NCBI GenBank assembly: GCA_965242865.1
Contig: CBDETK010000013.1
Span: forward strand, 1,824,001-1,888,000
Direction: 5' to 3'
DNA: 64,000 bases
DNA from: Candidatus Latescibacterota bacterium
GTDB lineage: Bacteria; Latescibacterota; UBA2968; UBA8231
The translations under genes and the position numbers were made by a program. Each line of letters starts with the position of its first letter. Within the stretch, counting starts at the first letter, position 1. This document shows, in pieces, positions 1-64,000 of this stretch. The notes beneath the pieces were generated by a model, which was given only the letters and a program-made list of their open reading frames with translations, was not told the DNA's origin and searched no databases.

Positions 1-335
1 TCGGGGGCATGGAGCAGCACGGGTGCCCGGTCTTCGCCAGCCCAAATTGGTTCGTCAAGCCCCCAATAAAAGAAATGCACACGCCTGCCATCGGGCACTA
101 CCTTCTCGTTGATCCAGCCGTTCTTTGTGTAGAGCACGACGAGATCGCCTGATTTAACTGCCTTGTACGGGAACCAGTACGTGTGATGTGCAGCTATCGT
201 TACGCTATCGCCTTGGAAGTCCGACTGAATCAAGATGTAATCCCCGACATCTGTATCGGCTCGTACACTCAAGACCAAGCGCTCTCTGTCTGCATGGCCC
301 CGATCTACGACTGCTTGAATGGCAAGTCTCATCAT
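1..335 (-). CDS. Small soluble beta-rich hypothetical protein, possibly lamin-tail-like; runs off the left window edge
   Basis: Not in the ORF track. Manual translation from ATG at 335 gives MMRLAIQAVVDRGHADRERLVLSVRADTDVGDYILIQSDFQGDSVTIAAHHTYWFPYKAVKSGDLVVLYTKNG...HFFYWGLDEPIW..., open to base 1. The ATG overlaps the TGA of the upstream gene (ATGA). Confidence 0.7.
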   Translation of the reverse strand, partial: MMRLAIQAVVDRGHADRERLVLSVRADTDVGDYILIQSDFQGDSVTIAAHHTYWFPYKAVKSGDLVVLYTKNGWINEKVVPDGRRVHFFYWGLDEPIWAGEDRAPVLLHAP

Positions 336-775
336 GACGCCTTTCCCCTTATGGCGGATACTGCCTTTGCGGCGATGCCGATAATAAGCGTCACAGCCCC
401 GAATATCCCTACACTCCAATCGAATGGTTGATCCGGTTGATCCGTCAAGGCCGGTCCGAATAATAAACCACCTACTGTCAAGCATCCCCCGAAAACGATG
501 TCAAGGGCCAGAGCGGTTCTGCTCTTTTGCTCCAGTACCGCCACCTTTTTGTCCGCTTCGTGAAAACGTTCCACATAGTGTTTGTACTTTTCGTTCTCTA
601 TCCCAAGTCGGTCAATTTCGCTTAACAAGAGTTTCTGAACGGCTGCATTCGCCAAATCTTGTTCTGTTAGTTCGCGCGAGATCTTCCGAAATGCCTGTTG
701 ACCTGCCGGATGACTAGGCCTCGATTGCCCTTCCGCATCTTCAAGGGTGATTTCTTTGATGTCCTGCTCTGTCAT
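332..775 (-). CDS. Coiled-coil protein with two C-terminal transmembrane helices
   Basis: 147 aa; charged helical N-half (LLLSEIDRL...FHEADKKVAVLEQK) followed by two hydrophobic segments; GGAGG RBS upstream. Confidence 0.75.
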   Translation of the reverse strand: MTEQDIKEITLEDAEGQSRPSHPAGQQAFRKISRELTEQDLANAAVQKLLLSEIDRLGIENEKYKHYVERFHEADKKVAVLEQKSRTALALDIVFGGCLTVGGLLFGPALTDQPDQPFDWSVGIFGAVTLIIGIAAKAVSAIRGKAS

Positions 776-852
776 GGCCCCTCCGTTTCAGTGCGGGTGT
801 GAGCTCTTCAAAAGTATGCTGTCTCGACCCAACCGGCGCAATAAGCCGCAAC

Positions 853-1926
853 TCAGCGGCCAAACGCGTACAATGTCCGCTTTTCGGTCGCCACCACGAC
901 CTCGTCGCCCAACGCCACGGGCGTCAAAACCGGCCCATCCAAGCGGTATTTCCACAATAGATGGCCGTCTTGGAGCTCCAAGGCGTAGAGATAGCTGTCG
1001 CTGGAGGCACTATATGCGGTGTGAGCCGTGGCGGCCGGACTGCTCCGCACCACGCCTCCGGTGGCAAACGTCCACCGCACCGCGCCCGTGGCCGCGTCTA
1101 GCCCATAGAGAGAGCGGTCGGCGCAGCCAACGACCAACACGCCAGCGGCCAGGGCCAATTCCGCGGTCGGCAGCGCACCCAAGGCCCGCTCCCACACCAC
1201 CCGGCCGGAGTCGCGGTGCGCGGCGAATACCCGACCGGAAGCTGTCGCCGCAACCACACAATCGCCGGCCGACACGGGCCGCGAGCGCACGGCTTCTCCC
1301 ACGTGGGTGCGCCAGCGCTCGTGGCCCGTGGCCGCGCTCAGAGCGACCAAGTCCCCGGCCGCAGTCCCGGCAACTGCGAGGTCGCCGCTCAGCGCCAGCC
1401 CGGCGCGCGCCAGCCCGCCCAATTCGGCGCACCACAGCACCAGCCCATCGGCTAGGCGCAACGCCTGGACCGCGCCTTCATCGTCCACCGCAATTAGGGT
1501 ATCGCCGCGCACGACCGGCACCTGACAAAACGCTCCCTCGCGCCGCCAACGCTCAGCGGCCGTCCGCCGGTCCAAGACCTGTAAGCTAGGCTTGCGGCCC
1601 AGCACCCCCAGCGCGTAGAGCACCCCGGCCAACTGCCCAGGGGCACACGCCATCTTGTCGTAGCCGTGCTTGCCCAACAGGACGCCGTTGCCCCGCGCCA
1701 GCGCGTAGAGGGTGGGCGCGGTGGTCAGTTGGAGGAGCAGGTCGCCGGCAAAGAGCGCACTCCCCAGCGGCGAGCCGTCCATTTTGTGCGTCCACAAAAG
1801 GCGCAGCGGCGGCTCAACCCCCATTGCACCGTGCCTTGGCTCGCCGAGGTAGAGCACCTTTTCGCCACAGGCCGCCAAGAGGCAGAACCCGAGCAGGGCG
1901 TATCTGTATCTAATAATCCCAGCCAA
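853..1926 (-). CDS. PQQ-like beta-propeller lipoprotein (BamB-like)
   Basis: Lipobox LLAAC; repeated ALDxxTGxxxW blades (e.g. LYGLDAATGAVRWTF); overlaps the Omp85 gene stop. Confidence 0.8.
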   Translation of the reverse strand: MAGIIRYRYALLGFCLLAACGEKVLYLGEPRHGAMGVEPPLRLLWTHKMDGSPLGSALFAGDLLLQLTTAPTLYALARGNGVLLGKHGYDKMACAPGQLAGVLYALGVLGRKPSLQVLDRRTAAERWRREGAFCQVPVVRGDTLIAVDDEGAVQALRLADGLVLWCAELGGLARAGLALSGDLAVAGTAAGDLVALSAATGHERWRTHVGEAVRSRPVSAGDCVVAATASGRVFAAHRDSGRVVWERALGALPTAELALAAGVLVVGCADRSLYGLDAATGAVRWTFATGGVVRSSPAATAHTAYSASSDSYLYALELQDGHLLWKYRLDGPVLTPVALGDEVVVATEKRTLYAFGR

Positions 1927-4699
1927 AGAAGAAGTCCCAGCGCGTGTCGTCGTCTATGGACTTGAAGTCCGTGCGCCGCGCCGCATCCAAGCGAAAGACG
2001 AAAACCCCGCCCAAGGCCAAGCGCACCCCCGCGCCAAACGCCGCCCGCCATTGATCAAAGTCGCGGTTCCACGCATTGCCCACATCGAAAAAGAGCGCGC
2101 CCCGAAAGGCACTGAACTCCATGGCGCCAAACGGAAAGTGGAGCAGAAACCGATCGACCAAGGGAAAGCGCAGTTCTTGGTTGAACAACACCATCTTGCT
2201 GCCCCACAGCGAGCGCCAGCCATAGCCCCGCAGCGTCCAACTGCCCCCCAAGGAGAAAAACTCGGGCACGACGCCGGTGGATCGCCGGCCCATCAGGCGC
2301 ACGGCCAACGCGCTGCGCTTGGAGAAGCGGAAGTAGTGCCGGTAGTCGCCAAAGAGCGCGATGTTGAACCGCCGCGAGGTCTTAAAGTCAATCGTCTGCG
2401 CCAGCCCAACGCTGTAGCGCCGGCCCTCCAGCGGCCCGGTCGGAATCCACAGGCTGCTGTCGTGGGTATAGCTGACGTAGTTGTTGGCCAGCCAGCCGGA
2501 CAGCTTGCGCCCCTCAAATTGCCGGTCAATATCGGCGCGGCGCAACGAGAGCCGGGTATCGATGCGGTCGTGCTGGGAAAAGGGATAGCTCAACCCAAGG
2601 TGGCCGCCCACGCGCTTTTCGCGCACGAACCGGCCAAAGCGGCTCGAAAAGCGGTCGTTGAGCCGGAACACGCCCCAATACACGTTGAGCCGCTGGCCGA
2701 GGTGGAGCCGCGACAAGGCCACGTTCAGGCCGTCGAAAAAGCCGGATTGGCTGGCGGCAATGTGCGAGAGCACAAAGTGGTACTGGTCGTTGCCCAGCAC
2801 ATCGCTCAGGGCCACTTGGATGCCGCCCGAGGTGCCAAATTCCGGGTCTTGCGAGATCTGGCCTTGGGCTATGTCAAAGCTCATCTTGCGCCTATAGGGC
2901 CGACTGGCGAGCTCGCTCTGGCCGTGCAGGCTCGCCAGCGTCCACGGCTCGGCCAGTGCTTCCTCCACGTGCTGATAGCTGACCTGCGCGCTGTCGGCCC
3001 AATCCACCGCGAGCTCGTAGATCTGGAAGCCTCCGCTCTCATAGCCAGAAAAGAGCAGGTGCTGGCCATCGGCCAACAGCACCGGATCAAACGCCCCGGT
3101 CAACACGTGGGTCAACTGCCGAGTCGTAGCGCGGTCGGCGGCGAGCTGCAGGGCGTAGATATTGTACGCGCCGGCGCGGTCCGAGCTAAAGACGATATGC
3201 CGACCGTCCGGCGACCAGCGCGGCTGCCCGTCGTTGTGCTCGCCGCGGCTGAGGGCCGAGATCTGCTCGGTCGCCAGATCGTACAGGAACAGGTTGTAGC
3301 GGCCGCGCCGCCCCCCGGGCCAGCGGTCCGAGCTAAAGACGATGTGCCGACCGTCCGGCGACCAGTCGGGTTCGCGGTCGTGGTACAGGTCGCGGCGCAA
3401 GGCGCGGAGGCTGTCGCCGGCGACATCGACCAGATAAATGTCGGTCCAGCCCCCTTCGTCGCTGCCAGCAAAGGCCAGCCGCTGCCCATCGGGCGCAAAC
3501 GCCGGCGACGCAATCGCGACGATCTCGGCAAACGACAAATCCCGCACCGCGCGCTTTTGTTCCACATCCCAGATATACAGGTGGTCGCGGCCCCGGCTCT
3601 TGGCGGCAAACGCCAGCCACTTGCCGTCCGGCGAAGCGGCTAGCCGCGTCGAGAGCGGGTGCAGGGATTCAAAGACCGGCAGACGCTCGCCTTCGACCAC
3701 GACCTCGGGCGCGCGACCATCGCGGTGGGAGCGGACGATCTGCGTATAGCCTTGATCGTTGCGGAAGTGATAGAATGCGCCGCTGTCGCCGGGCGCGATT
3801 TCGGGCTTGATGTTAAAGCCGCGTTGCGTGCGTGCGGTGGCCAATTCAGACGGCGGATCTCGGTCCGCAATCGCCGGCAGGTGCCGCTTGTGTAGGTGGT
3901 ATTGCCAAGCCTGATCAAACTTCTCCAAGGTCTCGCCGGTCGTGACCGCAAAAACTTCGGCAAAGGTCTCGCCGCGCCACCAATTGGCAAAGAGCTGCTC
4001 AAACACGTCCGGGCCGTGCCGCGCCGCCATGAAGTGGCAAATTGACTCGCCTTCTTTGTATAGCTGATAGGTGCCGTAGATGCGGTACATCTCGGCGATG
4101 GACACCAGCCGCCGCGCAAAGAGCGCGTCGCGCACCACCATGTCGCCAAAGCTGGTGCGCTCGCTCGACCAGTACTCGGCCAGCCCTTCGGAAAACCACA
4201 GCGGCGCCGGGCGGAAGTCCAACACCCCGTGCCGCGCCAGCACCCGGGCGATTCGGTCAAACGCGAAGACGTGGACCAACTCGTGGTGCAGCACCCGCTC
4301 GAATTCGGGCAGGGAGCCGCTCAGGGGCAACGCGACCCGCCCCTTGAGGTATTCGGTAAAGCCCGCTACCCCTTCGGGCAGGAGATTGGGAATGATATTG
4401 GTTTGTTCAAAGTAGATGTGCGAGGAATAGATCACCAGCGGCACTCGCCGCTGCACGGTGTGGGCGAACTTCTTTTCCAAGTCCGCGAACTGGCGCTCGG
4501 CCATTTGCGCGGCATACGCGGCTAGCTCGGCTTCTTCGGCAAAGAAGTACACGTCAAAGTGCTCGGTCTCCATCTTCCGCCACGCGAATTCCGCGTACTG
4601 CACCTTGTTTTGGCCAAAGCCCTGACCGGCGGCCGCTGAGGCCACGAGCAGCCAACCCAACGCGACATATACCCAGCCGCGCATACCCCGCTCCGCCAC
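1910..4699 (-). CDS. Omp85/BamA-TamA family protein with N-terminal zinc-peptidase-like domain and PD40/TolB-like propeller
   Basis: Signal peptide; HELVH zinc motif followed by WFSEGLAEY; repeated PxWSPDG motifs; C-terminal LGGSWTLRGY and FFDVGNAW barrel motifs. Confidence 0.85.
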   Translation of the reverse strand: MAERGMRGWVYVALGWLLVASAAAGQGFGQNKVQYAEFAWRKMETEHFDVYFFAEEAELAAYAAQMAERQFADLEKKFAHTVQRRVPLVIYSSHIYFEQTNIIPNLLPEGVAGFTEYLKGRVALPLSGSLPEFERVLHHELVHVFAFDRIARVLARHGVLDFRPAPLWFSEGLAEYWSSERTSFGDMVVRDALFARRLVSIAEMYRIYGTYQLYKEGESICHFMAARHGPDVFEQLFANWWRGETFAEVFAVTTGETLEKFDQAWQYHLHKRHLPAIADRDPPSELATARTQRGFNIKPEIAPGDSGAFYHFRNDQGYTQIVRSHRDGRAPEVVVEGERLPVFESLHPLSTRLAASPDGKWLAFAAKSRGRDHLYIWDVEQKRAVRDLSFAEIVAIASPAFAPDGQRLAFAGSDEGGWTDIYLVDVAGDSLRALRRDLYHDREPDWSPDGRHIVFSSDRWPGGRRGRYNLFLYDLATEQISALSRGEHNDGQPRWSPDGRHIVFSSDRAGAYNIYALQLAADRATTRQLTHVLTGAFDPVLLADGQHLLFSGYESGGFQIYELAVDWADSAQVSYQHVEEALAEPWTLASLHGQSELASRPYRRKMSFDIAQGQISQDPEFGTSGGIQVALSDVLGNDQYHFVLSHIAASQSGFFDGLNVALSRLHLGQRLNVYWGVFRLNDRFSSRFGRFVREKRVGGHLGLSYPFSQHDRIDTRLSLRRADIDRQFEGRKLSGWLANNYVSYTHDSSLWIPTGPLEGRRYSVGLAQTIDFKTSRRFNIALFGDYRHYFRFSKRSALAVRLMGRRSTGVVPEFFSLGGSWTLRGYGWRSLWGSKMVLFNQELRFPLVDRFLLHFPFGAMEFSAFRGALFFDVGNAWNRDFDQWRAAFGAGVRLALGGVFVFRLDAARRTDFKSIDDDTRWDFFFGWDY

Positions 4700-4706
4700 G
4701 CGCTGC

Positions 4707-5576
4707 TCAGTGCAAGGAGCGCAGAAACGACGGGCTGAACGCGCCGCGCGCCACTTCGGCGACCGGCCCCTTCATGGTCAGGTCGTAGTTTGCGCCCACG
4801 TCGATGTACAAGGCTCCGCCCGGGGCCTCAACCACAACCGGACTTTTGACCAAGCCCAGCCGCACGGCCGCGCTCGCGGCCGCACACGCCGACGACCCGG
4901 ACGCCTGCGTAGGGCCTGCGCCGCGCTCCCAGATCAGGATGTAGATCGCGTAGCGGCCCACAGGCACGGCGAGCTGCACGTTGGTGCGCCGGGGAAAAAG
5001 CGGGTGATTTTCCAGTGCCGGGCCCAAGGAGCGCAACTCGTCCTCGGTCCACTGCTCTCCCTGTTCGCGGAAGATGATGCAGTGGGGGTTGCCCACGCTG
5101 ACGCCGGTAAAGGTCAGGGACTGCCCATGGACGTCAATCGGCTGCGCCACGAGCTCTTCGGCCTTTAGTGTGCAGGGCAAGGCGGGCGGCGCAAACGTGG
5201 CTCGCCCCATCTCCACTGTGGCCGCGCTGGCGTCGCCGTGCTCGTCAAGGTGCAACTCAACGCGCACGAGGCCGCCCTCCGTCTCGATGGTGAACTGCTG
5301 CTTTTGCACTTGGCCGGTCGCGTGTAGGTAGCGGGCGAATATCCGCAAGCCATTGCCCGACTTTTCCGCCTCACTGCCGTCGGGGTTGTAAATCCGCAGG
5401 CCAAAGTCGGCTTTTTGCGACGGCACCAACGCGAGAATGCCATCGCTGCCCACGCCCCGGTGGCGGTCGCAAATCGCCCGGATATTGTCCGGCGTCAGCG
5501 CGAAGCTGAGCGCGGCCGGATCGACGGCAAGGTAGTCGTTGCCGAGGCCGTGTCCCTTGAAAAATTCGTTGTCCAT
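4707..5576 (-). CDS. dapF: Diaminopimelate epimerase
   Basis: KGHGLGNDY, IYNPDGSEAEKSGNGLR, VSVGNPH, TNVQ and WERGAG motifs. The usual catalytic Cys positions read Ser (see findings). Confidence 0.85.
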   Translation of the reverse strand: MDNEFFKGHGLGNDYLAVDPAALSFALTPDNIRAICDRHRGVGSDGILALVPSQKADFGLRIYNPDGSEAEKSGNGLRIFARYLHATGQVQKQQFTIETEGGLVRVELHLDEHGDASAATVEMGRATFAPPALPCTLKAEELVAQPIDVHGQSLTFTGVSVGNPHCIIFREQGEQWTEDELRSLGPALENHPLFPRRTNVQLAVPVGRYAIYILIWERGAGPTQASGSSACAAASAAVRLGLVKSPVVVEAPGGALYIDVGANYDLTMKGPVAEVARGAFSPSFLRSLH

Positions 5577-5673
5577 ATCGCCCCTTTTTCGCTTTTCTTG
5601 CAGAACTTAGGCCCCCATTCGGGTCGGGTCAAACGAAGTTGCTGAGGGGCTGTCCGCTGGTATATTACCTATA

Positions 5674-6477
5674 ATGTTGTGCTTAGTCGTCGCCTTAGCC
5701 GCCGAGGCTCGCCCCCTGATCGCGCACTACCGGCTGCGAGCCTTAGAGGGCCATCCCTATCGCATTTGCGCGGGAGATCAGACGCACCTGATCGTCTCCG
5801 GCGTCGGCAAAGTGGCGGCCGCCGCGGCCGCCGCGTATTTGCGCGCTCGGATTGGGGCGGCACCAGCGGCTTGGCTCAATGTCGGCGTCGCCGGGCACGG
5901 CCGCCATGCGGTGGGTGCCGCCCTGCTCGCGCACAAGGTCGTGGACGCGGCCCGCGACCAGTCCTTTTACCCCACCTTCACCGCGCCTCCGCCCTGCCGC
6001 ACCACCGTGCTCCACACCGTAGATCGCGCCCAGCCCGCGGCCGGCGACCTTGCGTTCGACATGGAGGCCAGCGGCTTTTGCGAGGTCGCGCAACGCTTTG
6101 CCACCAGCGAGCGGGTCCACTGCCTCAAGGTCGTCTCCGACAATCCGCAATGCCCCTATCAGACGCTCAACGCGAAAAAAGTAGAAGAGTTAATAGCAGC
6201 CCAACTCGACGCAGTCGCCCACGTCGGCCAACACCTGCGAGCACTCAGCCAGCAACTCCACGCGCTCCACGCCGACCCGCCCGGCTTGGCCGAGCTAACC
6301 GCCCACTGGCCGTTTACCGCCACGCAGCAACACCAGTTACGCGGCTTGCTGGTGCGCTGGCACACGCTCACCGGGGAACCTTTCTGCACCGCCGATGTCC
6401 GCGCCTTGCAACGCCGCGATGAGGTGCTCGCCCACCTCAAGCAGCGGCTGGCCGATGTGGAACTCATTTTGATCTAG
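5674..6477 (+). CDS. Nucleoside phosphorylase-family protein (MTA/SAH nucleosidase-like)
   Basis: VVALAAEA, SGVGKV, LNVGVAG, DMEASG and KVVSD motifs. Confidence 0.8.
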   Translation: MLCLVVALAAEARPLIAHYRLRALEGHPYRICAGDQTHLIVSGVGKVAAAAAAAYLRARIGAAPAAWLNVGVAGHGRHAVGAALLAHKVVDAARDQSFYPTFTAPPPCRTTVLHTVDRAQPAAGDLAFDMEASGFCEVAQRFATSERVHCLKVVSDNPQCPYQTLNAKKVEELIAAQLDAVAHVGQHLRALSQQLHALHADPPGLAELTAHWPFTATQQHQLRGLLVRWHTLTGEPFCTADVRALQRRDEVLAHLKQRLADVELILI

Positions 6478-6515
6478 CGGGCATGCCTACGGGATAACTA
6501 CTCCTCGGGTCTGGC

Positions 6516-6598
6516 CGAGCAGGGATTCTTGACCGGGTGCAGGCGATTCGATACCTTGGCAACCGTAAGAACTTTGGCATAATGCAGTGCTTCATTGA
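6516..6598 (+). repeat. 83-bp direct repeat, copy 1
   Basis: cgagcagggattcttgaccgggtgcaggcgattcgataccttggcaaccgtaagaactttggcataatgcagtgcttcattga matches 9039-9121 with 6 mismatches and no gaps. Confidence 0.95.
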
Positions 6599-6622
6599 AT
6601 GGTGATTCAGGAGTGAAACAGG

Positions 6623-7738
6623 ATGAATAGCTATAAAAGATATAATGCGCTAAGTCTTTTCTCTGGGGCCGGCGGAATGGATATAGGTGTACAGGATGAG
6701 GGATTCAACATTCTGGCACAGGTAGAAATAGATGAACACTGCTGCAACACACTACGTGCGGCAAGAGAACGCGAAAAAAGGGAGACCAAAATTGTTGAGT
6801 CAGATATTAGAGCGATTGATCCAGCTAAACTTCGCCAAGACCTACATTTAGAGAAAGGCGAACTCGACCTTCTTTTTGGCGGCCCTCCGTGTCAATCTTT
6901 CTCCTTAGCAGGAAAGCAACTTGGCTTAAAGGACGAGAGAGGCATGTTACTATTCGAGATTATCCGGTTTTGCGAAGAGTTAAAACCAAAGGTGATTTTA
7001 GTAGAGCAAGTAAAAGGGCTTCTTTCATCAAAAGGCTCCAAGCAGCGCAAAGGCGAAATTTTCGAAAAATTTTTAATCGCCTTAGAAAACGCTGGTTACT
7101 CTTCCAAATGGAGGGTTATCACAGCCGCAGATTACGGTGTACCTCAACTGCGAGAGCGATTATTCGTGATAGCCACCCTAGGAAAAAACGGCTTTTCCTT
7201 CCCAGAGCGAATATATGCTCCGCTAAAAGAATGCAATGGATTGTTTTCGTATAAACCTCATATCAGCATTGGTTCCGCGATTGAAAATTTAGGAATACCT
7301 TCGCCGAAAATTAGGGGAACGACCTTTTATAACCGCGAGGACAGTCACGTCGATGTGACGCCAGCTAGGGACCGAGAACGCATCGCACAGGTTCCCGAGG
7401 GATCATATCTGGCCGCTCAACCTCATTTGGGCCAAGAACTACTTAGAGGTCTTAAACCAAAAGATACCACAAAGTATTTAAGGCTACACAGAGATCGGCC
7501 CGCTAATACGTTGCGCTGTGGAGAGATTTTCTATCATCCCGTCGAAGATAGGTATCTCACTCCGCGGGAATACATGAGAATTCACGGCTATCCCGATTCG
7601 TATATACTAAAAGGACCCATACGCAGCAGAACGGGCACCGTGAAAAACTTAGACCAGCATCGGCAGGTTGCAAATTCAGTTCCACCCCCTCTCGCAAAGG
7701 CCCTAGCGAGCAAAATTTTCGAGTACCTAAATGAGTAA
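6623..7738 (+). CDS. DNA (cytosine-5)-methyltransferase
   Basis: Motif I LFSGAGG, motif IV GGPPCQSFS, motif VI EQV, motif VIII YGVPQLRER, motifs IX/X LTPREYMRIHGYP...QVANSVPP; AGGAG RBS; visibly AT-richer than flanks. Confidence 0.95.
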   Translation: MNSYKRYNALSLFSGAGGMDIGVQDEGFNILAQVEIDEHCCNTLRAAREREKRETKIVESDIRAIDPAKLRQDLHLEKGELDLLFGGPPCQSFSLAGKQLGLKDERGMLLFEIIRFCEELKPKVILVEQVKGLLSSKGSKQRKGEIFEKFLIALENAGYSSKWRVITAADYGVPQLRERLFVIATLGKNGFSFPERIYAPLKECNGLFSYKPHISIGSAIENLGIPSPKIRGTTFYNREDSHVDVTPARDRERIAQVPEGSYLAAQPHLGQELLRGLKPKDTTKYLRLHRDRPANTLRCGEIFYHPVEDRYLTPREYMRIHGYPDSYILKGPIRSRTGTVKNLDQHRQVANSVPPPLAKALASKIFEYLNE

Positions 7739-8831
7739 AATTTTTGAACTATTTGGCCATCCACTAACTTCAAGTCATTCTGACGCGATTGATTGTCGTG
7801 CGAGGGCTTGGTGTCCATTCATGGACAGTGAATGCGATGGAGGCGGCAATAGGCACCTCTCCGTTTTGCAGTTGCCGGACCATCCACAATTGGCTCAGCA
7901 GTTCCTTGGCAAAGAGACCGTTCAGGTAGGAGTCTGTTCACTCTTGGTGAGCGGGAAGCCTTGGATTGTTTGCCCTAGACGCTTATTCGCCTTGCGAGAT
8001 TCCAACCGTTCTCAGCTTCAGGCAAAAGTTCGAGAGAACCTAATCCAATACAGCGAATTGGATAGAGCAACCGAATATCGAGCATGGTCTGAGGTAAAGA
8101 TAAAATTCTCAAGAGAAGAAAAAGAAAAATCATTCGACTATACCTTCGACTATGTTTTGTCGGGAAGACGCAGAAAGTCACTTAGTGAAATATCAAAATT
8201 AGTCCAAAAGAACGAGCGAGAATGTGAGAAGATTGCAATCCAAAATAATTTCACGCTGGAAAGGCATGCTGGAGAGCACTGGGTAGTCGATTTTCCTGCT
8301 GACCCAGTCGTAATCGTCGAGGTTATGACTTCATCTACCTCTGGAGGAAACAAAAAGAATAGGACGCGGATAGGAATGGCTTTTGAGGATGCAATTCTGA
8401 AAGGGGACGACCACGAAGGCCCTGGTATCAACTACAGACAAGTGTGGGCGCGAATGGCCAGTCAACTTATTGTAAAATCACAGGTTGGTTTGGCTTGGGG
8501 AGGGAAAACTATTTGGATTGTACAGGATGCTTTAGCGGACTATATTTCTTCTTCGACCGGACTCGATCTCCAACGATTTATCAGTAACACTCCAGATGAG
8601 GTGAACATATTGTCCTTTGGATATGGAAACGATCCCGAGCCGGAAGAGGACTCCGGAATCGTCCCTCTATGTAAATCCCAGCTATATGCAGGACCAGTAT
8701 CTTCAACCAAAGACTCCGATAAGGGTGGTGGATTTACGGATATCATCACCATCGGCGTACCACCGCCGAAAGATCACTTATGGAGATCGCTTTTCCGCAA
8801 GTCTCCGTGTGGTAGCCTTAATAGGACGTAG
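7731..8831 (+). CDS. NotI-family restriction endonuclease
   Basis: N-terminal ELFG, then the Cys4 pattern CPF..C...GVCS...IVCPRR; FDYVL and IVEVMT PD-(D/E)xK-like elements; overlaps the C5 MTase stop. Confidence 0.8.
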   Translation: MSKIFELFGHPLTSSHSDAIDCRARAWCPFMDSECDGGGNRHLSVLQLPDHPQLAQQFLGKETVQVGVCSLLVSGKPWIVCPRRLFALRDSNRSQLQAKVRENLIQYSELDRATEYRAWSEVKIKFSREEKEKSFDYTFDYVLSGRRRKSLSEISKLVQKNERECEKIAIQNNFTLERHAGEHWVVDFPADPVVIVEVMTSSTSGGNKKNRTRIGMAFEDAILKGDDHEGPGINYRQVWARMASQLIVKSQVGLAWGGKTIWIVQDALADYISSSTGLDLQRFISNTPDEVNILSFGYGNDPEPEEDSGIVPLCKSQLYAGPVSSTKDSDKGGGFTDIITIGVPPPKDHLWRSLFRKSPCGSLNRT

Positions 8832-9038
8832 TCGCCTCATGTCCGCTGTGCGGCATTGATATTATGGATCTCAGAAAGGTGGGGCGTCGTCACCAAGGAA
8901 CCCCATCGTTTTGGCCCCCAGTACGATCACGAGTTCGTGTCCACAGGTGCCCCTTCTCATTCGTCTTCGAGAACTTAGGTCCCTGCTCAGGCAGGGGCAA
9001 ACAGCGCTACCGAAGGGCGGCCAGCCGATATTGATGTT

Positions 9039-9121
9039 CGAGCAGAGATTCTTGACCGGGTGCAGGCGATTCGATACTTTGGCAACCGTAAGAACCTCGG
9101 CATCACGCAGTGCTTCATTGA
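9039..9121 (+). repeat. 83-bp direct repeat, copy 2
   Basis: About 93% identical to 6516-6598; ends exactly where the truncated endonuclease frame begins. Confidence 0.95.
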
Positions 9122-9127
9122 GGTAGC

Positions 9128-9421
9128 CTAAACATTCACCACACAATTTTTGTCGATGAATCGCGAACCGCAGATTTTCAGACAACAAGCGGCATCCTGA
9201 GAATTCTTGAAAATGAGGGGAATTTCGACGATATGCTCGCTTTCTTTGCTGAGAGAATGCTTCCGCTCGACGATATTCAGGCGCAGGCACTTGCAGAAGA
9301 AGTGATAGCAAATCCTCCTGGAATCGGATATCTGACCATCTCTAATGCACTTCAATGGCGACTTCAATACAGCCGCGTGATTCAGCAAGCGGGAGTAGTT
9401 ATCGGAATCGAAACATTATGA
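9128..9421 (+). pseudogene. 3' remnant of a Type II restriction endonuclease
   Basis: Frame reads LNIHHTIFVDESRTADFQTTSGILRILENEGNFDD...GYLTISNALQWRLQYSRVI. I recognise this as the C-terminal half of the endonuclease usually paired with the next MTase. In-frame TGA at 9119-9121 upstream; its stop overlaps the MTase ATG. Confidence 0.65.
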
Positions 9422-10950
9422 ATAAAAGAAAAGAATTTGGCGACTTTCAGACTCCTAGAAAATTGGCAAATAAGGTGACAGCCCTAGTCGCCGATGTTTA
9501 CGGGAATCCCGACTTAGTCGTTGAACCAACGGCCGGAATAGGATCATTCCTCAATGCGTCAGAAGCTCAGTGGGGCAAGGAATGTCAATATGAGGGTTAT
9601 GAAATTAATCGAGACTATGTAATCCAAACATCTGAGATATTAAAAAAATGTGGAATTAAACTTTTCCAGCGAGATTTTTTTACCCTAGACTGGAAGCAAG
9701 TACTCAACCGAACAGCATCGGGCAAAGTACTAGTGGTTGGCAATCCTCCTTGGGTTACAAACTCTGAACTTGGACTTTTAGGTAGTCACAATCGACCCAA
9801 GAAGACCAATTTTCAGCGATTGCGCGGACTCGACGCCCGCACCGGAAAGTCCAATTTTGACATTGCCGAGTGGATGCTCATTAAATTGATTGAAGCAATA
9901 CCAACTAATGGTGCCGTCGCTATGTTGTGCAAGACAATGACAGCTCGCAAGGTCTTGCGACATTTCTGGAAAACAGATAGTGGACGGAAAGGGGCTTGCC
10001 TCTTTCGGATAGATGCCAAGGCATCTTTTGCGGTTGCCGTTGATGCCTGTCTTTTGTTTATCACTGGCGTACGCGCAAACGAGCGAGTAGCAACAATCTA
10101 TGCTGGTCTAGATCTAAAATCTCCTACAAAACAGTTTGGCTTTATTGACGGACATTTGGTTTCCGACATTAGAACATATAGGAAATTCAGAGAATTTGGC
10201 AGCGGATCACTTGCTTATACTTGGAGGTCTGGCATCAAACACGATGCAGCCAAGGTAATGGAGTTTACTCGTGAGGGTGCATTGTACCGGAATGGATTGG
10301 GCGAGACGGTCGAATTGGAAGACCGCTATCTTTATCCATTACTGAAATCGTCTGATCTTGGGAATGGTCGCATTATGCCGCGCAAATCTGTTTTAGTCAC
10401 GCAGGAGCGCATGAGCGATGACACCTTAACCATCGCCGACGAAGCTCCTAAGACGTGGCAGTATCTGATAGATCACGCAGCTACTCTCGACAGTCGAAAA
10501 AGTTCGATTTATAAAAATCGCCCTCGCTTTTCCATATTTGGTATAGGCAGGTACTCCTTCGCGCCATGGAAAGTCGCTATTTCTGGCTTATACAAGTCTT
10601 TCTCGTTTGTAGTTGTTCCACCATTGGCCGATCGCCCGATTATTGTGGATGATACTTGTTACTCGCTTCCATGCAATACTGAGGCCGAAGCGCGTTTGCT
10701 TGGCGACTTACTCTCATCCGAGTCTGCACTTGCATTTCTTCGGTCTTTAGTGTTCGCGGATTCTAAACGCCCGATCACTATTGATGTGTTGCGACGTATC
10801 TCACTCGTCTCTATAGCACAACAACTCGGCAGGCTAGAAGAGCTGGAACAATTCATCCATTCGGAAGAACCAAATTTCGAGATAGGACGACAAACTACCT
10901 TAGCCATGGAACCAAGATCAAGCTACCCAGTATGTTCCTATATTGAATGA
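9418..10950 (+). CDS. SAM-dependent amino (N6-adenine-type) DNA methyltransferase
   Basis: Start MNKRKEFGDFQTP at 9418; motif I VEPTAGIGSF; motif IV VVGNPPW. Confidence 0.88.
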   Translation: MNKRKEFGDFQTPRKLANKVTALVADVYGNPDLVVEPTAGIGSFLNASEAQWGKECQYEGYEINRDYVIQTSEILKKCGIKLFQRDFFTLDWKQVLNRTASGKVLVVGNPPWVTNSELGLLGSHNRPKKTNFQRLRGLDARTGKSNFDIAEWMLIKLIEAIPTNGAVAMLCKTMTARKVLRHFWKTDSGRKGACLFRIDAKASFAVAVDACLLFITGVRANERVATIYAGLDLKSPTKQFGFIDGHLVSDIRTYRKFREFGSGSLAYTWRSGIKHDAAKVMEFTREGALYRNGLGETVELEDRYLYPLLKSSDLGNGRIMPRKSVLVTQERMSDDTLTIADEAPKTWQYLIDHAATLDSRKSSIYKNRPRFSIFGIGRYSFAPWKVAISGLYKSFSFVVVPPLADRPIIVDDTCYSLPCNTEAEARLLGDLLSSESALAFLRSLVFADSKRPITIDVLRRISLVSIAQQLGRLEELEQFIHSEEPNFEIGRQTTLAMEPRSSYPVCSYIE

Positions 10951-10983
10951 GAAAGCATTTAGACTAGCCACCTGAACGCCGCC

Positions 10984-11991
10984 ATGTTCGACTTCATCTA
11001 CGCGGAAAATTCCATCCGCGACCACCCGCGCACCCACGCCCTACTCAAGCGCTTCCCCCGCGCTCAGCTAGTCCCCTGCGCCCGCTACGGCGAGGTTTTC
11101 AATCGCGCGGCGCAAAACTTCCGCCTGCAAAAGCACCGCCCCGCGCTCATCCTCGCCCACAAGGCCGGCCGGCGCGTCCTCCCGGCTCCCGACGGCTACG
11201 GCATTGGCGGCGAGCGCAATTACTATTTTTCGCACCTGCTCAACTGCCCTTACGACTGCCGCTACTGCTTCCTCCAGGGCCTGTACCGCTCGGCGCATCT
11301 AGTCCTCTTTGTCAATTACGAAGACTTCCAACAGGACCTCGCCGCGCACATCGCCGCAGACGCACCCGATAAGCCCTATTTCTTTTCGGGCTACGACTGC
11401 GACAGCCTCGCGCTAGAGGGCATTACCCACTTTACAGCCGACTTCCTTCCCTTCTTTGCCGACCATCCGCAGGCGTACTTTGAGCTGCGCACCAAGAGCG
11501 TCCGCATCAAGACCCTGCTCGCCACCCCAGCCCTGCCCAACTGCGTCGTCGCCTTCAGCATGACCCCACCGGCCCTAGCCGCCCAATTCGAGGTCGGCGC
11601 ACCGGCCGTGGCCCGGCGTTTGCAAGCGATCGCCGCCCTGCAAGAGCGCGGCTGGCCCATCGGGCTGCGCTTCGATCCCCTGATCTACGACCGCGCCTAC
11701 GAGGAGCGCTACCGCGACCTATTCGCCCTGGTGTTTTCCCAAATCCGTTGCGATGGCCTGCACTCGGTCAGTTTGGGCCAGTTCCGCCTGCCGCAGGGCA
11801 TGTACAAAACCATGCACAAGCTCTACCCGGACGAAAAGCTCCTCGCGTACGGCTTGGAGGAAAAAGACGGCATGGTCTCCTATCGGCCCGCCTTGGCCCA
11901 AAGGCTCCACGACTTTTGCGCGGATCAATTGCTCCAGTACATTCCCGCCGCGCTCTTCTTTCCCTGCCCCTCCACCACCTTGCAGGTCTGA
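10984..11991 (+). CDS. Spore photoproduct lyase-family radical SAM protein
   Basis: CPYDCRYC motif followed by FLQGLY; FELRTKS, VVAFS and GLRFDPLI segments typical of SplB-like proteins. Confidence 0.85.
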   Translation: MFDFIYAENSIRDHPRTHALLKRFPRAQLVPCARYGEVFNRAAQNFRLQKHRPALILAHKAGRRVLPAPDGYGIGGERNYYFSHLLNCPYDCRYCFLQGLYRSAHLVLFVNYEDFQQDLAAHIAADAPDKPYFFSGYDCDSLALEGITHFTADFLPFFADHPQAYFELRTKSVRIKTLLATPALPNCVVAFSMTPPALAAQFEVGAPAVARRLQAIAALQERGWPIGLRFDPLIYDRAYEERYRDLFALVFSQIRCDGLHSVSLGQFRLPQGMYKTMHKLYPDEKLLAYGLEEKDGMVSYRPALAQRLHDFCADQLLQYIPAALFFPCPSTTLQV

Positions 11992-11998
11992 GTCTGAT

Positions 11999-12709
11999 AT
12001 GCGCGTCTTAGTCACCGGGGCCAGTTCCGGCATTGGCCGCGCCGTCTGCGAAAGGTTGCTCGCCAGCGGCCATCATGCCATCGGCATCGCCCGCAACTTG
12101 GGCAAATTCCCCTGCGACCACGCTCGCTATCAGGCGCACGCCATGGACCTAGCCGCGCTCGACGAACTGCCCGAGCGTCTAAAAGCACTCTTGGCAGTGC
12201 ATCCCCAGCTCGACGCCTTAGTTCTCAACGCCGGCGTGGGCCGCTTCGGCTCATTAGAGCAATTTTCCTACCACCAAATCCGCGCCCTGATCGATCTCAA
12301 CTTCACCAGTCAAGTCTTTGTCGCCCGCGCCTTCCTGCCCGCCCTCAAAAAAGCCGGGCGCGGGCACTTGGTCTTTACCGGATCGGAAGCCGCGCTCGCC
12401 GGCACGGCCCAAGGCAGCTTGTACTGCGCGGCCAAATTCGCCCTGCGCGGGTTTGCCCAAGCCCTGCGCGCCGAGTGTGCCCGCGCCGGCATCCGCGTCA
12501 CCTTGGTCAACCCCGGCATGGTCCAGTCCCCCTTTTTCGACGAACTGGACTTCCGGCCCGGCCCGGCCCCTGACCACTACATCCTGCCGGAAGATGTCGC
12601 CGCGGTCATCGTCCAAGCCCTGACAGCGCGCCAAGGCACGGTACTCGACGAGATCAACCTCTCGCCGCAAAAAAAAGTGATCGAGTTTGGCGCTCAGAAG
12701 AAAAAGTAA
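11999..12709 (+). CDS. Short-chain dehydrogenase/reductase
   Basis: Likely start MRVLVTGASSGIG at 11999; LNAG; catalytic YCAAK. Confidence 0.9.
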   Translation: MRVLVTGASSGIGRAVCERLLASGHHAIGIARNLGKFPCDHARYQAHAMDLAALDELPERLKALLAVHPQLDALVLNAGVGRFGSLEQFSYHQIRALIDLNFTSQVFVARAFLPALKKAGRGHLVFTGSEAALAGTAQGSLYCAAKFALRGFAQALRAECARAGIRVTLVNPGMVQSPFFDELDFRPGPAPDHYILPEDVAAVIVQALTARQGTVLDEINLSPQKKVIEFGAQKKK

Positions 12710-12764
12710 CCGCCGCTGGCGGCTTGGGGTTTAATCTGTACCCATCGCAAGGAAGCCAACGGCT

Positions 12765-13664
12765 ATGTCCCAACGCACCCTCCTCGTCCTGCTCATCGCC
12801 ACCTGCGCCCTTTCGTCTGGTTGCGTCTCCGTGCGCCGCGGGCTGGGCTCCGCCCTGATCTCCGACAAAACCGAAATCGAACTCGGCACTAAGGTAGCGG
12901 CCCAAATCGAGCAAAACAAGCGCGTCCACGCCTCCGCTCAACTCCAATCGTACGTCCAGGGCGTCACCGCCACCTTGATTGAAGCATCCCGAGACCATGG
13001 CCCCGACGCCCAGCGCAGCCTCGTCCATGGACGCACCGATGGCCCCGAAGGCAGCGAATACGCCCAGCGCGTCGCCGACTCGACCCCACGCGCATTGCGC
13101 GCCCGCCCGGGCATCCGCTACCGGGTGCAGGTCTTAGACGACCCCAAGCAGGTCAATGCGTTTGCCGTCCCCGGCGGCTACTTATACGTGTACAGCGGTC
13201 TGCTAACAGTCTTGGAAGATGAAGCCGAGTTGGCCGGCGTCTTAGCCCACGAGATCGGCCACATCGTCGGCCGCCACTCGGCCAACCAACTCGCCGCTCG
13301 CTGGGGTATGGACCTCCTCACCCGACTCGCTCTCGGGGAAGATCCGCACCAGATCGGCCAGATTGCCACCCAACTCAGCAGTGCCCGCTTCAGCCGCGAC
13401 GACGAGCGCGAAGCCGATACCTTTGGCGTCCGCTGCGCCATTGCCGCTGGCTACGACCCGCGCGGCCTGCTGCGCTTTTTTGAAAGGCTAAAAAAGCTAC
13501 AAGCGCGCCGGCACTCCGACCTAGAAAAGCTCTTCGCCAGCCATCCTCCCACCAGCGAGCGAATCCGCCGCATTGAGCGGCTGATCGATCAGTACGGCCC
13601 CCCCGAGGGGCAGCGCTATCGCACGCGGTTTGTGCGGGAGACCGCCGTTGTGCGGCGCGAGTAG
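12765..13664 (+). CDS. M48-family zinc metallopeptidase lipoprotein
   Basis: Lipobox SSGC; NAFAVPGG, HEIGH, FSRDDEREAD, ASHP motifs. Confidence 0.9.
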   Translation: MSQRTLLVLLIATCALSSGCVSVRRGLGSALISDKTEIELGTKVAAQIEQNKRVHASAQLQSYVQGVTATLIEASRDHGPDAQRSLVHGRTDGPEGSEYAQRVADSTPRALRARPGIRYRVQVLDDPKQVNAFAVPGGYLYVYSGLLTVLEDEAELAGVLAHEIGHIVGRHSANQLAARWGMDLLTRLALGEDPHQIGQIATQLSSARFSRDDEREADTFGVRCAIAAGYDPRGLLRFFERLKKLQARRHSDLEKLFASHPPTSERIRRIERLIDQYGPPEGQRYRTRFVRETAVVRRE

Positions 13665-13739
13665 TGCCCCATTGTTCCGGTCCAATGCAACCCCTACCTT
13701 CTTAGTAGTAGCTCGTTCACGCCTCTGAGGAAATCCATA

Positions 13740-14750
13740 ATGCTCCCTGTCTTGCTCCTGCTCCTGACCGTGCTGGCCGGCACCCTCTCAGCCCAAGAGC
13801 GGCCGGCGACGCCGGTCATCGTCGCCGAAGTTCTCGAACAACCGCTCGTCGAAGACCTCTCCTTTGTCGGGCGCGTCCAGCCCCGGCGCTCCAGCCGCGT
13901 CGCCGCGGAGACCGAGGGGCAAGTGGTTGAGCGTTTTAAGGACGCCGGCCAAGCCGTGCATACCGGCGACCCCCTCTTTGCGCTGGCCAACGATCCGCTC
14001 CACGCCGCGTTGGCCGAAGCGCAGGCCGATTTCGCGTTGCGGCAGTTCAACCACGACCGCAGCCGCCAGTTGCGGCCCACCGACGGGGTCTCCGAGCAGG
14101 ACCTGCGCTACCACGCCTACGAACTGGCCCGCGCCCAAGCCAAGCTAACCGGGCTTCAAGCCCAAGTAGAAAACCTCCTCGTCCGCGCCCCGTTCTCCGG
14201 GCACATCACCCGCACCTTTACCGAGGTGGGCCAGTGGGTCGGGCGCGGCGGCGAAATCGCGCAGGTAATCTCCATCGACACGGTCCGCGTGCTCGTCGAG
14301 GTGCCCGAGCGCCACGTGCCGCAACTCGCCTTGGGCGCGGGCGTCGCCATCGCGGTCGATGCCCTCGGCAGCGACCCCATCGCCGGCCGGGTGACCGCCA
14401 TCCTCGCCGAGGGCTATGCCTCCTCGCGCACCTTCCCGGTCGTCGTTGAGGCCGCCAACCCCGCCGGCCGGATGCGCAGCAACATGTCCGCCCGGGTGCG
14501 CTTCCAGCTCGCGCAGGCCCAAGCATCGCTCCTAGTGCATAAGGACGCCCTAGTCTCCAGTCCGCAAGGGCCGGTCGTGTACCTCGCCCGCGACGGTCAG
14601 GCCATCCAGCATGCGGTCGCAACCGGGCTAGCGCACAAGGGGTACGTGGCCGTTACGGGCGAACTCGCGCCCGGCGATCTAGCGGTGGTGCGCGGCAATG
14701 AGCGGCTGACAGACGGCCAAGCCGTGCGCATCATCCGCCGGCAGCCATAG
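13740..14750 (+). CDS. RND efflux periplasmic adaptor (MFP) subunit
   Basis: Signal peptide; VRAPFSG, EVGQWV and GQAV lipoyl-type motifs; adjacent to the RND permease. Confidence 0.9.
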   Translation: MLPVLLLLLTVLAGTLSAQERPATPVIVAEVLEQPLVEDLSFVGRVQPRRSSRVAAETEGQVVERFKDAGQAVHTGDPLFALANDPLHAALAEAQADFALRQFNHDRSRQLRPTDGVSEQDLRYHAYELARAQAKLTGLQAQVENLLVRAPFSGHITRTFTEVGQWVGRGGEIAQVISIDTVRVLVEVPERHVPQLALGAGVAIAVDALGSDPIAGRVTAILAEGYASSRTFPVVVEAANPAGRMRSNMSARVRFQLAQAQASLLVHKDALVSSPQGPVVYLARDGQAIQHAVATGLAHKGYVAVTGELAPGDLAVVRGNERLTDGQAVRIIRRQP

Positions 14751-14760
14751 TTCGTTCGTC

Positions 14761-17901
<3,141 letters not shown>

Positions 17902-17944
17902 GAAGAGTTAGTTACCCGGAACCTGCATTTCTCAGCTATCGTTC

Positions 17945-19832
17945 CCCGGCGAGTTAGTGCTCGATCCATTTGGTGGCAGTGGTACTACCGCCTTAGAAGC
18001 CGTTCGCTTGGGGAGGAGGGCACTGAGCGTTGACGCTAATGCAGTGGGGACCCTGATCGGGCGCGTAAAAACTTGTAACTTGGACCGCAAAGCCGCGATA
18101 GAGCTTCACACTATTCGCAGTTCCCTGACCACTTACTGCTTCGACCTTCCCGCTGCCAAATCCCTGTGTGCTGCACATGCCGCATACATCCCCAACATCC
18201 CCAACATCGATAAGTGGTTCCCGATCACTGCGCGGGGCGAACTGGCTTTAATCAGATCGCGCATTGCGAGGATTGCACGCGAGCAGGCCCGCGATGTGGC
18301 CTTGCTCGCCCTTTCGCGTATTGTTCTAGCGGCCTCGTTCCAAGACTCTGAGACCCGCTATACGAGCAAGCCGCGTGACATACCGCAAGGCGAGGTCTTA
18401 AGTATGCCGTGCTCATTGTAGGTGACGCGATCTACAAGAAAGTCCTTTATCCGGCGGCAGAGGCACTGAGCGACTCCGCAGAAAAAATTGGCTTTGAAAG
18501 CGTTTGTATCGCAGAGCGAGCAATCCATTCGTCAAAGCGTTCCTTTGCGGCGGCTGGAAGAAGAGCCACTACCGAGAAACTTCTCGTCATCCGCAAGCCC
18601 CCCAAGAAGGTATCCTTATGGTTGGCGTCGCCCCCGTACAAGTTGTGGCCCTACGAAGACGCGTTGAGAAAACGCGAAATTGAGTCCGTAGTGGGCGTTC
18701 CAACGACCCGTGGCCCCAGCTTAGAGTTGGACCCTTATTCTGCGACGAAGACGCGCCAACTCGTATTTACTCACGGAGTCGGACGGACGGCGTTTGACAG
18801 CGAGCCTACGTGGCAAGCTATCCTCGAAAACGGCTTCGCACGACAATTTTCAGCCCGCAAAGACCCCAAGTACGTCACGCATGGCCTACACCCCTACAAG
18901 GGGAAGTTCTACCCACAACTCGCCAAGGGGTTGATGAATGTTTGTGCCCTCCGGGCGGGTGCCAGCGTATTTGACCCATTCTGCGGGAGTCGTACGGGAT
19001 TTTCTAGAAGTGGTTTTGAGCAGCATCATCCGCGAGGTTTCACAGCAAGCCCCAAACGACTTGAGGATCCGGCGGCGGAAGGAGCCGATCGCGGACGCCG
19101 ATGTGTTCAACATGTACCTTGAGGCCCTCGATTCTCAATACACGCGCATTGAGAAGTTCTGGGCCGTGCGCGGCTATTGTCCGCATCGGTTCCGTCCCAG
19201 CAAGGTCGTCGAAGGGGACGCCCGCACCCCAAAGACCGTTGAGGCCCTCGCCCTCACAGAAAACAGCGTGGATTCTGGTACTTACAAGTCCACCGTATGC
19301 TACGGCCCTTCCATACATTGATACGGATAGACTATCGCTCCTCATACTATTCGGAATGGATTCGTCGGCTCGGCGGCCCATTGAACAGGGCCTTATTGGC
19401 AGCCGTGAGATCGCGACTAAAGAGCGACGCCGATTGGAGCAGGCCATAACGGCCAGTGAGGGCGTCTTGCCCGCAACCACTCAGAACTATCTTCAGGATC
19501 TACACGCTCGGATCGCCCAAGCAGACGTTGGTTTCCGACGCAAGAATATGCCCGCTTTGTTGCAGCGGTTTTTTCAGGACATGGCATTGGTACTGAAGAA
19601 TTGCCGTCGAGTTCTCCGCCCGAGCGGTGAAGCTATGATCGTCATTGGCGACAACCGCATGCGCGTGGACGGTGCATACGAACGAATTCCCACGACGGAC
19701 TTTGTTCAGGACATTGCAATACACTGCGGAATGGAGCTAATCGAACGGATCGATATTTCCGTGACAACAGAAAACTTGGTTCACATAAAAAACGCGATTA
19801 CTGAAAATGTAGTATTGCGCCTAAAGGCTTAA
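17945..19832 (+). pseudogene. Fragmented tandem (two-domain) N4/N6 DNA methyltransferase
   Basis: Overlapping fragments in different frames carry PGELVLDPFGGSGTT, HGLHPYKGKFYPQ, FDPFCGS, LTSPPY and RVLRPSG..IVIGDN. Confidence 0.8.
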
Positions 19833-19945
19833 ACGCGCTCAGGCATAGCCAAGACAGCACGGTTCCCAACGAGTTATCAGGTTGGGCTATATAGTCAAGG
19901 TGCAAGATGTGCTCCTCGCACCGTTCCCCTCGCACGCCGCTAACG

Positions 19946-20578
19946 CTAAAAATTCAGCTTCAACCGCAGGGCGGGAACGGCCGTTTCGCGCCCGGGCAAA
20001 GCACCCAGCTCTACGCTCGTGGCCACCTTGTTGATGGCTTGGACTTGGTCGCGCAGGTGGGCCAAGGACGCGATCTTGACCCACGCCGACAGGGGCATCC
20101 AACCGGCCGCTGTCTCCGCCCCGGTCAACAGGGCCGTTCCCACAGCCGTCACCGTAAAGCCCATGAGCGCGAGCCCCTGTTTGTGTTCCCCAATGTAGAA
20201 ATAGCCCGCGCCCGGCACGGGTAGCTCTAGCAGGAAGGCCACCAGCCCGGACTTTGGCTGCTGGTACGCGGCGCGGCGCGCCTGAATCCGCTGCGGCCCC
20301 AGCGTGCGCAACGAGCGAATTTCGGCCAGCGAGTATGCGGCCTCCCGCTCCTGCAAGGCCCCAACGACCTCGACGACCGCCACTGAATCCGCCGCAATCT
20401 CCTCCACGCGCAACGAGCGCACCCGACCATCGGCAAACGTGGCTTCGCCCCACGCCGCTTCGGCCTGCATTTCTTGCAGCAGGCTCCGCACCTGTTCGGT
20501 CTCCATGGCCGCCTCAGCCCCGCGCACCACCAGCAGAATCGCCGGCAACCAAATCCATAATCGCATGTTCCACCTCAT
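19946..20578 (-). CDS. Hypothetical exported/membrane protein
   Basis: Signal peptide; SGLVAFLL...PGAGYFYIG TM2-like motif; C-terminal LRLKLNF. Confidence 0.65.
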   Translation of the reverse strand: MRWNMRLWIWLPAILLVVRGAEAAMETEQVRSLLQEMQAEAAWGEATFADGRVRSLRVEEIAADSVAVVEVVGALQEREAAYSLAEIRSLRTLGPQRIQARRAAYQQPKSGLVAFLLELPVPGAGYFYIGEHKQGLALMGFTVTAVGTALLTGAETAAGWMPLSAWVKIASLAHLRDQVQAINKVATSVELGALPGRETAVPALRLKLNF

Positions 20579-20604
20579 TGGGAAATTGTCGCTTTTGCCT
20601 TTTC

Positions 20605-20634
20605 AATCTACCCGCCGCCTCTTCTTCCTGTCAA
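20605..20634 (-). promoter_or_regulatory. Candidate sigma70 promoter
   Basis: TTGACA-N18-TAGATT on the minus strand, upstream of 19946-20578. Confidence 0.45.
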
Positions 20635-20657
20635 GCCGCCACGCCCCCGACAGCCCA

Positions 20658-20686
20658 TTGCTCGCCCCACGGTCAAACCCTATCTT
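20658..20686 (+). promoter_or_regulatory. Candidate divergent sigma70 promoter
   Basis: TTGCTC-N17-TATCTT, 10 bp before the ATG at 20697. Confidence 0.35.
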
Positions 20687-20696
20687 CAAAACGCTC

Positions 20697-21482
20697 ATGC
20701 AGGCCCAACTCCAACAAGCCATAGCCGCCACGCGCGAGGCCGGGGCACTGACCTTGCAGTACTTCGGCGGGCCGCTCAAGGTCGCGTACAAAGACCGGAA
20801 CGACCCGCTGACCGCGGCTGACCTCCAAGCCGATGCTTACCTCAAGCAAGCCCTGCGGGACTTGCGCCCAGACTGCGGCTGGCTCTCCGAAGAGACGGTC
20901 GACGACCGCCAACGCCTGCAAAAAGAAGCCGTGTGGATCGTCGATCCAATAGACGGCACGCGCGAGTTTGTCGAAGGCATTCCCGAATACGTGGTCGCCG
21001 TGGCCTTAGTCGAAGGCGGCGTGCCGACCTTAGCGGTGATCCACAACCCCGCGCAAGCGGAAGTATTTGCGGCCGTAGCGGGCAGCGGCACCTTCCGCAA
21101 CGGTCGGCGCGTGTTTTGCAGCGAGGTCCAATCCCTCAGCCAAGCTACGGTCGTGGTCAGCCGCAGCGAGACTAAACGGGGCGAGATTGACCCCTTTCGC
21201 CCGCACCTCGGCACCATCCGCCCGGTTGGCAGCGTCGCCTACAAGCTGGCCTTAGTCGCGGCCGGGGCCTGCGATCTCAACTTTAGCGTCCAAGACAAAA
21301 ACGAGTGGGATGTTTGCGCCGGCGACCTGCTGGTGCGCGAGGCGGGCGGCCTCATGCACACGCGCGATTGCCAAGTGCGGACCTACAACCAAGCAGACCC
21401 TCTCATCCGCCGCGGCCTCGCGGCCGGCAACGCGCCATTGGTCACACACCTTCTCCGTCTAATGCGGGAGCAAGAGCAATGA
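20697..21482 (+). CDS. Inositol monophosphatase / CysQ-like 3'(2'),5'-bisphosphate nucleotidase
   Basis: Likely start MQAQLQQA; LTAAD, WLSEE, WIVDPIDGTREF, EWDVCAG. Confidence 0.88.
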   Translation: MQAQLQQAIAATREAGALTLQYFGGPLKVAYKDRNDPLTAADLQADAYLKQALRDLRPDCGWLSEETVDDRQRLQKEAVWIVDPIDGTREFVEGIPEYVVAVALVEGGVPTLAVIHNPAQAEVFAAVAGSGTFRNGRRVFCSEVQSLSQATVVVSRSETKRGEIDPFRPHLGTIRPVGSVAYKLALVAAGACDLNFSVQDKNEWDVCAGDLLVREAGGLMHTRDCQVRTYNQADPLIRRGLAAGNAPLVTHLLRLMREQEQ

Positions 21483-23173
21483 CAACGGCCCGGCTCGCAG
21501 CGGATTTTGTCGAAGAGTACGCCACCCTCCTCGAGCTCAGTGGCACCTCCCCCTTCCGGGTCCGCGCCTACGCAAACGCCGTGCGGGCCCTCGAAACCCT
21601 ACCGGCGCCGCTCGACGAGCTCCTCGCGGCCGGGACCCTGACCGAGGTCAAAGGGATCGGCGACCGCGTGGCCGAACTGGTCGCCGAGTTTGCCGACACC
21701 GGCACCGCCCAAGCCTACGAAAAGCTACGGGCCGCCACGCCCGAGGGGCTGCTCGACATGCTGCGGGTCCCGAACTTGGGGCCGCGCAAGATCAACGCCA
21801 TCCGCCAAGCCCTCGGCGTCGAATCCCTCAGCACCCTCGAACAAGCCTGCCGCGCCGGCCAACTCGCCGGGCTCAAGGGCTTTGGCGCCAAGACCCAAGC
21901 GACCATTCTCAAGGGCGTCGAGTACATCCGCGCCCACGAGGGGCACTGCCGAGTCGATACCGCGCACCGCAGTGCTCAACGCCTGCTCGCCGCCCTGACC
22001 CCCCACGCCCGGCAGCTCGCCGTTGCCGGAGCACTGCGCCGAGCGCGGGAGACGGTCCAACAGCTCGACTTCGTACTCAGCACCCCGGACGAGGAGGCTG
22101 CAACTGCGGCCTTTGCCTCCCACCCGGATGTCGCCGAAGTCCTCGCGCCGGGTGCAACAAGGCTGTCCTGCGGGCTGCGAGCCAACTTGCACGTGGTCCC
22201 CAACGCGGCCTTCTCGGCCGCCCTACACCATTACACCGGCAACGAGGAACACCGCGCTGCAATACGCGCCAAGGCCGCCGAGCGCGGACTGGTCCTCAAT
22301 GAACGCGGCCTCTGGCGCGGCACTGAGCGCATCGAGTGTGCGGATGAAGCGGCCTTGTTCGCCGCCTTGCGCCTCGCGTACATCCCGCCGACATTGCGCG
22401 AGAACCGCGGCGAAGTCGAGGAGGCCGCCTTCCATACACTGCCCAAGCTGGTGACGACCGCCGACATTCGCGGCCTGCTCCACCTGCATTCGACGTATTC
22501 GGATGGGGCCGACAGCCTAGCGGCCATGGCCTGCGCCGTGCGGGAGCGCGGCTTTGAGTACATGGGCATTGCCGACCACAGCCAGACCGCGGCCTATGCC
22601 GGCGGGCTTAGCGTGGCCCAAGTCCAGCACCAGTGGGAGGAAATCGACCGGCTCAACGAGTCGCTGGCGCCCTTCCGCATCTTCAAGGGCATTGAGTCCG
22701 ATATCCGCGGCGACGGCTCGCTCGACTACGACGACGACCTGCTGGCGCGCTTCGACTTCGTGGTCGTCTCCGTCCATTCGCAGTTCAACCTGAGCCGCGA
22801 CGCCATGACCGCCCGCATCGTCCGCGCCATTGAGCACCCGGCCGCGACCATCGTCGGCCATCCAACCGGGCGGTTGCTCCTCAGCCGCGAGGGCTACGCC
22901 GTCGAGATCGAACCCATCATCCGAGCCGCCGCCCGCTGTGGAGTCGCCCTCGAAATCAACGCCCATCCCGCGCGGCTCGACCTCGACTGGCGGCACGTCA
23001 AAAAGGCGTGCGACCACGGCGTCCAAATCTCCGTCAACACCGACGCCCACAGCGTCGCCGGTCTGGACCATCTCCGCTACGGCGTCGGCATCGCCCGCAA
23101 GGGCTGGCTCCGCGCCCCCGATGTCCTCAACACCCTCAGCCGCGAAGCCATTGCCGCTTGGTTCCAACGCTAA
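21479..23173 (+). CDS. polX: PolX-family DNA polymerase/PHP exonuclease with non-canonical polymerase site
   Basis: Start MTTARL overlaps the upstream stop; FRVRAY, HhH motifs VKGIG and LKGFG, HYTG; PHP motifs HLHSTYSDG, ADHS, GHPTGR, NTDAH. Confidence 0.9.
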   Translation: MTTARLAADFVEEYATLLELSGTSPFRVRAYANAVRALETLPAPLDELLAAGTLTEVKGIGDRVAELVAEFADTGTAQAYEKLRAATPEGLLDMLRVPNLGPRKINAIRQALGVESLSTLEQACRAGQLAGLKGFGAKTQATILKGVEYIRAHEGHCRVDTAHRSAQRLLAALTPHARQLAVAGALRRARETVQQLDFVLSTPDEEAATAAFASHPDVAEVLAPGATRLSCGLRANLHVVPNAAFSAALHHYTGNEEHRAAIRAKAAERGLVLNERGLWRGTERIECADEAALFAALRLAYIPPTLRENRGEVEEAAFHTLPKLVTTADIRGLLHLHSTYSDGADSLAAMACAVRERGFEYMGIADHSQTAAYAGGLSVAQVQHQWEEIDRLNESLAPFRIFKGIESDIRGDGSLDYDDDLLARFDFVVVSVHSQFNLSRDAMTARIVRAIEHPAATIVGHPTGRLLLSREGYAVEIEPIIRAAARCGVALEINAHPARLDLDWRHVKKACDHGVQISVNTDAHSVAGLDHLRYGVGIARKGWLRAPDVLNTLSREAIAAWFQR

Positions 23174-23221
23174 AAAAGACCGTGTCGCACTTTGGCTATC
23201 AAACTAAGTAAAATTTCGTAA

Positions 23222-25195
23222 ATGGTTGTTTTTAATAAACTTATGAGGGGGGGGGAATCCACCCTTCTTATCGCCTTCCTCGCCATCTTGGGCACCACCC
23301 ACATCCTCGTCCGCACTGCCTCCTACGGCACCGCGATCACCACGGATTCCACAGTTTTCCTATCCACAGCCCTGAACTTCCTCGCGGGACAGGGCTGGCG
23401 AGATTTCGCGGGCAACCCATCGGTAGAATGGCCGCCCTTGTTCCCCCTGTTGCTGGTGGCCTTCGGCTGGGTCGGCATCGATCCGCTGGCGGCGGGTCGG
23501 TATATCAACGCCACCGCCTTCGGACTGATCATCTTCGCCGCGGGGTGCTGGCTGCGCTCGAATCTCCGGTCGCGGTGGCTGGTGCTAGCCGCCACCGCGA
23601 CCATTGCGACCTCCCTGTCCTTGAGCGATTGGGCATCCAACTTTAGAACCGACATCCTCTTCTACCTGTTTACGCTCCTCGCCTTAATTCAATTGGCGGC
23701 CGTCCTCAAGTGGCGGACAGACGCACCCCTGTGGTGGGCGGCGGTTTTCACTGCGCTAGCCGCGCTGACCCGCTATCCGGGCGTGGTCCTGATCGGCGTC
23801 GGCGTCCTGCTGCTGCTGGTGCGCCGCACCCCGCCGCTGGCGGTCCGGTTGAAGCACGCTGTCGTATTTGGTGCGGTCTCTTCCTTTCCCCTCGCGTTGG
23901 TGCTGATGTACAACTGGGCGGTCTCTGGGCACCTGACTGGGCCGCGTAGAAACGCGTCTGGGCAATCCCTATCCGATGGGCTGAGCCAGACCGTCAACAT
24001 ATTCCGCGAGTGGGTCGTCCCTCCAAACGCGCCGGACTGGTTGGGTTATCTCCTGTGGCTGGCTTTCGGGGCGGTCGGGCTAGCCGGCGCGGCGGTCGTC
24101 CTGCGCGGCGGCAGAGCACCCACAAGGGACGCTGCCGACCAGTCATCCTTCGGCGGCTGGTATGACCCAAAGGCCACGCCATCGCAGGTCCGCTTGGGGC
24201 CGGCTCTACTTTTCGGGGTGTTCGCCAAAATCTACATCGTATTGATGGTCGTCGTGCCATTATTCGCATTGCCTGTGGGCATCGAAAGCCGTTACTTGCT
24301 GCCCGTGTATGTGCCGTTGCTGTTGGCAGCGGCGTTCTTGCTGGATCGGTTCCTATCCAGCGAGGCGACGGGTCGGATGGCCGCCATCCGCTATGGGCTG
24401 GTGCCCCTCGTTCTGCTGGGTGCCCTCGCCCACATCGGCTTCTCGGCGCGAGAAAACCTCCATTATACCGCCCAAGCACAGGTAGCCGGATACCCCGCCC
24501 AAGCGTACAACGCCGCTCGTTGGCAGCATTCCGAGACCATGAATTACATCCGGGACCACCGCATGAAGGGCAAGATTTACAGCAACGCCGCCCCTCTTGC
24601 TTGGTTTGCGAGTCGGATCGCCGCCCCGGGTAAGTACGCAGGTCTCCCGACATGGTTCAAAGCCGGTACACATATCGTTTGGTTCCGGGAGTCCCCACTC
24701 GAGTTCCATTACGGCCCCCACCTCATAGACTTCCACCTCCTGCCCGGCGTGGAACCTGTGGCCGAACTGGCCGATGGCGTTGTATTCCGCGTAACGGCGG
24801 CCGGAGCCTTCGATCCAAAAAGTCGTCGCGCCCGGAAACAACGCTACGTGCAGGGACTCATCGAACGGAGCGGCGAGCAGGTGATCCGCGCCGACTGGGA
24901 CGTGTACCGCAACGGACGCAAGCTGACGTACCGCAAAAAGCCGTGTGCCCCCGCCGACGTGCTGACGAGTTTCGTTTTGCAAGTCAGCCCCATCGATCCG
25001 GCCGGCCGCCAGCCGCACGACTTTGATAACTTCGACTTCTATTTCTTCAGACAGGCGGGCGTATGGCTCGACGACCAGTGTGTCGTGACCGCCCAACTAC
25101 CCGGCTACGCCATCGACCGCATTCGGGTCGGCCAGTGGAGTTCCAACGGGAACCGCACCCTCTGGGACGCGGAGTTTTCGCCGGCCGGTGGGTGA
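23222..25195 (+). CDS. GT-C/ArnT-like polytopic membrane glycosyltransferase with C-terminal soluble domain
   Basis: DSTVF, WPPLFPLLL, LTRYPG and RYLLPVY motifs; about 11-12 hydrophobic segments. Confidence 0.75.
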   Translation: MVVFNKLMRGGESTLLIAFLAILGTTHILVRTASYGTAITTDSTVFLSTALNFLAGQGWRDFAGNPSVEWPPLFPLLLVAFGWVGIDPLAAGRYINATAFGLIIFAAGCWLRSNLRSRWLVLAATATIATSLSLSDWASNFRTDILFYLFTLLALIQLAAVLKWRTDAPLWWAAVFTALAALTRYPGVVLIGVGVLLLLVRRTPPLAVRLKHAVVFGAVSSFPLALVLMYNWAVSGHLTGPRRNASGQSLSDGLSQTVNIFREWVVPPNAPDWLGYLLWLAFGAVGLAGAAVVLRGGRAPTRDAADQSSFGGWYDPKATPSQVRLGPALLFGVFAKIYIVLMVVVPLFALPVGIESRYLLPVYVPLLLAAAFLLDRFLSSEATGRMAAIRYGLVPLVLLGALAHIGFSARENLHYTAQAQVAGYPAQAYNAARWQHSETMNYIRDHRMKGKIYSNAAPLAWFASRIAAPGKYAGLPTWFKAGTHIVWFRESPLEFHYGPHLIDFHLLPGVEPVAELADGVVFRVTAAGAFDPKSRRARKQRYVQGLIERSGEQVIRADWDVYRNGRKLTYRKKPCAPADVLTSFVLQVSPIDPAGRQPHDFDNFDFYFFRQAGVWLDDQCVVTAQLPGYAIDRIRVGQWSSNGNRTLWDAEFSPAGG

Positions 25196-25207
25196 GGACG
25201 CCCCATC

Positions 25208-25807
25208 TTGCCGCCTCGTCTCGTCGGCTTGGCCGGACCGTCCGGCGCCGGTAAAACCACGCTGGCCCGTGCGCTCCAGACCCACCTGCCCGGCCCGACC
25301 ACCGTGCTTTCCCTCGATGCGTACTACCGCGACTTGGCCGCCCTGTCCGCAGCCGCAAGAACCCGCGTCAATTTCGACGCCCCCGACGCCATAGATCACC
25401 CACGCCTCGCCGCTGACCTGCGCCAACTCGCGGCTGGCCACCGCGTCGAAATCCCGGTGTACGACTTTGCCACCCACACGCGCCAAGCGCACCAGCAGAG
25501 CCTCGCCCCGGCCGACTTCCTGATCGTCGAGGGCCTCTTCGCGCTCTATTGGCCCGCCATCAACACCCTCTACCACCTGCGCCTCTTCGTCGCAGCCGCC
25601 GACGCGCTCTGCTTGGAACGCCGCCTCGCCCGCGACCGCATGGAGCGCGGCCGTTCCGCCGCCTCGGTCCGCGCCCAGTACCAAGAACAGGTCCGCCCCA
25701 TGTACCGCCGCCACATCCAACCCACCGCCCGCCACGCCGACCTAATCCTCGACGGCAGCACCCCCATCGAAAAACAGGTCGCCGCCACCCTAGACGCCCT
25801 GTGGTAG
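25208..25807 (+). CDS. udk: Uridine kinase
   Basis: GLAGPSGAGKTT, DAYYRD, NFDAPDA, PVYDFATHTR, IVEG, RRLARD..ERGR. Confidence 0.92.
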   Translation: MPPRLVGLAGPSGAGKTTLARALQTHLPGPTTVLSLDAYYRDLAALSAAARTRVNFDAPDAIDHPRLAADLRQLAAGHRVEIPVYDFATHTRQAHQQSLAPADFLIVEGLFALYWPAINTLYHLRLFVAAADALCLERRLARDRMERGRSAASVRAQYQEQVRPMYRRHIQPTARHADLILDGSTPIEKQVAATLDALW

Positions 25808-25830
25808 GGACAACCCTCGTGGTTGTCCCT
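25804..25830 (+). repeat. GTAG-type REP-like palindrome (left flank of cassette)
   Basis: GTA-GGGACAACC-CTCGT-GGTTGTCCC; a perfect 9-bp stem overlapping the udk stop. Confidence 0.8.
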
Positions 25831-25946
25831 AGAAGCGGTCTGCTCCGCAAACCACCTTGGGGCATGTTGAACAAGCTCTGAGGATTGCCGTAGAAGTAAG
25901 CAGGTTGCGGCTTCTGTGTTTGGGCTTTTTATTAAAGAACCTACAA

Positions 25947-26050
25947 TCAGGGCCGGCCCCCCGTGCCTGCCCGTTAGAATCCCGTTGGGGCAGGCCCCCG
26001 TGCCTGCCCGTTAGAATCCCGTTGGGGCAGGCCCCCGTGCCTGCCCGTTA
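25947..26050 (+). repeat. About 2.8 tandem copies of a 37-bp palindromic REP-like unit
   Basis: Unit gttggggcaggcccccgtgcctgcccgttagaatccc (stem GGGCAGGC/GCCTGCCC) at 25984 and 26021, with a 5'-degenerate copy before. Confidence 0.9.
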
Positions 26051-26174
26051 CAGCGGCCCATTTGGGGTTAGCAAATGAACGAGACGATGGTTAAGCATTT
26101 CACATCAGGCAGGGGCCTTGCTGTGGGGCAAAACCCTGTTGGATGCTTGGAATCATCGTCGGATTTAATGTGTC

Positions 26175-26201
26175 GTAAGTCGTTGAAAAACAACAACTTA
26201 C
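26175..26201. promoter_or_regulatory. Dyad site with 11-bp arms and 5-bp spacer (recombinase- or repressor-type)
   Basis: GTAAGTCGTTG-AAAAA-CAACAACTTAC, one mismatch between arms. Confidence 0.55.
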
Positions 26202-26564
26202 CCTCCCCCCCCGAAAATTCTCCGCTAGCACCAAGCACTAAACTCTCTACTTCTCTGCATAGGCCGACGGCTCGTGTGCGGCTGTTGGGCGTCGCGTCGG
26301 TCTGCCCGCGTGGCCCCAAGCGCACGCTACCGTGCGGCCTTTGTGCTGATCCCCGTTTACTGCACCACCCCCGCAATCAGTCTGCCAAGGACCGAGAGCG
26401 GAATCTCTTCGACCCAGACACCGCGAGAACACTAGCAAAGGCGCACCCACAGCAAGGGGCGCGTCCTGAGCACTCCAAGTTAGCCCTAGGGCTAGCTCTG
26501 CCTCTTTCGGGGCGTCATGCCCCTCTTCCAATCTCCACACCATATCCACACAAAGGAGCAAAAA

Positions 26565-28235
26565 ATGCTTTCGTTGAAATCTCTCAAAACCCTGTTTGCG
26601 TTCGTCCTTTTGGGCATCGTCAGCACTTGGATGGGCTGCTCGGACTCCGCGCCGGTGGCCTCTCGGCCGGCGGGCAAAGCCACCTGTTCCTTGTGCGAGT
26701 TCTTGGGCGACGACGCCTACACCGCTACCGACGGACTGGCCGCCCGGGAAAGCCCCGACACCACCCAGACCGAAGCCGAAGCCGAGACCGACAGCACCCA
26801 GACCGCTGACGCCGATAGCACCCAAGCGACCACCGTGGAGTTCGCCGACGCCAATCTAGAGCGGGCGGTGCGGGAAGCGTTGGATCGCCCGCAAGGGCCG
26901 CTGACCCCGGCAGACTTGGCCGCCCTGACCGAACTTGACGCGAGCTATAAAAACATTGAGAGCGTGGCCGGCCTCGAACACGCCACGGCCCTGACAACGT
27001 TGTATCTGCGAGGCAACGCGATTACCGATGTGCAGCCGTTGGCCAGTCTGACCAATCTTCAAACGTTGTCGCTGTGGGGCAACAAGGTGGCGGATGCGAG
27101 TCCGCTGGCCAGCCTGATCAGCTTGCGCAAGCTGGATATGTGGGGCAACGAAATTACGGATGTACAGCCGTTCGCGGGCCTAACCAATCTGCAATTTCTC
27201 AATCTAGGGGACAACGACATTGCGGACGTGAGTCCCTTGGCCAGCCTGACCAACCTGAAATGGCTGGGCGTGATGGAAAACGGCCTTAGCCAGCACGCGG
27301 CCAACCAACAACTCGCCGCCGCGATAACAAGCGGCCTCCGCGTCGAAGCGGTAATAGAAAAATACCCCCGCGTCGAAACCGTCCAAGTCTATCCAGAAGA
27401 ACCGGAACCAGAGGAACCGGAACCAGTGCCCGTCATATACTGGACAGACTATACCACGTATAAGATTCAGCGGGCCGATTCGGATGGCGTAAACTCAAAC
27501 GTCCAAGACGTCGTCACAGGATTGGGTAATCCAGACGGCATCGCGCTGGACTTGGCGGGCAGAAAGATATACTGGACAGCCTATGGCGCGGATAAGATTC
27601 AGCGGGCCGATATGGATGGCGTAAACGAAAACGTCCAAGACGTCGTCACAGGATTGACGACCCCATTGGGCCTTGCGCTGGACTTGGTGGGCAGAAAGAT
27701 ATACTGGATAGACGATGGCACGGATAAGATTCAGCGGGCCGATATGGATGGCGTAAACGAAAACATCCAAGACGTCGTTACAACAGGATTGTCGTCCCCA
27801 TATGGCATCGCGCTGGACTTGACGAACAGAAAGATATACTGGACAGACTATGGCGCGGGCGTGAATAAGATTCAGCGGGCCGATATGGATGGCGTAAACG
27901 AAAACATCCAAGACGTCGTTACAGGATTGTTGTACCCATATGGCATCGCGCTGGACTTGGCGAACAGAAAGATGTACTGGACAGACTGGGGCACGGGCGC
28001 GGATAAGATTCAGCGGGCCGATATGGATGGCGTAAACGAAAACGTCCAAGACGTCGTCACAGGATTGGGTAATCCATTGGGCCTTGCGCTGGACTTGGCG
28101 AACAGAAAGATGTACTGGCCAGACAATACCACGGATAAGATTCAGCGGGCCGATATGGATGGCTTAAACGAAAACGTCCAAGACGTCGTCACAGGATTGA
28201 CGACCCCATCGGGCATCGCGCTGAGTATTCGGTAG
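26565..28235 (+). CDS. Lipoprotein with internalin-type LRRs and a six-bladed YWTD (LDL-receptor class B-like) propeller
   Basis: AAGGAG RBS; MLSLKSLK...WMGC lipobox; FADANLERAVR cap; 22-aa LTNLQTLSLWGNKVADASPLAS-type repeats; PEEPEPEEPEP linker; six (I/M)YWxx...KIQRADxDG repeats. Confidence 0.9.
   Translation: MLSLKSLKTLFAFVLLGIVSTWMGCSDSAPVASRPAGKATCSLCEFLGDDAYTATDGLAARESPDTTQTEAEAETDSTQTADADSTQATTVEFADANLERAVREALDRPQGPLTPADLAALTELDASYKNIESVAGLEHATALTTLYLRGNAITDVQPLASLTNLQTLSLWGNKVADASPLASLISLRKLDMWGNEITDVQPFAGLTNLQFLNLGDNDIADVSPLASLTNLKWLGVMENGLSQHAANQQLAAAITSGLRVEAVIEKYPRVETVQVYPEEPEPEEPEPVPVIYWTDYTTYKIQRADSDGVNSNVQDVVTGLGNPDGIALDLAGRKIYWTAYGADKIQRADMDGVNENVQDVVTGLTTPLGLALDLVGRKIYWIDDGTDKIQRADMDGVNENIQDVVTTGLSSPYGIALDLTNRKIYWTDYGAGVNKIQRADMDGVNENIQDVVTGLLYPYGIALDLANRKMYWTDWGTGADKIQRADMDGVNENVQDVVTGLGNPLGLALDLANRKMYWPDNTTDKIQRADMDGLNENVQDVVTGLTTPSGIALSIR
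27435..28232 (+). repeat. Six near-identical intragenic tandem repeats of roughly 130 bp
   Basis: The core ataagattcagcgggccgat...gatggc.taaac...aac.tccaagacgtcgt recurs six times. Confidence 0.95.
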
Positions 28236-28366
28236 TCGTAGAGGTTCACCTGCCCGGCTTGAATGGGTCGAGGCGCTGGGCTAAGGCCGAGCGGGAAGGA
28301 CGGCGACCGCCTCTACGGCTTGTTCAAAACGACCCAAGATAGGATTTGCGGAGCAGACCGCTTCTT

Positions 28367-28386
28367 ACAACCCTCGTGGTTGCCCT
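28367..28386 (+). repeat. Right-flank copy of the REP-derived direct repeat
   Basis: acaaccctcgtggttgccct versus acaaccctcgtggttgtccct at 25810-25830 (1-nt indel); lacks the GTAGGG head. Confidence 0.85.
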
Positions 28387-28419
28387 TATCTGCGTCCCGC
28401 CCCACGCTCCAATGGCATC

Positions 28420-30357
28420 CTAAAACGGCCCGGCGTGGTGCGAAGGCTCGTTGACGTAGCGTTGGGTCTCTAGGTCGAGGGTGATTTCGCAATGAGGCGG
28501 CAAGGCGATGCTCAGGTGCTTGCCGTTGACGGCCACTTGACGCTCTTCGGTCGCCAAGGGCACCGCCGCGTACGTACCGGCATAGCCGCCCAGCCAGCCC
28601 GGGTACTCGCTGGTGCGGCTGTGGTACGCGGCCCGGCCAAAGCGGTGCTCGCCAAAGGCGCCGCCCTGAATGACCAGTTCCCTGCTCTCGTTGGGGTTCA
28701 AATTGACCAAGCGCACGACCGTGCGGTTCGCTTCGAGCGTTTCCACCAAGGCCCCTACGTCGGCGGGCAGGCCGGGGCGGCCGCGCTGGGCGTCAAAGTA
28801 GCGCAGGCGGGTGTGCAGCAGGCCGCCGTTGTAGATGGGTTGTGGGCCGCCCAGCGTGAGTTGGATGAGCGCTTCGGACGAGACGGGATTGCCCCATTGC
28901 CAGTGGTGGACGTGATGGCGAGTGCCCACGTCTTGATCGGCGCGCAGTTGGGCCAAGCGGCGGCCGGCCACTTGGTACGTGGCCTGCAACATTTGCTCTG
29001 GATAGGTCGGGTTGGCGCCGGCCAAAAAGCGCACCCAAGGGGCCTCGTGGCCCGAGTCCTCTTTGTTGTGGAAGGGGAACACGGCCGCCCAGTCGAACGC
29101 TTCCTTTTGCCGAATGGCCTCCACGCGCTCCCAATCGGCCTCGTCCATGGACAAATTCCACAGGGTCACCGGGTACACCGGACTCATGGGCTGCCAGTCG
29201 AACCAGCCGGCGTCGCCGTAGCGGTAGGGCACCAGCAAGGTTTCGCGCTGCTCGCCCATGGCGGCAAATTGGCTCGCCCAGCGCTCGGCCACGCTCATGT
29301 ACTGATCGCGAATATCCTCCATGCGCCCTTGTTCCAAAATGCGGTCCATCTGCTGGCGCGGCAGGTCGAGATAGGCGCGGTCGCGGGTCAACAAGTAGGC
29401 GTTGGCCGCGGCGTCGAGGGTGGCCTTCTGCAACGTCAAAAAGCCGTGCGGAAAGGTCCAGCCGTAGCGGCCCCCGTACCAATTTCCAGCGCAGTATTCG
29501 CCCACTTGGCCGGACAAGCCGACGTTGTCGGGCAACAGGCCGCCGTTGGCGCGGGCGCGCTCCACCCAAGCGTCCGTGTATTCCACGACCCAAGCGCGGT
29601 ATTTTTCGTCGCCCGTGATCAGGAAGGCATTGGTCGCCAGCGAGGTGACGGCCAAGTTGGTCGGGGTGTCGCCCTGACGCCAGCGGTCGAACAGGGTTTG
29701 CCCCATCAGCCGAGCTTTGGCCGGGTCGGCCAAGTCCTGCACACAGGTGATGCCGGGCAAGTCAAAAAAGGGCAGGTCGTACACTTCCATGCTGCCGCCC
29801 AAGGGGTTGTAGCTTTGTCGGTCGCGCTCGGCGAGTGGGGCGAAGTAGGGGCCGTGGCTGCCGTTGAGGCCCGAGCGCAGGATTTTGTGCTCGGGGTCGT
29901 AGTTTTGCGCGTCCGGGTCTTCGTTGAGGTAAAAGCCGGCAAAGCGACAGGCCCGTTCGACGCGCCGCGGGGCATTGGGGTGGGCTAGGCACAAGTGATA
30001 AAAGCAGACGTCGCTTTCGGCTTGGTGCATCTGGTCTTCGCGGATGCCGTATTCCTTGCTGACCGTGCCCAAGCGGGTCAGTTGGCGGGTGATGGCCTCC
30101 CACTGGCGGTCGGCCAAGTGCAACAGGTGCTCGCCGCCGCCCATCAGATAAACGAGCGGCCAATTAAAAAAAGGCTCGTAGAAATCGTCGGGGCTGCCGC
30201 CGCCCCACTCGTCCTGCCAGATGAATTCGCCATCCTCGCGGGTGAAGTGGTCGAGGAAGGGCTGCACCGATTGGTCGAGGGCGTCGAACAGGCGACGCTG
30301 CCACACGGCCCAGTGGGCCGGTTCGTTGAGCGGGATATTGGCGGTCAGGCGTTGCAT
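28420..30357 (-). CDS. Conserved hypothetical protein, possibly (alpha/alpha)-toroid glycosidase/lyase-like
   Basis: Likely start MQRLTAN at 30357 with AGGAG RBS; W/Y/D-rich motifs DDFYE, NGGLLPDNVG, WYGG..GW. The fold is a guess. Confidence 0.7.
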   Translation of the reverse strand: MQRLTANIPLNEPAHWAVWQRRLFDALDQSVQPFLDHFTREDGEFIWQDEWGGGSPDDFYEPFFNWPLVYLMGGGEHLLHLADRQWEAITRQLTRLGTVSKEYGIREDQMHQAESDVCFYHLCLAHPNAPRRVERACRFAGFYLNEDPDAQNYDPEHKILRSGLNGSHGPYFAPLAERDRQSYNPLGGSMEVYDLPFFDLPGITCVQDLADPAKARLMGQTLFDRWRQGDTPTNLAVTSLATNAFLITGDEKYRAWVVEYTDAWVERARANGGLLPDNVGLSGQVGEYCAGNWYGGRYGWTFPHGFLTLQKATLDAAANAYLLTRDRAYLDLPRQQMDRILEQGRMEDIRDQYMSVAERWASQFAAMGEQRETLLVPYRYGDAGWFDWQPMSPVYPVTLWNLSMDEADWERVEAIRQKEAFDWAAVFPFHNKEDSGHEAPWVRFLAGANPTYPEQMLQATYQVAGRRLAQLRADQDVGTRHHVHHWQWGNPVSSEALIQLTLGGPQPIYNGGLLHTRLRYFDAQRGRPGLPADVGALVETLEANRTVVRLVNLNPNESRELVIQGGAFGEHRFGRAAYHSRTSEYPGWLGGYAGTYAAVPLATEERQVAVNGKHLSIALPPHCEITLDLETQRYVNEPSHHAGPF

Positions 30358-30526
30358 GGGGACTCCTGCGAGGTTTCGGGGGCGTTGGCCGAGGCTTACG
30401 CGGATGAGTTTAGTGGGAGAAAGCGCCGGTGTAAAGCCGCTTGACAGCGCGGGACGAAGCGGGCTTATTGCGCTAGGCCAGCGTCCCACCCCGTGGAAAT
30501 TGGGATATTGAGAAGAGGGTAGCACC

Positions 30527-30976
30527 ATGCGCTGCATCGCGGAAATCGCTCTGTGGGGCGCGGTTCTGTTGGAGGCGGCCGGTTGCACACCCGCCCTGCC
30601 TCCAGAGCCGTTGCGCATCCAAATCACCGGGGAAGAGTACACTTGGCAATTTCGCTACCCCGGCCCCGACGGCGCATTGCAGACCGACGACGATGTAATC
30701 AAGCCGGGCAAGGAATTGCACCTGCCGCTCGACCTAGCGATTGAACTCGAACTGACCAGTCGAGATTACATCTACACCTTCGCCCTGCCCCATCTCAACT
30801 TACATCAGGTGGCCGTGCCCGATTTGACCTTTGCGCTGGCCTTTACCCCGCGAGAAGCGGGCGCATTCTCCTTTGTCGGCGACCAAATGTGCGGCTTTGA
30901 ACACGAGTCGCTCAACGGCCGCGTGGTGATCGAGCCGCCAGCAGCTTTTGTCGATTGGCTGGCCGGGCCGCGATAG
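30527..30976 (+). CDS. Stand-alone cytochrome c oxidase subunit II-like cupredoxin-domain protein
   Basis: AAGC lipobox-like signal; ITGEEYTWQFRYPG, ELHLP, LTSRD, MCGFEH. Confidence 0.75.
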   Translation: MRCIAEIALWGAVLLEAAGCTPALPPEPLRIQITGEEYTWQFRYPGPDGALQTDDDVIKPGKELHLPLDLAIELELTSRDYIYTFALPHLNLHQVAVPDLTFALAFTPREAGAFSFVGDQMCGFEHESLNGRVVIEPPAAFVDWLAGPR

Positions 30977-30983
30977 ACTTGGG

Positions 30984-33761
30984 TTAGGCGTGTCGCGCTA
31001 GGACATCCTCGACATCGCCGGGGTCGTTTGACACGTCCCAAGACCAGCGGCCAAAGCTACCGTGTGCGTTGACGGCCTCCACCCACTGGCCGAGGAAACG
31101 GCGCTTGGTCCGCTCCTGCTCGCTATCTTGGCCCTTGGTCTCCAAAATCAAATGCTTCCCCGACTTGAAGCGGATGAGAAAGTCGGGGAAATAGCGCTTC
31201 ACGACGCCGTGGTACAGGTATTGCACCTTAAAGGCGAGATGGTCGTTTTTGGCCCAAGCGGCGACTTGGGGGTTGTGGTCCAGTGCAAAGGCTTCGGATG
31301 CTTCCCAAGCACTGTCGCAAACGCAGAAGTTGATGTGACTGTGGGCCGCGTGTTCACAAGGCTTGCTCGTGTACCAAGTCGCCATATCGCCAGTTGAGCA
31401 GATCGGGCGATCCCGGTCGAAGACCGGCACCAAGGTCTCGGTATTCTCAAAGCGGATCGCCTCCCATATATGTTGCACCACTTTGGTCATGTTGAGCGCG
31501 ATGATGAGGCGGCGACGGAGAGCGTCCTGCTCAAACAAGGACGGAGTAATGCGGATTTTGTCCGAGCAGACAAACTGCTCAACCAATAGAACGAGTTGGG
31601 CCAGTAAGTGCTCCCGGCTTCCCTTCCAATCCGTTTGCATCTGATCATACACCAACCGGGCCGTCTCAAAGGCGATGCGCTGTACGCGGTCAGTACGGCC
31701 CCGTTTCTCCAAGTCAATGCGGTCAATCTGTGAGACATTGGGTCTGCCCTCCACCATCGGGGCCAACTCGGCGAGGCGAGCCGTCTGACTAGCGTTCAAC
31801 TCCAGCGGTTCCACTGCGTCCCCGTCGAGCAATAGGCGCGGGCGGTACATATAGTCGATGCGGACGACATTGGGCCAGCGAATTTCAAAGCCAGCCTTGT
31901 CCACGACCGGCTCAATGGCGGTCTTGGGCTTGGGAGGGGGCGGAATGACGCCTTCTTGGGATTCGTGCGGCAGGAAGGTGAACGGCACGCCGAAGATATT
32001 GACGTATTCCGGCTCAAACAGGCCGGTCTCTGGGTTGACCTCATAAGATGTGCGCCGCAGACCACGCCCGACCACTTGCTCGCACAGCAACTGACTGGTA
32101 AACGCCCGCAAACCCATAATGTGGGTGACGGTCTTAGCGTCCCAGCCCTCAGACAGCATCCCTACGGAAATCACCTTCTGTATCGGCCCCCCGGGTTTGC
32201 CGATCTGCCCCACTGTGTCCACCTGTCGGCGCAGCCACTCGGCCTGCTGCTTTTTATTTCGCGCCGGCACCGGGTTGTCGTCCTCGTCCCCATTCACAGA
32301 GACGAGCGGCGTCTCGGTCGCCTCGGCTGCACTAAGCACCTTAGAGTCAATGTGTAGGATGCGCTCTGGATCGCACAGGGCTTCAATGTGCATCCTGTTG
32401 TGGTCAAAGGCGTATTTTACCCGCGCCGCAGTTTCGGTGCGGTTGGCGACCGTAATCATCACCGGCCGCGCCTCGATTCCTTTCTCCTCCCATGCGCTGG
32501 CGGTCTCCTGCCAGTCGTAGCCGAGCAGGTGGTAGCCGTTGATCACCAAATCCGGCAGCGGCTCTTCGGGCCTAGCCTTACGGCTTAGATCGTTTTTGAC
32601 CTCGGAGTCGTTGTAGATGTGATAGAGGCGAGATTTATAGGTGTGGGCGTCTGGCACCGCGTCATCGCGGACCACTACCCGGGGCGTCTTCACAAGACCG
32701 GACTCAATCGCGTCGTTGAGGCCGAAATCACTGACGATCCAGCGAAACAAGGTCTCCTCTGCACTCTTATTGCCCGACGGCACAAAGGGCGTGGCGGAAA
32801 AGTCATAGCAGGTGAGGATGCGCCGCGCCCGATGAATCCGGTCCAGCCCGCCGACCCATTTGGTGGCTTCCTCAATCGCGTCCTTGCTCACCCCTCGGAT
32901 CTTAGACTCACAGGGTACGCGCCAAGCGTGATGCGCCTCGTCATTGACGACGAGCAGGTTGCGGGCGCGAGCCATTTCGCCCAGCACTTCGCGGACATAA
33001 GCTTCGTCGCTTTTGGCGCCGCGCTTATCGACGCTGCGCTTTTGGGCGACCTTCTCGGCGGTCTCCCAATTGAGCGCGTGCCAATTGCGGACGAGGACCT
33101 TGCCCTGCCGTAGCTTGTCGAGCAGGGACGACGGCACAATATCGAACGCCTTGTAGTAGTTGTCCGGGTGGGATGGCTCCAAGACGGCCAAGCGGTTTTT
33201 AACCGTGAGGCCGGGGGCAATCACCAGCGCGTTTTTGGCAAATCGGGTGTCTTGCGGGCAGGCGACCTTGTTGAGGATGTGCCACGCGATGGCCATGGCC
33301 ATGACGATGGTCTTGCCCGCGCCCGTCGCCATTTTGGCGCACCACCGCTGGAACGGCCCGCCATCGGGAGGGATGTCGAGGCCGACCTTGTCGGCGGCGG
33401 GTGCTTCGGTGAGATAGATAAGCGTTTCAGCGGCCTCTAGCTGACAAAAGAAAAGCCGTCGCTCATCGGCTTCTTCCCGTTCTGTCCAATGCGCGAGCAA
33501 ACGCCGGGTGATGCTGGTAGCACCTGGATACCCGCCCTCGCGCCATGCCTTGACGCGGGGACGGATTTGGTTGACCAGCGGTATTTCGACGAAATCACCG
33601 GGAGCGTCAAAGTCTTGGGAGTCTTGCGAGGCGATGAGATAGCCAGCGCGGCGGCGGCCCTCCACGAGCGAAAACGCTCGATGCTCGCGGTTGTAGCTCC
33701 AGTATCGGGTCGGTTCCTCGTAGGGCGAGTTGACGATGAGGCTCGTGGGCTTTTTAGGCAT
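30984..33761 (-). CDS. Type III restriction enzyme Res subunit (SF2 helicase plus nuclease)
   Basis: KMATGAGKT, VNDEAHH, FSATP, MLSEGWD, EQVVGRGLR, YFPDF...LETKG. Confidence 0.92.
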   Translation of the reverse strand: MPKKPTSLIVNSPYEEPTRYWSYNREHRAFSLVEGRRRAGYLIASQDSQDFDAPGDFVEIPLVNQIRPRVKAWREGGYPGATSITRRLLAHWTEREEADERRLFFCQLEAAETLIYLTEAPAADKVGLDIPPDGGPFQRWCAKMATGAGKTIVMAMAIAWHILNKVACPQDTRFAKNALVIAPGLTVKNRLAVLEPSHPDNYYKAFDIVPSSLLDKLRQGKVLVRNWHALNWETAEKVAQKRSVDKRGAKSDEAYVREVLGEMARARNLLVVNDEAHHAWRVPCESKIRGVSKDAIEEATKWVGGLDRIHRARRILTCYDFSATPFVPSGNKSAEETLFRWIVSDFGLNDAIESGLVKTPRVVVRDDAVPDAHTYKSRLYHIYNDSEVKNDLSRKARPEEPLPDLVINGYHLLGYDWQETASAWEEKGIEARPVMITVANRTETAARVKYAFDHNRMHIEALCDPERILHIDSKVLSAAEATETPLVSVNGDEDDNPVPARNKKQQAEWLRRQVDTVGQIGKPGGPIQKVISVGMLSEGWDAKTVTHIMGLRAFTSQLLCEQVVGRGLRRTSYEVNPETGLFEPEYVNIFGVPFTFLPHESQEGVIPPPPKPKTAIEPVVDKAGFEIRWPNVVRIDYMYRPRLLLDGDAVEPLELNASQTARLAELAPMVEGRPNVSQIDRIDLEKRGRTDRVQRIAFETARLVYDQMQTDWKGSREHLLAQLVLLVEQFVCSDKIRITPSLFEQDALRRRLIIALNMTKVVQHIWEAIRFENTETLVPVFDRDRPICSTGDMATWYTSKPCEHAAHSHINFCVCDSAWEASEAFALDHNPQVAAWAKNDHLAFKVQYLYHGVVKRYFPDFLIRFKSGKHLILETKGQDSEQERTKRRFLGQWVEAVNAHGSFGRWSWDVSNDPGDVEDVLARHA

Positions 33762-34299
33762 GGTGCTCTACGCGGGCTGCGGCTTCAGTTGAACTTAGAA
33801 TCTCGGATTTTTTATTGGGGCGGTGTCGGCGCGTGTTTCGCAACAGGGTTTTTCGACGCTCTGATCTCTCTCTTGGGTCGCCTTCGATTATGTGCCTTCT
33901 GTCGTTTGTTATGAGAATTCGGTCGCTCTTAAACGCCGCATAGACAATAATCCTGTCAACCGCTTCGTTTTCTGTAATGACTCCTTTGATGGCCGTCATC
34001 AACGGATCATTATTGGATACACTGACTCTCTTTCTATTCCCGATCTGAAATACGATCCAAGATCGAAGTAATAGCAATTGTTGTATGTTTTTATCCGCAG
34101 TATTTCTAAGCATAGGTTCGATTCTATTTTTGTATTCATTTTCAATTCTTTTTTTATCGTCAACGATTAAACCAACTCTATCTTTCGTCAAAGTTACCAA
34201 CAGCGTATCTATATGATTGTTGGTGTTCTCTTGCGGATTTAGCAGATGCTCAAATACATTCGTATCAATAGCAATATAATCGCAGGTGAGTTTATTCAT
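33754..34299 (-). CDS. PIN-domain-like nuclease
   Basis: IAIDTNV, ENEY, AVDRII and LITND supply the four acidic positions typical of PIN domains; AT-rich. Confidence 0.7.
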   Translation of the reverse strand: MNKLTCDYIAIDTNVFEHLLNPQENTNNHIDTLLVTLTKDRVGLIVDDKKRIENEYKNRIEPMLRNTADKNIQQLLLLRSWIVFQIGNRKRVSVSNNDPLMTAIKGVITENEAVDRIIVYAAFKSDRILITNDRRHIIEGDPRERSERRKTLLRNTRRHRPNKKSEILSSTEAAARVEHHA

Positions 34300-35651
34300 G
34301 TTCTGGCTCCGAGTTCCAAGCCTTCGATTATGTCGGCACCGAAAAACTCCATCGGCAATCCTTCCTGCATGGCCCCATCGGAATCAATATCCAGATTTTT
34401 TACGATCGGCTTTCCCTCCTCATTGTCAAAAAAAGCAACCGAGACATCTTCTAGTTTGAGGTCGCCTTTGGCAATGAGACGGCGGAGTCTCAATAGTATA
34501 TTTCCGCTATGGGTTTCAATTATTGACCCAACCTTGCGTCTTTTCCATAGATCGGCGAAGTAGCTACCCATCTCCAACTGCGACGTGGGATGCAACTGAG
34601 CTTCAGGCTCTTCGACCATCATTTGCGTGTACGGCTCCATAAGAACGCCCTGCACGAGGACGGGAATGACTTGACTTACTCCAAAGCCAAACTCTGACAG
34701 GTACGAACGAGCCTTGGTTTTGCTATTGGTCGCCAAAGCCGTTACGTGACTCAAAGCTCCAAGAGTCTGCCCTTTGAACTCAAGGCTTTCCACATCGACG
34801 AGCGACTCTAAATACATGGACAAGATATCAGATCGACGGTCGGGCTTTTCCATTAGTCTGTGAAGATGGGGAATTGCGTACTCTCCATTTTGTCCCACAG
34901 AATCATCTGGAGGCGTTGCCAACTCAACGACTCGGCGGAACGAGACGCGGGTTGGTGAAATATGTTTTATACTTGCTATTTCCTCTACGAGTGCTAAAAA
35001 GTAGATGTGCATACCTAGATTCTTACGCATTTCTGAAGCTATTTTGTAAGGATCTTTCTTACGAAGTAATCTTTCTTTATCAAACATTTTATCGACTCTA
35101 GTAATCTCATTTATGAACGACAAGGAGGTTTTTCTAATTTTCTCTTTTCGTTCATCTTGGAACCCTCCATTGCTTTTTACCTCTATTCTCAGGTCTCCCA
35201 TCCTTACTTTGTTGTAAGGAACACTAGCCGTAACTGTAAAATCCGCTTGTGGCTCTGGACGAATCTCAGTCCGTTGATCCGGTTTAGGCCCTCTCTCTGC
35301 TCCGTCAGTGTGCGCCCTTTTCTCTATCCTTTCTGGCGTTGCTTCGATTGGTTTCGATAGCTTATCTATCGGCAGCTTAGAGGTATGAATATCCAGTTCA
35401 AAGTGCAGAAATTTCTTTTCGCTTACAGAATTTTTCAAGCTCTTGAAGGATCCCAGCTTAACCCGTTCCCCTTCGGGGTTTAGAAATTCCGCAGCAGAAT
35501 CATTCCTCGACTGCTGGAGCATCAGCAAGAAGTTAATGACCGACGATTTCCCTGCGTTGTTTCGTCCGATCAAAACCGTAATGGGACGAAAGCGCACGGT
35601 AACTTCGTCGTCAAATAGCCGAAAATTGGACAGCTTCAGTTCTCTTATCAT
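34296..35651 (-). CDS. ABC-type (AAA_15/AAA_21-like) ATPase with DUF3696-like C-terminus
   Basis: LSNFRLF, Walker A GRNNAGKS, signature GFGVSQ, Walker B VEEPEAQLHP, H-loop IETHS, C-terminal DSDG...PMEFF. Confidence 0.88.
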   Translation of the reverse strand: MIRELKLSNFRLFDDEVTVRFRPITVLIGRNNAGKSSVINFLLMLQQSRNDSAAEFLNPEGERVKLGSFKSLKNSVSEKKFLHFELDIHTSKLPIDKLSKPIEATPERIEKRAHTDGAERGPKPDQRTEIRPEPQADFTVTASVPYNKVRMGDLRIEVKSNGGFQDERKEKIRKTSLSFINEITRVDKMFDKERLLRKKDPYKIASEMRKNLGMHIYFLALVEEIASIKHISPTRVSFRRVVELATPPDDSVGQNGEYAIPHLHRLMEKPDRRSDILSMYLESLVDVESLEFKGQTLGALSHVTALATNSKTKARSYLSEFGFGVSQVIPVLVQGVLMEPYTQMMVEEPEAQLHPTSQLEMGSYFADLWKRRKVGSIIETHSGNILLRLRRLIAKGDLKLEDVSVAFFDNEEGKPIVKNLDIDSDGAMQEGLPMEFFGADIIEGLELGART

Positions 35652-38278
35652 TGCATTTCTCGCGGTATAACTTCAATGACCTTCAGGCTCTCAATGCCCC
35701 TGTCATCTACGATCTTGACGGCGATCCGTCTGTGTTCCCCGAGTTCAAACGGCAGGGACATAGTCCCCCGGTAGGCTTCGATTAGTTCCTCGTCGATCTC
35801 GGCTTTTAGATTTCTCGCCAATTTTGCCCAGCCGCCTTTGGCATCGGTCATGGGGAAGAACACTTGGCGCGGGAACAGGCTGCGCCCGTCGTAATCAGTG
35901 TCGAGCATCCACACGGCAATTTGGTCCTCGCCACCGGATTCTACATTGCCATTCTTGGTATTGTAGTAATCAAAGCCGTGGACGATCACTTCCCACTTGC
36001 CAGCGTCCGGCCCCCGGTGTATCCGCCCGATCTCCACATCGGGCTGGCCGATGAGCCAGAAACTCTCGTTGCTGGCCCGCTGCTTTTTGAGATCGTCAGT
36101 GAGCAAATCCGCATTCATCTGCGCCTTGAGCAGGGTTACGCCAGGCCAGCGGGTTTCGTCGATGTCCTTGGACGCCTCCGGGTCAAACTGGAAAGCCGCA
36201 AAGACTATGATCGTAGGACGGGGGACGAGAGTCTGCGCTTCTTCAATGGCCTGTGCCACTTGGCGTTGTTCGAGCGGCGCGTGTTCCGGCCCAAAAGAAA
36301 CCGCGACGCGCTCCGGCTTATAGGCTGTTCCTCCTTCTTGGACTCGTTCCGCTCCGGCATCGTCGGGCCGAGTCTCGCCCTCAACGTGCAACCACCGCGT
36401 ACCCGGCAGCGGCTCCAGCCGCGCAAAGGAGATACGCTGCCCGGCCTTGCCGCGAATACCTGTCTTCATCAACTCGTCGCGCCAGTCGCCTTGGCGCTGC
36501 GTTTCACCCGACCGCCCGATGGATTCGTCGGCGGGCAACGGGGCGGCCTCCTGCGCGGCAATTTCGTCAATGGATTTAACGGCAGGAGCAGGCACGGCCT
36601 CAACAGTAAACGGGCCGGTGACGCGCATTCTCCTTTTATCTACCTGCGGCTGGTCGTAGAGGGTTTCCGGCGGCGCGTGGCGGTCAATGGCCGCGTCGAT
36701 TTGCGCCCGCGTCATACCCTCTTTGATGTCCGGGTTGTTGGCGATGGACCTGAGCGTGATGTGGGGTACGGTCTTGTACTTGAAGCCGGTGCCGACGCCT
36801 TCTTGCGGACGCGCCAATTCGTAATAGTCGTAGAGCGCGGTCATCAAACGCTGTTTGGCGAGGGTGAGGGCGACGCGAGAGGTATCGCAGGTGATCCAGC
36901 GTCGGCCCCATTGCTCGGCGACGTAAGCGGTGGTGCCGCTGCCACATGTTGGGTCGAAGACGAGGTCGCCCGGGTCGGTGGTCATTAGGAGGCAGCGTTG
37001 GAGGGGCCGAACGGATGTCTGTACGCTGTACAACTTGTTGATCTCTGGCCCTGTGTCCATCCAGACCGCTGTTAGTTCCTGCATTGGAAAATCGTCGAAG
37101 TAGCGAATTGCTCGGAGTACAGTCTTTTCTTGAGTCAATCTGCCCGCATCGCCTAGACGCTTGAAACCATCTGCTGAATAACGCCAACTTCCAGCAGGGA
37201 TTGTCCATTTTTGACCGGCGAACTCGCGAGGCGTTTTTGGTCCCTCGCTCTTTGAGTGAAGTGGTGCGGTAATGAATGGACGAAGGTGCGAATCAATATT
37301 TTCGGGATTTGACCTTTCACTATCTGTCATTGGTCGACGCTGTTCATCTATTTCTTCAACCATGCGGAACAGAGCCGTATCTATTTCCGACTCGACGAAC
37401 AACCGATGAAATTTCATGCGCTCCTTGTCTTGTGCATACCAAAGAATATAGTCGCTGATGCGCCGGGGTGCCCGAACCTGGCTCATGCCACCTGTCGTTT
37501 TATACGTAATCAAACTCACAAAATTCTCCACCCCAAACACCTCGTCCATCAAACACCGCACCAGATGCACATTCTCGTCACTGATCTGCACAAAACACGA
37601 ACCGCTTTCCGCTAGCAACTCCCGCGCCAACAACAAGCGGTCGCGCAAATAACTCAGATACGAATGAATGCCCAACTCCCACGTATCGCGGAAGGCGCGT
37701 ATTTGCTCCGGCTCGGTAGTCAAATCGGCGTCCCTGCCGTCGCCCACAGTGCGCTTGTTGACAAAGGGCTGAAAATTGGACCCGTACTTAATCCCGTAAG
37801 GCGGGTCGATGTACACCATCTGCACCTGTCCGCCAAGCCCTTCCTTTTCCAGCAAGCTGTTCATCACCAACAGACTGTCGCCCGCAACCAGCCGATTGGT
37901 CCAATTGTGCCGATGCTTGTAGAACTCAATGGCTTGCCGGATCGGCGGATTCTCCTCGGGCGCGGCAAACAGCGATAACTGCGGCTCGGTGCCGTTATGC
38001 TTCCTGACCGCCTCGACAATGCTGCGCGGGTCAATCCGCTCGTGGACATGCAGCGACACCGTCGGCACCTCAAACGAGGTGTGCTCGGCCTTGCCGGCCC
38101 AATCGAGCTGCGGCTCCAAGTGTGGATCGTAGGCGTAGGTCTTCTCACTATCATCCTTGTCCGTATCCGGCGTAACCAAGCCGACCGGAGGATTGTTCAC
38201 GCGCTCCTTGTCCCGATGATCATAGGACTCAATCGGACGCTTAACGGGTGGTTTCTTTCTCGATGCCATATCAATCAA
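35648..38278 (-). CDS. Type III DNA methyltransferase Mod subunit
   Basis: GDSLLVM, YIDPPYG, motif I FDPTCGSGTT after the TRD (beta order). The start may be ATG at 38269. Confidence 0.92.
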   Translation of the reverse strand: MIDMASRKKPPVKRPIESYDHRDKERVNNPPVGLVTPDTDKDDSEKTYAYDPHLEPQLDWAGKAEHTSFEVPTVSLHVHERIDPRSIVEAVRKHNGTEPQLSLFAAPEENPPIRQAIEFYKHRHNWTNRLVAGDSLLVMNSLLEKEGLGGQVQMVYIDPPYGIKYGSNFQPFVNKRTVGDGRDADLTTEPEQIRAFRDTWELGIHSYLSYLRDRLLLARELLAESGSCFVQISDENVHLVRCLMDEVFGVENFVSLITYKTTGGMSQVRAPRRISDYILWYAQDKERMKFHRLFVESEIDTALFRMVEEIDEQRRPMTDSERSNPENIDSHLRPFITAPLHSKSEGPKTPREFAGQKWTIPAGSWRYSADGFKRLGDAGRLTQEKTVLRAIRYFDDFPMQELTAVWMDTGPEINKLYSVQTSVRPLQRCLLMTTDPGDLVFDPTCGSGTTAYVAEQWGRRWITCDTSRVALTLAKQRLMTALYDYYELARPQEGVGTGFKYKTVPHITLRSIANNPDIKEGMTRAQIDAAIDRHAPPETLYDQPQVDKRRMRVTGPFTVEAVPAPAVKSIDEIAAQEAAPLPADESIGRSGETQRQGDWRDELMKTGIRGKAGQRISFARLEPLPGTRWLHVEGETRPDDAGAERVQEGGTAYKPERVAVSFGPEHAPLEQRQVAQAIEEAQTLVPRPTIIVFAAFQFDPEASKDIDETRWPGVTLLKAQMNADLLTDDLKKQRASNESFWLIGQPDVEIGRIHRGPDAGKWEVIVHGFDYYNTKNGNVESGGEDQIAVWMLDTDYDGRSLFPRQVFFPMTDAKGGWAKLARNLKAEIDEELIEAYRGTMSLPFELGEHRRIAVKIVDDRGIESLKVIEVIPREMQ

Positions 38279-38372
38279 CTTACCTATTTCTTAAAGAGTA
38301 TTACAACCACACCATCTGTCTGATACGGACCGCAACGTCTAAACCTATCGGCAAGGGACGACACGAGGAATT

Positions 38373-38482
38373 TCAAGACCGCCGCAGCGCGTCAATGAGC
38401 TGTCGCGCATGAGTAGAGGCTTCCATCACCTTACTTGGGTCCAAGAGTCTCCACCGCCTTCGACATATACCCTGACGCTCAC
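38373..38482 (-). pseudogene. Internally deleted DUF4276-like (TOPRIM-like) gene
   Basis: GTG start overlapping the ATPase stop reads MSVRVYVEGGGD, joined out of frame to LLDPSKVMEASTHARQLIDALRRS*. These match my recollection of the two termini of DUF4276 proteins. Confidence 0.65.
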
Positions 38483-39696
38483 CAAGGGTTCCCCCCAATC
38501 TCGCCGCTGCTCCAGAGTTCACCGAGCCGGTAATCCTCCAACCAAGCGGCCATTTTCTCTTTATCGAGACGGCGCATCACAGTCTGCCCGTCGCGCTTTT
38601 CGCAAACCACGATACTCCACCATTCATTGGTCAGGGCATCGACGAGCAGATCCGAATGGGTCGTTACAAGCAACTGGCTGCGTTCGGACGCTTCGAGCAA
38701 CAGCCGGCTCACCGTCGGCAGTATGTCCGGGTGCAGGCCCAGTTCGGGTTCCTCAATACATATCAGGGGCAGCGGCTGTGGGTGGCAGAGAATGGCCAGC
38801 AAGCAGAGGTAACGCAGCGTACCGTCCGAAAGGCGGGTGGCCGGTATGACCATGTCGCCTTCCAGTAAGAACAATTGGACCGTGCTACCTTCAATGTTGA
38901 CGTAGAAATCGGTTATGCCCTCGTAGAATTTGCTTAAAGCGTCCAGCAGATGCCGCTTTACCGCTGGCTCGCCTTGGAACCTGTTTAACACCAAGGCTAA
39001 GTTTTTGCCGTCCTCTTGCAGGAAATCGTTGGGAAGGTCGGCCTTCTGTGGCAACCGCAGTGGGGAGTCTCGCCCAAGCGACCACTCGCGATAAATGCGA
39101 ATGCGGCTCAAGGTTTCGCCGAGGTACGTTAGTTCGGGGAGGTCGGGATCTTTGCGTTGGGACAGAATGGACTGGTCCAGTTTGACCTCTTCGGGCCGCA
39201 AGTCGTATTGGCCCAGCCTAAGACGAACATGAGGGTACTCCGCTTTTACGGTAGGCCCCAAGCCGGTCTCATCCCTGTAAGTGATAAACGCCTGCCCACC
39301 CTTCTGATTGTAATAGATATACGGCTCCGCATGTCCTTCATTACTCTGTTCGTTCTCTATCCGCTCTTCGGTCAATTCAAACCGCTGACCGCGCTCGGCA
39401 AAACCCAGCCGATAGCGCAACGCCTGCGGTCCTTGCGGGTTTTCCACAATGGCCTCAATGTGGGCCACTGAACCCTCCGGTTTTCCCCGCCAGATCCAAT
39501 CGTGGATGCCTCCGCCCGCACGAATAGGCGCGGGCAAATCTCGCGGTGCCGAGCGAAGGAGATCAATTCCCTCTAGCAGATTGGACTTCCCCGAACCATT
39601 GGGGCCGATCAGAACATTTAGCCGCTTGAGTTCGATCGCTTCAGAGTCCGGGCCGAATGAGAGAAGGTTGGTCTGTTTGATACGACGAATGAGCAT
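38479..39696 (-). CDS. AAA_21-like ABC ATPase (COG4637-type)
   Basis: Likely start MLIRRI at 39696; GPNGSGKSN, LSDGTLR, IEEPELGLHP, VTTHS, C-terminal LGELWSSGEIGG. Confidence 0.9.
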   Translation of the reverse strand: MLIRRIKQTNLLSFGPDSEAIELKRLNVLIGPNGSGKSNLLEGIDLLRSAPRDLPAPIRAGGGIHDWIWRGKPEGSVAHIEAIVENPQGPQALRYRLGFAERGQRFELTEERIENEQSNEGHAEPYIYYNQKGGQAFITYRDETGLGPTVKAEYPHVRLRLGQYDLRPEEVKLDQSILSQRKDPDLPELTYLGETLSRIRIYREWSLGRDSPLRLPQKADLPNDFLQEDGKNLALVLNRFQGEPAVKRHLLDALSKFYEGITDFYVNIEGSTVQLFLLEGDMVIPATRLSDGTLRYLCLLAILCHPQPLPLICIEEPELGLHPDILPTVSRLLLEASERSQLLVTTHSDLLVDALTNEWWSIVVCEKRDGQTVMRRLDKEKMAAWLEDYRLGELWSSGEIGGNPW

Positions 39697-39703
39697 ATTC
39701 CCC

Positions 39704-40759
39704 TCAGTCCAGCCGTACCTCCCCACCGGCCTCTTGGCTCCGGTAAATCCCATCGAGAATTTTCATCACCTGTAGGGATTGCTCCGGCGGCACCGGCGAG
39801 GGCCGTCCCTCGGCAATGGCCGTGGCGAACTCCACGCATTCCTGCGCGTGGGCTTCGAGGCCATCGTACATCAGCATGAGCTTGCGGTCGTACTGCTGGC
39901 GGGTCTGGTTGTTGCTCTCGCAGATTGAGCACTGCGGCCAATGCGCCCCGCCGCGCGTGCCGTAGAGCCACATCTGCATGTCCTCGCCTTGCACCGGGTG
40001 GTGCAAAAGCCAACTCGTCTCCAGCATCAGCGTCGCGCCGTTGTCAAAGCGCACAAAGGCCGCGGCAAAATCCTCGACATTGTAGTGCGGGGGAATGGAC
40101 TGGCGGCCCCATTGGCTAAAAGCCCCTTCTTGGTGCGCCAATTCAGCGCGGGCCACGCCCGAAATGGCCACCGGCTCGGGATGCCCCATAAACCACAAGG
40201 TCAGGTCGAGGATGTGAACCCCGATGTCGATGCAGGGGCCGCCGCCGCTGTGCTCCTTGAGAATGAACCCGTCGCCGATCGGCGCACCGGCCCGGCGCAG
40301 CATCCAACTGCGGGCGTGGTAGATCGCGCCGAGGGCGCCCGCGTCTAGCTCGGCTTTTAGCGCGCGGGACGAACCCTGAAAGCGAAAGTGCTGCGCGGTC
40401 ATTAGCTCCTTGCCCGAGGCATCGCGCGCCGCGATCATCTGGCGCACCTCCGCGGGCGTGGGGGCCAACGGCTTTTCGCAGATCACGTGCTTGCCGGCCG
40501 ACAGCGCGGCAATGGCCAACGGAGCGTGATACATGTTGGGGGTGCAGATGTCGATGATGTCGATCTCGGGGTCGCTGAACAGCGCGGCTGGGTCGGTGTG
40601 CAGCTTGGCGATTCCGTTTTCTGCGCCAAAGCGCTGCAGCGCGTCCTCGCTAATGTCGCTGCCAGCGACCAACTCGGCTTCGTTGGAAGCCTGCCAGCCG
40701 GGGAGGTGGGTGCGGGCAATACCGCCAACGCCGACGATACCTACTTTGAGCGTACTCAT
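39704..40759 (-). CDS. Gfo/Idh/MocA-family oxidoreductase
   Basis: GIVGVGGIA, ICEKP, GGGPCIDIGVH. Confidence 0.92.
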   Translation of the reverse strand: MSTLKVGIVGVGGIARTHLPGWQASNEAELVAGSDISEDALQRFGAENGIAKLHTDPAALFSDPEIDIIDICTPNMYHAPLAIAALSAGKHVICEKPLAPTPAEVRQMIAARDASGKELMTAQHFRFQGSSRALKAELDAGALGAIYHARSWMLRRAGAPIGDGFILKEHSGGGPCIDIGVHILDLTLWFMGHPEPVAISGVARAELAHQEGAFSQWGRQSIPPHYNVEDFAAAFVRFDNGATLMLETSWLLHHPVQGEDMQMWLYGTRGGAHWPQCSICESNNQTRQQYDRKLMLMYDGLEAHAQECVEFATAIAEGRPSPVPPEQSLQVMKILDGIYRSQEAGGEVRLD

Positions 40760-40790
40760 GGTTTGTCCTTTTTGGGTTGTGGTTTGAACT

Positions 40791-41591
40791 TCATATCCGC
40801 GTCAGAGCTTCGGTCGGCATCCAGCCGCCGAGGCCATTGGCCAGCCGCACCAACATCCAAGCCCCCTCTTGCCGCACCAAGCGTACCTTGGTGCCTTCGT
40901 GCGCGACAAAGACTTCGGTCTGCCCCAAGTCGGGGCCGGACCGGGCGCGTGCTTCGGCCACGGTGACGATGGCTTCGCTCGTCTGCGCCTGATGGCGGAG
41001 GCGCGTGCCCAGCCAGAGCGCGGACCCGACGCTCAGCCCCGCACAAAGCAAAACCCCGACTAGCCACAGCGCACCCGGGCGCGTCTGCGCGAAAAACCAC
41101 CGCACCCCCAAGACAAAGATCGCGAAAAACGCCGCGGCAAACAGCAGGCTGAGTTGGTTGAACGTAGGCCAGAAATAGGCGGCCACCAGCGCGGCGACGA
41201 GGACGCCGAGGCCGTCCTCAATTTGCGGGTCTCGATCCTTCTTCACTAGGCTGGCAAAGCGCAGATTGGCCTCAATGTCCTCGTCGTGCGGGGCCAAACG
41301 CCGCGCCCGTTCGTACCAGAGAATCGCTTCGCCCAGCTTCCCGGACTTAAAGCAGGCATTGCCCAGATTGTAGTAGAGCCGAGCGTCTTGCACCCCAGCG
41401 TCTGCCACCTCCAAGTACGTGCGCCGCGCCGCGGCAAAATCCCCGGCCCGATAGAGCGCGTTGGCCTCGTTGTACTGCCCAGCCGCGGCCGACTGGGCGT
41501 CGAGCACATAGGCGTCAAACAGGAGCAAAAGCAGGAAGGCGCAACGCCAAGCGGTACAGCCCTTGTCCCGATCCCGAAGCCCCCCCATCAT
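40791..41591 (-). CDS. batE: BatE-like TPR plus SH3 protein
   Basis: YYNLGNA...AILWYERA, two TM helices, HEGTKV...GWM SH3-like tail; operon position. Confidence 0.8.
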   Translation of the reverse strand: MMGGLRDRDKGCTAWRCAFLLLLLFDAYVLDAQSAAAGQYNEANALYRAGDFAAARRTYLEVADAGVQDARLYYNLGNACFKSGKLGEAILWYERARRLAPHDEDIEANLRFASLVKKDRDPQIEDGLGVLVAALVAAYFWPTFNQLSLLFAAAFFAIFVLGVRWFFAQTRPGALWLVGVLLCAGLSVGSALWLGTRLRHQAQTSEAIVTVAEARARSGPDLGQTEVFVAHEGTKVRLVRQEGAWMLVRLANGLGGWMPTEALTRI

Positions 41592-43351
41592 ATCCGCTTC
41601 TCCAAACCCGCGATCACTTCCCCGGCCAAACGCCGCGCGGTCGCCCGGTCCGTGGGCGGGCCGCCGGCCGGCGCGAAGCGGGCAAAATCGCAGCGCGTCA
41701 GCAGGTCGCGCAAGGCCGCAATCGTCTCGGCCTCAACCTGTTGCTCTGCTAAGGCCGCAGCGCAGACCTCCAGGGTCAAGCCCGCCGCCGCGAGATTGAG
41801 GCGGTCAGCCACAAACTCCAGCACCGCCGCACGCACCTCGCCGTAGAACTCGGCCTCACTGCCGCCAGCGAGCAAGGCATCGGCGCGGGCTAGGCGGCGA
41901 CTGGCTTCGCCCTTGGCGCGGCGCTGACGAGCGTACGCCACATCGCCTTGCAAGCGCCGCTGGTGGCGTTGCCACAACAGCAGGGCCACAAAGGCAATGG
42001 GCAGCGCACCTTGCACGCTCCAAAACCAAGAGCGCTCGTGTAGCATGGTGTGCGCGGCGAGGGTCTCGACATTGGGCTTGATGTGGCGAATGTCCTCGCC
42101 AACGGCCTCGATGTCGCGCCGGCTCAGCCCGTAGCTCACTTCTTCCTCCTCGACCCGCCCCTCGCTGTGAATGGCGATGGGATCGGACTCGAGGACCTCG
42201 TAGCGCGCTTGGTGGGGGTCGAAGTACGCAAAGCGCAACGGCGGAATGGTTAGGGTGCCGCCCTGCTCGGGAATCAAGATGTACTCAAAGAGGCGGCGGC
42301 CTCCATGCACCCCGTTGGTAATCCGCGTCTCTTCCTCGACCTTGGGGTCGTAGAGCTTGACGCCGGCCGCGGCATTGACTTGCAGGGGCTGCACCGCGGC
42401 CATGTTGCCCTCGCCCTCGACGAGCACCTGCAGCGTCACTGGATCCCCGGCCGCGACTTGGGTCGGCTGGGCCGCGACGCGGAGTTGGAAGCGGCCGACC
42501 GCGCCGGTAAATTCTGCGGGACGACCCTGCTCGGGCAGCGGTAGGACCTTTATTTGCAATTCCTCGCTTTGCAGGCGCACCGAGCGAGAGCGGCCAAAAA
42601 AGTCGTCGAACAGGCTGCCGCGGCGCGAGCGCTGTTGGGGAATGTCGCAGGAAACGGCCAACGCGCCGACCGCGTGCGTCCCCGCGCCGGTGGGAAAAAG
42701 GGCCACCCGTCGCAACGGCGCGACATTGAAAGACACGCCGGCGCGCACCTCCTGCCGCGCCTTGAGCTGTTGGGCGACAAAGAGGTCTTTGGTCCAGAAC
42801 CCGACAAAGGTCGGCAGCGTGTTGAAGCTGACGTTGTGCGGTTGGACGCGGTAGAACAGGTCGTAGGACACGGTGACCTGCTGCCCGACATACGCTCGCT
42901 CGTGGTCGGCGCGGGCCAACACGAAGATGGGAGGGTCTGCTTCGCCGGCTGACGTGCGGCTAGTGCCGGAGACGATCTCGACGGTAATGGGCTTGGTCTG
43001 ATAGGCGTCGCCGCCTATTTCGAGCCGCACCGGGCCGATGGTGAAGGTGCCGGCCCGCTTGGCATACAGGGCGTACGTTAGCTCGTGGGTGAAGCTGACG
43101 CTGGAAAAGTTGTTCATCTCCATCCGCGTACTAGTCGCTGGCCCCTCGACGTGGAAATCCGCTAGGTCGAGCGCGGGCGGCGTCACTTGGCCCAACTGTT
43201 TGTCCGAGGCAATGCGGAGCGTCAAGTGAATCGCCTCGCCCTGACTGGCGCGCGGGCGATCGACCGACGCCTCAAACTGAATCGTCGCCGCGGCAACGCG
43301 AAAGGCCGCCAGCACACTTAGCACGAGCCCGATGGCCAGCCGCACGCTCAC
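41588..43351 (-). CDS. batD: BatD-like protein
   Basis: FEASVDR, FTGAVGRF, GEGN, FAYFDP; late TM helix. Confidence 0.85.
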   Translation of the reverse strand: MSVRLAIGLVLSVLAAFRVAAATIQFEASVDRPRASQGEAIHLTLRIASDKQLGQVTPPALDLADFHVEGPATSTRMEMNNFSSVSFTHELTYALYAKRAGTFTIGPVRLEIGGDAYQTKPITVEIVSGTSRTSAGEADPPIFVLARADHERAYVGQQVTVSYDLFYRVQPHNVSFNTLPTFVGFWTKDLFVAQQLKARQEVRAGVSFNVAPLRRVALFPTGAGTHAVGALAVSCDIPQQRSRRGSLFDDFFGRSRSVRLQSEELQIKVLPLPEQGRPAEFTGAVGRFQLRVAAQPTQVAAGDPVTLQVLVEGEGNMAAVQPLQVNAAAGVKLYDPKVEEETRITNGVHGGRRLFEYILIPEQGGTLTIPPLRFAYFDPHQARYEVLESDPIAIHSEGRVEEEEVSYGLSRRDIEAVGEDIRHIKPNVETLAAHTMLHERSWFWSVQGALPIAFVALLLWQRHQRRLQGDVAYARQRRAKGEASRRLARADALLAGGSEAEFYGEVRAAVLEFVADRLNLAAAGLTLEVCAAALAEQQVEAETIAALRDLLTRCDFARFAPAGGPPTDRATARRLAGEVIAGLEKRI

Positions 43352-44112
43352 CAGTCCCTAGCCTGCGCTTTGCCCGTGGCGCGAAACCGGCGGTGTTGAG
43401 CTTCTAGCTCGCGGTTTTTGAGTGCATCCATGAGTTGCTGGGCTTCCTCGGGACTAATGGACCGCTGCTCGGGCGGCTGATCTTCCGGCTGTTGGTCCTG
43501 CCCGCTTTGCGGCTGTTGGTCCTCCGCCGAATCCTCCTGCTGGTCCTGCTGCTGTTGATCTTGCTGATCCTGTTGCTGTTGATCTTGGTCCTGCTGGTCC
43601 TGCTGTTGATCTTGCTCCTGTTGCTCCTGTTGCTCCTGCTCCGAATCCTCCTGCTGATCTTGCTCCTGCTGCTCCTGCTCCTGTTGCTCCTCCAATTTCT
43701 CCAAGGCCAATTCCAAATTCACCTTTGCGTCCTCGTCGGCTGGGTCTAGTTCCAGTGCCCGCTTGTAAGCGGCGATGGCCTGTTCAAACGCCTGCTGCTC
43801 GAAGAAGCTATTGCCCATGTTGTAATGGGCCTGCGCCTGAATTTCTCGCTCCTCAGCGCGGAGCACCTGCTCAAATTCTCGCACGGCTTGGTCGTACTCG
43901 CCGCGCTTAAAGAGCACATCCCCGACGTTGAAGTGTAGTTCGGGCGCGTCGGGTCGGTCGAGGAGCGCGTCGCGGTAGAGCTGTAGGGCTTGGTCGTACT
44001 CGCCGCGCTGGTAGTGCTCCAAAGCCTCGGCGCTCTTGCTGGCCACGGGATCGCCCACCGTCGCCCCGCAGACGATCAGCCAGATAACTGAGACGACCCA
44101 TAACATGACCAT
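43348..44112 (-). CDS. batC: BatC-like TPR protein with Q/E/D-rich tail
   Basis: Likely start MVMLWV at 44112 (TAATG overlap); TPRs HYNMGN...AKVNLELA; low-complexity QQEQDQQ region; ends in RDW. Confidence 0.8.
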   Translation of the reverse strand: MVMLWVVSVIWLIVCGATVGDPVASKSAEALEHYQRGEYDQALQLYRDALLDRPDAPELHFNVGDVLFKRGEYDQAVREFEQVLRAEEREIQAQAHYNMGNSFFEQQAFEQAIAAYKRALELDPADEDAKVNLELALEKLEEQQEQEQQEQDQQEDSEQEQQEQQEQDQQQDQQDQDQQQQDQQDQQQQDQQEDSAEDQQPQSGQDQQPEDQPPEQRSISPEEAQQLMDALKNRELEAQHRRFRATGKAQARDW

Positions 44113-45137
44113 TAGGCGAACCGCCCCTTCCACTCGCGGGTTTGCACCCGCGCATCGCCTAAGAAAGCCTCGGCAAAGAAACAGCAAAGGGCCAAGAATA
44201 AGGGCCATTGGAAGCGCTCCTGATAGCGGGTGAGGCGGGTAGAGCCGATTTCGCGTTGATCCATCTCGGCGATCTGGTCGTACAAGGCGGTCAATTCCGC
44301 GCCGCCCAAAGTGCTGCGAAAGTAATCGCCCCCGGTCTCCAACGCCATGTCCTGCAAGGTGCGCTCGTCGAGCCGGGTTTTGACGTATTGGCCGCGCTGA
44401 TCCTTGTGAAAGCGCACCCCGCCCCCGGCCTCCTCCGTGGGAATGAGCTCGCCATCGGGCGTCCCCAAGCCCAAGGCAAAGAGGAGCACGCCCTGTTCGG
44501 CCGCCGCTTGCGCCGCGGCCAGCGGCTGCCCCAGGTGATCTTCGCCGTCAGTGAAAAGAACAATGGCCTTGTGCTGGCCTTCGCCCTCGTCAAACGAGCG
44601 CGTGGCGAGCCGCACGGCGTCGCCAATGGCCGTCCCCTGAACCGGTATCGACCCGGGCTCCAGCACATCGAGAAACATTTCCACGGCTCCGTAGTCGCTC
44701 GTCAGCGGGCATTGTACAAAGGCTTGGCCGGCAAAAATTACCAACCCGACGCGGTCGCCCCGCAGCAAGTCCAACAGGCCGCGAATTTGGTGCTTGGCCC
44801 GCGCCAAGCGGCTCGGCTTGACGTCCTCGGCCTGCATGCTGCGCGACACATCGAGCACCAGCATCACATCGACGCCCTTGCGCTGGGCCATTTCGAGTTG
44901 AGTGCCAAATTGGGGGCCGGTCAGCGCGAGGATCGCAAAGAAGGTCCCCAGCCCCAACAGGACGCACTTGCCCACTTGACGGCTGCGGCTCAGGTTGCGG
45001 GTCAGCTTCTCGGCGAGCGGGCCGCGCACAAAATGGGCCAAGGCGCGGCCGCGCGCCCAGAATGCCCAGGCAAAAAAGGCCGCCATACAAGGCAGGAGCA
45101 ATAGGAACCAAAAATTGTACAAGTTTGCAAAGCGCAT
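44112..45137 (-). CDS. batB: BatB-like vWA-domain protein
   Basis: MIDAS DVSRSM, SRLARAK, QGTAI, FTDGE. Confidence 0.88.
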   Translation of the reverse strand: MRFANLYNFWFLLLLPCMAAFFAWAFWARGRALAHFVRGPLAEKLTRNLSRSRQVGKCVLLGLGTFFAILALTGPQFGTQLEMAQRKGVDVMLVLDVSRSMQAEDVKPSRLARAKHQIRGLLDLLRGDRVGLVIFAGQAFVQCPLTSDYGAVEMFLDVLEPGSIPVQGTAIGDAVRLATRSFDEGEGQHKAIVLFTDGEDHLGQPLAAAQAAAEQGVLLFALGLGTPDGELIPTEEAGGGVRFHKDQRGQYVKTRLDERTLQDMALETGGDYFRSTLGGAELTALYDQIAEMDQREIGSTRLTRYQERFQWPLFLALCCFFAEAFLGDARVQTREWKGRFA

Positions 45138-45143
45138 ACAACC

Positions 45144-46148
45144 TCAGGGCAGCGAGCGGAAGCGGGTGTGGGCCAACAGGATCTCCACCAACAGCAGGCC
45201 CAAGCCCACGTAGAGAAAATAGGCAAAGCGCTCGGAATAGTTCAGGTGGATTGCGGATTGGAACTCGGTGGCCTCTAACTCGCCGATTTCGCGGTAGATG
45301 GCCGCCAGCTTTTCTTCGCTCGTGGCTCGGTAGTACTGGCCGCCGGTGCGCGCGGCCACCTCCTGCAAGGTCTCCTCGTCGATCTCGACCTGTACGGTCT
45401 GGTAGCGGGTGCCAAAAACCCCGCGCACCGGCCGGCGAATCTCCCCGTCGCTGCCCACGCCAATGGTGTAGATTCGGATGCCCACGGCCGCGGCCGCTTC
45501 AGCCGCGGTCAACGGCTCCACCTCGCCGGCGTTGTTCACGCCATCGGTCAGCAGAATGATCACCCGGCTCTCCGCGTCCGAGTCGCGCAGGCGGTTGCAG
45601 GCGTTGATCAGCGCCATGCCAATGGCCGTGCCATCCCATTCCTCGCTGGCGATTTCCACGCCTTCGAGAAACTCCAACAACACCCGATAGTCGAGGGTCA
45701 GCGGGCACTGGGTGAAGCTCTCGCCGGCAAAAACGACCATGCCGATGCGGTCGCTGTGGCGGCCGGCGATAAAGTCGGCCACCACTTCCTTGGCCACCTG
45801 CAAGCGGCTCTTCTGGCCCTCGTCTAGATCGTTCAGCTCCATGCTCGAGGAGAGGTCCAAGGTCAGCATGATGTCGATGCCCTCGCCCGATATTTCCCGC
45901 ACCTCGCGCCCCGCTTGCGGGCGAGCCATGGCCGCGACCAAGCAGCCCAAGCCGAGGAGCCGCAAGACGAGCAGGCCGTGCCGCAGCTTGGTCCACAGCG
46001 ACGTCGTGGCGCGGCGCAACACCCCGAGGTCGGAAAACTGCACACTGCTGCGGCGGCCTTGGTGGGCGCGCACATAGCTGTAGAGCAAGACCGGCAGCAG
46101 CAGCAGCAAGAACAGCCACTCGGGATTTTCAAACCGGATGTTCGGCAT
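45144..46148 (-). CDS. batA: BatA-like vWA-domain protein
   Basis: Likely start MPNIRFENP; ARPQ, DLSSSM, DGTAIG, LTDGVNN. Confidence 0.88.
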   Translation of the reverse strand: MPNIRFENPEWLFLLLLLPVLLYSYVRAHQGRRSSVQFSDLGVLRRATTSLWTKLRHGLLVLRLLGLGCLVAAMARPQAGREVREISGEGIDIMLTLDLSSSMELNDLDEGQKSRLQVAKEVVADFIAGRHSDRIGMVVFAGESFTQCPLTLDYRVLLEFLEGVEIASEEWDGTAIGMALINACNRLRDSDAESRVIILLTDGVNNAGEVEPLTAAEAAAAVGIRIYTIGVGSDGEIRRPVRGVFGTRYQTVQVEIDEETLQEVAARTGGQYYRATSEEKLAAIYREIGELEATEFQSAIHLNYSERFAYFLYVGLGLLLVEILLAHTRFRSLP

Positions 46149-47061
46149 GCTCCTCAGCCGCGCGCGGGGCGACCGCCTCCTCAATAGAGCGCAATAGGGC
46201 CAAGCCGACCTCCGGGGCGCGTCGGGCCGCGTCGAGGGCCGGATGGAAGCGGGCGAACTTCACCAAGTCGGCCTCGCGCAAATAGTCGATGATCTGCGGC
46301 CGCAGCGCGGCATCCACTTCAGCCGCTTGCAGCGCGTCCGCCAGCTCCGCGGTGGTCTGCTCCATCGCTTCAATGGCTAAGTGCTCCTCCAAGCAGCGGC
46401 GCAGGTTCTCCGAAAGCAGCGAGTAATAGGTTTTGAACTCGCCGCGCTCCAATAGGCCAGCGGCGGCGATGCGGGCAAATTCGGCCGCGTAGTCTATGGG
46501 CTCGGGCGGCGGCGGAGGCTGGGGGGCGCGAGTGCGGCGACGCCAGAGCCAAACGCCGGCGAATGCACACAGTGCCAACGCCAGTAGGCCGACTGCTACA
46601 ACCACCCACAAAGGCACGCCCCCCGGGACGAGCACCGGCGGTTTGATGGCGCGCAGCTGGTCCTCCCCTTCGCTGCGGGCGCTGATGATCTCTATGGCGA
46701 GGGGTTGGGTCGAGCGCAGGAGCGTGTCGCCGGCCGCCCGGACAAAGGGCACGGCCACGGCCGGGACCTCGTGGACCCCCAGCTCGTAGAGACGCAGCTC
46801 GCATGTTTGCGCGAGTTGGGGGCCGGTCGCGGCCTCGCGTGGGTGCCAGCCGGCGCAGCGCGGGGCAAAATCCCGCAGGAGCTGGGCCAGCTCCGGGGCT
46901 TCGGGACGGGCGGTGGCGTCGTGGTGGAGGGTCAACGTCAGGCCGATGGGATCGCCCACCCGGGCCGAGGCCGTGTCCAAAACCGCCTCGGCCCGGGGGA
47001 TTTGGGCGGCGAGCCCCTCGGCGAGGATCATGAGCGCGGCGAGCAAACCGCCGATATACAT
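46129..47061 (-). CDS. Bat-operon single-pass membrane protein (DUF4381-like)
   Basis: Signal peptide, LRAIKPP, TM helix, AMEQTT, ADLVKFA. Confidence 0.75.
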   Translation of the reverse strand: MYIGGLLAALMILAEGLAAQIPRAEAVLDTASARVGDPIGLTLTLHHDATARPEAPELAQLLRDFAPRCAGWHPREAATGPQLAQTCELRLYELGVHEVPAVAVPFVRAAGDTLLRSTQPLAIEIISARSEGEDQLRAIKPPVLVPGGVPLWVVVAVGLLALALCAFAGVWLWRRRTRAPQPPPPPEPIDYAAEFARIAAAGLLERGEFKTYYSLLSENLRRCLEEHLAIEAMEQTTAELADALQAAEVDAALRPQIIDYLREADLVKFARFHPALDAARRAPEVGLALLRSIEEAVAPRAAEEHAEHPV

Positions 47062-48476
47062 TACGGACTGTCAGCGCCGCCGTCGTTGGGGTCTTCGCTG
47101 CCAGCGGCGGGTGCGGCCGGCTCTTTGGCGGCCTGCGCCACATCGTCTAAGCCCAAGTCCAACTCGGCGAAGTCGTCGTCGCTCACGACGTACACCGCGT
47201 CGTCGCCTTCCTGTTGCAGGTATGAGGTCCCGGCCGCTTGGCTGAAGCGAGCGGTCAGGACGGCTTGCCCCGCGCCGAGCAGCTCGATGCGGAAGGCCGG
47301 CGCGGCCTCGGCCGGCAGGTCCGCGGCAAAGCCTTGGACTTCGAGCTGCTCCAAGTCGCTCAGGAGGCTGTTGAACTTCCACGATTTGGCGTCGCGCCCG
47401 CTGGGGTCTGACAGGTGCCACGCCCCGCTGGTGTCCTGGTCCGCGGCAAACGCGACCCCTGCTTGGCGCGTTAGGACGATGCGCTCGACCTGTTCGCGCT
47501 CAAAGCGCAAGGGCTTTTTGTCGCGCAGGTCGGACCGGTCCTTGACGAGCTCCTGCACCAGCGTCGAATCGACCAAGAACACCTGCGGCCGGCTGGCGTC
47601 GCGTGCGTACCAACGGCCTTGTTCGTCCGCGCCGCCAATGGCCAAGCGCTTCTCGGCCCGGTCTTCGCCGATGAGCAGGGCGATTTCCACGTGCGGCGAG
47701 CGGTCGCCCAAACCGTAGCGGGCCAACGCATCGGCATCGGGGTCTTCGGCGACAAACTCCTCGATCTCGGCTTGGTCAATTTTGTCGAGCAGGGCACTTA
47801 CCGCGTCCGCGTCGGCGCGGGCCGCAACTGGCTCGCGCAGGTGCCAGTCGGGCGCGCTCCGTGCGAGTACGGCCTCTCCGCCCGCGCCCTGCCGCTCGAC
47901 CTGCATCACCTCGTCTTTGGCAAAGGCCAGCACCCGGCGGTCGCGCAGGTCAAACGCCTGCTTGTCGAGGTTGTCAAAGCGCCAAGCGCGCACCACAAAG
48001 ATCGCGGGATTGTCGCCTTGGAGTTGGGCGTAGGTGAAGCGATCGGTGGGACTGTCCGCGCCAAAAGCCACCACCTGCTCCGCGCCATCTTCGGTTTGCA
48101 GCCGCACCTTGAGCCGCGGCGCGTCCAGCCCGTATTGGGCGGCTTGCTCGGCAGAAACCGCCGCGCTATCGACGATCACCTTTTCCCGCTCGCATTCGCG
48201 CAAATTGCGCAAGTAGCGCTCTACGGCCTCTGGGTCCGCGCCGTCGACCACGGGTTCTTTTAGGGTCCAGCCGCTCGCCTCTTGGGCCAACACCAAGGCC
48301 TCGTCGCCGCGCACCAGCGCGAGTTGCTGGGCTTCGCCGTCTTGGAAGGCGAACAACTGCTTGGATTGTTCGGCTTCTTGGCGGCGCTCCTCGCCGCCCT
48401 TGATCTCGTAGAAATAGACAAAGGCCAACAGCGCGAGGAAAATGAGGCCGATCACTGCATTGGTCTTGAATTTCAT
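47061..48476 (-). CDS. DUF4340-domain protein (repeated domain)
   Basis: N-terminal TM; YGL motif twice and DLRD motif twice; follows the GldG-like gene. Confidence 0.8.
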   Translation of the reverse strand: MKFKTNAVIGLIFLALLAFVYFYEIKGGEERRQEAEQSKQLFAFQDGEAQQLALVRGDEALVLAQEASGWTLKEPVVDGADPEAVERYLRNLRECEREKVIVDSAAVSAEQAAQYGLDAPRLKVRLQTEDGAEQVVAFGADSPTDRFTYAQLQGDNPAIFVVRAWRFDNLDKQAFDLRDRRVLAFAKDEVMQVERQGAGGEAVLARSAPDWHLREPVAARADADAVSALLDKIDQAEIEEFVAEDPDADALARYGLGDRSPHVEIALLIGEDRAEKRLAIGGADEQGRWYARDASRPQVFLVDSTLVQELVKDRSDLRDKKPLRFEREQVERIVLTRQAGVAFAADQDTSGAWHLSDPSGRDAKSWKFNSLLSDLEQLEVQGFAADLPAEAAPAFRIELLGAGQAVLTARFSQAAGTSYLQQEGDDAVYVVSDDDFAELDLGLDDVAQAAKEPAAPAAGSEDPNDGGADSP

Positions 48477-48477
48477 A

Positions 48478-51400
48478 CTAGCTCCCTAGCTCCTCTTGAA
48501 CAAAGACCTTTTTGATCCACACCAGAATGGCCGCGTTGACCACGAAGACCGCAGCGTAAATTAGCTGAACCGTCTCGTGGGGGATCAGCGAGAACCCGAG
48601 GCTGGCCCCGGTGAAAATCGTCAGGGCGACCACGCCGGCACACACCACTGAAAACGCCAAGCCGGCCTGCCAAGCCCACGCCGCATGCCGATAGAGGCCG
48701 TAGCCAATAGCGGCCGAGGCCAAGGCCGCGATCAATTTGACCTCCCCCTCAAACACCGACCCCTCGCTGGTGGCAATGATGCCGCTGATGAAGAAAAACG
48801 TCGCGTTGCCCCAAAAGGTGTACACCAGCCACGAGACAAACCCATCGGCGTAGGTCTGATAGCCGCGCCTGAGCACCATGACCAAGCCCGACAACGCGAC
48901 CGCAAAGGGCACGATGAACACCGAGATCCACAGAATGACCGCGCCCTGATTGCCGATCAGGTTGATGGGGTTAAAGGCGGGCTGCTTGTCGGCGATGGTG
49001 AGGCGGTCTTCGTCCTCGGTCAGCCAGCGGACGTTGCCGATGAATAGCTCGCCATTGGCCTGCTGGGCAAAGTACTGGTTGGAGGCAAAGTCTGAGTCGC
49101 CGATGACCACCAAGCGCGTCCGTCCCTCGGGCGCCAAGCTGGTATCGACGGCCGCGGAGACCGCCATGCCCAGCGGCACCGGGCCGCGCAGGTCCGCTTC
49201 TGGGTCGAATGCCACCTCGCCGCCCTCGCCCACGATGGGCGCGAGGTCGGTTTCACCCCAACTGTTTTTGTGGGTGTACGCCAACGCGGCAAGGTCCGGG
49301 TCTTTGACTTTGAGCCGGTGCTCGGTCGGCTGCACCGAGCGCGCCAGCGGGAAGAAGGTCATCATCCCTGCGGATAGCTCTTGGGTGATCGGGTGATCGC
49401 CGTAGTTGATGACCACCGGCACAGAGGCCTCCGCGCCAAACAGCTGGCCCAAGCCGCTCAGATCGACGACAAAGTCCTGCCCCAACGCAATCGAGTACTC
49501 GTTCAACAGCGCTTCGAGCCCGGTCGGCTGGCCCGGGTCGAGCAACAACAGCGCCCGGCCCCCGCGTGCCAAGTATTGCCGCAGCACCTCGGCTTCGGCC
49601 GCGGCAAAGCGCTCGGTTGGCCCCAAAACCACCACCAACGTGGCGTCGTCCGGCACGGGCTCGGCCAGCGTCAGCTCTTCCTCGACCGCGAAGTTGAGCT
49701 CCTTGAGGCGGCCCTTGAGGGTGGAATAGCCCTGCTCATCGACCTGATCCAACTCGGCCTCGCCGTGGCCGCTGGTGAAATAGGCCCTTAGTTCGCGGCC
49801 CTTGAGCGCCTTGAGAATGGCGTTGCTGAGCGCCTCCTCGCTCTGGGCGGTAATGCGCTCGGTGCGCACCTGCCCTTCGTCGATCACCTCGACAATCGAG
49901 GTCCCGCGCTCGCGGATGTTGTTTTGCTCGACGCGCAGCCGGTTTTTCTGCGGATCGAGCAGCTCGTAATCAAAGTGGGGCGACACATAGCGGTACTCCC
50001 TCAACAAATCCTCAAAGCGCACGTTCTCCAGCTCGCCCATGAAGGTCTTGACGTGGACGTACTGGCCGTTGGCTTGGAGCGGCTCGAGCAGCCGGTGGGT
50101 GTCGCCGGAGAGCGTGAAGAGCGCGTCGGCCGTCATGTCCTTGCGGAAGTGATAGCGGTCGCCGAGGAAGTTGACCAGCGCGGCAATGCCGAGCGAAATC
50201 ACAATGCCCAGCCCGGCCGCGCTCAAGTCGGCCAAGCTCCAGCGCCCCTTGCGCGAGACGACCGCAATGCCGACCAAGGCGATCAGCCCCGGGTAGAGCA
50301 CCACGCTGAGCCAGAAAATCCACTCGCTGTCGCTTTCGGTCAGGGCGATGGGGTTGTGGCCCGGCTCGCGGGGGCGAATCGAGATCAGGGCCTCGTCTTC
50401 GGCCAGCCAGCTCAGCGCGTTGAGCACCAAGTCTCCGTTGCCTTGGACGCCGAAGTACTGGTTGGTGGCAAAGTCCGAATCCCCAAAGACCACTAAGCGG
50501 CCCCCGGCCGCGGGGTCGCGGGCTGCGACCGCCAAAGACACCGGCCCGGGCTGATCGACGCCTTCGTCGAGCTTGACCGTCTGGTTGCCTTCGCCGGTGA
50601 GGACGCTCAAGTCGGTTTCGGCCCAACCGGCCTCTGAGGTCTGGACCAGCGTGGCCCCCTCGCGGCCAACCTCCTCGTCAAAATGCACTGAGCGCCCGAG
50701 CTGGAAGAAGGTCATCAGCCCCTCGTGCTTGCGCGTGACCGGATGGTCGCCGTAGGAGAGGGCGACTGGCGTGGTAAAATCGAGGCCAAAGAGCGAGCCA
50801 ATCCCGCTGGTGTCGATGACGAAGTCGTCGCCGACCGCCACGCCCCACTCGCTCAACAGCTCCTCTAAGCCGCTGTCGGCGAGCGGGTCCAAGAGCAAGA
50901 GCAAGGCTCCGCCTGCTGCTAGGTACGAGCGGATGGCTTCGACCTCCCCCGGAAAGAAGGGCGTGCGCGGGCCTGCGACCACGAGCACGGCGCAATTTTG
51001 CGGCACCGCCCCCTCGCGGGCGAGGAAGAGCGAATCTTCAACCGCGTAGTCGATCTCGCCCAACTGGGCCTGCAACTGGGCCAGCCCATCGGGTTGGTTG
51101 GCGAGCTGGCGCTCGCCGTGCCCCACCGTCAGGTAAATTCGGTCTTGGCGCTCGCGCGTCAGCTTGAGCAACGAGTTGACGATCTCGCGCTCTTCGAGCT
51201 CGGTGATTTGCTGTTGTTTGTCGCCGCTTTCCAATACCAGCGTGTCGTAGCGGCGGATGCCGTAGTCCTCGGTGCGGCCCGGGTCGCGGTCTGGATCGAT
51301 GAATTCGTAGCTGAAGCGGGTGTTGTACGTCTCCAGCTCGGCCAGCAGCAGCTCGAGCTCGGGGTTTTCTCCGCCCTCCATAAAGGCGAGGGCGTGGACA

Positions 51401-51738
51401 TCCCGGTCGAGGGCCTTGAGCGTCTCCACCGTGAGGTCGGCGAGGCTGTGCAGCTGGCCCTCGGTCAAGTCGAAGCGCTCGGGATAGCGGTTGCCCAAAA
51501 AATTGACCATGGCCACAATGCCAAAGACCATGATGCCGCCCCAAAACGCGTTGAGCCAGCGGCCGTACTGGCGGAAGAGCGCCGGGTTAAACAGCCCGGC
51601 CGCGGCCACCATCAGGACGCCGAGGGCCGCATTAAAAAGCCCGGCCGAGCCGCTCTCGGGGTTGAGCAGGTAGGCCAAGCCACCGGCGACGATTAGTGCT
51701 GCGCCGGCCAAGCCCAAGGGCGTGGTATATGCCTTCAT
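48478..51738 (-). CDS. GldG-family ABC auxiliary protein with two tandem GldG modules
   Basis: GHGE, YGDHP and (F/I)GDSDFA.NQYF each occur twice. The start may be 51738 or 51753. Confidence 0.85.
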   Translation of the reverse strand: MKAYTTPLGLAGAALIVAGGLAYLLNPESGSAGLFNAALGVLMVAAAGLFNPALFRQYGRWLNAFWGGIMVFGIVAMVNFLGNRYPERFDLTEGQLHSLADLTVETLKALDRDVHALAFMEGGENPELELLLAELETYNTRFSYEFIDPDRDPGRTEDYGIRRYDTLVLESGDKQQQITELEEREIVNSLLKLTRERQDRIYLTVGHGERQLANQPDGLAQLQAQLGEIDYAVEDSLFLAREGAVPQNCAVLVVAGPRTPFFPGEVEAIRSYLAAGGALLLLLDPLADSGLEELLSEWGVAVGDDFVIDTSGIGSLFGLDFTTPVALSYGDHPVTRKHEGLMTFFQLGRSVHFDEEVGREGATLVQTSEAGWAETDLSVLTGEGNQTVKLDEGVDQPGPVSLAVAARDPAAGGRLVVFGDSDFATNQYFGVQGNGDLVLNALSWLAEDEALISIRPREPGHNPIALTESDSEWIFWLSVVLYPGLIALVGIAVVSRKGRWSLADLSAAGLGIVISLGIAALVNFLGDRYHFRKDMTADALFTLSGDTHRLLEPLQANGQYVHVKTFMGELENVRFEDLLREYRYVSPHFDYELLDPQKNRLRVEQNNIRERGTSIVEVIDEGQVRTERITAQSEEALSNAILKALKGRELRAYFTSGHGEAELDQVDEQGYSTLKGRLKELNFAVEEELTLAEPVPDDATLVVVLGPTERFAAAEAEVLRQYLARGGRALLLLDPGQPTGLEALLNEYSIALGQDFVVDLSGLGQLFGAEASVPVVINYGDHPITQELSAGMMTFFPLARSVQPTEHRLKVKDPDLAALAYTHKNSWGETDLAPIVGEGGEVAFDPEADLRGPVPLGMAVSAAVDTSLAPEGRTRLVVIGDSDFASNQYFAQQANGELFIGNVRWLTEDEDRLTIADKQPAFNPINLIGNQGAVILWISVFIVPFAVALSGLVMVLRRGYQTYADGFVSWLVYTFWGNATFFFISGIIATSEGSVFEGEVKLIAALASAAIGYGLYRHAAWAWQAGLAFSVVCAGVVALTIFTGASLGFSLIPHETVQLIYAAVFVVNAAILVWIKKVFVQEELGS

Positions 51739-51740
51739 GC

Positions 51741-52523
51741 TCAGCGCCTCCATCGCCGCGATTCAATGACGCGCGTGGTCAAAAACAGGCAGAAAAAGGT
51801 AAAGCTCAGGTAGAACACCACGTCTTTGGTGTCGATGACCCCGCGCTGGAAATCTTCGAGGTGGTCTATAAAGGAGAGGTACTGCAGGATTTTGGCGGCC
51901 GTGGGACCGGCAAAGCTAGCCGACCAGTCGATCAGCCAGAACAGGAGCAACATGCCAAAGGTCAGCAGCACGGCGACGATTTGGTTTTCGGTCAGCGCTG
52001 AGGCCAAGATGCCCACGGCGATAAAGGTCGCGCCTAAAAACAAGTAGCCGAGGTAGCCGGAAAAAATCGGCCCCCAGTCGGGCGAGCCGTACACTTCGAG
52101 AATGACGAAGTAAATCAGCGTCAGGCTGACGATGATGCCGTAGAGCGAAAAGCAGGCGAGAAACTTGCCCAGCATCACTTCGACGGTGCGCAGCGGCGAG
52201 GTCATCAGCAATTCGATGGTGCCGGATTTTTTCTCCTCGGCAAACAGCCGCATGGTCAGCATGGGGATGACCAAGAGCCATATAAAGTCCATGACCGCGA
52301 AGAATTGGGTGATGACCATCTCGTTGAGATTGAGGGCTGGCATCCCTCCCATGCCCATCTGCGCCCGCTGGCCAAACTGCAAGCACCAGAGGTTGAACTG
52401 CATCAGAATGTTGCGAAACAAATAGCCCGAGAGAAACAGGAAAACGCCGGCGATCACGTAAGCGACCGGCGAAACAAAATAGGAGCGCATCTCCTTGGTG
52501 TACACGGCGGCAAAATTACGCAT
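51741..52523 (-). CDS. ABC-2 type permease (GldF-like)
   Basis: KEMRSYFVSPVAY, TMRLFAEEKKSGTIELLMTSP, LTENQIVA. Confidence 0.9.
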   Translation of the reverse strand: MRNFAAVYTKEMRSYFVSPVAYVIAGVFLFLSGYLFRNILMQFNLWCLQFGQRAQMGMGGMPALNLNEMVITQFFAVMDFIWLLVIPMLTMRLFAEEKKSGTIELLMTSPLRTVEVMLGKFLACFSLYGIIVSLTLIYFVILEVYGSPDWGPIFSGYLGYLFLGATFIAVGILASALTENQIVAVLLTFGMLLLFWLIDWSASFAGPTAAKILQYLSFIDHLEDFQRGVIDTKDVVFYLSFTFFCLFLTTRVIESRRWRR

Positions 52524-53456
52524 TTAAGCTGCTACCTCCTCGCTAGTCAGGCTCAGGAAAATGTCTTCGAGGGTCATGTCGAGCGGCCGCAACTCGCGGA
52601 GGCTGAAGCCGCTTTCCACCACCTTGCGGGTCAGGTCGTCGCGCACATCCGCGCCGGGGGTGCTCGTCACTACGTACGCGCCCTCCTCGCCGCTCGCTTC
52701 AACCTCTAGGACGCCTTCGAGCTGGCCGATCATGCCCAGCACTTGCTCGCTGGGGCCGTCGATGTGCGCGGACAGCACCTCGCCCTCTTTGAGCTGGGCC
52801 ATGAGGCTTTCGGGCGTCCCCTGACCGGCGATGCGGCCGTTGTTGATGATCGCCAGTTGCCCGCAGGTCATGCTCACCTCCGGCAGGATGTGGGTGCTGA
52901 GAATGACCGTGTGGTCGCCGCCCAGCCCCTTGATGACCTCGCGGATTTCGATGATCTGCTTGGGGTCGAGGCCCACCGTGGGCTCGTCGAGGATGAGCAC
53001 CTCGGGCTCGTGGACGAGGGCTTGGGCCAACCCGACGCGCTGGCGATAGCCCTTGGACAGGTGGCCGATCACCGTGTGGCGGTGGTGAGCGATGCCGGTT
53101 TTTTCCATGGTGTCGTCAATTTGGCTGTTGAGTGCTGCGCTGGGTACGCCCTTGATTTTGGCCACGAAGCGCAGGTAAGCGTTTACCGTCATGTCGTGGT
53201 AGAGCGGGGGCTGCTCGGGCAGGTAGCCAATGCGCTTGCGCACCTCTATGGACTCTTCGACCACGTCGAAACCAGCGACTTTGGCCTCGCCCTGCGAAGG
53301 GGGTAGATAACAGGTGAGCATGCGCATCGTCGTGGTCTTGCCGGCGCCATTCGGCCCGAGGAACCCGAGGATGACGCCCTTGTCAACGCTGAAGGAGACA
53401 TTCTCCACGGCGACGACATCTCCGTAGTGTTTGGACAGCTCGCGTACTTCAATCAC
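52524..53456 (-). CDS. ABC transporter ATP-binding protein (GldA-like)
   Basis: GPNGAGKTT, LSKGYRQRVGLAQA, LDEPTVGLDPKQI. Confidence 0.92.
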   Translation of the reverse strand: MIEVRELSKHYGDVVAVENVSFSVDKGVILGFLGPNGAGKTTTMRMLTCYLPPSQGEAKVAGFDVVEESIEVRKRIGYLPEQPPLYHDMTVNAYLRFVAKIKGVPSAALNSQIDDTMEKTGIAHHRHTVIGHLSKGYRQRVGLAQALVHEPEVLILDEPTVGLDPKQIIEIREVIKGLGGDHTVILSTHILPEVSMTCGQLAIINNGRIAGQGTPESLMAQLKEGEVLSAHIDGPSEQVLGMIGQLEGVLEVEASGEEGAYVVTSTPGADVRDDLTRKVVESGFSLRELRPLDMTLEDIFLSLTSEEVAA

Positions 53457-53468
53457 CGCATTTCCTCC

Positions 53469-54344
53469 TTAGTGCCGCTGCATCCGCGTGCGAAAAAAGT
53501 GAATGAGGGGTTCGACGTACGGGCGCGACAGGTCGATCTCGATTTGGTCGACGCCCGCTTTGTGCAATAGGGTGCTGCGGTGCTCGGCCGCGGCCTGCTG
53601 TTCGGCGGCGAAAAACGCACGCACGCCCTCGTGGCCGCTATCGACGAGCACTTGTTGGCCGGTCTCGGCGTCTTGCAGGTTGATGAAACCAACATCGGGT
53701 AGGGCCGCCTCGCGGGGGTCGCTCACCACCACGGCGATCAGGTCGTGGCGTTGGCTCAAGTGCCGCAGCGCCGGCTCATAGCCTTGGTCGAGAAAGTCGG
53801 AGATGACGAAGACCACGCTGCGGCGGTGCAGGACGCGGCTGAGGTATTCCAAGGCCCCGGCAATGGAGGTCTGACGCCCCTGCGGCTGAAAGTACAGCAG
53901 CTCGCGCAACACGCGCAACACGTGCTTGCGCCCCTTTTTCGGGGGCACGAACACCTCGACCTCGTCCGTGAAGATGAGCAGGCCCACTCGGTCGTTGTTC
54001 TGAATCGCGCTAAAGGCCAACAGCGCCGAAACCTCAACCCCGACTTCCCCCTTCATCTGCTGCTGCGAGCCAAAGGCCCCGGACGCGCTGGCATCGACCA
54101 CCAGCATGGCGGTCAACTCGCGCTCCTCGTCGAATATTTTGACGAAGGGCGCGCCCACCCGCGCGGTCACGTTCCAGTCGATGTGGCGCACATCGTCGCC
54201 GGGCTGGTATTCGCGCGCCTCGGCAAACTCCATGCCTCGGCCCTTAAACGCCGAATGGTATTCGCCGGCAAAGAGGTTGTTCACCATGCTGCGGGTGTGA
54301 ATCTCAATCAGGCGAACTTTGTCGAGTATCTCTTTGGGAATCAC
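53469..54344 (-). CDS. DUF58-domain protein
   Basis: GEYHSAFKGRGMEF, REYQPGDD, IDWNVTAR, ISDF. Confidence 0.92.
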   Translation of the reverse strand: MIPKEILDKVRLIEIHTRSMVNNLFAGEYHSAFKGRGMEFAEAREYQPGDDVRHIDWNVTARVGAPFVKIFDEERELTAMLVVDASASGAFGSQQQMKGEVGVEVSALLAFSAIQNNDRVGLLIFTDEVEVFVPPKKGRKHVLRVLRELLYFQPQGRQTSIAGALEYLSRVLHRRSVVFVISDFLDQGYEPALRHLSQRHDLIAVVVSDPREAALPDVGFINLQDAETGQQVLVDSGHEGVRAFFAAEQQAAAEHRSTLLHKAGVDQIEIDLSRPYVEPLIHFFRTRMQRH

Positions 54345-54361
54345 CGCTCGGCTCGCCTAAG

Positions 54362-55360
54362 CTAGGGCACTTCGATGTGGTCAAAGAGCTGCTGCACGAT
54401 GCGATCGCTGTCGATTTCCTCGGCCTCGGCCTCGTACGAGACGATGATCCGATGCCGGAGCACATCCGCCCCCACGGCCTTGACGTCTTCTGGGGTGACG
54501 TAGCCGCGCCGCTGGATGAAGGCGTGGGCGCGGGCCGTGCGGACGAGGAAGATAGCGGCCCGCGGCGAGGCCCCGTACTCGATCAGCGGAGCCATGTCGG
54601 CCAACCCATAGTCGGCCGGGCGTCGGGTCGCTTGGACGAGATCGACGACGTAATCCTTGATCTTGTCGTCGATATAGACGATCTCCACCACCTCGCGCAG
54701 GCGGCGGATTTGGTCGATGCTCACCGCTTGCTCCACCGCAATCGGGCTGTCGTTGGCCATGCGATCCAATATCAGCCGCTCCTCAGTGCGCGACGGATAA
54801 TCGACTTTTACTTTGAGCATGAAGCGATCGATCTGCGCCTCGGGCAGGGGGTACGTTCCCTCTTGATCAATCGGGTTCTGGGTGGCCATGACCAAGAACG
54901 GGTCGTCGAGTGGATAGGTTTCCTCGCCGATGGTCACCTGCCGCTCTTGCATGCACTCCAAGAGCGCGCTCTGCACTTTGGCCGGGGCTCGGTTGATTTC
55001 GTCGGCCAAGATCAAATGGGCGAAGATCGGGCCTTTCTTGGGGATAAACGCCCCTTGGTGCTGGTTGTAGATGGTGGTCCCGGTCAGGTCGGCCGGCAAC
55101 AGATCCGGGGTAAACTGAATTCGCTTGAACCGGGCCGCCACGATGCGCGCCAGCGTCGCCACCGTCAGGGTCTTGGCGAGCCCGGGCACTCCTTCGAGGA
55201 GGATGTGGCCGTTGCACAACAGCCCCATCAGGATGCGCTCCACCATGGCGCGTTGGCCGACGATGACTCGGTCCATCTCCTGCAAGACGCGCTCTACCGT
55301 CGCGCTCTCGCGCTGGACCTGCTCGCTAATGGCGTGGATGTCTAGTGTTGGTTGCATCAT
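54362..55360 (-). CDS. moxR: MoxR-family AAA+ ATPase
   Basis: GVPGLAKT, RIQFTPDLLPAD, ADEINRA, ATQNP, GASPR. Confidence 0.93.
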   Translation of the reverse strand: MMQPTLDIHAISEQVQRESATVERVLQEMDRVIVGQRAMVERILMGLLCNGHILLEGVPGLAKTLTVATLARIVAARFKRIQFTPDLLPADLTGTTIYNQHQGAFIPKKGPIFAHLILADEINRAPAKVQSALLECMQERQVTIGEETYPLDDPFLVMATQNPIDQEGTYPLPEAQIDRFMLKVKVDYPSRTEERLILDRMANDSPIAVEQAVSIDQIRRLREVVEIVYIDDKIKDYVVDLVQATRRPADYGLADMAPLIEYGASPRAAIFLVRTARAHAFIQRRGYVTPEDVKAVGADVLRHRIIVSYEAEAEEIDSDRIVQQLFDHIEVP

Positions 55361-55380
55361 TCGCTATCTGCCTCGCCAAT

Positions 55381-55410
55381 AAAAAACCGCCCTGCGGATT
55401 CGCAAGCGGC
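55381..55410 (-). terminator. Candidate intrinsic terminator
   Basis: Minus strand gccgcttgcg-aatc-cgcagggcgg followed by a T6 tract, downstream of 55456-55947. Confidence 0.55.
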
Positions 55411-55455
55411 TGAGTCCCTCTGCCTCAAACCTTCTATGGCAACTTCGCAAGGTAC

Positions 55456-55947
55456 TTAGGGAACGGCGGCTTCGTCTTGAAATTGGACCCATTCTTGGGG
55501 GGCGCGCCCGACGTTGGGCAACAGGTGCTGGGCACTGACCGCGAGCTCGGAATCGGGGTAGTTGTCAATCACGCGCCGATAGGCCCGCCGCGCTTGCGCT
55601 AGATCGCGGATGTATTCCTCGTATATGAAGGCGATCATAAATTGGGCTTCGTCGCCGTGCCCGCTATCGGGGTATTCGGCCAACACGCGCTCGTAATGCC
55701 CGATGGCTTCCTGCATCTTCCCTTGCTGCTGGGCCAAGCCGGCGAGTTTTCTCAGGGCCTGTGGGGCTTGGGGCGATTCGGCAAAACGCTCGATAAATTC
55801 CGTAAAATGCGCGACCGCTTGGTCGGCCGTCGTCGGGTCGGCCGCCGCGGCCTCGCCGGCCGCGAACAGCTCCTCAGCGCTTGGTCGGCCGCACCCTCCT
55901 CCCCAAGACCCGACGATGAGAATTCCTAGTAGTATCCTCGACCACAT
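55456..55947 (-). CDS. TPR lipoprotein (BamD/CpoB-like)
   Basis: GGGC lipobox; repeated YPDS TPR ends. Confidence 0.75.
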   Translation of the reverse strand: MWSRILLGILIVGSWGGGCGRPSAEELFAAGEAAAADPTTADQAVAHFTEFIERFAESPQAPQALRKLAGLAQQQGKMQEAIGHYERVLAEYPDSGHGDEAQFMIAFIYEEYIRDLAQARRAYRRVIDNYPDSELAVSAQHLLPNVGRAPQEWVQFQDEAAVP

Positions 55948-55981
55948 ATACGTTTAACCACGCATGGCGTGGGCTGGTTCC

Positions 55982-56272
55982 TCAATCGGCTTTGGCGGCC
56001 TTGGCATCGCTCTTTTTGTCGGCCGCCGCGCTCTTGCTGCCGTCTTTGCTGTCTTTATCGGCCTTAGCGGCCTTTTGATAGCCATCGCTGCGATAGTCGG
56101 TAGTGTAAAAGCCGGCCCCCTTAAACAGCAGGCCGCCGCCGGTGCCGATGAGCCGCTTAACCGAGCCGGTGCAATTTGTTGCAGAGCAGGTCTGGCGCGG
56201 CGCGGCCGTGATGCTCTCGAACTCTTCAAATCGGTGGCCGCACTGCTGGCATTCGTATTCGTAGGTGGGCAT
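55982..56272 (-). CDS. FmdB-family zinc-ribbon protein
   Basis: MPTYEYECQQCGHRFE, second Cys pair, FKGAGFYTTDY. Confidence 0.9.
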   Translation of the reverse strand: MPTYEYECQQCGHRFEEFESITAAPRQTCSATNCTGSVKRLIGTGGGLLFKGAGFYTTDYRSDGYQKAAKADKDSKDGSKSAAADKKSDAKAAKAD

Positions 56273-56360
56273 AGCGTTGGCCTTGTTATAACTAAAAATA
56301 CGAATTTGATAATATAAATTAGGTCAACTAGGGACGCAATACTTGGGGCCGCGCCGCGCC

Positions 56361-58322
56361 CTACTCGGCGACGCCCATTTTCGGCAGATCGCCCGTGCCG
56401 AGGGAGCGCACCTTGTCGCGCTCAATTTTGAGCAAGGTCAAAGCGCTGTTGGAGCGCACGTCCGGCGCCAGGGAGATGACGCCCGAGGCGCCTTCGTAGA
56501 ACCGCACCGCGCCCAACCACTCGACCAGCGCGGCCGGGTCGCGGTGGCCCTGCTTCCAGCCGTCAATGAGCAAGCGGGTGGCGTCGTACCCGGCCGCGGC
56601 GTAGTGCGGGTCGCGGCGAAATTGCTTGCGGAAGGCATTGACAAACGACCGCTCGGCCGCGGACTCGGCCTGCCGCACGGAAACGAAAATGACCCCGTCG
56701 AAATTCTTGCGCTCGCCCGGCCCCATCTGCCGAATGGCTTCGGGATCCCACCAAGCATCGTTGCCGAGGACTTGGGTTTGCAAGCGGTGAAAATGCACTT
56801 GGGGCGCGATCGTCTTGGCGTCGGCAAAGCTCTCGACCACCACCACCACCCCGTCGATGGTGTCGATAAACATCTCCGCTGCGAGCGTTTCCTCGGCCAC
56901 TTCTAGGGTGTCTGGGGGGGGCGGCCGCAGCGCGAAACCGGCTTGGCGGATTTCCTCAAAGACGCGGCGAAAATCCTTGGTTTCGTTGGGGACATACCAA
57001 TCGCCGTGGGCGATCTGGCCGCCGTTGCGCTCGGCAATGCGGGTGAACTCGTGCGTGAAATCCCAGCCGTAGTCGCTGAGGGGGGCAATGACCACTAAGT
57101 GCTCCAAGCCGAGGACCAAGGTCGCGTACTCGGCCAAGAGACGCGCTTGTGTTTTTGGCACCGTGCTTAGCTGAAAGACGTTGCGGCCGAGCGCGTCCAA
57201 GCCGCTTTGTTGGGCCAGCGGCACCAACAGGGGAACGCCAGCGCGCTCGGCGACCGTGGCCGCGACCACGCTAGAGCTGCTAAAGAGCGGCCCGACGATG
57301 GCCACGACGCCGCGGTCCAGCAATTGCTGGGCACTGCGCGCCACGCGCAACAACCCACTGGCCGAGCTCTCGCTGACGTCGCCGCGGCGAGCCGTGCCGA
57401 TGGGCAAATTCCCGTAGTCAACCCCGGTGTCGGCGACGATCAGCTCAAAGGGACGGCCCGCTTCCCGATTGGCCAATTGGATCCCTTCGCGGAGCTCCGC
57501 GCCAATCCGGCGGTACGGCCCGGTCAACGGCAGCAGCAAGCCCAGCCGGGGCGGCCCCGCCTCCAGACGCCGGCGCGGGGCCGGGGCCGGCGGACCGCCC
57601 CCCCGGACGGCGACCGACGCGAAGATGCCGCTGGCCACGCTGTCGCGATAGGTCTGCATCGCCCCAGCCGCTTCCGCTTGCCAGCCGAGCCGCTGAAACC
57701 AGCGCGCCCGCCCAAAGAGCAGGGCCTCGCGCAGCCGCCCGGCCCCCACGGCCTGCCGCAGGCGCGTCAGCTCGCGTTCTTTTATCTGTTCGTTCCAATG
57801 CAGAGCCGCCAACCGCTCGGCCGCCTGAGCCTGAACGATGAGCGGGGCCGGCGTGGCCAGCAAACGACCGTACTGGGACGCGGCCTCTGGGTAGTGCTTG
57901 CGGCCGAAAAACGAATCGCCGATCAACAGCCGCGCATCGGGCAGGTAGCGGCTCATGGGAAATCGGCGCTGCAACACCAAAGCCGCGTCAATGGCCTCGG
58001 CAAAGCGGCCTAGGCGGTACAGGGTTTTCCCCAAGAGGAATTGACCGGCGCTGGACCGCTGGTTGAGCGGGAACTCGGCCAGCTGCTGCAGGTGGTTGAG
58101 CGCGTCGTCAAAACGCTCTTGTCGGTAGGCCGCAAGCCCGTTGCCAAAGATCGTTTCGGCGTCGGCCGAGTGCGGCCAGCTACGCGCCTGCCCTTCGGCC
58201 AGGGCCGGGGCCAGCACCACCGCGAGAACCGCGCCTGCGGAGCGAGCAATGGGCGCCAAAAAGGGACGCGGCCTAGGTTGTCCCCAGCGGAGCGGGCGAG
58301 TATATTTTTTACGCCACTGCAT
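56361..58322 (-). CDS. TPR plus LppC/periplasmic-binding-fold protein (LpoA-like)
   Basis: N-terminal TPRs; GLLLPLTG, IVGPLFS, AAGYDA, GASGVI. Start uncertain. Confidence 0.75.
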   Translation of the reverse strand: MQWRKKYTRPLRWGQPRPRPFLAPIARSAGAVLAVVLAPALAEGQARSWPHSADAETIFGNGLAAYRQERFDDALNHLQQLAEFPLNQRSSAGQFLLGKTLYRLGRFAEAIDAALVLQRRFPMSRYLPDARLLIGDSFFGRKHYPEAASQYGRLLATPAPLIVQAQAAERLAALHWNEQIKERELTRLRQAVGAGRLREALLFGRARWFQRLGWQAEAAGAMQTYRDSVASGIFASVAVRGGGPPAPAPRRRLEAGPPRLGLLLPLTGPYRRIGAELREGIQLANREAGRPFELIVADTGVDYGNLPIGTARRGDVSESSASGLLRVARSAQQLLDRGVVAIVGPLFSSSSVVAATVAERAGVPLLVPLAQQSGLDALGRNVFQLSTVPKTQARLLAEYATLVLGLEHLVVIAPLSDYGWDFTHEFTRIAERNGGQIAHGDWYVPNETKDFRRVFEEIRQAGFALRPPPPDTLEVAEETLAAEMFIDTIDGVVVVVESFADAKTIAPQVHFHRLQTQVLGNDAWWDPEAIRQMGPGERKNFDGVIFVSVRQAESAAERSFVNAFRKQFRRDPHYAAAGYDATRLLIDGWKQGHRDPAALVEWLGAVRFYEGASGVISLAPDVRSNSALTLLKIERDKVRSLGTGDLPKMGVAE

Positions 58323-58348
58323 TTCCAATTTTTCCTTTAGGTTAATAT

Positions 58349-59851
58349 ATGCAACCGCGCGCTGAACGAGTGGAGATCGACCCAGAAAAACTGCGCCGTC
58401 TCCTCGCCAGACAAATCGAAGACCAAGAGCAAGCACCCGCCCAACCCGAGGCGTCCGCCACCCAAGGCGACGGTACGCAGACAGTCGAGTCCGAGGCCAT
58501 TCACTTTGACCTCAAACCAGAAGAATTAGAGGCTTATCTCGATCAATACGTCATCGAGCAGCAAGACGCCAAGGCCATTCTCGCCACCAAGATCTGCACG
58601 CATTTTAACCGCCTAAAACTGCCCCCAGAAGAGGACGAAGGGTTCGTCGGCAACATCAAGAACAACGTGCTGATGATCGGCCCGACCGGCGTGGGCAAAA
58701 CCTACTTAATCCGCCTGATTGCCAGCAAAATCGGCGTCCCGTTCGTCAAGGGCGACGCCACCAAATTCAGCGAGACCGGGTACGTCGGCGGCGACGTCGA
58801 AGACTTGGTGCGCGACCTCGTCCGCGAGGCCAACGGCGATATTAAACGCGCCCAGTACGGCATCATATACATCGACGAAATCGACAAAATCGCCTCCGCG
58901 CAGGGCGTTCACGGCCCGGATGTCTCGCGCTCGGGCGTCCAGCGCAATTTGCTCAAGCTGATGGAGGAAACCGACGTCGATCTCAAAGCTCCGCACGACA
59001 TTGCCTCGCAGATGGAATCCGTGATTCAGATGCAGCAGACGGGCAAAATTGAACGCCAGAAGGTCAACACCCGCAACATCCTCTTTATCGTCAGCGGCGC
59101 CTTTGCCGGGCTCGACGAAATCATCGGCCGCCGGCTCAACAAAGGCACCATGGGGTTTCGCTCCCAAGCCGACCCAAGCCCCGACGCCGACCGGCTCCTG
59201 TCCCAGGTGCGGGCCGAGGACCTCATCGCCTACGGGTTCGAGTCCGAGTTCATTGGCCGCCTGCCCGTCATCGCGGTACTGCACGACTTGGGGCCTGAAG
59301 ATCTGCTCGAAATCCTGCGCAATCCCAAGAGCAGCGTCATCCTGTCCAAAAAGCGCGACTTCCGCGCTTATGACATTGAGGTCGAATTTGCCGATGAGGC
59401 CCTCGCCCTGTTGGCCGAGCGCGCCCACGCCGAGCGCATCGGCGCCCGAGGCTTGGTCAGTGCCATTGAAAAGGTGTTGCTCCACTACGAAAAAAAGCTC
59501 CCATCCGTCGGCATTGAGCGCTTTGTCGTTGAGGCCGATACCGTGCTCGACCCGGCGACCGGCCTAGCGCGCCTGCTGCAAAACACCTCCCTGCGTCGCT
59601 TTCTCGACCGCTTTCAACGCGAACACGCCATTGACTTGGCGATCACCCCGGAAGCCACCGCGCAAATCGAGTCCCTAGCCAGTGCGCGGAACATGGCCCC
59701 GGGCGCATTGTGCGAAGAAATGTTCAGCGACTACGGCCACGGCCTCAAGCTGGCCGGGTTGAGCCAGTTCTGCATTGACGCGGACGTGGTCGCCGCCCCG
59801 CAAGAGGCGCTCAACGCGCTCGTCAAATACTACTACAACCAACGCAGCTAA
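58349..59851 (+). CDS. ClpX-like AAA+ ATPase lacking the N-terminal zinc-binding domain
   Basis: LDQYVI.Q, GPTGVGKT, GYVG, IDEIDK, MGF loop, EFIGRLP, GARGL. Confidence 0.85.
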   Translation: MQPRAERVEIDPEKLRRLLARQIEDQEQAPAQPEASATQGDGTQTVESEAIHFDLKPEELEAYLDQYVIEQQDAKAILATKICTHFNRLKLPPEEDEGFVGNIKNNVLMIGPTGVGKTYLIRLIASKIGVPFVKGDATKFSETGYVGGDVEDLVRDLVREANGDIKRAQYGIIYIDEIDKIASAQGVHGPDVSRSGVQRNLLKLMEETDVDLKAPHDIASQMESVIQMQQTGKIERQKVNTRNILFIVSGAFAGLDEIIGRRLNKGTMGFRSQADPSPDADRLLSQVRAEDLIAYGFESEFIGRLPVIAVLHDLGPEDLLEILRNPKSSVILSKKRDFRAYDIEVEFADEALALLAERAHAERIGARGLVSAIEKVLLHYEKKLPSVGIERFVVEADTVLDPATGLARLLQNTSLRRFLDRFQREHAIDLAITPEATAQIESLASARNMAPGALCEEMFSDYGHGLKLAGLSQFCIDADVVAAPQEALNALVKYYYNQRS

Positions 59852-61281
59852 CTCCCGCCGTATTGCTTTACCTTGCGGTAGAGCGTACTGAGGCCGATTT
59901 GCAGGACTTCGGCCGCCCGCCGCCGGTCGTCGCCCACGGCCTTTAGCGTCTCGGCAATGGCCAGCTGCTCGATCTCGGCCATGCTCATGCCGACGCGAAA
60001 ACCCAACCCGGGAAAAACGCGCTCTTGGCGGTTGATGTAGCGCGGAATGTCCCCGACTTCGAGGACGCCTTCGCCGGCACCCATGACGACCATGCCTTCG
60101 ATGCAGTTTTTCAATTCCCGCACATTGCCCGGCCAATCGTAATCGCGCAACACGTCCAAGGCCCGGGGCCGGATCCCCGCAATGCGCTTGTCGTTTTCGG
60201 CGGCGAACTGCCGGATGAAGGCGTCGGCCAGAATGGGGATGTCCTCGCGGCACTCGCGCAGGGGCGGCACTTCGATCTTGATCACATTGAGCCGGTAGAA
60301 GAGGTCCGCGCGGAAGTTTCCCTCTCGCACCATCGCCTCGACGTCGCGATGGGTCGCCGCGATCAAGCGCACATCGACCCGCCGGGTCTGGGTGCCGCCG
60401 ATTCGCTCAAAGCGACCGTCCTGAATCACTCTCAGCAGCTTCACTTGCGTCGGCAGGGGAATGTCGCCGACTTCGTCGAGGAACAAAGTGCCTTGATCGG
60501 CCAGCTCAAAGCGCCCTTTGCGCGCGGCTACGGCCCCGGTATAGGCCCCCTTTTCGTGGCCGAACAGCTCGTTTTCGACCAAGCTTTCCGGCAGGGCGCC
60601 GCAGTTGATTTCGACGAAGGCGTTTTCCCGCCGGCGGCTCCGTTGGTGGATGGCCTTTGCCACCTCGCCCTTGCCCGACCCGGTCTCGCCGGCGATCAGA
60701 ACGCTGGTCCGCGATTGGGCCACCTGTTCGATCTGGCGGTAAATGCGCTGCCAAGACGAGGAGCGGCGGGCGATGTCGTCAAAGCGGTAGCGCTCGTCCA
60801 AGCGGCGTTGCAAATCCGAGACCTCCCCTACGAGCTGCTGGTAGCTCAGGCCCTTTTCCAACACCGCGCCGACTTTGTCCAAGTTCAGCGGCTGGAGTTG
60901 AAAGTCGTACGCCCCTTGGCGCATCGCTTCAACGCCCAGCTCAATATCTTCAGACCCGGCCACGGCAATCGCGCAAATGGCTGGATTTCGCTTGTGGGCG
61001 AGTTGCTGGATTCGCAACCCGTCGATGCGCTTTTCGCGCAGGGCGTAGATCAGTGCGTCCATTGCATCGGCGTCGAGGATGTCGTACGCGCTCTGCCCCT
61101 CGTGTGCCCAGAGGACTTCGTACGCTCGCTGTTCCAAATAGAAAATCAGCGCCCGGGCCGCCTGCGATTCGGGCAGCACGACCAAGAGCCGCGGCTGCGT
61201 ATGGCGCTTTTCGTTCACCTCGCTCACGGATTGACCGGCTGGCACAACTCGACTGCGACTGCCTCGTTTCACGGATCCCAT
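59848..61281 (-). CDS. Sigma54-dependent NtrC-like regulator with atypical receiver domain
   Basis: GETGSGK, ELFGHEKGAYTGA, FLDEVG, WPGNVREL, Fis-type HTH. Start uncertain. Confidence 0.9.
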   Translation of the reverse strand: MGSVKRGSRSRVVPAGQSVSEVNEKRHTQPRLLVVLPESQAARALIFYLEQRAYEVLWAHEGQSAYDILDADAMDALIYALREKRIDGLRIQQLAHKRNPAICAIAVAGSEDIELGVEAMRQGAYDFQLQPLNLDKVGAVLEKGLSYQQLVGEVSDLQRRLDERYRFDDIARRSSSWQRIYRQIEQVAQSRTSVLIAGETGSGKGEVAKAIHQRSRRRENAFVEINCGALPESLVENELFGHEKGAYTGAVAARKGRFELADQGTLFLDEVGDIPLPTQVKLLRVIQDGRFERIGGTQTRRVDVRLIAATHRDVEAMVREGNFRADLFYRLNVIKIEVPPLRECREDIPILADAFIRQFAAENDKRIAGIRPRALDVLRDYDWPGNVRELKNCIEGMVVMGAGEGVLEVGDIPRYINRQERVFPGLGFRVGMSMAEIEQLAIAETLKAVGDDRRRAAEVLQIGLSTLYRKVKQYGGS

Positions 61282-61347
61282 ATCTACAATACAAACGGGG
61301 CAAGATGGTCGTCATCTTGCCCCGTCGTCTCAACCTTGGACACCCCG

Positions 61348-61770
61348 TTATTTTGCGGCCTGCGGCTCCTTTTCGGCGGCCTCGGCCGGTGGGGCTTCTT
61401 CGCCGGTCGCTCCATCGCGATCTACGAGCTCGACGATGCTCATCAGGGCCCCATCGCCGCGGCGCGGCCCCAACTTGATCAGGCGCGTATAGCCGCCGTT
61501 GCGGCTTTTATAGCGCGGCCCCAGTTCGTCGAAGAGCTTGGCAACCACTTGCTTGTCGGCTATGACGCGCAATACTCGACGCCGGGCGTGCAGGTCGCCC
61601 TGCTTGGCGCAAGTCAGCACCCGCTCGGCCGTGCGCTTGAGCTCTTTGGCGCGCGTCTGGGTGGTGGTGACGCGCTCGTTGATAAAGAGCGAGGCCATCA
61701 TGTTGGACAACATGGCTTTGCGGTGCGGTGCGGTGCGCCCCAGCTTGGCTATTTTTTTGCCGTGTCTCAT
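61348..61770 (-). CDS. rplQ: 50S ribosomal protein L17
   Basis: MRHGKK..KLGR, RNGGYTR, RRGD. Confidence 0.98.
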   Translation of the reverse strand: MRHGKKIAKLGRTAPHRKAMLSNMMASLFINERVTTTQTRAKELKRTAERVLTCAKQGDLHARRRVLRVIADKQVVAKLFDELGPRYKSRNGGYTRLIKLGPRRGDGALMSIVELVDRDGATGEEAPPAEAAEKEPQAAK

Positions 61771-61772
61771 CG

Positions 61773-62789
61773 CTAGAACTCTTCCGCCAGCGGGTTGTCC
61801 GCTTTTTGCTCGACCTCAATGCCGGCGTACGGAGTCAGATCCATGCCCCAGCTCAGGTCGTTTTCCTCGAGTACTTTCTGCAACTCGTTGAGCGATTTGC
61901 GGCCGAAATTGCGGTACTGAAGCATCTCGGCCTCCGTGCGCGACACCAAGTCTCGGAGATGGGTGATCCCTGCGGCTTTGAGGCAGTTGGCCGAACGCAC
62001 CGTCAACTCAATTTCTTCGACGGGCATTCGCAAGAGTTGGGCGATTTTCTTCTCCTTCTCGTCAATTTTCTTTTCGTCGGCGCCTTCGGGCTCCCCGGTA
62101 AAATTGATAAAAAGGCTTAGATGGTTGCTCAGGATTTGAGCGGCCTGCGCCATGGCGGCCTCGGGATGCACCGAGCCATTGGTCCAGACCTTCATAATCA
62201 GCTTGTCGTAGTCGGTGCGCCGCTCAACCCGCGTGTTCTCGGTCGCGTAGTGGACCTTGAGAACCGGCGAATAGTTCGTATCGAGAGGAATTGCACCAAT
62301 GGGCTGATCCGGGATTTTGTTCTCCTCGGCGAACTGGTAGCCGCGACCGCAGCCGACCACTAGTTCCATTTTTAGGGAGGCCCCTTTATCCAAGGTGGCG
62401 ATGTGCAGGTCGGGATTCATCACCTCGACGCTGGGGTCCACGGCTAGGGCCTTGGCCGACAAAGCCCCCGCTGTCGCGCATTCGATGTGCAGGACGCGAT
62501 CTTCTTCGCCACTATAGCGAATAGCCACTTCCTTGAGGTTGCGCACGATCTCCGGCACGTCCTCGCGCACCCCGGCAATCGTGGAAAACTCGTGATGCAC
62601 CCCCTCGATATTAACTTGCTTGATCGCGGCCCCTTGGATAAAGGACAGCAATACGCGGCGCAGGGCGTGCCCGATAGAGACGCCAAAACCGCGCTCGAGC
62701 GGCTGGACGACAAACATGCCATACGTCTCGCTGAGGCTTTCTTTTTCGACCTCGGCCAGCTTAGGCATCTGGAGACCTTCTAATTTCAT
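61773..62789 (-). CDS. rpoA: RNA polymerase alpha subunit
   Basis: PLERGFG, LRRVLLS, HEFSTI.GVRED, VRSANCL, NFGRKSL. Confidence 0.98.
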   Translation of the reverse strand: MKLEGLQMPKLAEVEKESLSETYGMFVVQPLERGFGVSIGHALRRVLLSFIQGAAIKQVNIEGVHHEFSTIAGVREDVPEIVRNLKEVAIRYSGEEDRVLHIECATAGALSAKALAVDPSVEVMNPDLHIATLDKGASLKMELVVGCGRGYQFAEENKIPDQPIGAIPLDTNYSPVLKVHYATENTRVERRTDYDKLIMKVWTNGSVHPEAAMAQAAQILSNHLSLFINFTGEPEGADEKKIDEKEKKIAQLLRMPVEEIELTVRSANCLKAAGITHLRDLVSRTEAEMLQYRNFGRKSLNELQKVLEENDLSWGMDLTPYAGIEVEQKADNPLAEEF

Positions 62790-62831
62790 ACTGTATCCTC
62801 TTGTCTCTTGATGGATTGGACGGAGTGGACC

Positions 62832-63458
62832 TTAGACGCGAGAATAAAACTCAATGACCAGTTGTTCTTCGGCGACCGTGGGAATGTCTTCGCGGCTGGG
62901 GACCTCGGCCACGGTGCCGGTCAAGTTGACCTTGTCTATGGCCAGCCAAGGCACGGTATCCCGCGCCCGCCGCAGCGATTCGTGAATGGCCTCTAGCTGG
63001 CGACTGCGCTCGGCAACCTGCACCACATCCCCCATCCGGGTCAGGTAGGACGGGATATTGACCCGTCTGCCGTTTACCGCGATGTGGTTGTGGCGCACTA
63101 ACTGGCGCGCGGCCTTGCGCGAGGGCGCGAAACCGAGCCGATAGACGATGTTGTCGAGGCGCCGCTCCAACAGGCGCAACAGGTTTTCGCCGCTGACGCC
63201 CGGCACGCGCGAGGCCTCCTTATAGTAGCCCCTGAACTGGCCTTCGCGGATTCCGTAGAGCCGGGCTAACTTCTGCTTGGCTCGCAGTTGGACGCTGTAG
63301 TCGGACTGCTTGCGCCGCAGGCCCTGACCGTGTTGGCCCGGAGCGTAGCTGCGCCGCTCAAAGGAGCATTTTTCGAGGTTGCAGCGCTCGCCTTTCAGGA
63401 AGAGTTTGGCCCCCTCCCGGCGGCAGAAGCGACAGTTGGGACCGGTGTGTCTGCTCAT
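62832..63458 (-). CDS. rpsD: 30S ribosomal protein S4 (Cys-containing form)
   Basis: [25 protein letters not shown]. Confidence 0.98.
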
Positions 63459-63474
63459 AACGTGGTTCGCTCCT

Positions 63475-63864
63475 CTAGACGCGGCGACGCTTCGGCGGCC
63501 GGCAGCCGTTGTGCGGCATGGGCGTCACGTCGCGGATGGCGGAAATCTCGAGCCCGGCGTTTTGCAGGGCGCGGATGGCGGACTCGCGCCCTACGCCCGG
63601 CCCCTTGACCCAGACCTCCACGCGGCGCAACCCCATATTCATGGCCTCTTGCGCGGCCTTTTCGGCCGCGAGCTGGCCGGCAAAGGGCGTTGATTTGCGA
63701 CTGCCCTTGATGCTCATTTTCCCCGGGGTCGCCCAAGAAATCACATTGCCCCTCGTATCGGTAAGGGTGATGATCGTATTGTTGAACGTGGCCAAAATGT
63801 GAGCCACGCCCACCGCTTCTACCTGTTTTGCTTTTTTGCGTCTCTTGCGTCTTTCGGGCGGCAA
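63475..63864 (-). CDS. rpsK: 30S ribosomal protein S11
   Basis: [30 protein letters not shown]; TTG start. Confidence 0.97.
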
Positions 63865-63890
63865 AGGTCCACCTCTCCGTTTGGGTTGAT

Positions 63891-64000
63891 TTACTTGACC
63901 GGGGCCTTTTTCTTGCCGGCAATGGCTCGCCGCGGCCCCTTGCGCGTGCGGGCATTGGTCTTGGTGCGTTGGCCGTTGGCCGGCAGCCCGCGACGATGCC
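63891..64000 (-). CDS. rpsM: 30S ribosomal protein S13, 3' end (partial)
   Basis: Manual translation [35 protein letters not shown]. Confidence 0.95.

Follow-up and report, generated by a model that had tools for sequence, protein, structure and literature searches.

A probable mobile insertion cassette of IS5 type carrying a putative LRR-YWTD lipoprotein gene in a sponge-associated Latescibacterota bacterium

A 2,533-bp unit downstream of udk (25832-28364 of the window, the whole 64,000-nt stretch of DNA analysed here; C13:1849832-1852364 on the contig) is most likely a mobile insertion cassette (MIC), a non-autonomous IS5-family derivative belonging to a 3-bp-duplicating family found at 31 loci. 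Termini shared with other elements, the lack of a transposase inside, dispersal in multiple copies, precise absence in relatives and 3-bp duplications at other copies were directly established. MICs are defined in PMC6199540 as elements of 0.7-3 kb that are bounded by two inverted repeats of IS type and contain at least one passenger coding sequence (CDS) but no gene for a transposase, with a cognate IS in the same genome that can act in trans. The unit has a pair of IS-related terminal inverted repeats (TIRs) with one passenger CDS between them and no transposase gene; it had not been recognized as a described element in an earlier, sequence-only reading, but MICs are such a class.

The cassette and its passenger gene

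Each end of the unit comprises an outer and an inner arm (Table 1). The outer arms (25831-25851 and 28345-28365) are complementary at 21 of 21 positions, and the inner arms (25856-25876 and 28318-28338) at 18 of 21 with an identical 10-mer included, in agreement with the sequence-only reading, in which the outer 21 bp and inner 10 bp were described as identical. The outer-arm 21-mer occurred twice in the window, compared to 0 occurrences expected from shuffles. We place the true ends of the element at G25832 and C28364, one base inward of their earlier placement. A direct repeat (ACAACCCTCGTGGTTG) flanks the unit at 25810 and 28367, its sole two matches in the window (0.01 expected); aligned without gaps (25810-25831 and 28367-28388), the repeat covers 22 nt, of which 20 are identical. 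As had been noted from the sequence, the left copy makes up the body of a GTAG-type hairpin with an 11-bp stem (TAGGGACAACC-CTCGT-GGTTGTCCCTA), which overlaps the TAG stop codon (25805-25807) of udk (25208-25807; PRK family, 5e-38). The flanking triplets are unequal, with CTA on the left versus TTA on the right. Both cassette junctions were identical in contigs from one public run (X1 records 25154-25910 and 28309-29400), which may be the source sample of this genome assembly. Public run X4 contained the same insertion with the left repeat copy shortened by 11 nt; its left junction can be read as ending in ...CCCCTTA or in ...CCCTGGA, and only the 11-nt shortening was used.

Table 1. Features of the cassette and its flanks (window positions)
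Feature	Position	Strand	Details
GTAG-type hairpin, insertion site	25805-25831	.	stem 25805-25815 / 25821-25831; contains left flanking repeat 25810-25831
Left terminal inverted repeat, GAAGCGGTCTGCTCCGCAAACC...	25832-25876	+	inverted copy of the "right-type" arm
Non-coding leader	25877-26564	+	conserved across paralogues (copy alignment); ribosome-binding site AAGGAG 26553-26558 at its end
Three tandem 37-bp hairpin units	25950-26060	+	1-4 units per copy
Promoter-type module	26175-26220	+	palindrome GTAAGTCGTTG-AAAAA-CAACAACTTAC; poly-C CCTCCCCCCCC 26202-26212; then GAAAATTC
Stretch matched antisense by CRISPR spacer 4	26489-26528	+	37/40 in the window copy
Cargo gene, 556 aa	26565-28235	+	Pfam matches; NCBIfam internalin-like LRR below cut-off; internal 132-138-nt repeats
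3' tail	28236-28364	+	subterminal terminus-like repeat GGCGACCGCCTC followed by TAC, 28302-28316; right TIR 28318-28364 ending ...CAGACCGCTTC
Right flank	28365-28388	.	TTA 28365-28367 just outside the terminus; right repeat copy ACAACCCTCGTGGTTGCCCTTA 28367-28388

Genome-wide profile searches for IS5 (NF033580) and IS1182 (NF033551) transposases and for Cas1 (PF01867) gave no match inside the unit, which is consistent with its initial description as a non-autonomous, transposase-free element with TIRs that carries a surface repeat-protein gene. The sole long open reading frame (ORF) of the cassette with family matches encodes a protein matching the Pfam families LRR_4 (2.6e-39) and Ldl_recept_b (2.3e-35), so the view that an LRR-YWTD lipoprotein is the only clear cargo was upheld. 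The protein begins with a putative signal peptide that has a lipobox-like ...WMGC, followed by a conserved N-terminal region and an LRR array; a Pro/Glu linker then leads to six YWTD (LDL-receptor class B) repeats. Its classification as a putative lipoprotein rests on the signal-peptide-like N-terminus that ends in this motif. Three family copies have swapped C-terminal domains, indicating that recombination acts on the family. The dN/dS ratio across the cargo family was about 1 for the YWTD half versus 0.23 for the LRR half.

Copies, insertion sites and a candidate partner insertion sequence

The 31 paralogous loci of the unit (leader, gene, and tail) were chosen from 68 BLAST clusters in the genome; the other 37 clusters were set aside, being either short repeats that occur singly or more distant LRR/YWTD paralogues (64-80% identity) that do not have the family leader. 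Intact ORFs of 474-654 amino acids are present at 25 of the loci. Both termini are kept at five, where the units measure 2442-2965 bp, and one or both are missing at 26. An identical junction between 3' untranslated region and tail was found at 13 loci, in 10 of which homology ends at an intact terminus, suggesting that the tail was acquired once and then copied together with the gene. Left ends differ among copies and often abut fragments of other miniature inverted-repeat elements (MITEs) in both orientations. Of 28 nhmmer hits to the terminal ~75 nt, 14 are dispersed solo copies, so the possibility raised beforehand, that the 46-nt terminal sequence is a common unpaired repeat, is partly borne out. 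The cargo belongs to the same putative lipoprotein family in every gene-carrying copy, contrary to the idea of one vehicle for different cargos. No pair among the compared copies exceeded about 92% identity, and there is thus no sign of recent movement. We infer that the unit may still be mobile.

Comparison with same-genus relatives shows that insertion occurs at TWA with a 3-bp duplication. At the position of the copy 891246-893989, the sequence in five relatives is ...TTCTAA^AGGCC; the genome studied here (G000) has TAA on both sides of the unit, with 43 extra MITE-like nucleotides past the right TAA. The flanks of the copy at 1108734-1111263 are contiguous in G023, and G000 again has TAA on either side. 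These two base-level empty sites run counter to the long target duplication proposed from the sequence, as do the flanking triplets, which matched in 12 of 18 terminus pairs when all elements were considered (29% by chance) and in four of the five complete units (0.29 by chance; binomial estimate, p about 0.03). The ~21-bp duplication is peculiar to the udk locus and is not a signature of the element. At that locus, the cassette was absent in all 14 relatives examined, and in two of them, G001 and G019, a single hairpin lies between udk and the downstream gene, the empty arrangement that the sequence-only reading had anticipated. In total, there are three loci at which the sequence missing from relatives is precisely that bounded by the termini. 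The complete copy at 5563345-5566309 sits at a synteny break, and in none of 25 relatives do its flanks lie side by side; its matching TAA may therefore be due to chance. The copy at 1921095 lacks a clean empty counterpart in G019.

A candidate for the enzyme-encoding partner that was expected to be traceable through its termini was found elsewhere in the genome, a 931-bp IS of the IS5 family. The cassette terminus reads GAAGCGGTCTG..., as in this IS and in MITEs of the same genome, and an 11-nt terminus preceded by TWA is common to the 931-bp ISs, the 130-210-bp MITEs and the gene-carrying units. Over these first 11 nt, the cassette is identical to one end of the IS and has one mismatch with the other end. 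The solo MITEs additionally share the subterminal arms and TWA flanks of the cassette. Two identical full-length IS copies are present (C13:2853142-2854072 and 3345909-3346839), one of which has identical flanking triplets. The IS encodes DUF4096 (PF13340, 1.2e-26) and DDE_Tnp_1 (PF01609, 2.3e-14) domains, and its two ORFs align to positions 2-124 and 138-258 of the NCBIfam IS5 model NF033580, which is 258 positions long. ORF1 scored 116.2 bits, compared to a cut-off of 110, and ORF2 scored 84 bits on the second half; the IS was assigned to the IS5 family on the basis of this match of a DDE transposase to a curated model. An A7 run interrupts the reading frame, with one base missing relative to the G023 copy, a single 292-codon frame; a full-length transposase would need a -1 shift at A_AAA_AAA. 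The 931-bp IS, or its intact sister subfamily, may supply the transposase in trans. The IS is present in 21 of 30 genus relatives; a 20-nt cassette-type terminus was found in none of the 30, and in a collection of 185,579 species it gave two hits, the estimated chance level.

The leader and a CRISPR spacer

The palindrome and poly-C module of the leader was identified at 38 sites in the genome, 27 of them preceding family genes. The tract ranges from 7 to 24 nt in length; a long leader homopolymer that differs in length among copies is characteristic of contingency loci and was present in these 27 family copies. Runs of C or G of at least 12 nt are concentrated in the module, which holds 25 of the 31 such runs in the genome, and the module was found in 11 of 30 relatives. 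In the cassette, the tract lies ~350 nt upstream of the cargo start codon. The leader module may drive expression of the gene and, by analogy with known contingency loci, the poly-C tract could permit phase variation. The comparison of tract length across public runs used assembled contigs, which cannot reveal rare variants; these contigs showed no indel at the poly-C tract of the window copy and none of them spanned the entire cassette, observations that carry no evidential weight for or against variation. In the interval 25700-28500, Rfam gave no match at E <= 1, a scan for the sigma-70 consensus gave 0 promoter-like sites, and terminator-like hits were not in excess (4 versus 3.2 in shuffles). 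The 37-bp leader units were considered as a genome-wide REP and rejected, as all 29 units, at 16 loci, adjoin family copies.

The genome's own CRISPR array contains a spacer (spacer 4) that matches two other copies of the family (C13:1921832-1921871 and 1078832-1078871) at 40 of 40 positions and the window copy at 37 of 40. Altogether 18 copies are matched, each of them antisense to its gene. Type III-A and III-D-like cas genes adjoin the array, which is probably read in the direction suggested by the 3' end of the repeat (ATTGAAAC) and the position of the cas genes. Judged from these sequences, the cassette leader may be a target of type III CRISPR activity.

Alternative explanations, related systems and implications

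The same loci could in principle be an ordinary paralogous family that arose by segmental duplication and recombination, with termini contributed by independent flanking MITE insertions. We consider this unlikely. Such an origin would account for the many solo MITEs with the same ends, the heterogeneous left ends with MITE fragments in both orientations, the loss of termini at 26 of 31 loci, the complete copy at a synteny break, and the swapped C-terminal domains, but it is at odds with the single tail junction common to 13 loci, with the precise absence from relatives of the sequence bounded by the termini, and with the matching 3-nt flanks of the complete units.

The origin favored by the sequence-only reading, a new element that targets REP palindromes with a ~20-bp target duplication using an IS1182-like or Cas1-type enzyme, is contradicted at the level of the family by the 3-bp duplications at other copies, and we regard it as very improbable. 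A GTAG-type motif lies within 45 nt of just 4 of 84 termini, which speaks against hairpin targeting, and the genome contains only seven strict GTAGGG...CCCTAC hairpins. Y1_Tnp gave one partial match genome-wide. The flanking repeat at udk is real and far beyond chance, and the empty site of G001 and G019 does have one hairpin only; however, the left repeat copy is shorter in X4, and a related hairpin at C13:3591xxx is partially duplicated in tandem in the absence of any element. With respect to the enzyme, the best IS1182-type match scored 62.8 bits against a curated cut-off of 270. Of the two Cas1 matches in the genome, neither is near any terminus, one being beside a 57-repeat CRISPR array and the other at C13:3526461. 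A casposon was rejected accordingly, the Cas1 examined being part of a CRISPR locus. The likeness to casposons and IS1182-family elements is thus limited to the TIRs and a possible long flanking repeat, as neither enzyme is linked to the cassette termini and the family duplicates 3 bp. Integrase-mediated insertion typically leaves an insert at the 3' end of a gene between direct repeats of ~20 bp, and the 21-22-bp repeats at udk could be viewed as attL/attR cores of a site-specific recombinase. This is the least probable of the explanations considered, since such repeats occur at no other copy, the 16-mer of the flanking repeat is confined to the udk locus and a variant form at one other site, and the ends are IS5-type inverted repeats.

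Under the preferred MIC explanation, cut-and-paste or copy-in transposition into T(T/A)A sites, duplicating 3 bp, is the most likely way in which the family spread, and a DDE transposase would act in trans as proposed above. At udk, the cassette would have inserted at the 3' foot of the hairpin, and the extra ~19 bp of hairpin repeat would be a local feature, either a pre-existing tandem duplication or one that arose during or after insertion. The passenger gene would travel with its own leader and promoter-type module.

IS5 subgroups and eukaryotic PIF/Harbinger elements make 3-bp TNA/TWA duplications. The IS5-type MITEs of the genome have the termini, subterminal arms and TWA flanks of the cassette, which is ~20 times longer and coding. 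MIC231 of the Bacillus cereus group, associated with IS231, resembles the 2.5-kb window element in having IS-type repeats, no transposase and a passenger CDS, of which the window element has one, with an IS of shared terminus in the same genome. However, IS231 is an IS4-family element, whereas the window cassette would derive from an IS5-family element with a 3-bp TWA duplication, and its family stands at 31 loci of one genome, where all copies carry members of a single diverging gene family in place of unrelated passengers. Multi-copy surface lipoprotein genes, each behind a long homopolymer of copy-varying length, are shared with phase-variable surface-protein families such as Mycoplasma vlp, which has homopolymer tracts in its promoters. 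Bordetella pertussis provides a further such family (PMC1891110). The cassette family differs in that its tract is ~350 nt upstream of the start codon and its host is an uncultured sponge-associated bacterium. Tn3-derived MICs carry TAL-effector genes in Xanthomonas (PMC4337579), and thus also place host-interaction repeat-protein genes on transposase-less cassettes with transposon ends, but these belong to another transposon family and occur at low copy number in a plasmid-borne pathogen setting.

Large repertoires of "eukaryote-like" repeat proteins are a known feature of sponge symbionts, but the expansion of these families is poorly documented (PMC3909097, PMC12993501). The word "transposase" is absent from the text of PMC12993501, and its single use in that of PMC3909097 concerns microcompartment gene clusters. 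A literature search combining sponge symbionts, eukaryotic-like proteins and MITEs or inverted repeats returned nothing relevant among 10 of 18 titles, and is not proof that such elements are unpublished. In the species studied here, a eukaryote-like family would have expanded on an identifiable vehicle, the IS5-type cassette without transposase at 31 loci. The kind of element is already known; its copy number and cargo are unusual. A more speculative possibility, which we put forward tentatively and consider unlikely, is that the unit acts as a "contingency gene" that is both self-contained and mobile: copies of a surface receptor would be scattered by a vehicle derived from IS5, each copy with a switchable poly-C module and a fast-diverging YWTD propeller, resulting in a combinatorial variable surface toward the sponge host, and the type III CRISPR spacer against the leader transcript would restrain or regulate the family. 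The antisense spacer, in an array beside type III genes, provides a testable link between CRISPR and the regulation of mobile genes resident in the genome. What is annotated in genomes of this kind as "paralogous gene families" may be mobile cassettes. Should the poly-C module prove to switch expression and diversifying selection act on the propeller, the family would represent a mobile variable-surface system in a mutualist, a type so far mainly tied to pathogens.

Ends and flanks of the copy after udk

The cassette that follows udk (PRK family, 5e-38) is bounded by inverted termini identical at 21 of 21 positions, with a second pair of inverted arms matching at 18 of 21, and the outer 21-mer occurs twice in the window (0 expected). 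Abutting both ends on the outer side is a direct repeat, ACAACCCTCGTGGTTG, with two matches in the whole window compared to 0.01 expected; ungapped, the repeat covers 22 nt, 20 of which are identical, and its left copy forms the body of a hairpin (stem of 11 bp) overlapping the udk stop codon TAG. These features had been described in the sequence-only reading and are borne out, as is the LRR-YWTD gene as the only clear cargo, no other substantial gene being encoded inside. Contigs from public sequencing run X1, which may be the source sample, span both junctions with zero differences. Part of the stretch is also present in runs labelled 'sponge metagenome', one of which is X4. The udk gene of the source genome (G000) has an additional codon (…CTG TGG TAG), where contigs of runs X3 and X4 are 3 nt shorter; in the relatives examined udk mostly ends in …TTGTAG. 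The downstream gene has no Pfam match at E <= 0.001, and its 3' end region is 88–93% identical in nucleotide sequence across 14 relatives.

Features of the window copy and its surroundings (window positions)
Feature	Position	Size	Description
Additional udk codon	25799-25807		…CTG TGG TAG
Flanking direct repeat	25810-25831; 28367-28388	22 nt	
Inverted termini	25831-25851; 28345-28365	21 nt	
37-bp hairpin units	25950-26060		leader
Promoter-type module	26175-26220		leader; palindrome, poly-C tract and GAAAATTC
Match to spacer 4	26489-26528	40 nt	leader
Cargo gene	26565-28235	556 aa	LRR_4 2.6e-39; Ldl_recept_b 2.3e-35
Downstream gene	28420-30642 (- strand)	740 aa	

The flanking repeat had been interpreted as a target duplication of about 20 bp made by an element that targets REP-like palindromes. 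None of the 14 relatives examined has the cassette at this position: udk and the downstream gene are separated by 37–209 bp in six of them and by unrelated genes in eight. An empty site with a single GTAG hairpin, which the sequence-only reading proposed to look for, is found in two of the same-genus relatives (G001 and G019), and because these have just one hairpin, the extra hairpin repeat is specific to the G000 lineage. As a property of the element, the long duplication was not upheld: the triplets abutting the termini are CTA and TTA, the contigs of X4 (another study) also end in both termini with a left repeat copy that is 11 nt shorter, and a related hairpin at C13:3591xxx, where no element is present, has a partial tandem copy. 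Targeting of palindromes likewise falls away, as a GTAG-type motif is near only 4 of 84 termini. Several relatives have …CCC(T)TACAAC… after the hairpin, so the ACAACC that follows TTA, a part of the repeat, may be ancestral. The other ~12–19 bp either date from a tandem duplication that preceded the insertion or came about during or after it, and we consider it less likely than not that the insertion event itself made a true long duplication at this locus. The long duplication and palindrome targeting, from which the apparent novelty arose, are peculiarities of one locus.

Copies of the unit and their probable movement

Searching G000 (5,997,474 bases, 13 contigs) by BLAST with the 2,535-bp unit resulted in 68 clusters. 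Clusters with the conserved leader and/or the family gene at 76–92% identity were taken as family loci (31), and the other 37 (short repeats standing alone, or more divergent LRR/YWTD paralogues) were left out. The presumed single cassette with a unique cargo is thus a multi-copy family, with open frames of 474–654 aa starting at a conserved AAAGGAGCAAAAAATG in 25 loci and fragments in six.

Five units (2,442–2,965 bp) retain both termini, and in four of them the triplets on the two sides are the same; among all elements this holds for 12 of 18 pairs, where the triplet frequencies would predict a fraction of 0.29. One junction between 3'UTR and tail is common to 13 loci (homology stops at an intact terminus in 10 of them), indicating that gene and tail were joined in a single event and were copied together thereafter. 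The site of copy 891246-893989 is empty in five relatives (…TTCTAA^AGGCCGTCCC…), and G000 has TAA/unit/TAA followed by 43 MITE-like nt. For copy 1108734-1111263, the relative G023 reads …TTTTCCGAT-CTGA-CGGTACACGCC and G000 …TTTTCGATT-TAA/unit/TAA-CGATACACGCC. Such empty sites in same-genus relatives are direct evidence for movement of the whole unit. Two cases are less clean: for copy 1921095 the right side alone matches in G019, and the two flanks of copy 5563345 do not adjoin each other in any of 25 relatives.

Termini, probable partner insertion sequence and class of element

The final ~75–130 nt of the unit also occur alone, and a solo dispersed repeat had been named as a finding that would speak against the cassette. 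This is half the picture: of the 28 tail matches identified with nhmmer in G000, 14 are solo, but 13 are tails of family genes and one is the left end of the window copy. Because the solo copies have both ends within 130–210 bp (e.g. C13:1475721-1475856), they are MITEs. Solo and gene-carrying copies alike have TTA or TAA followed by the terminus GAAGCGGTCTG. The same terminus occurs in two identical 931-bp elements (C13:2853142-2854072 and 3345909-3346839) that encode DUF4096 and a DDE domain, their two ORFs spanning positions 2–124 and 138–258 of a curated 258-position IS5-family model; the transposase-encoding relative that was to be sought by its termini thus exists. The G023 copy has one 292-codon frame; the G000 elements are one base short at GG-AAAAAAA-TCC (A7 run), where the frame is split, and …DAGKK-IQGRKR… is recovered by a -1 shift on A_AAA_AAA; the split could reflect either programmed frameshifting or decay. 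A sister subfamily has transposase genes with a single ORF at four sites on C13 and one on contig C10, and these score above the family cut-off. The IS is present in 21 of 30 genus relatives (65–84% identity). The 20-nt terminus of cassette type matches 17 times in G000 and not once in the 30 relatives, with two single matches, in unrelated organisms, across 185,579 species (one genome each), where by our own estimate about one 20-mer match is expected by chance.

The IS1182-like or casposon-type enzyme suggested earlier does not fit, as nothing in G000 matches the IS1182 family above cut-off and the Cas1 gene examined belongs to a CRISPR locus. Nor is the element of no described kind. A mobile insertion cassette has two inverted repeats, no transposase, at least one coding sequence and a length of 0.7–3 kb, and is moved in trans by a related IS (PMC6199540). 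The element fits the class as outlined in the relevant passages of that paper, and we infer that movement in trans applies here.

Leader, self-matching spacers and variable cargo

The promoter-type module occurs at 38 sites in G000; of these, 27 precede family genes and have tracts 7–24 nt long, and 11 precede other ORFs. The module contains 25 of the 31 C/G runs of at least 12 nt in the genome. The non-family sites (including C13:319769, 1636400, 2391590 and 4675726, and C7:3201) lie mostly 45–80 nt upstream of the ORF, and about 250 nt in two cases; the five of these 11 ORFs scanned with Pfam comprise two fn3-GSDH-cytochrome c proteins, one T9SS-tailed Ig-domain protein, one arylsulfotransferase-like protein and one without a match. 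Eleven of 30 genus relatives have the module, at up to 20 sites per genome. Judged by its palindrome and poly-C tract, the module has the anatomy of a phase-variable promoter and may act as a switchable promoter across the genus. In the relative G007, a stretch resembling the leader and containing the module lies beside an LRR gene (C2:2639278-2640243). Sixteen family loci carry 1–4 tandem copies of a 37-bp hairpin unit (GGGCAGGC...GCCTGCCC) in the leader, a variable-number repeat that is absent from the rest of G000.

Outside the window, a CRISPR array (C13:4796507-4800849; 57 repeats, 56 spacers) adjoins cas genes of type III-A and of a III-D-like type. Matches to the organism's own chromosome, most at 97–100%, exist for at least 18 of the spacers, an unusual number for one array; 15 self-targets are in long open frames, 11 sense and four antisense. 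Spacer 4 matches the cassette leader at 40/40 in two copies, with 1–5 mismatches in 16 more (37/40 in the window copy), and is antisense to the family gene in every matched copy. Were the array read from its cas-proximal end, the crRNA would be complementary to the transcript of the leader.

YWTD homologues in named relatives are mostly labelled Candidatus Latescibacterota, with others from Poribacteria, Gemmatimonadota and Spirochaetia MAGs. G007 has an LRR gene cluster (C2:229186-242768) with 66–73% identity to the cargo, perhaps the type of ordinary gene from which the cargo was captured. The signal peptide, which ends in Cys (…GIVxxWxGC), is nearly the same in all family copies, and an N-terminal stretch is conserved as well. 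With 300 pairs compared for each, residues 1–90 and the LRR part have median pairwise dN/dS values of 0.24 and 0.23; for the YWTD part (48% amino-acid identity) the median is 1.01, with values above 1 in 117 of 231 pairs, figures that misaligned propeller blades may affect. In three copies (C13:101352-102905, 1077503-1079535 and 4359100-4360493) a second LRR array replaces the propeller, so C-terminal modules are exchanged within the family while the leader, signal peptide and first LRR array stay the same. The mobile gene family is real and of interest, but its class is already known.
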